DNA of 63,175 bases, the filler included, from Dimorphilus gyrociliatus (lineage: Eukaryota > Animalia > Annelida), in the NCBI GenBank assembly GCA_904063045.1. It is 4 parts of 4 records of this genome, joined end to end, with 100 filler letters (N's around TTAATTAATTAA, not from the genome) between each part and the next. Parts side by side here need not be neighbours in the genome. Positions count along the whole stretch, not along the records: positions 1 to 17,771 come from CAJFCJ010000211.1; 3 more parts are not named here. One strand, given 5' to 3'. The translations under genes and the position numbers were made by a program. Below, in pieces: positions 1 through 63,175 of this stretch. Positions within the stretch are counted from its first letter, which is position 1; each line of letters starts with the position of its first letter. The notes below the pieces were generated by a model that was not told the DNA's origin, searched no databases, and saw nothing but the letters and a program-made list of their open reading frames with translations.

Positions 1-3000
1 GCGTTCTCCATTTGTATCCGGAAATTTGAAATTTTTCTATTTTGTTACATTTCTTTAATAATCTTGCCAAAGAATTGGCGGCACACTCTTTCAATCTGGA
101 AGAAAGTATGGTTATATGCTTTAAAGAGGATGAAGAACTGATAAGCGACGAATGAATATCGAAAAACCAGTCTTCAATATTGTTATTATTGTTCAAACAA
201 ACTTCTTCAATCTTGGTGCATTTTTGTAATAATATTTGAAGATCGTTTAAAGCAATATGACTCAAGTTACAGTCGTTCAAGTTGATTTTTCTTAATGTAT
301 CTGACGATGGATAAAGTGCTCTGCAAACAGCTGAAAACCCCCTTCCCATATCTCTGTTCAAACTTAAATCAATTTCTTCTATCCTACATGCAAGTAAAAA
401 ATCTTTTAGATTTTGTGAACATTGATCTGTACTTAATTCACAATTTGATAAAATTACACTTTTCAAAATGTTGCTTGATTTGCAAAGTCCTTTGCAGATT
501 TCAGACAATTGATTACTCATATTTTTCAGTCCATAAAAAGAGACATTCTCAATGATTGAATGCTTAGATAATAGGCCAGCGAAATTTGTAGCGTCCCTCT
601 TGGTTAACGACTCATTATACAACAATCTCACATTTTCAGTTGATTTTTTACGCTTCAAAATAACATAAAGTGGTTGACGTCTATATTTTGACGTCTTTTC
701 AAGTTCAAATACATTGTCTGGTACATTTTTAAAAAAAAAATTATAACGTTTAGCTGAAGCTATAAAACTACTAATTTCATCGGGAATCTGCTCGTTTTCA
801 CTGTTCTCTGATTGATTATCATTCATTTGCTTCTCCCTGAAAAATGATGATTGTGAGATAAGTAAATTGTTGACAGTGTTAATAACTGGAAGATCCTTTT
901 GAAATGATAATTCCCTATTTTTATTTGATTTCCAATAAGTTCTATAATCTTTAGCAGTAGGAGTTGAATATATACTATCCTTTCTCCACTTTGAACTATT
1001 CTCTGTTGAATATTCAAATTCTCTCTTCTTAATTTCCCTAACCCTATTATCGCTCTTCGGGCAATTGTCAAGAGGTTTTTGCGCCTTAAGCCCTGTCATC
1101 TTTTTGCCATATGCTTGTTTTTTAATATAATCCTGTGTTGAGAGATGTATTATAGGTGACGTCAATGATTTTGTTACACTGGGTAAACGTATTGGACCAT
1201 CTTCGCTCGCTTTGTTATCTTTACTTTTTAAGGGGAAAAGAGAAATTGAGGAATGTACAGTCTCAATCCTGAAGGAGATGTACTCGACCGAACTTTGTCT
1301 CCTATCAGTATCGTCTCTGGAGGTAGAAGATCTATTGTCAAAACTGTAATTGTTATCTGGCGCCATCTGTGGGAGAGTATGACTCATTTTCTGCCTCTTT
1401 TCAAGTTTCTGGTCAGTATTGAGTTTAGAATGTTCATTACTAGTTGGAAAATTAGTCCTAGCTTTTGGGATGGTTGTCGAAATCTTTTTCTTCAGTTTTC
1501 TTTCCCTCATTTGTTTTTCATCAACAGAGCATAAAATACACAAGTTTTGTACTTGCAGCTGAAGCGAATCTTCATCATTCTTGTTGGGATGAAGCTCATC
1601 GAACTTTTCAAAGAATTTTGAAAATAGACTTTTTATCCTATTGTTTAATTTGCTAGATGTTTGGTCATAAGTTAGAGATAGGATACCAGCATTGAATGAT
1701 AATCTTCGAAGGCAGTGGATGCATGTTGTATGCTGATGAGAAACTATTGACGAAATATTCTTGGTTATTGAATATTTCAAGCAAACTGAACAGATTAAAC
1801 CGCAATTGCTGTCGTTTATATCAGAGTACAAAAAATCGTTTCTTGTAAAATTATCGGAAAGAGATGCGAAGGAAGGAAAGATATTTTCGTAATTAAACTT
1901 CTTTTCTTCTCCCACACAAACTTCCTGTAAGGAGGAACATTCTTTCAACATCTTTTCAAGTTCCATAATTTGTCGTTTCAAGAGATGACAGTTGTAGAAA
2001 TCCAACTTTAAAAGACTTTTAGCTGAAGTTCTTAATCCAGAAATAATTCTATCAAATCCTAGTTTAATTCTTAAGTTGAATGCTAGATTTAGTTCGTGAA
2101 TAGAGCAACAATTTTCTAATAGGCTACCTAAATCTTCGCCATTTTTACAACTTAAATTACAATTGTAGAAACTAAGTTTTGTCAGAGAATAACGAGAAAA
2201 TGAAGATTTCAATGCAGAACAAATACCACCAAAGCCGAGTTCCATTTGCTTATTCAAATTTAAAGTCAACTCTTTCAAAGAGCTTTCTTTCAAAAGATCA
2301 GCCAATTGATCGCATTGTTCTTTTCTCAGTTCGCATGAAGAAAAATTTAAATTTTGAAGAAATGAACAAGACGATTTCAAACCTTGGCAGATATCTTCAA
2401 AGCCTTCTGCAATTTTTTTATTATAACTCAAGTCAACATTCTGTAAAATTTGGCATTCTTTGAAAAAATGACCAAGTTCTTTACTCTGTTCAGCATTCAG
2501 ATTACAATGGGATAGATTGATTTTTGTTAAAGTATATTTGGAAAATTGTAAATCATGGCAAATATTTTTTAATCCACCTTTTGTAAAATTATTCCAACTT
2601 AGATTAATCTCTTTTAATGAAATGCAATCTTTCAGCATGTTTTTTAAATCTTCAGTCTCTTCTTCTGCCGTAATGCAAGTGTGTAAATCTAATTCGGTAA
2701 TATTCTTTGATATTTTTGAAATTCCATGCGAAATACATGACAATCCACCTTTCATTCCAACATTTAAACCGAGTAGAAGTTTTGTCAATACCTTACAATT
2801 CTCTAAGAGTTCCCCTAAGTATTTGCATTTCATTTTGTTCATATCGCAAGCCGATAAATTCAATTTTAAAAGGCTGTTGACCGACTTCTGAAGTCCTGAA
2901 CAAATATTTTTCAAACCAGTGTCAGTCATTTGAATATTAAAGCTCAAATCAACTTGCTGCAATGATGAACAATTCTCTAAAAGATGTGCCAAATTTTTAC

Positions 3001-6000
3001 ATTTCGTCGAGTGCAAATTACACGAGCATAGATTTAAAATTGAAAGGTTTTTTCCACTTGAAATTAGACCTTCACAAATTTGTGTAAAACCGTCAAACTC
3101 CATATTTGGATTTAAACTTAGGTTTATTTCTAAAATTGATTTGCATCTCTTTAACAAACAACCCAATATCTTACTCTGATCTTCGTCTAGATTACATCCG
3201 CAAAAGTTGATTTTCTGGAGACTGTCACACGATTTTTTTAATCCTGCGCATATTTTTTCAAACCCTTTAAGCATATTTGAATTGAAGCTGAAATCAATAT
3301 CCTTCAATAAAATGCAGTTCTTTAGCGAATCGCCTAATAAACAACTACTTTCTTGATTCATATTACAACCGGAAAAGTGTAATTTTACGAGATTTGTTAA
3401 TGACGGTTCTAGTCCGTAAGTGATGTTTTGAAATCCAGCGCTTATATTCGTATTTAGGCTAAAATCACCTTCTTTTAGACTTGTGCAGTTTTTTAGTAGG
3501 ACTCCAAGATGTTCGCTTTTCTCACCAAACAAATGACAGGCAATAACATTGACTTTCACCAGATTATTAAACAAAGTACTTTCGGATGGACTGTTCATTT
3601 TGAAAGGATCTTGTTCCTTTGCAGTATTTACTAAGGTTAAACAGTGTATCTCTGTAAATTGGGAGAAAAAGTTTTCAAACACGTCTCCACTTACATTCAC
3701 AAAAGTTACTTTTCTAATACAATTTAAATATTCTTTATTGAGATTTTTTAGTAGATTTTTCGAGTTTGTCGTCAGATTTTGAAATGTTATTGTCATTGAT
3801 TCCAAAGATTTCTGCTGAGAGACAAGTTCTGGAAGGAAGAGTGTTGTTTTTCCCATTTCACAAATATCCAATTCTTGTCTTTTGTTAAGAAAATAGTGAA
3901 TAATTCTTTTAAAAGTTATCTTCAAGTCGTTTTCATTAATGATATTATAGATAGATAAATCTAGGTCATCAATTTCAATTAATCCGTTCCTAAGTGCCGT
4001 TAAAAGGCTTATCAAGAGTGTTTTTTGGGATGTTGGATGAGTAGGCTTGCAATTTCTAGCATTTAAAACAATCTGGTAAGAATTGTTTGAACATTTGAAG
4101 AGTGATACTGTATTCTTTTCATTTTGCGGGCCGGTTCGAAGGTCATTTTTGGATATATATTTGTGGCACTCTTCGAAGACATCCACGGACGCATTGACAA
4201 TGATGCAATTTATAAGGGAAATATGTATATTTTTATCTTGTTGCCTCTTGCTTTTAATCGAGGAAAAAAGCTTTTTATAATTTCCCTTCTGAATAGGCCA
4301 ATTAAAGATATTTAATGCATTTAAATGGGGGAACATATCCAGGAAAAATGATAGGTCTAATGTACTGAAGGAGTGTATTTCAATCATCATAATGCTTTGG
4401 TTTGAGGAAGAAACGCTCGTGCGATAAAGTTCAACAAGTGACTTGTGGCTGACAGGAGAATAGATAATATTAATTTTATCGGTTAATGTTATCTCTCTTT
4501 GAACAATTTGACAACCGTAAAAGAATTTAAATTGAGTTCTATCCATATTCAAATATTCAAATTTAGGTAAATTGAATAGTTTTAAACCGAGATATATTTT
4601 ATTTTCTAGTTTAACTGTTCGATTTATTTCCAGGTTTTGTAAACGTTCGCAATGATTGATTAATGAATCTAAAACGTATCTGCCATCGAGGAATTGGCAT
4701 TCTTTAAAAATTAACTTTTCCCATTTGCATCCATGCATTTGTGCCAAAATGTTAAAAATTGAATTTGAGAATATCTGCTTTTCAAATGTTTTACTACTTT
4801 CACTGTTCTCACTTTTAATGTATTCAAATATTATTTCACTGCAATCAAAGCATCCACTTAGGTACATTGACCTTTTCATAAATGTTTTGTACATTTCCAG
4901 CGACTTTTCCCTTATAAAGAATAAAATGTTGAAGATTTTAATATCGGAATTGTCTGCCAACATTTTAAAATCATTATTAATTTCCGATGTGTTCAATAGG
5001 TAAACTGCGGCGAAAAATTCTTGAAATGAATAATGGAAGAGTCTAATATCGCGATATCCGGGGGTATTAGTTTCAATGTCTTCAATTAGTCCGGAAAGGT
5101 AGTGACGTATTCTTTTTATTTTATCATCGGAGTTTGACAATGTAATTCTATTTTTGCACAAATTTTCAAAGCACAACTTACCAAAATCATTGTTCAGGAA
5201 TTGCTCACCTGCTCGATAATCCGATTGATTTGTATTTTGCTGGAGAACAAGCTTGATCATACGATGATAGATTGTGAAGACATTCTCATTATCCAGATCC
5301 TTCTCCTTCTGCCAAACATGGAAGAGAATCATTGCGAAGAGTGGCGATTTACATAATTTGTATAATCTCCCCTTAACCCTCAGAAACAGTAGGAATCGAT
5401 CAGTTGATATTTCGTCAATGAAACAGTTCAAGAAGAAATCCCTTAAACTTTCTTCAGTTAGGCCTGTTAGCTCGAAAGTTGCAAATGGTACACTTTTATT
5501 CCTTATGTGGTTGGCTTTCCATTTTCTCGACCATATTACAGTAGGAATTGCGGTGGTTGTTTTTTCAATAAATTCATTTAAAGGGTGATCTTTACACTCA
5601 AACTCATCGGCTCCGTCTAAAAAGAGGATTATCCTATCTTTATAAGATTCAATAACGCATTGAATTATATCCGTTGTTATATAACTAATATTGTTAAAGT
5701 TTTGTTTCTTAATCTCTTCGTATAAATTATTTCCAGTGTCAACATTGCATAAAAAGATTACTAGGATTAATTTCTTATTTTCCGGATCGTAATTTCCATT
5801 CGCCCATTGATAAAGTAAATATTTACATTGAACAGTTTTACCCATTCCGGGTTCACCTTGAATAATTATTTTATTAAAATTCCCCTGTTCAAACAATTTA
5901 AAAAATTCTAAATATTCAACTTTCGAATTGACAAGATTATCTTCCAGAATGTTATTGCTTACTACTTCGCAAAGTTTAACGTTCGATACTATATGATTAA

Positions 6001-6421
6001 TTGGAACGTTTCTCGACTCACGGAATAAAGGAAAGAAAGGAATCAATTGAATATCGTTCTTTCTGCATTCTTTGGTTGACTCTATAATCCTTTTCCACAC
6101 TTGTCCTTCATCACCTAACGACGATGCTTCAACAGAAATAAGCTGCTTGTTCAACTTCTTTAGTAAGACTTTAACTTTGTTCTCGCCTAAATTGTTTAAT
6201 TTTTCCAACAATTTCTCAACAGCTGTTCTCTTCCGTCCGTGTTGCTCATTATAACCCCGCAATAACTTGCTGTATTCATCAGAATCAATGAACATGGAAT
6301 TGTATAAATTCCATACAGCGTCCCGGAAGCATTGTTCATTATCGTAGAAAAATGTTTTAATGTTGATGGAAGACCACGGAAATTCAACCTTTGATTTCAG
6401 ATCAATTTCAGGAATCACCAT
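1..6421 (-). CDS. Single-exon NLR-like protein (>=2140 aa, 3' end runs off the window): CARD/death-fold-like N-terminus, NACHT, RI-type LRR array, vestigial RING, coiled-coil/low-complexity linker, second RI-type LRR array
   Basis: I read the minus frame from ATG 6421 to base 1 without meeting a stop; the ORF track probably omits it because it has no stop inside the window. Motifs: Walker A GEPGMGKT (~5850), Walker B IILFLDGADE (~5610), CKSPLF, winged-helix FHYSFQEFFAAVYL (~5010), and many LxxLxLSxN/CxL repeats (~3600-1900 and ~560-1). Confidence 0.93.
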   Translation of the reverse strand, partial: MVIPEIDLKSKVEFPWSSINIKTFFYDNEQCFRDAVWNLYNSMFIDSDEYSKLLRGYNEQHGRKRTAVEKLLEKLNNLGENKVKVLLKKLNKQLISVEASSLGDEGQVWKRIIESTKECRKNDIQLIPFFPLFRESRNVPINHIVSNVKLCEVVSNNILEDNLVNSKVEYLEFFKLFEQGNFNKIIIQGEPGMGKTVQCKYLLYQWANGNYDPENKKLILVIFLCNVDTGNNLYEEIKKQNFNNISYITTDIIQCVIESYKDRIILFLDGADEFECKDHPLNEFIEKTTTAIPTVIWSRKWKANHIRNKSVPFATFELTGLTEESLRDFFLNCFIDEISTDRFLLFLRVKGRLYKLCKSPLFAMILFHVWQKEKDLDNENVFTIYHRMIKLVLQQNTNQSDYRAGEQFLNNDFGKLCFENLCKNRITLSNSDDKIKRIRHYLSGLIEDIETNTPGYRDIRLFHYSFQEFFAAVYLLNTSEINNDFKMLADNSDIKIFNILFFIREKSLEMYKTFMKRSMYLSGCFDCSEIIFEYIKSENSESSKTFEKQIFSNSIFNILAQMHGCKWEKLIFKECQFLDGRYVLDSLINHCERLQNLEINRTVKLENKIYLGLKLFNLPKFEYLNMDRTQFKFFYGCQIVQREITLTDKINIIYSPVSHKSLVELYRTSVSSSNQSIMMIEIHSFSTLDLSFFLDMFPHLNALNIFNWPIQKGNYKKLFSSIKSKRQQDKNIHISLINCIIVNASVDVFEECHKYISKNDLRTGPQNEKNTVSLFKCSNNSYQIVLNARNCKPTHPTSQKTLLISLLTALRNGLIEIDDLDLSIYNIINENDLKITFKRIIHYFLNKRQELDICEMGKTTLFLPELVSQQKSLESMTITFQNLTTNSKNLLKNLNKEYLNCIRKVTFVNVSGDVFENFFSQFTEIHCLTLVNTAKEQDPFKMNSPSESTLFNNLVKVNVIACHLFGEKSEHLGVLLKNCTSLKEGDFSLNTNISAGFQNITYGLEPSLTNLVKLHFSGCNMNQESSCLLGDSLKNCILLKDIDFSFNSNMLKGFEKICAGLKKSCDSLQKINFCGCNLDEDQSKILGCLLKRCKSILEINLSLNPNMEFDGFTQICEGLISSGKNLSILNLCSCNLHSTKCKNLAHLLENCSSLQQVDLSFNIQMTDTGLKNICSGLQKSVNSLLKLNLSACDMNKMKCKYLGELLENCKVLTKLLLGLNVGMKGGLSCISHGISKISKNITELDLHTCITAEEETEDLKNMLKDCISLKEINLSWNNFTKGGLKNICHDLQFSKYTLTKINLSHCNLNAEQSKELGHFFKECQILQNVDLSYNKKIAEGFEDICQGLKSSCSFLQNLNFSSCELRKEQCDQLADLLKESSLKELTLNLNKQMELGFGGICSALKSSFSRYSLTKLSFYNCNLSCKNGEDLGSLLENCCSIHELNLAFNLRIKLGFDRIISGLRTSAKSLLKLDFYNCHLLKRQIMELEKMLKECSSLQEVCVGEEKKFNYENIFPSFASLSDNFTRNDFLYSDINDSNCGLICSVCLKYSITKNISSIVSHQHTTCIHCLRRLSFNAGILSLTYDQTSSKLNNRIKSLFSKFFEKFDELHPNKNDEDSLQLQVQNLCILCSVDEKQMRERKLKKKISTTIPKARTNFPTSNEHSKLNTDQKLEKRQKMSHTLPQMAPDNNYSFDNRSSTSRDDTDRRQSSVEYISFRIETVHSSISLFPLKSKDNKASEDGPIRLPSVTKSLTSPIIHLSTQDYIKKQAYGKKMTGLKAQKPLDNCPKSDNRVREIKKREFEYSTENSSKWRKDSIYSTPTAKDYRTYWKSNKNRELSFQKDLPVINTVNNLLISQSSFFREKQMNDNQSENSENEQIPDEISSFIASAKRYNFFFKNVPDNVFELEKTSKYRRQPLYVILKRKKSTENVRLLYNESLTKRDATNFAGLLSKHSIIENVSFYGLKNMSNQLSEICKGLCKSSNILKSVILSNCELSTDQCSQNLKDFLLACRIEEIDLSLNRDMGRGFSAVCRALYPSSDTLRKINLNDCNLSHIALNDLQILLQKCTKIEEVCLNNNNNIEDWFFDIHSSLISSSSSLKHITILSSRLKECAANSLARLLKKCNKIEKFQISGYKWRT

Positions 6422-7631
6422 ATTTTGATATTGTTGCCTTTTTGTGTTAGAATTAATAGAATCTCAGTAGATATATTTTAAAAGTATAGAATACAATTTG
6501 AAAGTAAATCCATTACTTTAGATATATTCCATGATCTTATAAATAATCAAATATTGCAGAACAAGAGAACTACGGTTCTGTGAGACGCAACTAAATAAAC
6601 TATCCCAAGTGACAGTCTAAATTGACAATTTATATTGATTAGGGAATTTTCTAGTTGTATTTTCATATTACTATAGAATAGTTTGAAATTGGCTTAAACA
6701 CTGCTTGAAATATATCGACCCCCACTCGTCTCCCTTATTCTTAGCATATCTTAAAGGATTTTTTTTGTGCAGCATATTTATCTCAAAATTATTTCTAATC
6801 CTAGTCAAAAACACTATTTTCTACTCCAGGTCACATGGTTTTGAACAATTTTTCTTACAAAGCACTTTATTGATCCTCCCTATGGCACAACACCCAAGTT
6901 TGATCACCAAGTATATATATATATTGAATGACTATTGTCCCGGCTCGAATAATAAGTTGAAAATTACTGTTTAAGCGATTTACCATTGATTTGTCAGTAG
7001 TTGTTCCAACTTGTAGAATGCAATTTAGAGCAACAATCCAATATTTTGTATTTTTGCAGAATATCTTATTGTTCCAGCTGAAACTATTTCTCTTATTTTC
7101 CTATGATGCATGATAATGAATTAATTCAAAAAAGACTGATTTCTACTTAGGAGGATCTCCTCTATGGAGGAAATAGAAAAGTTTAGGTACATCATGGAAT
7201 CGGAAATAGTTCTCTATCGATATCAGAAATCTATAATGACAGAGTAACGTTGTTGATTTCATAAAAGAAATCTGTGTAGGGTTGAAGGACATTTTAAAAA
7301 TATTTGCATAATGCTGCATGAAATGTAGGCCTATTTTACTGAATTTGTCTGTACTTTCAACAAATGATCGTATTTTAACCTAAAACAGCAAGAATATATT
7401 CTACGCAATTTCAACGGAATATGAATGATTGTGTAATATTCATATTTGGGGATTATTTTTTGTATGAATGGTTTCAACTCAAAAAAATTGTTTGTTCAAC
7501 TAAAATTCATTCATGAAGAAAAGTCTATCTATCTTGGATAAATAATAACTGATCAAAGAGTTTAATTATGCTAGTTTACAAAGAAGAACCTTTCATTCCT
7601 ATTTAATACTAGATTTAAGCTTCTGGTTGTT

Positions 7632-9300
7632 TTAGTATGGTGATATACAAAATATCTTTGGCATTCTTCCTGTAAAAATATTGAAATTTTTATATGAATA
7701 AGTCGTCCATATTGGATTATTTGAATGAAACAAAAATTTTACATCAAAGAAAATATTATCTATTGAAATTTCCCTTTTAAAAGTTAAAGAGTTGTTGTGG
7801 CAATAGGAAATTCCAATGACAATATGCTTTAAAAGTTTTAAGCAATGGTAGCTTCTGGATAAATCTTTTAATGCATAAAGACCTTTAAACTGTCTATAAT
7901 GCATCTTTTGAATAAGATAATGTTCTTGGGAATGGAGGAAGAACTTTAAAACTGATAAAAAAAAGTTTCCATTATTCAATAAGTTGTTGTCTATTTTGGA
8001 CAAAAAAAGGAAAGATATATTGATAGAAAGAGAGAGAGAGGGAAAATGATTCAAACCTTTTGAATTCAAGTGTTTTTCTCCGATTTTCAATAATTTTACT
8101 AATATCATCAAAAGAATATAAAAATGGATTAAGTACAGAATTAATTGGCAATAATAAAGCGACTATTAGTGAGTACGTGTCATTACTAAAATAAACATTC
8201 ATTATTGCTGATAAAGTTGCTAAAAGGAGAGAGACAGTTAAAATTGAACAATTTTTGAAAAGGGTTAAAAACAGACGAACCGAGTATTGAAATTGGAAAC
8301 CAACAAATCATATTTGTTAGAATGACTAGAAATACAATTTTAAAGATTTTTTGTTGCCTTATTGTTGGTGTTTAATGATGGAATTTTGTAAATGATTTGT
8401 TAACATTAATTAAAATTATTATATATGTAAAATGCCAATGAGATTATTAATTAGAAATGTTATAATAAACATTATGAAAGAATACAGCCAGCCATCAGTC
8501 TTTTCACTTCTTATGTGTATACTAAAACAAATTGGCGTTGCCATGGTATCAATCTAACAAGAATTCAAAAAAATCTATATTGTGTTTGTTTGTTTTTGTG
8601 TTTTCATTTCTCTTTTTACAATTTGATTCCATTTCAAGAATGTTTATAGATTTTTCTCTTTTGAAGAAATGATAGCAAACCATTCGGAAATAAAACTTAT
8701 ACCTTCCATAGCAATTTGGTTCTCTTTTTTTTTGTTTTTGAAAAAGGCTTTTAGTTTTGATTTTGAAATTAATTATTAAATTTTATTGAAAACCTTCTAG
8801 TCGATTTGAACATTTGACGTTCGATTTTAGTTTGATGAATTCGCTAAAAGAAAGAAAACAACCGGAATTGTTAAAGGTTTTTAATTATGTTCAATTTTTT
8901 TTGACCTTTAAATTGACGCTATTGGTCGGCAATCTTTGAAATTCCTACTCATTTCATCGCAAGAAAGATAGTAATTGAATGTGTTATTTGCTTCTTCCTT
9001 TGCCTTCTCTTCAAAAATTGAATATTGAAATCCAAATTGTTGACACATTAAATCGTGTTCGTGTTTGTACTCAATTCTAAAATTTATCCATTTATTATGA
9101 AGGAGACCTTGAAGATAACCATCAGAACTGTGTAGAGTATGACCCACTGAAGGCTTTAGGGTTATATTATGATCTAAATTGACGTATTTATAGGAAATTT
9201 CCTCTGCAATAGATAAAAGATGTTTTTTTTTAAAGAAACATCAACAAAATAGCTAGAAAAATGTTTACCGCTTCCTTGGCAGGATGGCAATATAAGAAGA
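7632..9300 (-). pseudogene. Internally deleted GRL101-like GPCR relic: SRCR-like exon, then TM5-TM7 and kinase-like tail exons
   Basis: SRCR-like DGYLQG...LMCQQFGF...LSCD...DC (8908-9150). TM5 GWLYSFIMF (~8480), TM6 LTNMICWFPISIL (~8300), TM7 LLPINSVLNPFLYS (~8130). In-frame stops and frameshifts between TM5 and TM6. No LDLa, LRR or TM1-4 seen between 8900 and 8570. Confidence 0.75.
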
Positions 9301-9643
9301 GATTTTTGAATGCTTGGTCTATGCTATTTGCAATTCACAAACGTATTCTTCTTCACTACGCAAAAAACCATTGTTTCAGCCTATAAGAACACATACAATT
9401 TTTTATTCTTATTCTCTGTTATTTGATATAATATATTGAAATATTTCTTGAAAATGAATAGGCCTATAAAACTTTCTGTTTTCTTTGGAATGGAAATATT
9501 ATTGCAGTATTTGGACTGTTTGAAGAAAGGAACTCGGTTGCAGACCATTTTGCAGATGTCGGATTTGTTTACATTCACAAAAAGTGGACTACCAATTATA
9601 AAAGTTTTAGAAGTTAGGAAATAACTAACACGAAACGAATACA

Positions 9644-10516
9644 TTGCTTGAATATCAATGTATTCAATATTATTTTCTTTTCAGTTGGATTATCTTTATG
9701 GAAAAGTGTGATATGTCTGACATAAACTGTATTTTTCTACCTGTAAGCAAACTATCTATATTGTCTTTACAAGTTTTTTCATCCAACTTTCAAGAGATGA
9801 TGACATATTGTTTGGAAAAAGAGGTTAATCTACCATTTGGAATTTGCCAAAAAATTTTTTCATTTTTAAATAATTATTTACTTGGTTTAAACAATAAACA
9901 ATTAATGTGTTGGAAACAAATGCAAACACATTTCAACAGATTTTCTTTATATGGAAATCACCTTGAAAATGTTGACAGTTTATCATTCCTCAAAGATCAA
10001 TCAATAAATTATTTGGAATTGAGATGCTTTAAAAATAGCTTTTTCCACCAATTATTTAATTTTATAGACATTGAAGAAATTAAAACTCTTATCCTAACTG
10101 ATTGTCAAGGAATTAGAAGTATATCTGAATCTCTTCAATCATTGCAACACCTAAAAGTTTTTAATGTCAGTGGAACATATTTTAGGAGTTCTGATTTTGA
10201 GATATTGTGCAATAATTCTATTTTATTAGAAGAGCTAAACATCTCTTCTACAAGTGTTACAAAATTAGATTGTATTGTTAATTTGAAGAATTTAAAAATC
10301 TTTCAAATGATGATGTACGATTCATATTTAAATTATGAAGAATTTTATTATCTAATCAAATTAAAGAATTTGGAAAAAATTGAAATACAACTAAATACAT
10401 TTCTTACATTTTCTTGTTATCTCTTTAGTTCTTTTCAGAAATTCAGAAAGTTTATTCATAATAAAAAAAAAATTAGAAATTATCAACCTAATTTGCTCTA
10501 TCCCTTCCAATGGTAA
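9644..10516 (+). CDS. ZYG11/ZER1-like LRR protein, probably decaying (continuation to ~11250 is interrupted by stops)
   Basis: N-terminal SKLSILSLQVF...LPFGICQKIFSFL pattern resembles the ZYG11/ZER1 family, followed by LRRs (LKVFNVSGT, LEELNISST, LKNLKIF). Downstream and upstream frames are broken. Confidence 0.6.
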   Translation: MLEYQCIQYYFLFSWIIFMEKCDMSDINCIFLPVSKLSILSLQVFSSNFQEMMTYCLEKEVNLPFGICQKIFSFLNNYLLGLNNKQLMCWKQMQTHFNRFSLYGNHLENVDSLSFLKDQSINYLELRCFKNSFFHQLFNFIDIEEIKTLILTDCQGIRSISESLQSLQHLKVFNVSGTYFRSSDFEILCNNSILLEELNISSTSVTKLDCIVNLKNLKIFQMMMYDSYLNYEEFYYLIKLKNLEKIEIQLNTFLTFSCYLFSSFQKFRKFIHNKKKIRNYQPNLLYPFQW

Positions 10517-11409
10517 AATATATTATAGAGAAGTGTCAAAGGCAAATTCATTGACTTTGATATAAATGAGATAAATGTAAGTAAACACTACTTTATTTTA
10601 TTGCTATTGCTATTATTTTGTTATTCTATACTATTAGAAGAACTTTTTTAATGATTTAAAAAATTCTTACCAAAGTATACAACTATTTGAAAAATATTCC
10701 TGATAAGAATTTATTTTTGCAATTGCAAAAAAGGATTAGGTTACTGAAAAAGAAATCTCCAAAACTCCTAAGTAAATCCTACTACAGAGTAAGTGATATT
10801 CATAAATGAAGTTCAATCGATAGTATTCTAGGCTTGTTTTTTGAAATATTCTCATTTGGATAACAGATTGCGTGTAATGAAATGGATTGATTATTTGACG
10901 AAATGTGTGCCGTTGATCAAGAGAAAAATATCTATTGTGAAATGTTTGTCAAATATTTTTAAAAACTTTGAGATTGTTTAAGAAATCTAATCAACAAAAT
11001 TTCGAGAATGTTATTCTTTTATGCCTCAGATATATCCAAGCTTTTGATAATAGATTACACAATAATAGGACATTATGGAATTTTTATTCCCAATTTCTTT
11101 CTTTAATCATTGCAAATTGGAAGTCTTTGAAATGCGTAAAAACATTTTTTTTGAATTTTTATTCAAAATTCAAATCTCAATATTCATTTCAGATGATACT
11201 TGCAAAAGATGCCATAACATTGTAGAGAAGAGATTATCCTATTTGTACAAACTTTAATATATTGTAATCAATTTTTTTAAAAGTCACTAAGATTTGACAG
11301 TAATGACAAAATAATAATTTTTTTGGATACGACAGAAAACGCCCACAAATGGAACTTGGACTGTGGACCATCAAGTTTCAGTAACACATATTCAGTATTT
11401 TTTATAAAT

Positions 11410-12130
11410 ATACAGTAACCTGTATAAAATTGGGACACCCTAAAGGCTCAACTTTTAATTAATGGCCACGAATGTTTGTTCCCACAAACATAGTTTTTTT
11501 TGTCTAAATTTATATAGACAAAAAGTAATGTCTATGTAATTTTGCCACACTTTATAATTATTGAAACATATACTTGACATCTGATTTGGGGATGGCACCA
11601 GCATCGTTTAGCAATACTCTACAATACAATCACCCAGAACAGGAGAATAGTGGTAATCAAAACGAGACTTACAGAATAAGACATCGGCAGGGTGAAAAGA
11701 ATTATAAAGAAATTGAAACAAATTAAGGAATAAGAAGTAGATGTTAGCATAGCAACATATCAGAGGGAGCAGAAAGCAAAATCTCAGATAAAAAAGAGTG
11801 ACACACAGACATGATCTCACAACCAACAATTGCAAAAGAAGAAATATGTATTGCCTTAAAATGATCAGTGTTAATCTAGACTAGTTTAAAGTAATTTTCA
11901 TCATCAAGGCTAGATTCTCGCTGAGTGGCCCTGATGACTTTAGGACATAGACAAATCATGGTGAAAAGGTGACGAGGGGTGGAATAATGGTTTGGGGACT
12001 CATAAACTTCAATGGAATTTAAGAAATATGGAGTGTAAAGAAAAAACTTAATGTTGAAAATTATAGCTGTTTTATTATGGAAGATGTCTTTCCTGTAATA
12101 GAAGATGTATTAAAAACAATTCTATAAAAA
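11410..12130 (+). mobile_element. Tc1-like DNA transposon remnant
   Basis: TA-CAGT...GGGACACCC TIR-like start near 11410. The degenerate transposase reads FSLSGPDD...GGIMVWG...LNVENY (~11915-12110), the Tc1 GG.VMVWG motif. Confidence 0.6.
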
Positions 12131-12708
12131 CTAGCCTAAATTCTATTTGAAAGAAATTTATACAGTCACAATAATAAGAAATTATAAAAAGGGATAAAAA
12201 GTTTTGATCATGTGAATTTTTCGACGACCAAAAAATGTTTATGGTCTGGATTATTTGACAAGCTATTAAGTAATTTTAACTATACTTTATCTATACTTTA
12301 TCTTCTCCAGTTTGATGAGTAAAATATTTTTTCTTACTCTTTTATTGAAAATAATTCATTTTAATCTTCAAAGAAGATAAGAATTATTAAGAATTCTAAA
12401 TAATCTTTGAAAAATAACTTGTTGACCTGGTTTTGGCATTTTAATAATAGTACATTCAAACTAAAAAAAGCACTTGAACGCTGATAATTAGTAATTGTCA
12501 TAGAGACAACTAAGATTATTACTGGTATGAAGTAGAAGAGAATGAAGAATAAATCTTATCCTGGTTTCTTTATTACTCGCAACATCTACTATAAAACTTC
12601 TACATCATTGTAAATACAATTATTTAATCTCTATCAACTGTAATAAGTGTTCAACCAAAGAAACTAAGAAATGAATGAATCATTAAAAGCAGAAAAACTG
12701 AACTGTCT

Positions 12709-14118
12709 TTACACCTCCCTTAATTTTTTAAGTAGCTCATTCTTGACTAACAGAGTTTCTGTAACTACTGATAGGTCATTCAAATTACCACTATTTCTTA
12801 TATCCAGTTTAAACAAAAAAGGACAAACTGCTAACAAAAAGATTAGATCTCTCGTTTGACTGTCACTTAAGAAGCATCCATAACAAGTAACTGTGAATAG
12901 AGTATTTTTTGAAGATACTAACCCATTACAAATTCTCTCAAGTCCATCGCCCATTCTTGTATTGAAAGACAAATTTATGAGCTGAATTTTATAACATTTT
13001 GCCAGAAGGTATGAAATAGAATTACACTGTTGTTCAGTTAGATTACAATTATCAAAAGCTAATATTTTTAATGTATCTGATGACTGAACAAGTCCATTGC
13101 AGATGAATTCCAACCCATACCCCATTTCTTTATTACCACTTAAATTGACTTCTTGTAATTGTGATAAATTCATAAAAAAATTTCCCAATTCATTACATTG
13201 TATAGGAGAAAAATTACAATATCCAAAATTAAGATGTGTTAAACTGTTTGAAGATAATTTTAAACTGCAACATATTTTATCCAGTATATCATCTTTTAAA
13301 ATATTACCACTCAAGTTAATCATTTCTAAATACTGTAATTGTGCTAATAAATCAACAATAAACACCCATTGTTCCAAATTTGCAATATTAATTTGACTTA
13401 AATTTAAGCCTCTTAAAGAAGTTGATTTTCTCAACCATTGACAAATACTTAGTACTCCATCATTACTAATTCCTTTATTTTGACTTAAATCAACAACTTC
13501 TAGTTTAGAAAATTTTTCCATGATCTTTCCAAAAGCTATCCATTCCTCTCCACTAAACTGACAATTGGATAAATACAAACTTTTTAGATTATTTGACGAT
13601 GGAATAAGGCTATTCATAATTATTATTAATCCATTTGACATTCCAACATTACCGCTGAAATTTAGTTGTTTAATGGAAGAAAATTTTTCCAGTGTATTTC
13701 CGATTATTTTCCAAGAATTCTCATCTATTTGGCAATTCGTAAATATTGCACCAGACAGCATTGCTGAACCTTTATTTATTTTATCGCATAAAACAAGAAA
13801 ATTTTCACTTGAAAATTTAATGTCAAGTTTTAAAATATCTGATGGAATGTCTTTATGATCTTTACACAATTTACTAATAAATGAAATATTCTCAACAGAT
13901 TCATCAGCAATACTAAATTTTATGTTTAAAATTTGCTCCTCAGTTAATTTACATTTTTCTGAACATAGATTGCATGTTATATCATACTTATCTAAAGGCA
14001 AAGATTGGCAACATTGCAAACAATATACATGTTTGCAATGTTGTACACTTGATGCTCCACAGCCCATAATAATATTTCTTTCTTCAAGTGATATCAACAA
14101 GTTTTTTAACACACACAC
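12709..14118 (-). CDS. RING-finger plus RI-type LRR protein (start either at MGCGASS ATG 14067 or via an upstream exon spliced to the AG at ~14121)
   Basis: Open 469-aa frame. CKHVYCLQC...ITCNLC is the C-x-H-x2-C-x2-C...C-x2-C part of a RING-HC. About 10 LRRs follow (LNFSGN, LYLSNC, VDLSQN, VNLSGN, INLSFN). Confidence 0.85.
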   Translation of the reverse strand: MCVLKNLLISLEERNIIMGCGASSVQHCKHVYCLQCCQSLPLDKYDITCNLCSEKCKLTEEQILNIKFSIADESVENISFISKLCKDHKDIPSDILKLDIKFSSENFLVLCDKINKGSAMLSGAIFTNCQIDENSWKIIGNTLEKFSSIKQLNFSGNVGMSNGLIIIMNSLIPSSNNLKSLYLSNCQFSGEEWIAFGKIMEKFSKLEVVDLSQNKGISNDGVLSICQWLRKSTSLRGLNLSQINIANLEQWVFIVDLLAQLQYLEMINLSGNILKDDILDKICCSLKLSSNSLTHLNFGYCNFSPIQCNELGNFFMNLSQLQEVNLSGNKEMGYGLEFICNGLVQSSDTLKILAFDNCNLTEQQCNSISYLLAKCYKIQLINLSFNTRMGDGLERICNGLVSSKNTLFTVTCYGCFLSDSQTRDLIFLLAVCPFLFKLDIRNSGNLNDLSVVTETLLVKNELLKKLREV

Positions 14119-14121
14119 ACC

Positions 14122-14144
14122 TATATATATATATATATATATAT
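14122..14144. repeat. (TA)n microsatellite next to a short (CA)n
   Basis: Seen directly in the sequence. Confidence 0.9.
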
Positions 14145-14902
14145 TGCAGAATGGTTATCTGAAATCTTATCTTTGCAATTTGCAAAAAAAACTAAGCTAA
14201 GGTAGTTGTGCTATGAATGAATAATGTAAAATGAATAATATTAATGTCACCACTGAGTAAACTTGTACATTAATTTAGGAAAAGGGAGATGTGTATAGGG
14301 ACCAGAGAGGAGAGAAGAAAGACAATAACTTATGTCAAAGATATATTTCCTTCCTCTTTTAAAAATTCTTAACTCTGTGATATCTTATCAGAGTGATCCC
14401 CCTCAATGTAGATTAAATTAAATTTGAAAGTCTTGTTTGATCAATACTTTACAAGATAAACTATGTAGTCCAACTACTAATAGAGGATTGTTGTATCAGA
14501 TGAAAAAATAGAGCACTTATACTCATTTTTTGGATTTAATGTCAATGGCAATCTCCTGTCAGATTGAAATAGTTGGAAAAGTTTCTAAAAATAGTAATTT
14601 GTTATTGAGGTGTTGAAGACTGGAGATGGAAAAATTCGGCCAGGCATTAGGCCTAACATCTTAAGATGTTCATTCACTAAAACAAAAGATGTTGTTTGCT
14701 ATGGAAACGAAGAATAAATCTTGAATAAGATATCCCTTTACTTCTGCTCTTTTCCGATCAGAGTTCACTGAAATTTCTCTTCTCTCTATCCAAGATAAAA
14801 GATGAATAATATTTTAAGAGAAAATATCTAATAATAGTGAAAATAGATAAATACAAGTGTAATATATTTTAATGACGTAATTCTGTAGCAGATTTAAACT
14901 AC

Positions 14903-15205
14903 TCAATAATGGTGTACACTAATTGAATGTGGATTATATAAACGAATACGAACTGATAGGCCAATGTATTCGACTGATAGCCCAGGAACTGTCCTATTCC
15001 GAAAATAATCAAATTCCTTTCCATGAAATGTTGAGAGGTAAAGATCTCTAAAAGTTCTTCTAGACAATCTTATTTTGCAAGATTGTCCAAAAAGCCCTGT
15101 AAAGCAATCGCACTCTGCTCTACAATTTGACTTTTGATGTTGAATTGCACCCCAGCAGCAACTATTTTTCTTTGAACATTCATTACAAGACAAATGATTC
15201 TGCAA
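14903..15205 (-). pseudogene. Cys-rich EGF-like exon fragment of a decayed gene
   Basis: CSKKNSCCWG...CRAECDCFTGLFGQSCK fits CxCxxGxxGxxC. Neighbouring frames contain stops. Confidence 0.4.
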
Positions 15206-16159
15206 AATTGCAGTTTTTGCAGTTTAAAAAAATTCGTATAGAGATTATGATAATCTGTTGAAGAGTGTTTGACTCATATTTACCTGATTTTTCTTTATAT
15301 TTATACAATAAAGCCAAAGTTTCAATATGATAAGCCTTTAAAATTGCTAGAATAGCAAAGGGCCATAATTTCAATTGAATAATGTTCGGGAGCTTTAATT
15401 ATTTCACTTTTCAACCAATGCACTCCATTTTGCAATACCTAAATTGGTAGTTTGGTAATTGCCAAGTAGATAAGGATAACAATCGTTCTTCTTTGCCCTA
15501 ACCAAAAAATGCACAATTCATTAAAATGTTTCCAATAATAAATTTAATAAGTGGTTACGCTAGATGGCGCCAGTATAATTTTGTTTTTAATTTAATAATT
15601 AATAACATTTAATTCACAAAAAGTATGAATGAAAGTTAAATATATAAGATAGTACTCGACTGATAGGATATAAAAACAAATTCTATATCTTTTACAAAAT
15701 TATTGAATGAGCTTCTGTCCATTATGTCAACAAAGGACTAGGAACAAAGAGAAATTTTCTGCAAGTAATTGCTACTACCTAAATGCTGACATCATGGAAA
15801 GTAAAAGAAACAAAGAAGACAATTACTACGTGGAATTTTACTGTGTCAATCATTTAAATAATTTCATTGTGTAAGGTTAGACATTTACTTTGTTAATGGT
15901 ATTGAGTAGTTAGTAAATTTCAATAATTGGATATTTCTTTATTGATCTTATCAACAAGTACATTATTCTGTTTTTGTTGATTGAATGAAAAGATACTTTT
16001 AATTAATCCTACACTTGTTGTTGTTCTAAAGTGTTTCTTTGTTAAATATTCATAAATATCGTATTTTTCACGATAATAGATAATTTTTAATGAATATTAT
16101 AGAAAAAATACTATTCAGAATGGTAATAACAACTTTGAAATTGTATGATGGACAATAAA

Positions 16160-17355
16160 ATGAACTTTATTGTCATTTCAATTTTTTTAATTAATTTTTT
16201 CTTTCAAAATATACAAGGTATTGAAAATATTTTCTTTTTTTTTGAAATGTTTACCAGTTTTTCTATTCTATTTTATTCATTAATTTAGGAGATGATTGCC
16301 CTCATGGTTGGATAAGATATCTAGACAGTTGTATTGGAAAATTTACAGATAATCTGAATTCAGCTCTAATTTTAAACGCTTTGTGTAGTTTAAAAGGAGG
16401 AACTCCAATTAAAATTGATTCTCCAAAGAAGCGCCAGTCGGAAATACTATTTTATAGGCCTAAGGAGAATAGGAACAATAGGAAACTGTTCCAAAGATTT
16501 TACATGGCATGATAGTACACTGTTAAATTTTCATAATTTTGAAAATTCAGCAAATACATTTGTTAATAATCAAGATTTTGTTGCAATACGTAAAAGTAAT
16601 GGAATATGGTCAACAGTTACAGATTTTAATTCCGACACTGGATATTTATGTGAAATGAACAAAGGTTTGTTTTATGAAAAATTATAGATGTTTTTGTTCT
16701 TTAAAAAAATATCACTTTAATTTATTCCACTATTTTGAATTATATTTGTCTACCTTATTGGTATTTGGTAGACAATTATAGATATACTGGACAGTACAAA
16801 GTCAAGTTTATTTCTAGAGATTCTTGTCTTAAAGTATGATTTAATTGTATTTTGATACTAGTCATGAGCAGCAATTTTAACACTTCTTTCTTCCTATCCA
16901 TAGCAATGCATAGATGGAACATACGGTATCTGTTCTAGTGTCTCTTGGGATCATGCCAAGGCAAGAGATAAATTGTATGCAGATGACTTTCCAAAATTAA
17001 AATTCAATAGTTACTTAGAATTTATCAATTTGAAGGTGAATCTGGTACTTGTACAAGGCAAATTGACCTGTTGATCAACTTCCAGATTCTAGTTTTACAG
17101 CTTCAAATTCGGATAGTTCGTCAAAACCTTATGAAGGCAGATGTGGAAATTTTAAGCATGGCAATCATCCAGGGACATTTTCGTTTAAAATTGTTAATTC
17201 AAAACAATGGTTTCAAGTAGATCTTTTAAATCTCTATAATATAACTGGCTATCATATTTTGGGTGGAAAAGTGAATGCTAAACGTACCTTAGAGCATCAT
17301 TACATGTTGTATAGTTTAAATTGTTTAGACTTTTCATGGTATCGCCAAAAGGAGA
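16160..17355 (+). pseudogene. Secreted C-type lectin + F5/8 type C (discoidin) gene, frameshifted and cut by a gypsy fragment
   Basis: Signal exon MNFIVISIFLINFFFQNIQ (16160-16217) with a GT..AG intron. CTL DDCPHGWIRYLDSC is joined by a frameshift to YFIGL...FTWHD...YLCE. F5/8C reads LPDSSFTAS...PYEGR...QWFQVDL...ITG (~17080-17350). Confidence 0.8.
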
Positions 17356-17357
17356 AG

Positions 17358-17590
17358 CAGTAGTAACCACAAAATGCTACAAAACTTAATAGAGTACTTG
17401 CAAACATTGGTACTTTAGCATCTTTTATCTTTTAAATCTTTTCTGGATCAGTTTCGATACCATTCTGTGTAATTATATGACCAAGAAATTGTACTGATTC
17501 TTGTAGAAATGCGCATTTGCTCAGTTTGATTCTAAAGTCTTTTTCTTTGATTCTTTCATTAATTTTTGAAAATCTTACTTAATGTACATA
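17358..17590 (-). mobile_element. Ty3/gypsy reverse-transcriptase C-terminal fragment
   Basis: Translation FRIKLSKCAFLQESVQFLGHIITQNGIETDPEKI*...FCGYY matches the KC.F....V.FLGH.I...GI..DPEK motif. Contains a stop. Confidence 0.85.
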
Positions 17591-17771
17591 AAGAGCTATA
17601 GTAAAAGTAAACAAATTAAATCTTTTTTTTTTTCATAAAAACTGGTAGATATAAGGAAATCTTCTGGTATACTTTGTTGTATTGTAATTGTAGAAATTTC
17701 TGACTCTTCACAACAGAAATTGTCCTTTCCAATCATTTACCAATTTGTAAAAGTACTGGTCAAATACAGTT

Positions 17772-17871
17772 NNNNNNNNNNNNNNNNNNNNNNNNNNNNN
17801 NNNNNNNNNNNNNNNTTAATTAATTAANNNNNNNNNNNNNNNNNNNNNNNNNNNNNNNNNNNNNNNNNNNN
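17772..17871. other. Assembly gap placeholder: 44 N + TTAATTAATTAA + 44 N (also at 39978-40077 and 56615-56714; plain N gap at 27259-28188)
   Basis: The same 12-mer, with stops in all six frames, sits centred in three 100-base gaps. It is an artificial linker, and the X-containing ORFs in the track are artefacts. Confidence 0.97.
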
Positions 17872-18750
17872 TTCTGTAGAAGCATCTTTTCTGATCACCT
17901 GCATTTTTTGGGTCTCTTTTCTCTGTTGAGTTTTCAATGTGGACACCATTGTGATTGGTTTTCTCTGAGTTAGTTTTAATGAGGTTTCTGCTTGCTTAGC
18001 AGCATCATATAGTTCTACCAATGTTTGACATTTAGGATGTAAGGTGTACACTAAATGTAGAATATCTACTTGTAATCCTCTTTGTAAAATTTCCATCAGT
18101 TTAATTTCTTTCATAGTTGCAAGCAATTGTGGTTCCATTGGTCTGGGTGGAGAAATCCTCTTTATCAATTTCTTTGCTCTATAAACAAACTGAACCACAC
18201 TTTCGCCATTCATTTGCTTCAAGTCAAGCAATTTCTCTTGATACTCCAAAGGATCCAGATCAAATTCATCGTGGAGGGCCTTCCATATTTCCTCTACAGT
18301 AGGCTCTCCATCCAAAGCCAACACCAAATTCTTTGCAGGACCAGTTAAATAATCTAAAAGATTTACTTTCACAACATCTTCACCAACCCAACCATAAGCA
18401 TGACATGCCTGATTAAAGTCTTCCTTGAATTTTGAACACTCCTTGCTTCCATCATGCAACTTGAGAATAGTTCTTTGAAGGCAGTCCCAAGCAGCCCTTA
18501 ATGCTTGAATTACTGTTGTGATATCAACATTTAAGTTCTGTGCTGAGTGATGTGTTCCATTTCCATGATCTGGTGGAATTGTGATTTGATTTCTTTTCAT
18601 TTGACTCACCAATCTATCATAGTCTACAACTAGTCTTTGTTGCCTTTCTGACTTTTCTGCTGGTTGAATTGTAATTGTTGGAGTTACTGGGGTTGAAGGG
18701 TTAGAGTCTGTAACTGCCCCAGTGGCATTTCCATTTCCTCCTTCTGCCAT
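17872..18750 (-). mobile_element. gag: Ty3/gypsy gag (capsid) ORF, open up to the gap
   Basis: MAEGG... with HDGSKECSKFKEDF...W....LLDYLTGPA and LKQMNGESVVQFVYRAKKL (major-homology-like region). Confidence 0.85.
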
Positions 18751-18850
18751 ATTTACTTTCTCCAAACTTTTGAATAAACCAAAATAATATCCTGTCAACT
18801 GTGCCAAAGGGTTAACCACTCTTGCTGGCAAAATCTATGCATTTGCAAGT

Positions 18851-19161
18851 TGTAACAATACTGGTTCCACTCGAACCTTTTAAACAAATGTTTACATTAA
18901 AACAGTTTATTTAAAATAATAATACTTAAGCAAGTGGTAATATGAGAGTTCAATAGAAGAATAGATAGTTTGTTATAGCAGTTGCCAAATTCCCAAACTG
19001 TCTTCCAATGTTGAGGAGTAGATGGATGGTTCCAGTGGAGGTTGTTTCCAGGTTATCTTCCCAGGTCCTTGGGTCCAGATGGAAAGCTGAGTGCAGAATG
19101 AGAATAGTGAGGATTTATATACTTTGAGGTTTGCCTCTGGCATCCAATCATCACAAGTACA
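18851..19161 (-). mobile_element. Putative 5' LTR (~311 bp) of the gag element; truncated copies at 43005-43201 and 47980-48173
   Basis: On the minus strand it begins TGTA and ends GTTACA, with an internal TATATAAA and AATAAA, directly upstream of gag. Homology with the other copies stops at the TGTA. No clear PBS was found. Confidence 0.65.
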
Positions 19162-19168
19162 GGATTTA

Positions 19169-19290
19169 TTAGTTATTGGATAAAAATTGATCAAGTGTTT
19201 TAGGAAAGAGAATGTCATTGATATTCATTAGATTACATTTTTGATTGTCTCTTGTAACCAGTTCACTTAGATAAATCTTGCCATTTTTCT
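19169..19290 (-). pseudogene. Duplicated 3' end of the Calx-beta/ITI-C gene (a further partial copy at 21577-21636)
   Basis: Near-identical to 21672-21790, including the stop codon region. Confidence 0.85.
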
Positions 19291-19462
19291 TGAAAAATTA
19301 TGTTCTTAAAAAAACTTTTTTACTTGCAATTTCATGGTTTTCATTTTCTCAGATCATTAGTATTTAATCAATTAAGTAAAATATATTAACTCATTTATAC
19401 TATTTTTTTTTTCTAAAATCATTTCATCTTCTCTCTTCTTATTTAATTATTTTTTTAATACT

Positions 19463-19548
19463 ATGTGGACATTTACTGTTCATTTGTGGGCGTTTTATGT
19501 GCATCTGTGGACGTTTTCTGTCATTTGTGGATGTTTTCTGTCAGCCCC
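19463..19548. mobile_element. MULE-family terminal repeat (tandem ~20-bp GTGGACGTTTTCTGTC units ending GTCAGCCCC)
   Basis: Same unit as the TIRs of the 24897-25104 MITE and of the MULEs starting at 41423 and ending at 52744. Confidence 0.8.
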
Positions 19549-20191
19549 ATCAAGAAGAGACAAAAGGAGCTATGTTGGAGTGAAAGCAAATGGAGTCAGA
19601 AGCGCTAGAATGAGCATGTCTACACAGCAACATTTATTTTCATCATGACTAAAAACTATAAACAAAATGCTGATTAACATTGTTTTGTCAACAATAATTA
19701 TTATTGGCACTGCATTCATACTCTTGTTGACATATAAAAGAAAGTTTAGCAAACTTACTTGGAAAATACTTTGGAAATACTTGGAAAGAAAGAAAGTCCA
19801 ACCAACAGCTCCAGATATTCAACAAAAGGAAGTACATGTCCCCACATATTCAACTTTAGAAATTGACCAAGAAGCAATACCTCTTCATAACTACCCAACT
19901 TTTAAGAAAGAAGATAACAGAGTCATAGTGACAAAGTCCCAGACCTTTTGTGAAAGCAAGGTCTTAAAAGGGTGGGATATCTGTGCACTTAGAAATATCA
20001 ATGTAATAATATTTAGACTTTAGATATTATAGAACTTTAGAAAGGCTTTTATTTCGTAGCAATTATAATGTTAGAAGTTTAGAAAAAGTGTTATTTCATA
20101 GAAATTATAATTGTGGAGCTTTAGAAAGATTTTTAATTAGTAGAATTAGATTCTAGAACTTTAAAATTGACTTTACATCTTATTGTGCACA
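19549..20191 (+). mobile_element. 3' end of an LTR element: env-like membrane ORF, polypurine tract, then LTR 19982-20191
   Basis: One frame reads RRDKRS...FSS*LKTINKMLINIVLSTIIIIGTAFILLLTYKRK...PTAP...YSTL (TM helix plus tail). AAAAGGGTGGGATA precedes TGTGCAC, and the unit ends TGTGCACA (TG..CA inverted ends). Confidence 0.6.
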
Positions 20192-21671
20192 CCTCATGCA
20201 CAAAGCTATTGTTTAGCATTCATATTGAATAATATTAAGTTTCTCAGAATATGAATAATTAACTGATTGAGTTCTTTAGCTATTTGATTACTTTCTCGAA
20301 ATTTAATTTGATAATTTTCACAATAACTATTATATTTAGTGCCATGATGATTCATCAATGAAATCATTTTTTCTCTAGTGATGTCATCATATTGGGAAAA
20401 AATTAAAATCTGTTGGAGATTGTTCAAATGACTTTCTTCTCTTCGAATTAAATTAGCCCAATGATTTAACTCCTGAGTGCATTGTTTTAATTTTGTAATA
20501 TATTGACTTACTGAAACTCCTCTTCTCTTTGTTTCAAGCAATGTTGGCAGTGAGCCAAATAATCTTTATGTTCTATATATACATATTTCGTTATGTCTAT
20601 ATGTTTAAAACCCAACCACATTATTCATTACCCCATCTTCTTTTCTTGTGTACGTGTGTTAATTATAGTTACTGTCATATTATTAGTATATACTTTAAAC
20701 CTCAAATGCTCTAGACTGATAAGTCTATGACATAGCAATGACTCTGTTCTCAGCCCACTCAACAACTACATAAATATGGCTTTTTGAGTAGGGTGGAAAA
20801 TATCTCTAAGGAAATTCACATTTGAATAGACTTTTTTAAATATTTTTAAGTATTTTATGCTGATCTTAACTTAGCCCTGAATCATTACTTGAATGTTTTA
20901 TCTCTGACCTACATTTGCATAATGCAGTGTTCACCCTGTGGGAAAACCAGCTGTTCCTATTTTTCTTTTCGATTGAAGGCCTAAGAGGGTGGAGGCATTT
21001 TTAAAAACCTCTCTTCCTAGTCTTGAAAACTGCTCTGAAGAAAATATATTCTTTTTGAACTCAAAAATGGTCAAATAAAAACTCTGTGTCATTGCACTCT
21101 ACTTCAAAACCTTATCTTTGTTGTATTGATCAGAATGCAAAATTGAAGAAAAGGGAACAATACAAAATGGCCACAATTGAGAAAATTGATTGAAAATCGA
21201 CAAAGGGGTGTTCACTCATTTGAAATAATAAAAAAATGTTAAACAAATTGAATGCTGTAAATCATGGGAATAGTTTTAAGTTATTCAAAGTTAGAAAAAT
21301 AAAGCAACATAAAACAATCTTAACAATCTTGCAATGAAGATAAAAAAGACAAACAACTGAAAGCAACTATTTGAACTAGTACAAGTCCTTTTAAGATATC
21401 AAAAAATCTATAGGCCATTTAATTTTATTGGCTGATGTTTGATTATTAAGATAATCACAGAGAAAGTTTTGAAAGACAAATCAACTGTTCCCTAATCTTA
21501 AAACAAAAAAGCACAATTACAATTGCAATGATTCAGCAAATTTTTACAACTTACAATAGAACAAATCAGGATTCATTAGTTATTGGATAAAAATTGATTA
21601 AATGTTTTAAGAGAGAGAATGTTATTAATATTCATAAGAAAAAAAACTACTCAAGAATGAATGAGGATTTA

Positions 21672-22861
21672 TTAGTTGTTGGATAAAAATTGATCAAGTG
21701 TTTTAGGAAAGAGAATGTCATTAATATTCATTAGATTACATTTTGGATTGGCTCTTGTAATGAGTTCACTTGGATAAATCTTGCCATTTATTTTAATTAT
21801 TGATGAAATCCCATTTTGAACGGATTCAAAAAACTCATACTTTTGATTAGCTGCTTCTCCAAAAAGTCCACCTGAGGACTTGTAGGAATTTAGATTGTTG
21901 ATATACACATCCAAATATTCACCAGTCAACATTCTTGTTGATTTCTTTACAACAAAACCGTTCTCGTGAAATTTTTCATCATTTCTTTTAAAAGAAACAT
22001 AAAATAAGTGATTTTTCAAATTGATTCTAATTTCTATGTTCTTTCCATAAAATACAAAGAACTGATCAATCCATTGAATCAGATGTTTATCTTGAAAATA
22101 AATGGCATTTAATGTTATCTTCAAAATTTCATTGTCAATGTAGAGGTGTATTTCATGCATAAAATAATCATCTTTCAAAATTCCATAAACAGTAATATTT
22201 TCTTTGTTATTTTGAAAAATGTTTATTTTATTTTGAGTTCTAGAAACCACATCGAAACATAAATGCTGGAGTGTCTTACTCCTATCATCCGGAACAAGTA
22301 GTTTAAAGTGTGGATCACCATTTCCTCCAGGTGCATCAACAACTGTAATTACTTCAGACAAATCATCAGAACTCACTCCAGTGGAACAAGTTGCTGATAT
22401 TGTCACAGACTCTTCACCCTCTTCTTCACCATCATCTATCAATGTTACAGTAACTGTGCCAGTATTCCCTGCAGGTATTGATAAAGTTGGGGCTCCAAGG
22501 AATTCGTAATCAGGATTAATTGACTCAAAACTTTAAAAAGAGAAAAACTTGATGATATTGAATTGAGAGAAAGTCTTACTTGCAAGTTACTGGTCCTGCA
22601 GGGGTTACTATTTCAATTTCTACTTGTGTACCTTCTTGAAAAGGAGGACTTCCCAAAACTGTTTTGGTTGATTGTACAAGAGCAGCTACATTTTCAATGT
22701 CTAAATTGTTAATAAAAAGTTTATTTTAAAGAGAAAATATAATGTATCATTTTGAATAGTGAAACCTGAAATATTCATTAAGAAACTGTGTTCTCTTTTT
22801 CATATTTGAATTACTTACAAAAGGCAAAAGCAATTATACTGATTATTTTAAAAATTTTCAT
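21672..22861 (-). CDS. Secreted ~340-aa protein: signal peptide, Calx-beta-like module, ITI-heavy-chain-C-terminal/VWD-like domain (exons 22861-22819, 22700-22580, 22530-21672)
   Basis: Splices in frame with GT/AG. Signal MKIFKIISIIAFAF; Calx-like PAGNTGTVTVTLIDDGEEEGEESVTI; GDPHF...LCFDV. Confidence 0.8.
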
Positions 22862-22957
22862 TTTTGCTACTTTAAATGCTTAAGTACTGGCTTTGAAAAA
22901 GGAATAAATCTGTTTATATATAGACATTTGATAAGAATGTTAAAAGGTATATTTGAT

Positions 22958-24766
22958 GGTGACAGGTGAAACCGTACCCAGGTGAAACCGTACCCGGGTG
23001 AAATCGTACCCAGGTGAAATCGTACCCATTGGTGGTGAATCTCTTGCTGTGACCAAGTAAAACTGTTATTGTTGATTCATATAGAAATGAAAAAAATATG
23101 ATAATGTATGTATTGAAGAGGTATTATACTATAAGTTAACTAAAGAAAAGAATAGATAATAGCAACTATGGAGTATAAATATAAGATGTCTGGATTAATA
23201 ATTCATCAGCTAATATCCTTCCAAGCTTATAATCATCCCAGATTTCAAATATTTTCTTCTCTATATCACCATATTTTTTTCTCTCATATTTGATAATCTT
23301 CTTCTCAGAGAGAAGTTTTTCATAAATACAAACCAAATCAGCCTCTCTTTTCAATTCATCAATCAACAAATAGAATGATCCTTTTGATTGTACTTTATTA
23401 TTCATTCTATTGTGCCATCCATACTATTATTAGTCCTTATTGATAATCCAAATATTGCCCAATTCAATGGTTTCCAAGTAGAATTCAAAATCCAAGTATT
23501 TTCATAATATTCCAGCAAGTCTGAAAATTTTCTCTTTTCTTCCAGCTGACTCTTCAAGCTAAAAAATGTTGAATGTTCCATCTATAAACCAATGATTTGA
23601 TTTACCAAGTAAATCAAGCTGATGATTTGTGGCAAAAATCAAGATTCTATTGTTGTTTTCATAAATGTCATCTTTTAAGAAATCATCAGGAATGAAATTC
23701 TTATTTAAATCAAAGTCCACTTCTTTTGGTTCATTAGGCCTAAGTTTCTGTCTGGTAAAATTTGCAACTCTTTTCAAATAGTCAATATTTGGCAGAGTCA
23801 GTTTGTTCTTGGTGTTTCAACAGAACTGTTTCTGCTAATCTTCTTCCACTTGAATGTGTGTCAGTTAGGCACATATCCCTTAAATCTTTCCTGATTGATA
23901 TATTGGATAATAAACTTTGATTGGCTCCATGAATGTGTTTTTTGCTTCCCTTTATAAATGAATTTCCTTGTTGGCGAATTCTTGCAAGACATCTCTGCTT
24001 TTTAGTTCTTTTACTGCACACCCAAATGCTACTTTTAGAAGTTTTAGCCTTGAGTGTGAATGAAAATCCATTGTGTATCAGAATGTCCTTTCCCAGTTGA
24101 CTTCCACCACTAATTATTTGAAAATCATTATCCATAACTTCTTGGAAAGTGTCAACAGCATTGACTGATGATATTTCATCATTATTTGTATAAGAATCTC
24201 TAAGATCATCACCTTTTCTGTTATCTGTTGTCTCTTCATCAATCTTTTCATCTTCATTCTCATCCATTGCAACTCTTTCTTTCATTCCTTGATCTTCTAG
24301 TCTTGTCATTTGAAGAAGACACTGTCTTTTTTCACAATCCAGACAAACTGACAGCCTGAAATCTGAAAGGAAGTAATTGTATATTTACAATTGACCAGAT
24401 GAATTACAAAATTCTTACTGATGATACATTTTTCATGAAGAAGCTCATTACATAGCAAACAGAATTTTCTGTAAGTTTGCAATTTTTGCACTTGATTGCC
24501 ATATTTCAAAATGCGCAGATTTGAAATGTTTAATTTATTATTTGAAAAGCAGCAGAAAACTTTGAAACAAATATTTATAATACTATTTCAAGATTCTCTT
24601 ATCAAGTAATCAACAAACAAATTCAAAATGGCTGACCTGAAAAAAACTGGTACTTGTATATCACATATATAAAACAAATAAATTAATTATTTCATTTTTT
24701 GATTTTCTCATGTTGACAGTTAAAATTTCATCCAGGTACGATTTCACCCAGGTACGGTTTCACCCC
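22958..24766 (-). mobile_element. Internally deleted Mutator-like (MULE) transposon with FLYWCH and broken DDE domain
   Basis: Inverted subterminal 16-bp repeats GGTGAAA(C/T)CGTACCCA at both ends. FLYWCH GKDILIHNGFSF...WVC...C...H.H; DDE WFIDGTF; YENTW...RTNN..WHN with frameshifts. An orphan end of the same family lies at 26789-26858. Confidence 0.88.
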
Positions 24767-24896
24767 TATTCTTAGTGACTACCACTGTAAATTTATAAAT
24801 TTGTAAAAGTAGCTAAACCTCTGCATACCTTAATGAAATTTCATAGTGTAAAATGTTTGTTATTTTTTATGCTTATACTATGCTGTTATATGCAAA

Positions 24897-25104
24897 GGGG
24901 TCGACAGAAAACGTCCACAAATGAGAAATTTCAAGACAAAAATTTGGATTGAGAAATGGTTAGACAAAAGAAAACAGCAACTGATTTGTAGTTAGGACGG
25001 TCTCCTCTGAGGGTTAGGGGTAAAGGAAAAAGGTTAGGTACAGCTAAGGGCTGGGTTAGGGTTAGGGTAAAAGCACTGATTTGTGGACGTTTTCTGTCAT
25101 ATCC
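24897..25104. mobile_element. 208-bp MULE MITE with 9-bp TSD and internal TTAGGG-like repeats
   Basis: TIR GACAGAAAACGTCCACAAAT / ATTTGTGGACGTTTTCTGTC, flanked by ATATGCAAA at 24888-24896 and 25105-25113. Related partial copies at ~44988-45104, 59295-59444 and ~59500-59597. Confidence 0.92.
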
Positions 25105-25704
25105 ATATGCAAATGATACATTTACTTACTAAAAAGCCTATGCAAGAAAATACAATAACCTTTGGCCAAACATAGACCTTGCTTGGTCACATTTGAAATG
25201 TAACAATACTATTGGATGAGAAAACTTGTCAATTTGCCATAATTTTATTTATCAATTAAAACAAATAGCAGTTTAGAAAATAGGTACAAGAGAATTATTA
25301 TTCAAATGTGATAAATAAGTTATTAGTAATGTTTACTAAAGTTATTAACCACCTACTACTCTACAGTCTACATAAGTTGAATTTTATTGATCAGTAATTG
25401 TGAATCAAATAGCGATAAATAGTTCTATTGATAGTGCTTTCACTAGTTTGTTAATAATTTAGTACAGAAAGTAAGACTATATACTCAAGTTAGTTCCATA
25501 TAATAACACAAATCATTGATTATTTATAATGATAAATTAATTTTCTAATCATTGCATTTGTTCAAGTTTCACAATTAAATATATTAGGTTCAATTGAAAA
25601 ATTTCAAACTCGGTGTTTTTTTGCAAGAAATCTTTGTGAAATTTTATTAATTTTTTTGTATTTTATAGCCTATATTACTCTAAAAATATTAACAATTGTA
25701 TTTT

Positions 25705-26075
25705 CTAATATTCCCCTCCTTTCTCTCTGCAAGCCTGCCATTTGCAAAGTAGGTTGATACCGTTCTGATTAAAGGAGGATGGCTTTCTCCTTAGAAAATC
25801 TTCGATGGTTTTTTTCAATTCTTCCAAATTATCATAATGGACCCCTCTCATATGGTCCTTCAATCTCCTAAAAAGATAATAGTCTGTGAGGGCATAATGA
25901 CCATCCTTGGTCTCTTATAAAGTCTGTTGTTAGGAGACTTGTATGTGGTCTTGCATTATCATGCTGTAAAATTATTTGTTTACCATCAAATAGGCTGCCA
26001 AAGTCTTTGTTGTCTCGATAAAATTGTCAGAGAATTTACATCTTCTCTTCATCACGACTGGAATAAAAAAGGTTT
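25705..26075 (-). mobile_element. Mariner (DD34D-type) transposase remnant
   Basis: IILQHDNARPHTS...DYYL...LKDHMRG...LEELKKTIEDF...GI...W..C, with indels. Confidence 0.8.
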
Positions 26076-28883
26076 TAAAGAGACATGAGCCATGTGTTGA
26101 ACAATTCACAAAAGGATGGTTTTAAGAACTTGTCCAACTAAGAGTTGATCAGTAATAATGTAGACTGATATGAAGTAATTTTTATTTGATTCTCACTGAG
26201 TAGGCCTGATGACTACAGCAAATGAACAAGTGATGGATAAAAAAATTTAAAGTGATGAAAAATAGGGGAATATTGGAGGTGACCTAAAGCCACACTCCAA
26301 AATTCGGTCCGACTTGATATCAAGTCAGATAGCAAATGTAACAAAGTCAACAGCCAAATGAGTAGAATCAAGCACACGCTAAAATGACAAGAGTAACTGT
26401 GAGAGGTATAAAAGGGAAAATATGTGACAGTATAGGGTGAGAGGCAAACGAAGTTTATAAATAAATTGTAACGAAATTATTAATTAATTTCGTGATACAA
26501 GTAAAATATAAATCTTGTAAACTATATATATATATATATATATGTGTGTAAATTATTAAATTAATTCCATGATATTCTGTTACTTAGAATGCCAGTTTTT
26601 AATATTTGTACTCATTTCAAGTCAGCCATCTTGATTTAATGTTCTCTTTTTCTTTTCATTTCCTTTTTAATTGTTTTAATTTTTTAGATAAATGTATGCT
26701 TATATATCTGCTATATACATTGTATCAGTATAACATAGATTTCATTATCACAAGTTTCATAAACATATACCATATATTAAAAAAAAATGGGTACGGTTTA
26801 ACCCAGGTACGGTTTAACCCGGGTATGGTTTAAAGCAGGTACAGTTTCACCTGCTCCCTAGAAAATATGTGGCATCTGACTAAGAATGTAGTGTACAATG
26901 GGGCACTATCCAAGTCTGAGGATGAACTATGGGAATAAATTGTGTCTGGGTTTTTGGGATGATCCTATAAAGTAAATGACAGGTATGTTGGAACACCTCA
27001 AATTTTTATAAGCCAAATATTAAAAATCTTTTTCATGATGAAAAAAGATTATTTTTTTTATTTTTTTAGTGTTTAATAATAGGTTAAACTTGAAATTTTA
27101 TATAAATTTCTTTAAAACAGCAGTTAGGTATGTTTTTACATATTTTTTTTTATAGAAATTACCATAGTTTGTGATTTTTTTTCTTATTTGGCAGCTTAAC
27201 ATGTTTTTTGGAACAATATTGATTTGTTCAAGTTTTATCTATTTTGTATGTGCCCACCNNNNNNNNNNNNNNNNNNNNNNNNNNNNNNNNNNNNNNNNNN
27301 NNNNNNNNNNNNNNNNNNNNNNNNNNNNNNNNNNNNNNNNNNNNNNNNNNNNNNNNNNNNNNNNNNNNNNNNNNNNNNNNNNNNNNNNNNNNNNNNNNNN
27401 NNNNNNNNNNNNNNNNNNNNNNNNNNNNNNNNNNNNNNNNNNNNNNNNNNNNNNNNNNNNNNNNNNNNNNNNNNNNNNNNNNNNNNNNNNNNNNNNNNNN
27501 NNNNNNNNNNNNNNNNNNNNNNNNNNNNNNNNNNNNNNNNNNNNNNNNNNNNNNNNNNNNNNNNNNNNNNNNNNNNNNNNNNNNNNNNNNNNNNNNNNNN
27601 NNNNNNNNNNNNNNNNNNNNNNNNNNNNNNNNNNNNNNNNNNNNNNNNNNNNNNNNNNNNNNNNNNNNNNNNNNNNNNNNNNNNNNNNNNNNNNNNNNNN
27701 NNNNNNNNNNNNNNNNNNNNNNNNNNNNNNNNNNNNNNNNNNNNNNNNNNNNNNNNNNNNNNNNNNNNNNNNNNNNNNNNNNNNNNNNNNNNNNNNNNNN
27801 NNNNNNNNNNNNNNNNNNNNNNNNNNNNNNNNNNNNNNNNNNNNNNNNNNNNNNNNNNNNNNNNNNNNNNNNNNNNNNNNNNNNNNNNNNNNNNNNNNNN
27901 NNNNNNNNNNNNNNNNNNNNNNNNNNNNNNNNNNNNNNNNNNNNNNNNNNNNNNNNNNNNNNNNNNNNNNNNNNNNNNNNNNNNNNNNNNNNNNNNNNNN
28001 NNNNNNNNNNNNNNNNNNNNNNNNNNNNNNNNNNNNNNNNNNNNNNNNNNNNNNNNNNNNNNNNNNNNNNNNNNNNNNNNNNNNNNNNNNNNNNNNNNNN
28101 NNNNNNNNNNNNNNNNNNNNNNNNNNNNNNNNNNNNNNNNNNNNNNNNNNNNNNNNNNNNNNNNNNNNNNNNNNNNNNNNNNNNNNNNCCTAAAACTCTT
28201 GCTGTTGCTCTTAATTTCCCTATTCCTCTATATTTCTTGATTACAAGATCCCTAATATATTTACTCCACACCATAATTAAAAAATTTTTGCTAATAATGT
28301 TCACAAAATATTATCATTTTCTTAAATTTTATTCAATATTATGTTAATTTAACTCTTTTTCTATATAAATTTAGACAAAAAATACCAATTTGCAGTGGAC
28401 AAACAATTTTAACCATTAATTAAAAGTTGGCCTATCAAAATTTACAGTTTCCATATACTCCTGTCGTCCACTTTATAGCAATTAACATTTAAAAAAAAAC
28501 GAAAATATATAATCTTTCTCTATAAGCTACAAATAAGTAGTCTAAGAAGAAAATGATGATTTTTGTTAGTAGTTCTGCTCTATGGAAAAGCATAAGAAAC
28601 ACTGCATTGCATTTGTTCTACTATCCATTTGATGTATTAAAGGAGGTGTTTTTCTTTTTTTCAGTAATCTTTTTTTTAACAAATTTTTGCTAAAATAGAC
28701 GACATGAAATTTCTGGCATCTATAATACTTCCATATTCTAATGTTGATTGATATATGAAAGATTAATTGTAATGTAGTAGTCTCTTCCACAGTGTTATTT
28801 TTGTGAAAAAAATCTAAGGTCAAGGTCACAATAGAGTATTTAAAAATCAGGAGTATAATTTGTGAGCACTTTGTTAATGGAGA

Positions 28884-29443
28884 TTGTACACATACATTCG
28901 TCAGCTCTATTGTATAATAAATAAGTGGTATTGAAACAGTATTATATAAAACGGTCAACTATACAATGCTTGTTTTCTTGATTGTTGGACTTGTAGTATT
29001 AAAATTGTTACATCTTATACAACTCTCCAACCTTTGAAATTCAATTATTATTTAGAAGAGGAAAACAATAAAAACATGGCCATATTTACAACATTTTTTT
29101 GTCTCCAAATGTTACTTTTGTTTTGTGAACATTGAAATTAGTGAACTATTAACCCTTAAAAGTGCGTATAAACTCTATGAGATTAACAGTTGATAGTTCA
29201 ATTCCCTAACTGTCAGGTTATGGCCTAAACTAGTTTGTTTAGAGCTAAAAGCTCATTTTACTCAATACATTTTCTTTGGATGAAATACTCATGTTTTGTT
29301 TATTAACTTCTACCAAAATTACATTTATTATGACTATTTGTGGATAAACTTTAAAGATTCTATTTGGATCAGTACTTTGGTGGATTGGTCAATTATTGAA
29401 ATTACAAACAAGAAATTCCTACAGTTACTAACAACAAAGTACA
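28884..29443 (+). mobile_element. Degenerate LINE (CR1/L2-like) RT-derived repeat, internally deleted copy
   Basis: Homologous to the copies at 36190-36870, 40790-41370, 43540-44488 and 48520-49462. Confidence 0.7.
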
Positions 29444-29447
29444 AATA

Positions 29448-30000
29448 TGGCGCAGTCGGCAGCCCACAATGCTACTTCAATGACCGTTATTTTGGCTTAT
29501 GAAAATGACAAAGGCAGAGACAAGGAAGTAGATGAATATCTTGCAAAAATAAATGAATTAATATTGAGAATTAAAAGTAATGGAGCCAAAGTTGATGGTA
29601 ATAGCTTTTTCAAATACCATTTTATGACTTGGGCAGCTACAATTCATGAAGGTATGATGAATACTGATCCTACTCAACCAAAATCCAGTTTTGATAACAT
29701 TCAAGAAAGTGCTTTGGAAAAGACAATTGTAAGTCTTCTAATTGATGCTAATGAGAAATCTAATACTACTTTGCTGAGACCCTATTCTGGTAGCAAAGAT
29801 ACTTAAGCCTTTAAGAGAAACCTTCAAACTTCTTGTGAATTAAACTTTTGGGAGACAGAGGAGAAAAGAATTCAAATGCTACTGGAAGAGCCAGAGATGT
29901 TATTGAAAGCTTACCCTTCATGGCTGACTGAAAATGAATTTTGGGATATATTGTGGACACTTAGATATAATAAAACATCGATATTTAGACTTTAGATATA
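29448..30000 (+). mobile_element. Internally deleted gypsy element: tRNA-Ser-like PBS, gag fragment with stop, short piece matching the 19982-20191 LTR
   Basis: TGGCGCAGTCGGCAG at 29448 resembles the complement of eukaryotic tRNA-Ser 3' ends. PYSGSKDT*AFKRNLQTSCELNFW parallels the 18-kb gag. ATATTTAGACTTTAGATAT is shared with ~20007-20026. Confidence 0.6.
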
Positions 30001-30070
30001 AAGTGCTTAGATGAGACACTCCTAAATAGAGAATCCTCAGTAATATATTTAATGTAATCAAATTCTACAG

Positions 30071-33000
30071 CTAGACAAAACAGCCATTAAAACATTTTAT
30101 ATGATAAACACAGAAGACAGTGCGAGTTTGCAGAACTTTCCGTATAAATTTACCATATTCTAATATATTTTCCTCACATTTTCCACTATCAAAATACACG
30201 AGCTCATCAATTGAAATGCACAACATTGTTTTTCCATTTTGCTTGAAAAACAAAATTACTTTTTGATATTTTTTGCTTACAAATTTGAGTATTTCATCCC
30301 AACCTTATTATAGATGTTATCAATTGAAAAACTTCTGTTAAAGCATATATCCTTGCTGTGCATAAATACAATAGACTTTATAAGTGATTGTAATACATAA
30401 AAATATTTGGTATTCTCATAAAATCTCCTATCCATTTGTAGTTTAGTGAAATCCTGTGAAACGTTATGGCAAATTCCATGCTCTTTGCAGTCTTTAAAAT
30501 AACAAAGTACTGATGAAAAAATGTTTTTTTTAGAGTTAGTTGAAAAAAAATATGGAGAAAAAAACAAGAAACAAGAAAACCATACACTTTTTGACAACAT
30601 CCAAAATTTCAAGTTTGTATAAAAGTTTTCTGTTTGTATTAAAAGAATGTTAATAATTTATTTATGCACTTCAGTTCAAATTATAAAAGTTTACCTATGA
30701 ATTCTACAATTTTTCTTTCTATGAAAGAATTCACCAAAGAGAAATGCTGTAGGATTAACAACAGAATTGATTGGCAAAAATATTATGACAATTAATACAT
30801 AAATGTCATTTTTTATGTTCAAATTCACCAAAAGTGAAATAAGACCTAAAAATCATTAAAAAAGTATTTGAACAAGAGAAAAATTATTGATTTTATTAAA
30901 AGAGGAACCTAAAAGTGAAACAGGCATCCAACATAATAGGTTTGTTATTACAATGACAATAATGACTTTTGACAGATTTCTGTTTAACAACCTTCCTACA
31001 GACATTCTATTCATCTTTCTCTTGGACTTCTTAAGAAGGATAAAAATATGAGCATAGGAAAATACCACAATGATACTAAACATTATCATTAGAATACTAA
31101 ATAGAATAAATGACAGATACCAGCCTTTAAATTTATTATTTCTTATGAAAATATTAAAGCAAATTGGTGTTTTAGCATGAAAATTCTAAAAAAAATATTT
31201 AACTTAAAGTAAGGAAAAAGATGGGAAGTTTTATCTATCTTACCGGATATAATAATGAAGGAGTAAGAGCTATTAGAATTGTTATAATAATGATAGATAT
31301 GGAAATTTCCATTTTCCTTTCCTTTAGGACAGTTTGACCAAAATTTTGGATAACAAACTTTCTTTCTAAACTTAAAACTACCACACTAATTGCGGAGAGT
31401 AACAATCCAAATGTCATTAAAATTCCCAATAGTTTACATACACTGCTATATCTCCAATTTATATCCTGGTAAAGGTAGTTGTTTTTAAAATATAAATCAA
31501 CTTGAGAAATTGTCAAAAAGTAAGCAGATGTTGTCAAATCTCCCACAATAAGTGTTAACTGGTAGGAATTGTAGGACTTTTTAGCTGTAGTATAACTTAA
31601 GAAGAAAATGATTAATGACACACTATTCCCTAAAAATCCAATCACTCCAGTAAACCAAAAAAGAAATTGAATTGCACGACTTGCCAAAAGGTTTGAGCAA
31701 ATTCGATTTATAGGTTGTTTTGGCAAACAAAGAATTCTTTTATCAAATTTAGCCCAGACAAGACAGCATAAATTAAAACTTAAACTAAACAATATTTTTA
31801 AATTATTTAAACTTTTCACAATCAATTCTAAAGAACTTGATGGAAAGTTGGTGTTATTTAAATGCAATTCTTTCAATTGTGTTAATTGATTAAAAAAGTT
31901 ATCTTTAATTGATTTAAGCCTACAATTTGTCATTTTTAGAATCTTTAATCTTATTAGACTAAATTTTGAACTTGATTGAATAGCTACTATTTTGGTGTAT
32001 GAAATATCTAAATATCTCAACATATTTAAATCAAATGTATGCAAAAAGTCCAAATTTTCCATTGGATTGTAAGAAATATCTAAATATTGTAACAATTTAG
32101 GATTTTCTTTTAGTTTTGTTGTAAATTTTGAAATATTGCACTTTCTTAAAATTGCAATAACTAAATTTGGAAAATAATAAATAGGAAATGCAGATAGTCC
32201 ACTCTTTTCCATTTGTAGATAGTGCAAATTAACTGATACTTGAGATTGGAATTTGAAATTTCCCACCATTGACACCATCTTGATATTAGTATTTAAATGA
32301 ATTTCCATAAACTTATCATTGTTTAGTGTCTTTTCTTGACAAAAATTAGAAAATGGAGACTTTTGAACACAATATTTTGATTTAGAGGTATTTTGAAAGC
32401 AAAGTAATTCATCACTGCCATAAGTACAATCAATAATTCCATTGCATACTTTTGAAGGAAGGATAAATTGACTTTCATTTCTGCATTTAAAATAGCCTTT
32501 TGGTATGAAATTTTCTGTTGAGGTTTAACAACCCTTTTGAATATTGATTTTTATGAAATATATTTAGAGAGAGCAAAATTACCACAAAAAAGCTCATCAT
32601 CACCATAAATACAGTGATTGATACCATCACAGAATTGTTGAATTGATATACAAAAATTATTTATATAACAGAGATATTCTCCCTGATTACATTTTGTATT
32701 TGTACAAAATTTCAAGTCTTCTTGTGGAAATTGATTGGTTGTTATCAAATTTCCCATTGAGTCATAAACTACTCTACACTTAGTTTTTGAAGCATTTTCA
32801 ATACATAATTGATTTCGAATATTATTATATTCCAAAGAGCAATCATTAATTTTTTCATCAACATTACTTCTACAATTTTTTTGGAAGTTACACATGAAAC
32901 TTTTGGGAATAAACTTGCTAGGACAAGCCACTTAACAATGACATATTGAAAGGTAAGAAATTATATAACTTTCTCATCATTTACACATATTGAATTCATA

Positions 33001-35999
33001 CCGTTGTAATAGTTTTCTGATTTGGAGTATTTAAAGTCCTCATCACTTCCATCAAAGCAATTTCTTTCATTATCACCAATTTCCTTGGGTTGAAGACATT
33101 GACCGTTTGAACAATATCTATAATTTAAAAATTTAACAAATCTCATGGACTACCAAATACTCACTTGAGATCTTCAGTACAATTTTCCCTCCCTGTATGA
33201 TAATAAAGAAAAATATGCTTTATCTTTAGTTAAACCATAAAAAATCTTACAGCAAAAAATTTCATCAGAAGCATCAGGACAATCATTCACAAAATCACAC
33301 ACAACTGTAAAGCTAACTATTACATTGGAACTTATACAGAAAAATTTGGCAATGTTGAAACTTTCAAAACAGTTCAATTCATCTTCTCCCATTGGACAAT
33401 CACTTTTACCATCACAAACATAAATGTATGATATGCAAATTTCTCCATTTAAACATGAAAATGAATTTAAATGACATGTAATGTTTTGAATTGATAGTGA
33501 ATTGAGTGAAGATTGAATAAAAGATTTATTTATTTCTTAGAAAACAAATTCGATTTTAACAATAAAAATATAAGTTCTATGTAAAAGAGAATCTATCTAC
33601 TAGGTTGTTTGTGACAAATGTAATAATTTGTCAGGATATCACTACAGTGTCTTTTAGTCATTTCCAGGGTTTGTTGATAATTCCCCAGTAGAAACATAAA
33701 TTGATAGCAATCATTTTCAATACGCTCTGAAAATATGTTGACTTCTAACTTTAATAAATAATCTTCTAAAATACACATTTTGAATCTGCACCTCTAAATG
33801 GTAAAGTATTTCAATCAACAATATCCTATATATATGTATAAATCTCTTACATAGTCATCAATAAAATTAGTTTGGCATTTATACAAAATTGGAAAATTGC
33901 TTGCTGTGACAACAACTGGTTTATTGTTTCTCATAAATGTATGATAAGCTCCTTAAGTTAAAAAGACAAGAAAAATGTATAAAAAAATGTTTACAGCAAG
34001 GGGAATTTCACATTCATACTTAAATAGAATTTATAAAACTTTGAGGTTATTTTTTCATTTTGTAGCATAAAAAAATATTTCATTATGAAGGTTACACTCT
34101 GGTTTGGAATGTCAGTTAGTGTTAAGTTGTTACGTTGGCAGCTATCTTCAATTTCCTCAAGTGTAAGTAAGACTGGACTTTTAAATACATAATAACAAAT
34201 ATGATATAATGTATGAGCATTCTCTCCTAAGCACTGATTTCCTACAAGAAATATGTATTTAAAATTTTCAGTTATTTGGAAGAAAATATTGATATCTCAA
34301 CTTTCAATATTTGAACATTCAATATACAGCATATCATATTCATAGTTCTCACTTTTTTAATTATTAAAAATATGGTTTTTTTTGGCTATATAATCTAATA
34401 TTTGAAACCTTATTTTTTCCATCTCTTCAAAATGACATTCACTTAAATGTGCTTTGGAATGGGGACAATGCAAAGTTTTATAGGTTGCAAATAGTAGGAT
34501 GTTTGTTCTCTTTATATAGTTAATATATATAGGTTCTAATAAAGTTCCATAGAGAAAACCAAAACTTTTACATATAATTTGAACTTCAGTGTTTTTTAAA
34601 AATAGAAAATGGGCTACATTATTTGAATTTACAATAATTAATGATCCAATAAAGGAAGTCAAATTATGCTGTTCATCAGAAAACAAAGATTCCTTCTCTT
34701 CATTATAGAGTAAATATCTTGTGACTGGAATGTAAATATCAGTCTGTGATAGTGTAATTATTATTACCCACCTTTCCTTCTTTCCCCACAAATGGGATTT
34801 ATAAAACATACATCTTCATATCCATCAAAATTTTCTGGATAACAACCTTCAACTCTTTTATTTAAATATTTGCAATTTGTAAAAGCCACAGTCTATTAAA
34901 ATTTATCAAAACTAAAAACTATACAAATTATGGAATTGGAATGCTGAACTTTTTCATAAACTTTAATTGCATTTACGCCAAGTGAGTGGAATTTCTTATT
35001 CAATCTTTGACAAATAAAATCACTTGAAATGCTATATGTCTTTTTTTTACAGTTAAAATATGTAGGAAACAATCCATAGCTCTTTGATACAAATGTATAT
35101 TTTGAGACAGAATAATCTAAATATAGTCTTCTTAGTGTGGTTGAATAGAATGAATAGTATGGACTTGAGCTCATCACCTTCACTTCAAAATCTAATAATG
35201 AAAATTCTTCTCAATTAATGTAAGAAAAATCATTATACTACCATTAAGATTTAGATATGTGCACTGGAAATAATGAGAAGAAATCTTTGATAAAGTAATT
35301 CTTTTTAAATAAATTGCAGATAAGTTTGAATTAAAAATGGCTGAAAATTTTCTTTCCACAATGAAACTGTTTTTTTTCAAACAGATAAATTCTGATTTTT
35401 TGCAAACTAATTCAAGACTTTCATTGAATCTTATTAATTCATAATTTTTTCCTTGACTTCTAAAGTATAAATAATACATTTTTGCTCCATTCATTTTGAA
35501 TTGTCTAGCAAATATATCTGAAAGGAAATTCAATAGGATATTGCACAAAAGATTTTTAGCATTTAAAAAAACAAACATGATGGAGTTTTCTTGTAACATT
35601 TTAACAATGTACCATATAAGGCTTTTCCCTCTGAATATAAACTAAATAAAAGAAATTTATAATAGATATGTTTAGTTTTATATTATAAGCCTACAAATTG
35701 CAACATTCTGAAACATTTAAATATGCATAAATTGTAGTCTCCATATGATCATTTAACTTGTATGGATGTATGGTAGCATGAATTGAGTCATATCCCATAA
35801 GAATACATAAATCATACTTTATTTTGTCAACATTTTCGAAATTATATTTAAACCAGTATGCATCTGTCATATTTTGTTTATCTTCAACTTTTACATAGCC
35901 TTCAGCAAATATTTCATTCTCATTTGTTACATTTAAAACAACTGTTTGATGGGACGCTGAAAATAAAGAAAAAGCCAAATATGTTAATATTCCTATCAT
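30071..35999 (-). CDS. Multi-exon GRL101-like GPCR: signal peptide, degenerate SRCR-like repeats, CTL-like domain, 6 LDLa, LRRs, 7TM, kinase-C-lobe-like cytoplasmic tail
   Basis: LDLa VCDGKSDCPMGEDE, VCDFVNDCPDASDE, FCDGINHC..GDDE, VCNGIIDC..GSDE. LRRs LQYLDISYN, LKELHLNN. TM1 WFTGVIGFLGN, TM3 LSLERKF, TM6 TNLLCWMP, TM7 LPINSVVNP. Exons from ~34200 to the stop splice in frame by my reading; integrity of the 5' SRCR region (35200-35700) is unresolved. Confidence 0.85.
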
Positions 36000-36189
36000 C
36001 CTCTTCTCACAAATAATTCTAGGCTAAATAGAGAAAAGGGAAAAGACAATCATTTGAAAATTAATTTATATAAAATTACAATTTTTGGCCTATTCACAAT
36101 ATATTTTACAGTTTTCATTAAAATTTTCTTAGAAATTAATATTGCAAAAAAAACAAAATGGAAATTTCATATGATATTTACTGGAGCAG

Positions 36190-36870
36190 TTTGAAAGATC
36201 AAGTTTTACTATATTTTGATAAGTAATTGAATTAATTATAATCAAAATTGTGCTTTGCATAACATGCATTAATCAGGTATGCTCCCTTTTTTATACTGAT
36301 GTTAAATATGTTAACTGAAGCAATTGATTATTGTTATTAAAGTAAAATACAAGCACAATCAAATATAAAATCCCTATGTTTTCTTGATTGTTGGACTTGC
36401 CCAATAAAATGTGTTAAATCTTATGCAATTCTCCAACCTTTGAAATTTAAATGCTGTTTAGAATTAAAGATTAAATACATCAATATATTTAGAACTTTTC
36501 TTTACCCTAAAATGATACATTTTTTATAAACATTGCAATTTGTGAACTATGGACCCTTAATAGAGGATATTAACCCTACAAAATTAATAGTTTACAGTTC
36601 ACTTTTCTGACCATCAGCTGGTTGCTTAAACATGATTGTTTAGAACAAGAAATTTATTCTACTCAATACGAATTCTTTGGATGAAGTACTGGTATTTTAT
36701 TGTTTATACTTCTGCTGAAATTAAATTTATTAAAACTATTTGTGGATAATCTTAAAAGGTTCTATGTGGTGTGAGTAATTTGATAAATTGGTAAATGATT
36801 GGAGAGGACGAATAGTCTTGGTATTCAGCAGAAATTCCTACATTTTCTATACTACAAAGTACACAAAGAA
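36190..36870 (+). mobile_element. Diverged copy of the LINE RT-derived repeat
   Basis: Shares TTTTCTTGATTGTTGGACTTG...CTCCAACCTT and downstream blocks with the other copies. Confidence 0.7.
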
Positions 36871-39194
36871 ACATTTCACTTTCTTTTTTAATACATTTTA
36901 AAAAAACATCAATTTTACAGTCAACTATGATAAGTTCTTTTTCTTAAGAATTATCTCGAAATGCTTTTGTTACAATTGTAGTGAATTAAAAATTATTTTT
37001 TCAAGAAAACAGTCAAAAAATCTTTTTGTTCAGATTCTATCCTGAGAAGCTTTCATTCCAAAAAAAATAGACAAAATTATTTTCTTTCTCAATTAAATCT
37101 TGATGTTTTCAAGAATTTTATTCATTATTTATTCTCCTATTTTCCATTAGTTGTTAGGTGTGTTTTTATTTTTTCACCTAATAAATCATATATGACATCA
37201 GTGAAGATAATTTAAAAACTTAATAATAATATAAAGGCCAAAATACAAAAAATATAAAGAAAAATTTGAATTAACCATTTGTTTTAACTGTTTCAAATTT
37301 TTCAACAGCAATTTCAACATCTTTTGCTTAAAAAATATTGAACTTTTCAAATCAAGAATATAATTGATTTGGTACTTGTTGTTATAACTTTCTAATGAGG
37401 TGATAGTAAATTCAAAATTTATGCAATTGTTTAATATGGCAGTATAACTGAGAAAAGAATTTTCCTAAAAGTTATAAGTGAGGGAGTATAGAGTAATTTG
37501 AACATCATCTGATTAAATGACTATTATGGTAAACTACAACAGGTTTTTGTTAGAGTAGTCAAATGTTAAATCAAGTTTATGTAAATAAACACTAACTGTT
37601 GTTGTCAATACATATGGATATGTAACATCTTATTTTTTTGTCTCTAAAGGGGATTGATTCTGTTTGCCCAGTACCATAACTTATCTCTATTAAGTGTAAT
37701 CAGCACGGCACAATACTGGTTCAATACTACTTGTCTATTGTAGACTAGAGCTGACAAATGTATATAGACAGTCTCAATGAATATTTTGTAGTTATTGTGC
37801 AGAAAAGTTGAAAGTTAATGATATGATATGTTCAATCTATTATCTTATCTACAAAGATGATAATTACTATTTAAAACATTCATTTATTTAACATTCACCT
37901 AACTGATTTGTAAGTATTTTCAATTTAGGGATTTTGAAAGAAAAAGTAAGCAAAGCAAGAACAATGATTAAAATGAGTCATAAACTAATGAAGAGAGAGA
38001 ATAACTCTTTTATAAGTGCTTGAAAAGAGGATTGAAGAAAATGTAATGATATGGTAAAAAAGTTAGGCACATATGAGAGGAATTGAATTCATTTTAGAGG
38101 GTGCAGGAGCAAATGTCCACAAACTCAAAGTGTTTTATTTCTATTTGTTTTAAAGTTCTCAATAGAACTCAAATCTTAAACACTAGTTCACAGTTTCTTA
38201 TAACTCTCCATTTAGAGATATTACAGTATCCCTGGATTATCAATGGTAAAAATTGAAATAAACAAATGTTTTATCCAACATCCCAGTGAATATCAAGTAT
38301 ATTCACTATTAGTTACCCAAAGTAAGGAAAATCTTATAAATCTATGTGCACAAGTCTTTGTTTTATATCTTAGGCCCTTAACCATTGTTATAACAATTGT
38401 TATAACCATTTTATAGTCGTTTTTTAAAAATCAATAATTCTTCAACTAAAAATTTTGTTGGGAAAAACCATTCAAGTTATAATACTAAACATATCAAATT
38501 ACAGGGAAGTAGAGAAAGTATATTTTCTAGAATCTTCCATTCAACAACCTTGTCAAATATCACTTTATAAAATATTCCAGATCAATAGCAAATTCTATCT
38601 TCCTTATCCACTATAATTTCTAAACAAGGCTAACAAACACAATGCCGAAAAGCCATTTTAGCTGAAAAATGGAGGAAAAACTAGTATGTAGAAGACTTTT
38701 ACAAACTTTACACTGTCTTCCTGTTACACTTTCCGGGCTATCCAATGATTCTGGATGAAAAGCGTAAAAAAACTCAATTACATTAGCATTGCTATCTGGA
38801 TTAGATGAATTTAAATGTTAACTAGTATTCTTATTAATAATTAACTACTAACAAATTAAAAACAAAGTTAATTATTAATAAGATGAGCTGCAAAAATGAA
38901 TATTTTTTTGCAGTTTCTTCAAAAGACCATAGCATTTACCTTTAAATAAACTTGCTTCAATTTTTGATTTTTTTAATACTTTTAAATGTTGAGAATTATC
39001 TTCTACTAATCTTTTGAATTTGTCAATATTTATTTGAAAATTATTATGAATTGATAGAGTATACTTTTTAACATCAGTTTCCAGAGATTGAAGGCAATAA
39101 ATATGATCAGATGATAGTGTTACAGTTACTTAATAGCTGATAACATTTACAGAATTGTGGAAAAGAGTGAAAACATACGAGTGTAAGCAGTTTT

Positions 39195-39977
39195 TTAATT
39201 CTTACAACAAGGATTGGTATTTCGTGGGGAAAAAAAATAATCTTTTGCCAGATTTTGTGTACATGTTGGCAATTGGCCACTTTCCATATTCTCTGTAGAT
39301 TGGTTTGCCCAAAAGTGTACATATCTTGTAACTTCTTTGATAGTTCTCTCATTGCTCTTTTGCAAATAGCACATGGCTAAAATGAATGCTCTAATGAATT
39401 TGCTGCCATCTCTACCTCTGTAGGCTGCCTCTCCTATTTTGGAAAAATTGTAAGATCTTGAAAAGTGTTAAGTAAAGCATAAACACTGTTAGTGAATACC
39501 TTTAATAGTTGCATACATTTCATGAAATTGCTCCTTTTTTGGTGTACTTAGAGTAGAGTATTGTTGGACTGTAGAATGTGTAGGATCTGATTCATTTTCA
39601 GCAGAATTATCTTTATTTAATATTAAGTATTTAATTATTGAAAAACAGTAGATACAACATTAATATACAATATATATGTAAGTGTATTGAAACCAACCTG
39701 TTGCCTCAATTTCTATTATTTGTCTGCAAGCTTGAAAGATAAATATTTTGGGATTATTCCTGAGCAAATGAAAAGAATCAGCATCAAATTGGCTTAATAA
39801 GTCTTCAAATGATAATATATCATTATTGTCTAATAAAATACAATCATTTCCTCCATGAGCTAAAACAACTACAATTAGTGATTTAACTAAGTTGTCTTTA
39901 TTTTTCTCTTCTGTCATTTTGAAATGTGTAATATTTTCCAATAATGTATTTTTATCAACATCTTTCCATTCTTCTCT
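39195..39977 (-). CDS. Caspase, p20 C-terminal part + linker + p10, three exons visible (5' part lost in the gap)
   Basis: VVLAHG (catalytic His) and PKIFIFQACRQ (catalytic Cys). In-frame splicing gives linker IEATD NSAENESD and p10 YATIKGEAAYR.RDGSKFIRAF...QLPTCTQNLAKDYFF. Stop at 39195. Confidence 0.88.
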
Positions 39978-40199
39978 NNNNNNNNNNNNNNNNNNNNNNN
40001 NNNNNNNNNNNNNNNNNNNNNTTAATTAATTAANNNNNNNNNNNNNNNNNNNNNNNNNNNNNNNNNNNNNNNNNNNNTATGTGTACAGAACACTGCTGAT
40101 TATTAACTTAATTTCACTTATGTATAACTGTAGACTTGGTGTAGTTGCTATTAAAAAGTTGTGGGCATTTGACATTAAAGGAAGCATATGTAATTGAGC

Positions 40200-41370
40200 T
40201 TAGAGAACATATACATTTAGAAAGGTATTTATTGCACACATCTTTGATAATTAGACAGATCAAGATAAATCACAACTTATTAATAATACAGATTTACCAA
40301 ATGCAGTAATATTTGAAAAAGTTTTGCTAACTTCAATTGAAGAAATTCTTTCAGTATTAACTATCCAGCTTCCATAATAACACTCAAAAAATGGCATCAT
40401 TAATTGTATTTGCCTCCAGTATACCAAATAAAAAGATAGAATTAGCTCTGAAATTTATACAGATTATTTAAAAGTTCTACACCAGTGGGTTTAATGCAGG
40501 GCAACCACTATACATGTTTGAAGAGACCAGCAATTTTATCCAATCCAGTCCTGTGATATGAGGAAAGCCATTAAACTTTGGCTCTTTTAATCTATGTATA
40601 CCACATACAACTGGTATCAGCAGAGTTTTACTTTTTTACAGAGAAATACTGAATAAATGACTGTTGAGGCAAACAGAAATAGCAAAAATTGGAATTTGTG
40701 ACAAATACACACAGAGTATGATTAAGATGTACAAGATTTGGATTAGTGTTTCATTCACAATTTTGTCAATTTAATCATTATTTTGCCCCACATACATTCG
40801 TCAGCTATACTCTACAATAGAGAAGTAGTATTGAACCAGTATTGTACTATGCAGATAGCACTGATAGAGATAAGCAGTATTCATCTAGTTTCAACAAGGG
40901 CAGTGCATACACATTGTGTGGCAATAAAACCTATTAAATTATATACAGAATATTGCTATTTATGACCTAGCATTAATATTAAAAATTTATTAATCCATAC
41001 ATTTAGGATTTTGGACTAAAAGTAGTGGAATTAAATATGAATTATGCTTAAATTCTAAGTTTAGATTATATTCACTATCCAACAGTATTGTGTATACAAT
41101 ACTGTTCTACTTAACATGCATTAATCAGATATACTTCCTCCTTATATGCTGATGCTAAAATTACTAACTTAATCAATTAAATATCATTGTTCAAGTAGAA
41201 TATAAAATTGGTCAAATAAACAATTCACATGTTTTCTTGATTGTTGGACTAGTCCTATTAAAATTGTTACATCTTATGCAACTCTCCAACCTTCAAAATT
41301 CAACTATTATTTAGAAGAGAAAAATAATCAAAACATGAGCATATTTACAACTTTTCTTTGTCTTGAAGCT
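40200..41370 (+). mobile_element. Longest copy of the decayed LINE RT
   Basis: Relics of RT motifs: QLYSTIEK, AVFI.F...VW, NSIV.TILF (from GSVLGPILF), LYAD(D)AKI with one Asp lost; many stops. The 5' limit is approximate. Confidence 0.65.
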
Positions 41371-41422
41371 TCCTTTATTGATGTTTATAAAAAAACTATT
41401 ATCTGAAAGAATGTTGAAGAAA

Positions 41423-43005
41423 GGATGTGACAGAAAACGTCCATGAAAGAAAACATCCATAAACCAAAACAGAATGTCCATAAACTGAAAGAAAATGTCC
41501 ATGAACCAAAAGAAAACATAAAATTAAAATAAATTTCATTTAAGTGTAAATATATGTTGAAAAACAAATTAACAGAATGGTTATAAAAACTGGTAGAGAT
41601 GAAAAAATCTTCAGGAAAAGAGATACAAAATGTCAACTTTCTTTTCTATTTTCACTCTCTTGAGGTAATATGAAATTTAAAATTTTTAAAGTTTTTGTTG
41701 TTTCATTAATCTTTGTGATTAAAAAATTGTTGATTATTTTATTAATAATCAATCTAAACATAAATTTAGCAATTTTGTTTCTTAATGATTTTTTTTTTCA
41801 ATGTTATTGTCATAATACTAATTGCTATATGAATAATGATAATAGTGATATCACCAATTAACTTATTAATTTTAATTTAGCACTTTTTCTGGAATATTTT
41901 AGAAAAAAATATTGAATAATGGACAATTGTTCTATTTGCAATGATAAATTTTTGGTAGGCAAATAAAAGGCCAATGCTCATTGTGTCTGCATATTTGTCA
42001 TATAAAATGTCTGCAAGGTTTGTCTTATCGTTTTTGAAAAACACATATTTAATATTTTTTCTTATAGATTCATCAACAGAATCACCACTCTATTTGAGTT
42101 GTTTTAAAATAACTAAAATATCATGTTTGTGATTAAAGAGAATTGATGATCCAGAAAAACAAAGGAATGTGTTGTAAAGAATATTAACTCTATTGTAAAA
42201 CCTAATGAGGAAAAAGAAAAAAAAATTGATTTTTTGGAAAAGAATATTGAGAACAATAACAAGATAAAGGAGGAAAAATTATATGTGGAAGAGAAAGGAG
42301 AGATTAGTCAAGGACAAAAAAAAGTACTGAAGAATTCACAGATGAATTGAGATTATCTTTATCTTGGAGTAGCAATGACATTTCAGATGAAAGTATGGTT
42401 GGCAAAGAAAATATCATTAATGGAAGTGACATTGAATATGATAATGAAATTGAAGTTGAAAATTTTGAAACAATTCAAAATGCACATATAGAATCTGCAA
42501 AAATTGAGGAAGAATCTTTTGAAAGTGAAACATCTGCCAAAGAAAATTCTTCTGATGATTTTCATTTTAAAATTCTGCCACATGGAAGTCAAAAAGGCAA
42601 AGACTTACTGTTTCACAAAGGTTTTTCATATACTATTAAATGAAAAACAAAAACAACTACTGTATGGACTTGTTCTGTCAGAAGAAAAAAAAGAAAATGT
42701 AAAGCAAGCATCAATCAAAAAGGAAGCAATTTTGCAATTGGGACAAACATTCATTGTCATTCACCAATAAAAAATTTAAAAACCAGGATTCGTATAAGAA
42801 ATGAAATCAAAGACAATTGTTCTAGTGATATCAATTCTTCAGGTAAAAGAATTGCTGTAAATGTTCTGGTCAAGTATTCTAGTGCTTCAAACTTATCAAA
42901 TATAATTAATTGTAAAGAAGTGGCAAATTGGAATAGAAGGAAGAACAGGCCTATTGTACCCAATGATAAAAACTTTGAGCTGAATATGATATTCATTCCT
43001 AGTAG
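41423..43005 (+). mobile_element. Decayed MULE: TIR repeats, PHD-like finger, acidic linker, FLYWCH, truncated by an LTR fragment
   Basis: GGATGTGACAGAAAACGTCC tandem units. MDNCSIC...QCSLCLHICHIKC (frameshifted). GSQKGKDLLFHKGFSYTIK...WTC...C...H.H. Confidence 0.85.
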
Positions 43006-44488
43006 ATAGTTCGTAATAGCAGGTTGCAAAATTACCAAACTGTCTTCCAATGTTGAGGAGTAGATGGATGGTTCCAGTAGAGGTTGTTTCCAGGTTATCT
43101 TCCCAGGTCCTTGGGTCCAGATGGAAGCTGCATGCTGAATGAGAAAAATGAAGATTTATATACTCTGAGGTTTGCCTCTGACATCCAATCATCACTTTAC
43201 AGTTGCCGAAATGTGTAGTTCATATTTATGTTTAGTAAGAGGATGTTACAAGGTTGAACATTTAGGAAGGTTAATTGAATTATAACTTGGCCACACCCTA
43301 GGCAAGTTAATTAAATTATAACTTGGTCAAACCTTTATTGGTAATTAAAGATGAGCCTTGAAGCTGACTAATCAGACTTATGTTTGGCCAATGTTATAGC
43401 ATTTTCTTAAGATGTACATGTATAAGTTGCATAAAATAGTAGAGTTCAAGCATGTTAAATATAACCAAGGTTGTACATTATAATAAAGATTTAGTAATTT
43501 TTGTTAAATTATAGATGAAAAGCAAACTACAAATTCTGCCTACATTAGTTCATTTGTGTACTTTGTTGTATTGTAATTGTAGGAATTTCTGGTTCGTCAC
43601 AACTGTAATCGTCCTTTCCAATCATTTACCAACTTGCCAAAGTACTGTCCAAATAGAACCTTTAAAGTTTGTCCACAAATAGTCTAACAAAGGCAATTTC
43701 GGTAGAAATTGATCAACAAAACACCAGTATTTCGTCCAAAGAATGTATTGAGTAAAATGAGCTTCTAGTTCTAAACAAGCTAGTTTAAACAACTAGCTGA
43801 TGGTTAGAAAACTGAACTATCAACTGTTAATTTCGTAGGGTTTATATACTCTTTTAAGGGTTGATAGTTCACAAATTTCAATGTTCACAAAAACAAAAGT
43901 AACATTTGAAGACAAAGAAAAGTTCTAAATATGGTCATGTTTTTATTGTTTTCCTCTTCTAAATAATAGTTGAATTTCGAAGGTTGGAGAGTTGCATAAG
44001 ATGTAACAATTTTAGTAGGACAAGTCCAACAATCAAGAAAACATGTAGATTGTATATTTGACCGTTTTTATATTCTACCTTAATAATGATATTCAATTGA
44101 TTGAGTTAGTAAATTTAGCATGAGCATATAAGGAGGAAGTATATCTGATTAATGCATGTTAACAAGAACAGTATTGTGTATACAATACTGTTGAATAGTG
44201 AATATAATCTAAACTTAGAATTTAAGCATAATTGATAATTAATTCAACTAGTTTTAGTTCGAAATCATAAATTTATGGATTAATAAATTGTAATATTAAT
44301 GCTAGGTTGCAAATAGCAAATATTCTTTATATAATTCAATAGGTTTTATTACTGCATAACGTGTATGCACTGCCCTATGCGAAACTAGGTCACTACTGCT
44401 TATCTTTATCAGTGCTATCTGCATAGTACAATACTGGTTCAATACTACTTCTCTATTGTAGAATATAGCTGACGAATGTATGTGTACA

Positions 44489-45355
44489 ATTTGAAACCTG
44501 TTTTTTTTTAAATGTAGATTTAATTCAAGAAATTTCTAAATCAATGCTTAACAATAGCATTGAGTTCGCTTGAGTCACTATACTATCATCTTGATGAACA
44601 TCAATACAGTCAGTTTCCTTTACCTTTATAAATACTCTATATTAGGAGCCTTCTAAAATTCAAAAAAAAAATGAATAGAATTAGGCCTAATAGCCATGTG
44701 ATTTACCACATGACAATGCCAGATCAGATATCAGTCTATAAACTCCCCAAAATCATCAGAATGATGATGAATTGAAAAAAGGAGTAATGGCACTTTTTAG
44801 GTGCAAACTGCCTGAATACTTTGCCAAAGGAATTGATATGATTCCTGCCAGGTGGCAAACTTGCATTGACAATAATTGGGAATACAGAGCTAAATAGACG
44901 GGCCAACAGAAAATTCCCCAAGTGAGATATTTGAAATATCATTTCGGATTGAACAATGTTTAGGAGGAACAAAGTAGCTACTGTTTTTTGTAGTTAGGGG
45001 AGTTCCATCTAAGGGTTAAGGGTAATCAAAAAGCTTAGGAGAGACAAGAGCCAGGCTAGGGTTAGAGTTAAACCATACATTTTGAAATGTTTTCTGTTGC
45101 AACCAATTAGACATACTTATGACATAATTAAAGATTTATGAACAAGCATTTTGTGAATTTTTTTAAATTAAGTTTATTTTTCAATAGTCCCTTTCATAGT
45201 CTACACTTTTAGACTTACCAAATAGAAGACAAGTGTAGACTAGCATTTTGTCCTAAAATAGTATTGTGACTCAAGTGAACTCAATGCTATTGTTAACCAT
45301 TGATTCAGAAATTTCTTGAATTAAATCTTCTTTTAAAAAAAAACAGGTTTCAAAT
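44489..45355. mobile_element. ~870-bp element bounded by ~97-bp imperfect inverted repeats, carrying a mariner fragment (44708-44892, HDNAR...RWQTCID) and half of a MULE MITE
   Basis: ATTTGAAACCTGTTTT...GAGTCACTATACTAT is mirrored by ATAGTATTGTGACTC...AAAACAGGTTTCAAAT. No TSD found. Confidence 0.75.
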
Positions 45356-46004
45356 GAACTAATGTAGGCAGAATTTGTAGTTTGCTTTTCATCTATAATT
45401 TAACAAAAATTACTAAATCTTTATTATAACAAAAACAAATTCTTTAAGTAGTTTTCTCCTGAAAACTCCATTAAAGTTCTGTATAAAACTCACTTCGATA
45501 TCCTCGCATTTAAAACTTAGTCACAAAGGGTAGGTAAAATCCATAGCATTTTTCATAGTCTTTGAACCTCATATCCTTACATTTTAACAATGATTGTGTT
45601 ATAAATCTTTTTTAGCCATGTCAAAAATTCAGTTTTCCGCTTAATTTTACAATCTTGCCCTGGAAAGAGGAGAATTCAGGCCATTTTTAACTTACAAAAA
45701 TTTAAAATTCACCCTATATCATTACATATGAATGACTGTGTAATTTTTTTTGAAAGCCACCTTCAGAAGTTAAACATGTCTATTATATAGTGTCTTTTCT
45801 TTAATGGGAGAGATCTAGTTTAAAAAACTACGTGATATTGGAATAGGCTTTCTTGACATCACTTGAATACGAACAATTAAAACTTTGCTCTAGTTTAACA
45901 TAATAGGTAAATAATTTGTTTAATAAAAGTTTGTTATATGCCTTATTTCACAAGGGAACTTTATATAAGCATCAAATTCATGCTACATTCTCAAAACAGA
46001 AAAA

Positions 46005-47148
46005 ATGGAGAACAGTCATTTTAAAGGAGAAAATGTTGCTAAGCACTACAAAAGTTTTCGACCATCCTATCCAGAATCTTTGAGTAAAAGTATTCTTGAA
46101 TTTTTGGATGAAAAAGTTAATATATTTTTTGTCTCTTAATTTTTTTAAGCAATTTTTTTATATAAAGATATTTTTTTCTCTTAAAAGCTTCCAAAAGATT
46201 TAGCAAGGAAATTAGCATTAGATGTTGGATGTGGATCTGGGCAAAGTATAGAATGTGTTGCTCCATTTTTTGAAAAAGTTATTGGTATTGATATCAGTGA
46301 AGATCAGATAATAAAAGGAAGGGAAAATAACATTTTTAAAAATGTTGAATATGTGTAAGTTGAAGACCAAATATAGTCATGTTTGTAAAAAATTTATTTT
46401 ATTAATAATAATACCATATAGAGTTGGAACTTTTAAGGAATTACCAGCTGAAGACAACTCAGTTTCATTAGTAATTTGTGGAACAACCGTTCATTGGTTT
46501 AACCCAATTGAAGAGTTTTATGCAGAAGTTAAAAGAGTTCTTGTACCAGGTGGTTGCCTAGCAATATTTGCCTACTCTAAATCTTTTATAACTGGATTGC
46601 CCAAACCTTTGAATCATCATCTAAACTTATTTTTTACCAATGTAAGAAAGATTTATACACAATATTTTTTATTATATAGCAATTTAAAAGGATTTTTTTT
46701 AAATAGGTTTTGAATAAAATAGCTTATGAAGCTCCAAAAGAAATTAAGATTCTTTTTGACAACTATGAAAATCTTGAAATGCCATTTGAAGATGTAACTA
46801 GGTATTTTATATAGCATTTACTTTAACATTACTAATTCATTTTCTTTTCTTATAGAGATAATTCAGTAATGATGACGAAAGAATTGACTTTTGATAAATT
46901 TGCTGGCTTTTACAAAACTACTACTTTATATAAGGCATACAAAGAAAAATATCATTCGGATCCATTAGAAGAAAACAGAACTTTGTAAGTTTAAAATCAA
47001 ACAACTAATGAAAAAAGATAATTTGTTTTTGTTACATTTTCTATATAGACTTGAAGAAATACAGAATGATAAGCACTTCAGTAATAACACAAAATTTGAG
47101 GTCACATGGCCAATTTCCACTATTTATGGGAGAAAATGTAAAGGTTAA
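46005..47148 (+). CDS. Class I SAM-dependent methyltransferase (Methyltransf_11, Tmt1/Crg1-like), 6 exons, intact
   Basis: YKSFRPSYP; motif I ALDVGCGSGQ; IGIDISEDQI; HWFNPIEEFYAEVKRVLVPGGCLAIF. All introns are GT-AG and the frame is preserved to TAA 47146-47148. Confidence 0.93.
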
Positions 47149-49586
47149 ATTATTGTTTTCAATTCTTTAAGGTTTTTTTGGATGTTCAAAAAACCATACA
47201 GTTTTGGTGTTGTTACTCTAACTGATAAGCCAGTAATGGATTTTATTCCAAATGCTTCATAGCTGCTAACCTTACTAAATATATATCAACTGTTTTAATA
47301 ATTGTCTTAACACATTTCCAATCAAATATTTTATAAAACAATAACCCTCATATGAGTTATCAATGACTTTTTATCTGGAAAATAAAATTGGAAATTTTTT
47401 TACCAATTGTACTTTGTTGTATTGTAATTGTAGGAATCTCTAGCTTATCAAATTCGAATTCGTCCTCACCAATCATTTACCAATGTACCAAAGTACTGGT
47501 CCAAATAGAACCTTTCAAGTTCGTCCACAAGTTGTCTCAACAAATGAAACTTTACAAGAAATTTACCAACAAAACAGCAGTATTTTGTTCAAAGAGAATT
47601 TATTAAGTAAATGAGTTTCTAGTTCAAAACAAGCAAGTTTTAACACAAAGTTAGCTGTTAGAAAACTGAACCGCCTACTGATAAATTCATAGGCTTTATA
47701 TACTTTTCCAAAAGTTGACAATTCACAGATAAAAATATCTACACAAAACAAATGCATCATTATGGATAAAAGGAAAGTTCAAATATGGTTCCATATTTGT
47801 TAACTTTGCTTTGTTAAGGAAAACTGTTGTCAATAGGTCAGAAAATTGCATAAGATGTAACAATTTTTGGTAAATGTTGGATTGGTTCCAACACACAAAA
47901 ATAGACAGAAGGAAGAACAGGCCTATTGTACCCAATGATAAAAACTTTGAGCTGAATATGATATTCATTCCTAGTAGATAGTTTGTAATAGCAGGTTGCA
48001 AAATTACCAAACTGTCTTCCAATGTTGAGGAGTAGATGGATGGTTCCAGTGGAGGTTGTTTCCAGGTTATCTTCCCAGGTCCTTGGGTCCAGATGGAAGC
48101 TGCATGCCGAATGAGAAAAATGAAGATTTATATACTCTGAGGTTTGCCTCTGACATCCAATCATCACTTTACAGTTGCCAAAATGTGTAGTTCATATTTA
48201 TGTTTAGTAAGAGGATGTTACAAGGTTGAACATTTAGGAAGGTTAATTGAATTATAACTTGTCCACACCCTAGGCAAGTTAATTAAATTATAACTTGGTC
48301 AAACCTTTATTGGTAATTAAAGATGAGCCTTGAAGCTGACTAATCAGACTTATGTTTGGCCAATGTTATAGCATTTTCTTAAGATGTACATGTATAAGTT
48401 GCATAAAATAGTAGAGTTCAAGCATGTTAAATATAACCAAGGTTGTACATTATAATAAAGATTTAGTAATTTTTGTTAAATATAGATGAAAAGCAAACTA
48501 CAAATTCTGCCTACATTAGTTCATTTGTGTACTTTGTTGTATTGTAATTGTAGGAATTTCTGGTTCGTCACAACTGTAATCGTCCTTTCCAATCATTTAC
48601 CAACTTGCCAAAGTACTGGTCCAAATAGAACCTTTAAAGTTCGTCCACAAATAGTCTAACAAAGGCAATTTCGGTAGAAATTGATTAACAAAACACCAGT
48701 ATTTCGTCCAAAGAATATGTATTGAGTAAAATGAGCTTCTAGTTCTAAACAAGCTAGTTTAAACAACTAGCTGACGGTTAGAAAACTGAACTATCAACTG
48801 TTAATTTCGTAGGGTTTATATACTCTTTTAAGGGTTGATAGTTCACAAATTTCAATGTTCACAAAAACAAAAGTAACATTTGAAGACAAAGAAAAGTTCT
48901 AAATATGGTCATGTTTTTATTGTTTTCCTCTTCTAAATAATAGTTGAATTTCGAAGGTTGGAGAGTTGCATAAGATGTAACAATTTTAGTAGGACAAGTC
49001 CAACAATCAAGAAAACATGTAGATTGTATATTTGACCGTTTTTATATTCTACCTTAATAATGATATTCAATTGATTGAGTTAGTAAATTTAGCATCAGCA
49101 TATAAGGAGGAAGTATATCTGATTAATGCATGTTAAAAAGAACAGTATTGTATACACAATACTGTTGAATAGTGAATATAATCTAACCTTAGAATTTAAG
49201 CATAATTGATAATTAATTGAACTAGTTTTAGTTTGAAATCATAAATTTATGGATTAATAAATTGTAATATTAATGCTAGGTTGCAAATAGCAAATATTCT
49301 TTATATAATTCAATAGGTTTTATTACTGCATAATGTGTATGCACTGCCCTATGCGAAACTAGGTCACTACTGCTTATCTTTATCAGTGCTATCTGCATAG
49401 TACAATACTGGTTCAATACTACTTCTCTATTGTAGAATATAGCTGACGAATGTATGTGTACATTATTCTTACAGTTTGGTTCTATATTCATCCTTCATCA
49501 ATTCTACATCTCTCTTCTAAGTGGCTTACTCCTGGTTCGGTTCTATTTGGACCAGTACTTACCTACAACCTCAACAGGAAAGTACA

Positions 49587-50560
49587 ATATGCTTTTTTCT
49601 TTTTTGAAGACATGAACACAGTTAATAGTGGTACTTGTTTCAATGCATCATTTTTTTTCAGAATTCCATGAATAGAGAATATTTGTATAAAAGGATTATG
49701 AGCATGTTTAAAAGTACCATCAAGAAATCATGTTTTAGTTGAGGAAAGAAGTTCAATTTTCTTGTTAGTTGCAAATAATATAATTTGAAAGCCATTTTCA
49801 TTTATATCTTTCCTTGGAAATCTGTCAGGTAAAAAGGTATGGTTTAGAAAAAAATTAATACCATCTGGTTCTCTTGGACAATTTTTTCTCTTATGATAAT
49901 TGACAACTTGTACACAGGATGTTACTTTTGCTAAATGATCTGCATCTGTATGATTTATCAAAACCTCTTCTGCAATTCTTCTTCCACTTAGTATTAGATT
50001 TTCTTTACTTTTGGCTTTTAAATCACTTCTTATCAACAGCTTCTTCTCATTATCCTTATTTCCCAAATGTATGTGTGCTCTTTTACCCAAAATAAAAGAA
50101 GTTCCATTTTGATTGACACTTGCAGGACATCTTTGATTTTTATTTCTTCTGCTGCAAATCCATACAGTTCTCCTCTTTGTTTTAAATTTTATGTTAAGAA
50201 AAAAGCCATTATGCACTAGTAAATCCTTTCCTTTCTGACTACCATTTTTTATAATTTCAAACTTAGATGAATCAAAAAATTTAATACTGGATGGTTCTTT
50301 TTCAAATGAGCTTTCTTCAACATCACTGACTTAAAAATTAGGATCACTACCAACACTTGAATTTGTAATATCAATTGAAGGATTATCAGTGTCCATATCC
50401 TGATTGTCATATAAATCATAATGAAATGGTATTTGATAATCATTTGGACTATTGCTATCATTGACATTTTCCACAGCTTTATCAGCATATTGTTGATCAC
50501 ATATTTTATACAACACTATTTTTAAATGGCATTTTGACATTCTTAAACAGACTGAGCAAA
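49587..50560 (-). mobile_element. MULE fragment (FLYWCH to start of DDE), broken
   Basis: HNGFFLNIK...WICS...RCPASV...H.H...RPREPD-like...IILFAT; paralogous to 61914-62785. Confidence 0.85.
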
Positions 50561-51199
50561 GACATATGTCAGACCCTGTTTAATAAATTATAAACATTTA
50601 AAAAATAAAATTACTGAAACTAACCATTAACACACTTATTGTGGTAATTATGGTAACAAAGATTGCATTTGCAACCAGTGTTATTTCTTTTGATAAATTT
50701 TTTACAAATATTACATGACACCATGCTTCTTCCAGGGAATGATTTTGAAAGTTATCCAATTTTCTTAAAATAATTAATTTTTTTATTTAATTTCAAGTTA
50801 GGATGTATCTTAAACTATTCATATATTAATTGATTCATTATTTATGTTAATAACTCCCATATTAGTCAAAAAAATATCTAAAAACAATAATTAGACCTTA
50901 CATGTATCTGAGTGATATTTGGAGAGGAAGTAGAATTATTGATGGCAAAAGATTATCTTAAAAAAATTAAAAACTGGTAAAGAAGAATTTTTTTATAAAT
51001 AGAAAGAGTTTAATTTATGAGTTTTAGCAATCATTTTTATAATCTCTGGTTTAATAAAATAAGTAATCTTTAGAATAAAAATTTATAACTATATTTATAA
51101 TTAGGGTTCTTTAATCAAAAACCAAAAATATTAGTTATATACAGTCTTTAAACTACACTGGGTGTTTTCAACAAGGACAGTGGGCATTTTCAACAATGG

Positions 51200-52744
51200 G
51201 CGTTTTCAACAACCCCTGTAGTTGGCTACTTCTTTGCAATTGTGCAAACCACATTTTCCATTCAAAAGAATTTCCTCAGCTATTCTTTTTCCTGATGATT
51301 TAATATCATTAGCAGATTTCTCTTTGATATCATTTCTAATGACAATCTGCTTTTCAACATTTTTCACTGGTGAGGGTTGTGGTTTTTTCTGCCACAATGG
51401 AAATTTTTTTCTTTTTGAATGATGGTAGCAGAACATTTGTTAGATTTATTACGAACTGAGTAAATCCATGTTGTAGTAGCTTTTCTTTTGATTTTAACAT
51501 TAAAGGTATATCTATTATAGATTAAAATGTCTTTTCCTTTCTGACTTGCTTTTAGTAAAATTTTAAAATGACATTTGTCTGTGTCATTTTTGGTTTGATC
51601 AATATCACTTTCAAAAGACTCTTCCTGCACATCAGACATTTCTCCACCAGTGACTGTAGTCATTGTACTTATTTCAATTTCATTACTGAACATAATATCC
51701 TCCTCATTCATAATACCTTGAACTCCTTTTGAACAATCAGCAATGCTTTCCATACTATCAAAAGAAAATGATAATCTCAACTCCTTTCTGGATTTGTGCT
51801 TTGTTCTTTTTCTTCATCTATTCTCTTCAACATTACAACACAATTTCTTTTTGAGATTTGAAAACAACTTAAACATAATGGTGAATTTTGCTGCTGGATC
51901 TGGATTATTTGAATGATTGATATTTTAAAGGCATAAATAATACAAACCCTGAATGCACTTGATATGGCATGTTTTGAAACAAAGACAACATTTGCCTTTA
52001 ATTTGGCTGCCTATGAAGGCATCATTGCAGATATAGCATGTGTTTTCCATTGTTGAAAATTTGAGAATATTCTTTTTCAAACCTTGGTAAGTAATAATTT
52101 GTTAGAGTAAAATTGATAAGAAGAGTCAAAATATATTTAAAAGTTGATAATAAGATTACCACAAGCATTACAATGTAAAAATCAAATTAAAAGATAAAAA
52201 TGAACTTAAAATTGTCAATTTTTTAGTTAGGATGATATATAAACTTTTGATTATAAAAATCCTTTGTAGTGTTAAAAAATTAATATAATAATATAGCTTT
52301 GAAAACAATAAATAAAAAATTTTCACATTACCTCTAATGAGTGATAATAAAGAAGGTAGTAGAATTTTTCTTTCTTACTGCCTGAAGATTTCCAATTGTT
52401 TTTAGGAGCATTTATTTTGAATTTTGTGAAATATTGTAAAAAATTTATATATTATTTTGTGCAGATATTTTTTAATTAACATAGCCTGTTCTTCTGTCGG
52501 CATTAGAAGACTTTCTCTGAACTGGTGGATGTTTTCTGTAAGCCTGTGGACATTTTCTGTCACTTTTGGGACGTTTTCTGTTCTTTAGTTAATTTTATAT
52601 AATTCTTTTTTTTTTGCTGAAATAATGACATATATCAAAAAAGAGTATATCTTTCTATATCATCATTGTAAAAATGGTGAAATTTTTTACATTTTTTTCA
52701 ACTTTTTTGACAACTTATTTTTGGGGACGTTTTCTGTCTGAACC
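51200..52744 (-). mobile_element. Decayed MULE with TIR repeats, PHD-like finger and FLYWCH
   Basis: TIR units at 52500-52744; MENTCYIC...KCCLCFKTCHIKC; SQKGKDILIYNRYTF...W...CSATI. Confidence 0.85.
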
Positions 52745-53559
52745 ATTGAAAAAATAAAACAGAAACAACCGTTTTCAAATACTTTTGGAGAGAAGAATCT
52801 ATTCTCATTGCAGACAGTTACAGTTGGAAGTTCCAGTACATTGTTATAAACATTACTTATTTGAGAAATTCTTTCATATAAGAGATATGATCATGAAGTT
52901 GATAGACCATATATAAAAGAAATGCTCATAAGATCCTCTTGAAAATGGAATTTTCATGACTTGTAGTATAGTTTATTCCAATTATACTAATGCTATTCTC
53001 TTCTCTTCTCTTCAGATTTTAATTTCTGTTGCTGTTGCTGTTGCAGTTCCATAGCAACTTTATAAAAAACATTTGATTTGATGAGACAAAATGATAAGAT
53101 ATTCTGCTAGGGAGATGTGTAGAGAGAGATTTGTGATTCTCTTTAGACCTATATGCCAATGTCAACATATGATTAACAAGGCTTTTACATTAATGTGTTT
53201 TATGCATTTGCATGAATTTTTCATGTTGATGAAACAATGGATATTATGGTGCATTCACTTCTTTCTTCTATTCCAATCAATCAATTATTAACTAGCCCTG
53301 ACATTGGCTCTTATCAATGTTATATTAGTAATAAAACTTGAGATATGTAAATCAGACTCTAAAAATCCCTCTATTCTGCCAATTTTACATATTTCATTCT
53401 CTCAACCTTCCCAAGTTACCCAAAGCATGTAAGTCATTTTCCTTGGCTAACCCAATTATAGAAATCATATTACTCATATCGAGTATCTCCACTTTCATCA
53501 CTGTTTTGGCTTTCTAGATAAATGAATAAAAGAGAGGCTAGTGGCTTAGTTAAAAAGAA

Positions 53560-54830
53560 TCAATGATTTTTTTTTGTTAAATCAATTTTAAATAAATTGT
53601 CTAATCCTTTAAAGGAAAATTGTTTTAGTTCAGAAATTTTTGAACCAATTAATGAAAGATGTTCAAGTGATGTTAAAGTTTTAAATGATAAATTGTCAAT
53701 AGATTTAAAAGTATTGTATGAAAGATTCAAAACTCTTAATGATGGTATGAGAAGGATACTTGAATTTAAATATCTTAGAAAGCTTCTTTTTACAGCAATT
53801 TTCTTCATCGTCACTATTTGGACAGTGTCCTATACCATCACAGACATTTTGTAATGGTATACAATAATAGGAGGAGCACTGAAATGATCCTTCAATACAC
53901 AGCATTGATAGACAATTTGATAAATCGAAATATGGAAATTGGGGTTTGGTTATCAATTTACCCAAACTATTGTATTTTAAGTGGCATTTTGTTGTTGCAT
54001 TATCATTTAAAGGATCACTGTCTCTCCGATTCCATATTTGGCATCTGTTATCTAAAGAAAAGTGAATTCTATTCTGTTATTTGAAATCTCTGGACTAATT
54101 TTTCATTTCAAAAATCTACCCGAATCGTATGACAACTTTTTACAAATTTTTTTCAAACATTCATTTTGGGCTTCATCTTTGCCATCTTTACAATCAATTC
54201 TATTGTCACATGCATTTCCAATATCTATGCATTCATTAGAACAATAGAATTGGGACGAATTGCATTCATCTTTTAGGAAAACAGTTGGAGGAATAGTCTG
54301 ATATTTCATCTTTCCATTTTGTATTTCCTGATTTACTTATTTCATCTGATCTGTCTATACAGTGTTTCTCTCCATCACATTTTAAAGAAGCTTTTATACA
54401 TTCGCCAGTTTTACATCTAAATAATTCTAAACAATTATTAAGCAACACTCAAACTTGTCAAATATTACTGTATCTCTCCAGTTTTACAGTTGACGTATTC
54501 TATAAAAAAGAAAAAATCCTTTTTTGTGTTTTTCTTTCAACATGTTCATTGATTTTTAATCATAAAACTATGTTTTTTTTTATGTAAGGAGAGAATCACC
54601 TACTAAATGTCTTAAAATTTGAACACCTGAGATAAGCATATGGTAAAACAACTAGTTTTGTAAAAAAAGAATTTTATTTCATTTTTAAATATCCATTTCT
54701 GCAGTCTCATACATTGTTAACAAATTGGCAATGAACTATAAAAGGAGTGTTATATTTTGAATATTTATCCATAAAATATTTTACAGCTCCATACATAAAT
54801 CCAAAATAATTACAAAACATCTATTTCACA
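53560..54830 (-). pseudogene. Third GRL101-like receptor relic (SRCR-like piece, LDLa repeats, LRR piece); no 7TM seen
   Basis: [52 protein letters not shown], in discontinuous frames with stops. Confidence 0.8.
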
Positions 54831-55962
54831 CCAAAAATGATTTTATTGTACAAGATTGAAGTTGAAAAACTTGAATTAGATTATAGAGATTCAGTTTGAA
54901 AACTATTGCTGATTTGTAATGAAAAGAAAACACTTATGAGAAATTGAATTATAATTTTTCATTCTCTCTTGACCTTGACCTACATTTGTCTGCTGTAATT
55001 GTTAAGTCAATTAAACTAACTTTTAATTATTACTATATTTTTTATTATTCTTCTTAGAGATTTTAAAAACATGGTACTAATTTTAAAACCACTTTTTTTC
55101 CCTATTTATATTAAAATTATTATTTCAATTAATCTTTGTACAAAAAAGAAATTAATATCAATTCTTAAAAGATCTACATTAGGTTTAAAGGTCATGTGAT
55201 CATTATAACAATCTAATGTTCAGTATTTCTTTTTCATTATTAAAATAATTATGTCAATTTTAGTTGTTTGAGTTGATAAAGAGGGGTATGAGAGAGAATG
55301 TCCTATTTTCGAGTGTTAAAAAGGGTAATAATGGCATATCCAGGGGCTCCAACTATTCGTTCAAGCGTATTCATCAATAAAGCAACTACTATTGATTATT
55401 CTTTATATTCTATTTAAAATGAATAAATCTTTTATAAATATTAGTTGTAGAAGTTGTCCATAGATATGAATTGTCTTTTTGAAGTAATTATTCATCTGCC
55501 AACATCAAGAGAGGAAGATTATCAAGTATCACCTGGGTATCATCCTATTTGTTTATTATAAGGTCAATGCCCTTACTGAAATTTGTTTCCAGACCTCTCC
55601 TACTGAAAGATTAATTTACAACAAATACCAGAAACCTTTATGCTTGGTGATTAATCAATTATTTACTGATACAAGTTATACTTTTTGTCAGACTATAACA
55701 AATATAAATGTATCACACCAGACATTTTTATCATATTTTCTAATTGGCCAGGTAGGACAAACAACTATCTAAGAAACCTACAATCTCGTAGCTATGAGAT
55801 GTTGGATAATTTAAATAAATAAACTATCAATCACTGTGGTATTTTTGAATATACATAATTAAAAAACACTGTTTAAAATGAATGCAGGCTGAAATATTAT
55901 AAAATCATTTTAAATATGTATTTACATTGATATTTTCATTTGAAAAAATGATATTGTGCAGA

Positions 55963-56614
55963 ATGAAGATATTTCACATTTTTGTTTGCATCACCTACTT
56001 AATAAATTGCAGATATTCTAACATGGCGTCACCATTGTCAGGTTTGTGTATGTGATAATTTACATTAAACTAAGTACTAATGTTTGTCCCAATAGACAGG
56101 GAAAAACTGATCAATGTGGCCAATAGAGACAATGGAGCAACTTGCAAAGCATCTACTTCCTTGGCTGGAAATCCAAAACCAGTTTGCCGTTATGCTCAAA
56201 TTGCTTTTTGGTATACACCTTTAGACTGGGTATCTGATTGTAATAGAAATCAATGTGATCAATCTTGGATTGAAATTACCTTTAAAAAAGAATATGATAT
56301 AGTAGAGGTTTACATAGAACAGAGAGCATTTTTTCAGTATAAAGGAATACAAACCATTTATATATATTTCGGAAGAAACCAGAAAAAGAAATTCAAAATA
56401 AATAGAACAAATAGTGCCTTATTATTTAAATATGGATTTGGTTTTGCGTCAAAAAAGTTGAAAATTCAAGCAAACGAACTAATCTCAACATCATCAATAA
56501 ATGTTGGATTTAATACAATATTCGCTTTTACATATGATGACGGTAAGATTTTGGAATTAGAAAAAATACAAAAGCATCTATATCCTTTTTTTGATTTCCA
56601 AAGATCCATCACTA
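55963..56614 (+). CDS. Secreted discoidin/F5-8C-like (galactose-binding-fold) protein, 3' end in the gap
   Basis: Signal MKIFHIFVCITYLINC with an in-frame GT/AG intron (56042-56095). LINVANRDNGATCKAS...WVSDC...CDQSWIEITF...EQR...NVGFNTIFAF. Confidence 0.75.
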
Positions 56615-56714
56615 NNNNNNNNNNNNNNNNNNNNNNNNNNNNNNNNNNNNNNNNNNNNTTAATTAATTAANNNNNNNNNNNNNNNNNNNNNNNNNNNNNN
56701 NNNNNNNNNNNNNN

Positions 56715-58748
56715 AATCTGTTAGATTCTGTTTTTCAAGTAGACATAACTGTTCATTTCCATTGTTTATCATTTTATAACTAATATAAGAATAAAGATTA
56801 CCATTTAAATCACTATCCTTTTTAAATGTTATTAAAAAATTTGAGCTGTTTATTAACATTTCTGTTTTATTAAAAAGTTTATGGTCAAATGATACTCCCT
56901 GTGAATATATTTTTGTACAAGCAACCGGAAATTTATTAAAAACTTTAGGCCTAACTGAATCTATTCTTGAATAAGTAGTTAGAAATTTATTCATATCTTC
57001 CTTGTAGTGGGATCCACATGATGTATAACCTGCAAAGAAGTAGTAGCAATTGTAGAAATAGTTTAAAATTTGAATTACACATACTTTTTTCTGTGATTTG
57101 AATCATATTAACTATGTCACTTCCTAAATTATTTCTGAACAATATTTGCTCAATTTCCAATGATTTAGGCAATTTTAATTTTGCTAATAAATTTTTATTA
57201 TAGAAACTACCTGAGCCAAATTTGATTTCATCACCTTTAATTCTAAGCCAATAGTCATTCCATACTTCACAACTTATTAGTGAGTTTGTTTCACTTAACT
57301 CCTCAACAGTTTGTGTACCATTATGGTAAATTTCAATTGAAGATCTTTCTTCGCCAGTAACCACAGAATCGAACTTTAATGAAAATTCTTTCTTGAATTT
57401 ACTCTTGAAACTAATAACCAATGATGAACACTCATTAGGTATACCAAAAGCTTGACCTTTAACCTTGAATTTGATATATTGAAAACTATCGTATAGTTGA
57501 TAGACAACATCACTAGATAATTGAATGTAGTAAATATCTTCATAAATTTCTAGAAGAAAACAAACAAAATCAAAGAAAATTTTTAAAAAAATGGAAATTT
57601 TTTACGTTTCACAAAAACTTTAAAAAAAGTAAATCCAATGTTAATTGATTGATAGGTTTCTTTAATTATGATTTTAACAGAAGATTCATCATTTGATCCA
57701 TGTTTATAGTTAAAGCATTGATAATTAATAATTTTTGTTAGATTATTGAAATTGTCAATGAAACCAGAACTCCATTCAATTTTCAAGTCTTTTACATATC
57801 GAGCAGCTATTATTCTTTAGTTTTAAGAATTGATTAGAATTTGGGAAACAAGAGTTTTTTGTTACCTATTCATATAACAATATTTCCTTGGTTGTGCTGG
57901 ATATGGAAAAGTAATATCTATAAACTGATCAATGCATACACTTTGACATATTGCGGCCCATTCCGTTTGAAGTTCTCTGTTAATTCCTTTATCACATTCA
58001 TACTTATTAAATGAACTGGAAGATGTACAAGTAGCTCCCAATTCAAAAGCAGCTATATTAGTTAACATTTCTCCATTACTATTATCAATTGATTCTATTT
58101 TTTGGAGAAGAAATAAGAGAATTTAAATCCCTAATAAAATTATTATTATTTTTGGCTGACCTTCATGATATGAATATGCAAATATAGAATTGAAACCAAC
58201 ATTCATGGTATCACTTTGAAGACCCACTGGTCTCAATCTTATACTGGACAAATTGATACCAACTTCCTCTTCTAATAAAATACACATTTTTGAAGTGTTT
58301 GTTCTGTATATTGAAACATGATTGCCAAGTGTAATTTCTACTGAATTTGAAAGAAATTTCTCTTTTACAATCCTTTGAACAATACAAATTTTAGAAATAT
58401 TATATAATTTATTAAAATTGATTTGAATCCAGCTTTGATTACAATCAGTGCCACTACAATGTGAAGCCCAATCATTAATGGTTGTCCAAATAGGTTCTAA
58501 AGCATTTTCACAAGCATAGGCAAAGTAATATGAATTTCCTTGTTCTGATGAAGCTTGACATGATGCGCCATTTTGTTTTGAAGCTACATTTATAAGTTTT
58601 CTATCTGTTTTTATTTTTTGAAAAAGTCTTGTGTTATTATCTGGAAAAAAAACACAAAATATTTACTTGAATATATTGGGAAAATATTTCCACCAAAACT
58701 TAATTCCAAAAGAGCAAAAATGTAACTTGTATTCACAAACAATTTCAT
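56715..58748 (-). CDS. Secreted protein with two discoidin-like domains and a farnesoic-acid-O-methyltransferase-like (Methyltransf_FA) domain; 3' end in the gap
   Basis: LINVASKQNGASCQAS...WASHC...SWIQINF...VQR; LTNIAAFELGATCTSSS...WAAIC...FIDITF; FKVKG...LISCEVWNDYWLRIKGDEIKFGSG. Exons splice in frame by my reading. Confidence 0.75.
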
Positions 58749-61700
58749 TTTTTGTTTTGCTAAAAACTGATGATACTCAATTAATGGTATTCTTTATATA
58801 CATATAAATGGTTTACTCAAAAACAATAAGGAAACTAAAGACATATGAATTTTTCATTGTTTGAATTAATAGTACTAGAAAATTTTATTAGTTTCAATAA
58901 CAAAAAATACTCTGACTTGATACAAACATTACTTGTACTCACACAAAAACTCAATTTATTATTGATATAAATTTGTATTAAAAATATTGTATAGGTCAGA
59001 ATTCTTGACACAAAGTAATATAGAATCAATGATTTTTACATTAGTAAAATGGATCTTCTTAGTTTTCATAAAATGCCTTCAGAAATTCAAAAATAAATGA
59101 AATAAAGTGTAGTTATTCTATATTTAACAAAAAAACAAAGTTACCTTTATAATTTATGCCTTTCAGTCAAAATTTGATTTTATGCTGACATACACTTAGA
59201 TTGAAAGTATATATACTAATAAACAAAATATATTAGCTTAAGATTTTATCCTCCAAATAACAATATATATGAACATTCTGTAAGATTTATTGCTGAATAC
59301 AACAGAAAATGTCCCCAAATGCATGGTTTAATCCTAACCCTAACCTAGCCCTTGTCTCTCCTTAACCTTTTTGATTGCTCCTAACCCTTAGGTTAGGAAA
59401 TGTTGCTTTCAAAAATTTCATTGGGGACGTTTTCTGTCGGCCCCAAAATATATAATAGGAAGAATGAGACAGCTATTCATTCATACTTAAGGGCAACCCA
59501 TCTAAGGGTAGGCTGTAATGAATATGGTTAAGAAGTGATAAGGGCTGGGTTACAGTTAGTGTAAAATCACATATTTGAAAACGTTTTCTGTCTGTCCTGA
59601 AAGATTGAAAAAAGTGTTTACTTGAAATGACATAAACATTTACTAAAAATGTCTGAATAGATAAGCTGAGAGGCTTATTACTGAGGAAGATTACAAGTTT
59701 TAAGTTTTATCTAAACCCCAATTTCAAATGCTAAATATTGTTCTCACTGTGTCATTCCTCCTATTTCTTAGTCTACAGTCACATGACTTAAAATCGTATA
59801 ATATGTTTTTTACTTATTATAGTAATTATTATTATGTTATTTGCAACCTACTATGGATACAAGAAAAAAAATCCACAAAATTATGCTTTTACCCTAAAAA
59901 ATGGAAAAAAAATTGCATAAAGTAGGCCTATATCCGATAAAAAATATTATTTTGAAATACGTCAATTTTAGAACAACCCCTTCCTTTTAAACAACAAGAT
60001 TTAAGATCAAAATCTGCTAATGAAAAATTATGATTGGCCATCTTTTGAAACTGATTTTATCCCTATTTAGAGACGTTTCTATAACAAACAAAAGTTATGA
60101 TTGAATGGTCTATTTTTAAATAATTGATTTGAATTTTTTGGAAATGATTCAATAGAAACACCACTCCAGTTTTAGTATTTTCCATTTGGAGTCTTACTGC
60201 TGGCTTTTTTATTGTTTTTTAAATGAAGTTATTGTCCATCTTACGAGCGTCTTATCATTTCAGGGCAACGCCTGTCCAAAACACACACTTGTTTTACTGT
60301 TATGGACTATATCCGCAATAATCAATCACCCATAAACTCATTCATATTTCTTACAATTTTAAGCATCTATAAATAGAATTATTTCAGTTTGCAGTACACA
60401 CCAGTCGGGTGGATAAGGAAGCAACTATTTCTTTTAGCTGAAATACAAATCTGGTTTACAGTCTTTCAGTTCTATCTTGAAAATCAATACCTCCTTCAAG
60501 TTGCTTTTTTGTACAATAGTTCTCACGTAGGCCTATATTAGATTAAGATTAGAAAAAGGAAGTATAATACAGTAATATAGGAAATGATAAACAATTTGGC
60601 ATCATTCCAAAGATTACCAAAGTCTTTTATAAAGAGATACTCAAAAGGAACTTTATAGATACTAATAAAGATTTTGTAATATTTTTAACATTTTTAACTT
60701 TAGGCCTAATTTATTATTATTACTACAATTAGATTTATAATTCAGATTGAAAGGAGCAAAACTGTCAAATTCTACTCAAACAATAGGAATTCTTGAAGTA
60801 TTCTATAGAAACTTATGGCATCTTGTGTCAAATTTTGAACAATGTACAATTATCTATTTGATGTTAAAAAAACTATTAAAAAACTAAGAATTGCTCTTTT
60901 GTCTTTAAAGTGCTGACAAAGCACACAGTTTAAATGGGATTATATTAACCAGCAAAAAATCATAGCCAACTCACATTTTTCGAAATAATCAACTGCTAAA
61001 CAACACTTCAATTATTATGGCAGACTGTAAAACATATACCTTCTTATCAGTATCCAGTTTTTTTTTTAATACTCAACTATCAATTTATAACCTTTTCAGC
61101 AAAGTTCACTAATAGGTTTTGTTTTGTTGTTTAGTGTCCAATTAGAGAGGAAAGATGAACCTTTCAAAATTTCCCTTTCCCAAAATGTCTCTGTACTGCT
61201 CCTGATTAAGCAACTTGCTGATAATTTGACAACTGACCAATATCAATAATTATAACTAGGTGAATGGTAAAAGAAAATAGAATGAATGAATGAAGTGTCA
61301 AGAATGATGCTATATGTTTCAAATATAAAGGTGCAATGTTTAAATTGATAACATTTATTCAAAATAGATTATTATAAAAGTCTTTCTGTCAACTTGAACA
61401 GAGTCTTTGTGAACTATTAGATAATCTCTAGAGAATTTGGGATTTGTTATTCGGATTAAACTAAATAAGGAATTTAAGTAGATTGATGGATTTTGAAAAC
61501 AATTGTTAAAATTATTATAAAGTTTGCTGCTGTACCTGTTTCTTTTGCTTTCAACAAGACAATGCATGCTGCCACACAGCAAGACCTACTATGAGGGTCT
61601 TTAGAATGAATGGTATAGATCTAATTGATTTGCCAGCAAAGAGCTAATTCTACCCTCCATCCCTGCATATAAATTTGATAGCAAGTAGGGATTTTGATAA

Positions 61701-61913
61701 GGAATTGTATAAAAGCAGGGCGTAGGCAGTAACAGGCATTCAGTCCTGAATCAACTCCCTTAGTGAACAGGTCTTTAAAATACAGTTATATTATTCTTAG
61801 GTTTTGGTTCTATATTGATCCTCCTTCAATTCTACATCTGTCTTTAAGTGGCTTACTCCTAATTCGGTTCTATTTGGACCAGTACTTACCTACAACCCTA
61901 GCAGGAAAGTACA

Positions 61914-62785
61914 TACTCTTTAAAAAATGTGATCAACAGCATGCTGATAAAACTGTAGAAAATGTCATTGATAGCAAAAATCTAAATGATTATCAAATAC
62001 TATTTCATTATGATTTGTATGATGGACAGAAAATGGATACTGAAAATCCTTCAATACCAACCAGTATTAAATTTTTAAATTCCACTAAATTTGAAGTTAT
62101 AGAAAATGGTAGCCAGAAAGGAGAGGATTTACTATGATTCACAATGGTTTTTCTTTCAATATAAAATTTAAAACATAGAAGAGAACTGTATGGATTCACA
62201 GCAGAAGAAATAAAAATCAAAGATGTCCTGCTAGTGTTAATCAAAATGGAAGTTCTTCTACTTTAGGTAAAAGAGCACACATACATTTGGGAAATATGGA
62301 TAATGAAAAAAAGCTGTTGATAAGAAGTGATTTAAAAAACAAAAGTAAAGAAAATTTGATACTAAGCAGAAGAAGAATTGCAGAAGAGGTTCTGATAAAT
62401 TATACAGATGCTGAAAATTTACCAAAAGTTACATCCTGTGTGCAAATTGTGAATTATCCAAAAGAAAAAATCATCCCAGAGAATCAGGTGGTATTAACTT
62501 TTTCTTAAATCATACCTTTTTACATGACAGAGTTCTAAGAAAAGATATTAATGAAAATGGTTTTCACATTGTTTTATTTGCATAAAATTGGCAAATTCAA
62601 CTTTCCTCAATTAAAGCATGGTTTCTTGATAGTACTTTTAAACATGCTTACAATCCTTACATACAAATATTCTCTATTCGCAGATTTCTGAAAGACATCA
62701 TGCCTTGAAGCAAGTACCACTATCAACTGTGTTTACGTCTTCAAAAAAGAAAAAAAGCCTATGAACTATTGTTTCAAGTACAATC
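61914..62785 (+). mobile_element. MULE fragment (FLYWCH to DDE region), broken
   Basis: GSQKGEDLL..HNGF, RCPASV, WFLDSTF, LPLSTVF...KAYELLF. Confidence 0.85.
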
Positions 62786-62900
62786 AATAATATTTTTACA
62801 CAGTTGAAACAAATTGTATGTTGACAAGGAAATGTCCTAGGATCATTCCCTATCCAGGAATCTAAACAAATTGCACATTCAAAAGAAAACACCCTGGAAA
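62785..62900 (-). pseudogene. RING-finger exon cut by the MULE
   Basis: FECAICLDSWIGNDPRTFPCQHTICFNC supplies the first six RING-HC ligands. The last CxxC is replaced by MULE sequence. Confidence 0.75.
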
Positions 62901-63175
62901 GTTGGTTAACAAGCAAGATGGGCAATATGACTAGATTTAAACACAAAAAGCTAAACAATAATGAATACCAAAATTTTCCTCACATTAATTTAATCTTAAG
63001 GATGTTATTAGCAATAATTTTTTCATTTCTTAATGGTTAATAAAAAAGACAAACAGACATGAAAAATTACCATTTGAGAGTTGCAAACAATATCATCTAA
63101 TGTGAAAAAAAGACAAACTAAAATTTTACACCTTTTAAAAATTAATCTTTATCATTGTTAAAAAATTTCTAAAAA

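Follow-up and report, generated by a model that had tools for sequence, protein, structure and literature searches.

The window, a stretch of 63,175 nucleotides from the annelid Dimorphilus gyrociliatus, carries on its minus strand a gene that, with moderate confidence, encodes an NLRC-like receptor in which the order of CARD, NACHT and LRRs is kept and is followed by a RING-like zinc finger and then by a second LRR array. The predicted order is a CARD-like domain, NACHT, a helical middle region, about 19 LRRs, the RING-like domain, a linker, a conserved segment and array 2. The gene probably represents a lineage-restricted NLRC-like subfamily with a putative, E3-like RING-LRR module at the C-terminus, and its layout is real and, so far, apparently undescribed, neither an artefact nor a relic.

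The gene is predicted to be a single exon, most of which lies within the window. A six-frame scan found the frame open from nt 6463 to nt 2 (2154 codons), with the 3' end beyond the edge; counted from Met15 (nt 6421), the open frame spans nt 2..6421 of the minus strand and runs off the edge of the piece. The DNA here has 30% GC, of the type seen in AT-rich invertebrate genomes.

The N-terminal domain (nt 6137..6385, minus strand; approximately aa 27-109 of the frame) was recognised from an AlphaFold model and its structural matches. Sequence searches of the N-terminus against Pfam and PDB gave no match, nor did Foldseek with the model at E <= 0.001. The model has six helices over residues 20-90 (pLDDT 76-89), and in a wide VIA-align search the top rows were nearly all CARDs, led by that of NLRC4 (Z 8.4, rmsd 2.3 over 76 aa) and followed by those of caspase-1 and NOD1 (both Z 8.3); among helical bundles, Z values of about 8 are middling. 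Judged by this predicted fold alone, the N-terminus is a CARD-like death-fold effector domain. The NACHT NTPase domain (nt 5414..5869, minus strand; aa 199-350) matches Pfam PF05729 above the gathering score (E 8.9e-11; 42.3 bits, cut-off 26.7), and contains a Walker A motif, GEPGMGKT (aa 203-210), and a Walker B-like motif, IILFLDGADE (aa 277-287, with LFLDGADE at aa 280-287). This part of the protein resembles NACHT clusters of invertebrate animals. C-terminal to it, LRR array 1 (nt 1931..3580, minus strand; aa 962-1511) was delimited with a unit HMM (domain scores 15-73 bits) and comprises 9.5 super-units of 57 aa, or about 19 RNI-type LRRs. With a NACHT domain that has its Walker motifs and an LRR array after it, the protein is an NLR of the NACHT-LRR kind.

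The same arrangement is found in a protein of a different organism. This homologue, P0002 (2182 aa; identical in three runs), is encoded by DNA of 24% GC, against 30% here, and aligns end to end with aa 20-2153 of the window protein (32% identity), its domains following one another in the same order; the two first arrays are 39% identical. No synteny between the window and the P0002 locus was detectable. A third, frame-broken copy (L005) keeps the order of LRR array 1, Cys/His domain, linker and LRR array 2. Since P0002 shares the order at only 32% identity, the layout must be old and has been maintained. A canonical relative from the same runs as P0002, the 1745-aa NACHT-LRR protein P0001, is 28% identical to the window protein in the N-terminal/NACHT part and the LRRs, and its LRRs, which align with array 1, have the same 57-aa super-unit. 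Unlike the window NLR, it stops right after the LRR array and has no Cys/His domain, linker or second array.

The RING-like domain (nt 1529..1792, minus strand) is a candidate C2H2C4 zinc finger with eight Cys/His residues that are invariant in three proteins, namely the window protein, P0002 (35% identical here) and P0007. The putative ligands in the window protein are C1558, C1561, H1576, H1578, C1581 and C1584 and, after a 57-aa insert, C1642 and C1645, and the pattern common to all three is C-x2-C-x13/14-H-x-H-x2-C-x2-C-x47..57-C-x2-C. Invariance is concentrated in these residues: of the 11 Cys/His, 8 are invariant, compared with 8 of the remaining 109 residues (Fisher p 2e-6). The preliminary description had called the RING vestigial, quoting LICSVC-x14-SHQHTTCIHC with the third Cys turned into Ser and the last CxxC missing. 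Both quoted motifs are in the NLR frame (LICSVC at aa 1556-1561, nt 1798-1781; SHQHTTCIHC at aa 1575-1584, nt 1741-1712), although the spacer from the first CxxC to the Ser is 13 residues. The Ser position is variable (S/N/E), whereas the adjoining H1576 is invariant in the three proteins, and the last CxxC is in fact present as C1642 and C1645 (nt 1540-1529), 57 residues after C1584, and is conserved. Given that all eight putative zinc ligands are invariant, a vestigial domain is not supported.

Read along the domain, the eight Cys and His residues run C C H H C C C C, and it has the same ligand type as the C2H2C4 RING described for MDM2. Measured against the RING spacing C-x2-C-x(9-39)-C-x(1-3)-H-x(2-3)-C-x2-C-x(4-48)-C-x2-C, its third putative ligand is His rather than Cys, and the helical-looking insert between C6 and C7 (47 aa in P0007, 57 in the window protein) is at or beyond the canonical 4-48 residues; the usual Pro after C7 is absent. 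The domain also differs from RING fingers in falling below every Pfam threshold. In P0002, the Cys/His stretch matches seven RING families of Pfam below threshold (E 0.0035-0.8; bit scores of 10-18, with cut-offs at 21-31). These matches reach from profile position 1 to approximately 31 of 40, and the RING models extend over the first six ligands only. The window's own stretch has no RING match in Pfam at E up to 10, and no member of the subfamily reaches a Pfam RING gathering score. Profile matches in PDB are weak, and six of the eight are RINGs, including LNX2 (E 0.1), while the ten named neighbours in a language-model comparison are, without exception, RING clusters (0.83-0.87). Up to C6, the domain aligns residue for residue with the RINGs of LNX2 and TRIM proteins, and hydrophobic residues occur in the three proteins ahead of C2 (V/V/I) and at the fourth position past C6 (L/W/L), positions which we take to be those where canonical RINGs contact E2 enzymes. 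We infer that the domain would hold two zinc ions in a RING-type cross-brace. Structure prediction, suggested earlier as a check, did not help here: the AlphaFold model built from three sequences is all-helical, lacks a cross-brace and is unusable (pLDDT 53).

The region that follows is a basic, Ser/Thr-rich linker (nt 785..1513, minus strand; aa 1651-1893), delimited by its composition and open frame. Its approximately 240 residues are 72% disorder-promoting with a net charge of +16, and it is probably disordered; Pfam gave no credible family. The P0002 linker is similar in composition (70%, +18), shorter and poorly alignable (31% identity). Next comes a conserved segment (nt 554..784, minus strand; aa 1894-1970) with the motifs SFIxSAKxxNFF and KYR, of which aa 1901-1965 align with P0002 at 38.5% identity with few gaps. 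LRR array 2 (nt 2..553, minus strand; unit HMM, 41-67 bits) is cut by the edge after three 57-aa super-units (aa 1971-2141) and the start of a fourth. It is 40% identical to array 2 of P0002, which extends for two more units and a tail, some 125 residues in all; judging by this homologue, the complete array would have about 10 LRRs of the RNI type. The array-2 motif singled out earlier, DMGRGFSAVC..., does belong to the NLR frame (from aa 2038, nt 352 downward); it occupies nt 352-263, outside the interval 500-1900 in which it had been placed.

The preliminary description derived array 2 from fusion with a RING-LRR gene like a neighbouring one, which lies outside the NLR at nt 12709..14067 of the minus strand (452 aa from MGCGAS...) and has the motif EMGYGLEFICNGL... 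in the frame 14154-12712 of that strand. This gene combines a Cys/His patch, C-x-H-x2-C-x2-C-x12-C-x2-C, with approximately six super-units of the same LRR type as in the NLR. A close resemblance to array 2 is not borne out. In BLASTP, array 2 is 31% identical to the neighbour (E 3e-21) and 33-34% identical to array 1 (E 1e-20), and mean unit identities are 0.31 and 0.29, respectively. The quoted 30-mer of array 2 scores 13/30 against the neighbour, 14/30 against its own array 1 and 15/30 against array 2 of P0002, so the perceived likeness is that of the LRR consensus. In the proposed phylogeny, built from LRR super-units, the only supported groupings are pairs of array-2 units with those of P0002 (99/95 and 94/82), and array 2 is placed with neither array 1 nor the neighbour. 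Kinship between the two Cys/His patches likewise found no support: the NLR-family profile scores -1.9 bits on the neighbour, which is not significant, Pfam has no RING or other credible family at the neighbour's N-terminus, and no upstream CxxC exon was seen. Since array 2 does not resemble the neighbour more closely than it resembles array 1, fusion with a gene of this type is not shown. Fusion of an NLR with some RING-LRR gene would be a reasonable origin, but the searches returned no relative of the module standing on its own.

What the C-terminal module does can be proposed only tentatively. It is possible that sensor and ligase are united in this one protein, in which oligomerisation of the STAND/NLR switch activates its own putative RING E3 domain while array 2 presents a substrate or microbial ligand for ubiquitination. 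The Cys/His domain would then be a putative output or regulatory module of the E3-ligase type, and array 2, tethered by the linker, a putative second binding arm for ligand or substrate. A ligand might trigger NACHT-driven oligomerisation and so bring the RING-like domains together, by analogy with the clustering of other RING E3s. Another reading of the same architecture, which we regard as rather doubtful, makes the Cys/His domain a structural zinc knuckle without ligase activity (it might cap array 1, act as a hinge behind it or serve in dimerisation) and array 2 a second sensor or an autoinhibitory lid. The sub-threshold RING matches confined to the first six ligands, the untypical long insert and missing Pro, and a predicted model without a cross-brace are all consistent with it. 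It accounts less well for the order and spacing of the ligands, which align with the RINGs of LNX2 and TRIM proteins as far as C6, and for the hydrophobic residues kept in three proteins at two presumed E2-contact positions.

An improbable alternative is that this locus yields two products from the long frame, namely an NLR of canonical form and, apart from it, a RING-LRR protein, by splicing, internal initiation or alternative polyadenylation. A search for runs containing the stretch returned no RNA run, and the matching runs were all contigs. The existence of P0001, which ends directly after its LRRs, and of the free-standing neighbouring gene, with its Cys/His patch followed by LRRs, would fit this arrangement. 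Against it, the parts are not separated by a stop either in the window protein or in P0002, at 32% identity. The linker has no stop in the coding frame, compared with 8 and 37 in the remaining two frames, and from its composition this would happen by chance with P ~8e-9. A frame kept through a poorly conserved linker, in DNA of 24-30% GC, can be understood only if ribosomes translate across it. The maintained frame thus argues for one transcript and one polypeptide. In agreement with the earlier proposal, the NLR runs in a single frame through the RING-like domain and linker into array 2, and P0002 does the same.

The preliminary description also raised the possibility of a misassembly or collapsed stop between the arrays. 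Over nt 1-6000, an independent contig of another study shows 0 differences and no indels, and it continues for 376 nt past the edge of the piece. Contigs of further runs match piecewise (nt 631-1681, 1673-1908 and 731-1569) and between them take in the RING-like domain, the linker and the first part of array 2. These independently assembled contigs agree with the NLR frame, and their identity rules out a misassembly. An apparent joint at 823/1779 and loose ends (X2) in the contig overlay arose from 19-21-nt matches to unrelated contigs. An assembly chimera, or a recently dead gene still open by chance, is therefore hardly credible and largely refuted already: the piece stops short of the 3' end, turnover in NLR families is fast and a decayed copy exists elsewhere, but the independent contigs are identical over 6 kb, the linker alone would scarcely stay open by chance, and P0002 is intact in three runs.

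In the public data searched the subfamily is very rare: so far, it has a single intact homologue plus a decayed copy in another organism. A profile of the Cys/His domain run against 1.84 billion representative proteins matched only P0002 and P0007. A word search with the C-terminal module (aa 1540-2154) gave no match, and when this region was part of the full-length query only P0001 was matched, through its LRRs. No paper naming a NACHT-RING combination was found in the literature searched. With just these two profile matches and no naming paper, the family is very uncommon in the data covered and, it appears, undescribed.

The usual view of animal NLRs is that a single LRR sensor closes the protein and that death-fold domains at the N-terminus do the signalling, with ubiquitin ligases as separate proteins that act on these receptors from outside. 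If a conserved NLR brings along a RING-like domain and a second LRR array of its own, the family would gain a new mode of output or regulation, and a sensor-ligase NLR, if it exists, would signal by ubiquitin directly and not through death-fold adaptors only. Novel domain combinations are common in invertebrate NLR expansions; since this is so, and since any function or expression of this NLR is putative, the surprise for a specialist is moderate.

The closest known systems include the NLRC-type animal NLRs, such as NOD1, NLRC4 and coral NLRC3-like proteins, with which the window NLR shares the CARD-like fold, the NACHT domain and RNI-type LRRs; by sequence, its best named matches are NLRC3-like proteins of Pocillopora (24-25% identity). 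Canonical members end after one LRR array, whereas the window NLR adds approximately 770 residues by the count of its homologue, of which about 640 are in the window. LRSAM1-type E3s and bacterial LRR-NEL ligases join an LRR arm with a ubiquitin-ligase-type domain in one chain, and may serve as a working model for the C-terminal module; no sequence relationship was found. In the window NLR the order is reversed, with the RING-like domain before the LRRs, and it is an NLR that carries the module at its end. An extra domain after the LRRs is also present in teleost NLR-C proteins, where it is a B30.2 domain at the C-terminus, and in plant integrated-domain NLRs. The B30.2 domain of teleost NLR-C is borrowed from an E3-ligase family (TRIM), while the extra part here is a RING-like finger with a second LRR array. 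No evidence was found that the extra part stands in a decoy relation to a target of effectors, or that the NLR is paired with a helper as plant NLRs are. If the architecture holds, the window NLR would be an animal counterpart to the extra-domain NLRs of plants and fish.

The sequence is AT-rich (24-36% GC per 1-kb window), and a frame scan gives as its longest feature a minus-strand open frame of 2154 codons, which is open from nt 6463, has its first Met at codon 15 (nt 6421) and is truncated at nt 2 by the sequence edge. Sequence-level searches gave no family for the N-terminus of the encoded protein. An AlphaFold model, for which three homologues were used as input, has a six-helix core at model residues 20-90 (pLDDT 76-89). 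Its best matches among 48,161 chains are nearly all CARD or other death-fold domains, led by the CARD of NLRC4 (Z 8.4; 76 residues superposed at rmsd 2.3) and those of caspase-1 and NOD1 (Z 8.3), where a Z near 8 is a middling value among helical bundles. The uniformity of the match list makes the CARD assignment credible. A NACHT domain follows at aa 199-350 (PF05729, E 8.9e-11, over the gathering score), with the motifs GEPGMGKT and LFLDGADE, and then a first LRR array at aa 962-1511, comprising 9.5 units by an HMM of a 57-aa super-unit of two RNI-type LRRs. The chain continues through a Cys/His domain (aa 1558-1645), a linker (aa 1651-1893; 72% disorder-promoting residues, net charge +16) and a conserved segment (aa 1894-1970) into a second array (aa 1971-2141), with three super-units by HMM and the beginning of a fourth at the edge. 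The defining features of the NACHT-LRR family were tested and are present; the protein belongs to this family and resembles the NLRC type. It is a receptor with CARD-like, NACHT and LRR parts and a conserved C-terminal extension.

The same layout is found in P0002, an intact homologue of 2182 aa from Logan assemblies, which came up when the first 960 residues of the window protein were used as the query of a word search. Its encoding is identical in three runs. Since its contigs have 24% GC, as against 30% at the window gene, and no flank synteny with the window is detectable, it comes from another organism. A single BLASTP match joins aa 20-2153 of the window protein to aa 1-2058 of P0002 at 32% identity, with 41% in NACHT, 39% in array 1, 35% in the Cys/His domain, 31% with many gaps in the linker, 38.5% in the pre-array segment and 40% in array 2. 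P0002 extends about 125 residues beyond the point at which the window protein is cut, with two further super-units and a tail. Among 1.84 billion representative proteins, the Cys/His-domain profile matched P0002 and P0007 only, the latter a 422-aa piece with LRRs and then the Cys/His domain, as in the window protein. The locus of P0007 (L005, 21-5007; also L006 and L007) occurs in P0002's organism and shows collinearity with the NLR over the post-NACHT region, LRR1, the Cys/His domain, the linker and LRR2. It is split across frames 3,1,3,1 and seven called ORFs, identically in three runs; it is a third copy and, given these several frame switches, probably either a pseudogene or interrupted by short introns. 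The canonical relative P0001 (L001:7334-12571; 1745 aa, 28% identity), from the same runs as P0002, is without the C-terminal module, so layouts with and without it coexist in that organism. Being shared with P0002 and L005 and absent from P0001, the module marks a subfamily rather than an accident of one locus.

The preliminary description regarded the Cys/His domain as a vestigial RING. The motifs that it quoted, LICSVC (aa 1556-1561, nt 1798-1781) and SHQHTTCIHC (aa 1575-1584, nt 1741-1712), are present, and neither of the two losses that it proposed is borne out. The position read as a Cys-to-Ser change varies (S, N, E), while the adjoining His is invariant and, in the alignment with the LNX2 RING, falls on its third Cys; the supposedly missing last CxxC is found after a long insert, within a conserved NLCxxCS context. 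The window protein, P0002 and P0007 all keep C-x2-C-x13/14-H-x-H-x2-C-x2-C-x47..57-C-x2-C, with C1558, C1561, H1576, H1578, C1581, C1584, C1642 and C1645 as candidate ligands in the window protein. Invariance extends to 8 of the 11 Cys/His positions, as against 8 of 109 other residues in the stretch (Fisher p 2e-6). The MDM2 RING is a precedent for a C2H2C4 ligand set.

Evidence for a RING is consistent and below threshold throughout. In Pfam, the window protein's stretch has no match, that of P0002 has sub-threshold matches to seven RING families (E 0.0035-0.8, profile positions 1 to ~31 of 40), and that of P0007 matches one, also sub-threshold. PDB profile searches gave eight weak matches, six of them to RINGs, with LNX2 first (E 0.1) and TRIM39, TRIM2 and UHRF1 after it. 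RING clusters make up all ten of the best named neighbours by language model, at 0.83-0.87, a range that provides a lead only. Since the curated RING profile threshold is not reached and the AlphaFold model of this domain is unusable (pLDDT 53), filing the domain in the RING-finger family would be premature. The Pro that commonly follows C7 of RINGs is absent; the zinc domain might be structural only, with array 2 serving as a second sensor or lid, which we consider unlikely. On the other side stand the hydrophobics before C2 (V/V/I) and four residues past C6 (L/W/L), which we take to be the usual RING-E2 contact sites. The domain probably has a RING fold, its predicted ligase activity has somewhat less than an even chance, and the protein plausibly works like a RING protein.

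From established NLR behaviour, array 1 would hold the NACHT domain off until ligand binding, after which nucleotide-dependent oligomerisation would cluster the CARD-like domains and lead to adaptor recruitment. The same oligomerisation would cluster the RING-like domains, and many E3s are active as clustered RING domains. Array 2 might reach a ligand or substrate via the long basic linker. These steps extrapolate from the established behaviour of NLRs and RING E3s. That one locus gives two products is improbable. The linker, from the end of the Cys/His stretch to array 2, has 0 in-frame stops, as against 8 and 37 in the two other frames, and 245 stop-free codons have a probability of ~8e-9 given its base composition. 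A 6538-nt contig from another study, under another organism label, matches nt 1-6000 without differences or indels and extends 376 nt past the left edge, and contigs from two more runs cover nt 631-1681, 1673-1908 and 731-1569. Over these 6 kb, four runs show a single variant: X4 alone has T>A at nt 2224, which would give Ile1414 -> Phe in array 1. None of the runs listed is recorded as RNA. An artefact or a dead gene is, for all the broken frames of L005, very hard to credit here.

Array 2 had been attributed to fusion with a RING-LRR gene like the neighbour at nt 14067-12709 (minus strand, 452 aa). This gene, whose minus-strand frame (14154-12712) contains the quoted EMGYGLEFICNGL..., begins with MGCGAS, a myristoylation/palmitoylation-like start, and places a Cys/His patch ahead of about six super-units of the NLR's LRR type. 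A (TA)n run lies shortly upstream of its start (~nt 14105-14130). The patch, C-x-H-x2-C-x2-C-x12-C-x2-C, resembles a RING without its first quarter; upstream, no exon that could supply the first CxxC is seen, Pfam finds no RING, and the neighbour scores -1.9 bits with the Cys/His profile of the NLR subfamily. Array 2 is 31% identical to the LRRs of the neighbour (E 3e-21), its identity with array 1 is 33-34% (E 1e-20), and array 1 has 30-35% with the neighbour; unit identity means are 0.31, 0.29 and 0.32, respectively. In the unit tree, support is confined to pairs of array-2 units with those of P0002 (99/95, 94/82), deeper branching being without support. Neither grouping of array 2, with array 1 or with RING-LRR genes, came out, and the data cannot place it. 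The quoted DMGRGFSAVC... is present with aa 2038 as its first residue (nt 352 downward) and does not fall within the interval of 500-1900 assigned to the feature; this 30-mer, said to resemble the neighbour, matches the neighbour at 13/30 positions, array 1 of its own protein at 14/30 and P0002 array 2 at 15/30. The common order of Cys/His and then LRR makes a fusion origin plausible but does not establish it. If it took place, the fusion is older than the split of the window gene and P0002.

Other genes lie close by. At nt 7635-8307 (minus strand), two overlapping open pieces, with the string NSVLNPFLYSF, resemble a rhodopsin-type GPCR at its TM6-TM7 end and have no Pfam match; the frame change between them suggests an intron or frameshift. 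A 7tm_1 GPCR gene also lies ~2.6 kb downstream of the L005 copy. A 295-codon open frame at nt 9629-10513 (plus strand) has LRRs of another class (LRR_4, E 3.7e-6; weakly Zer-1-like), unrelated to the NLR-type arrays. Exon-like pieces with secreted or adhesion-type domains are found at nt 16246-17360 (plus strand; C-type lectin PF00059 at 22.8 bits, cut-off 22.6, and F5/8 type C at 21.9 bits, under cut-off) and nt 14906-15223 (minus strand; EGF-like Cys pattern). These genes are of animal type, and packing around the NLR is dense.

The plant-style label of an integrated decoy finds no support in any result. An architecture with NACHT and RING is not described in the literature searched, where absence is no proof of novelty, and the surveys of sponge and cnidarian NLRs that were consulted do not mention RING. 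The architecture is conserved yet very rare in the data searched. In the canonical NACHT-LRR protein P0001, the chain stops directly after its single LRR array, whereas the window protein continues with the C-terminal module.
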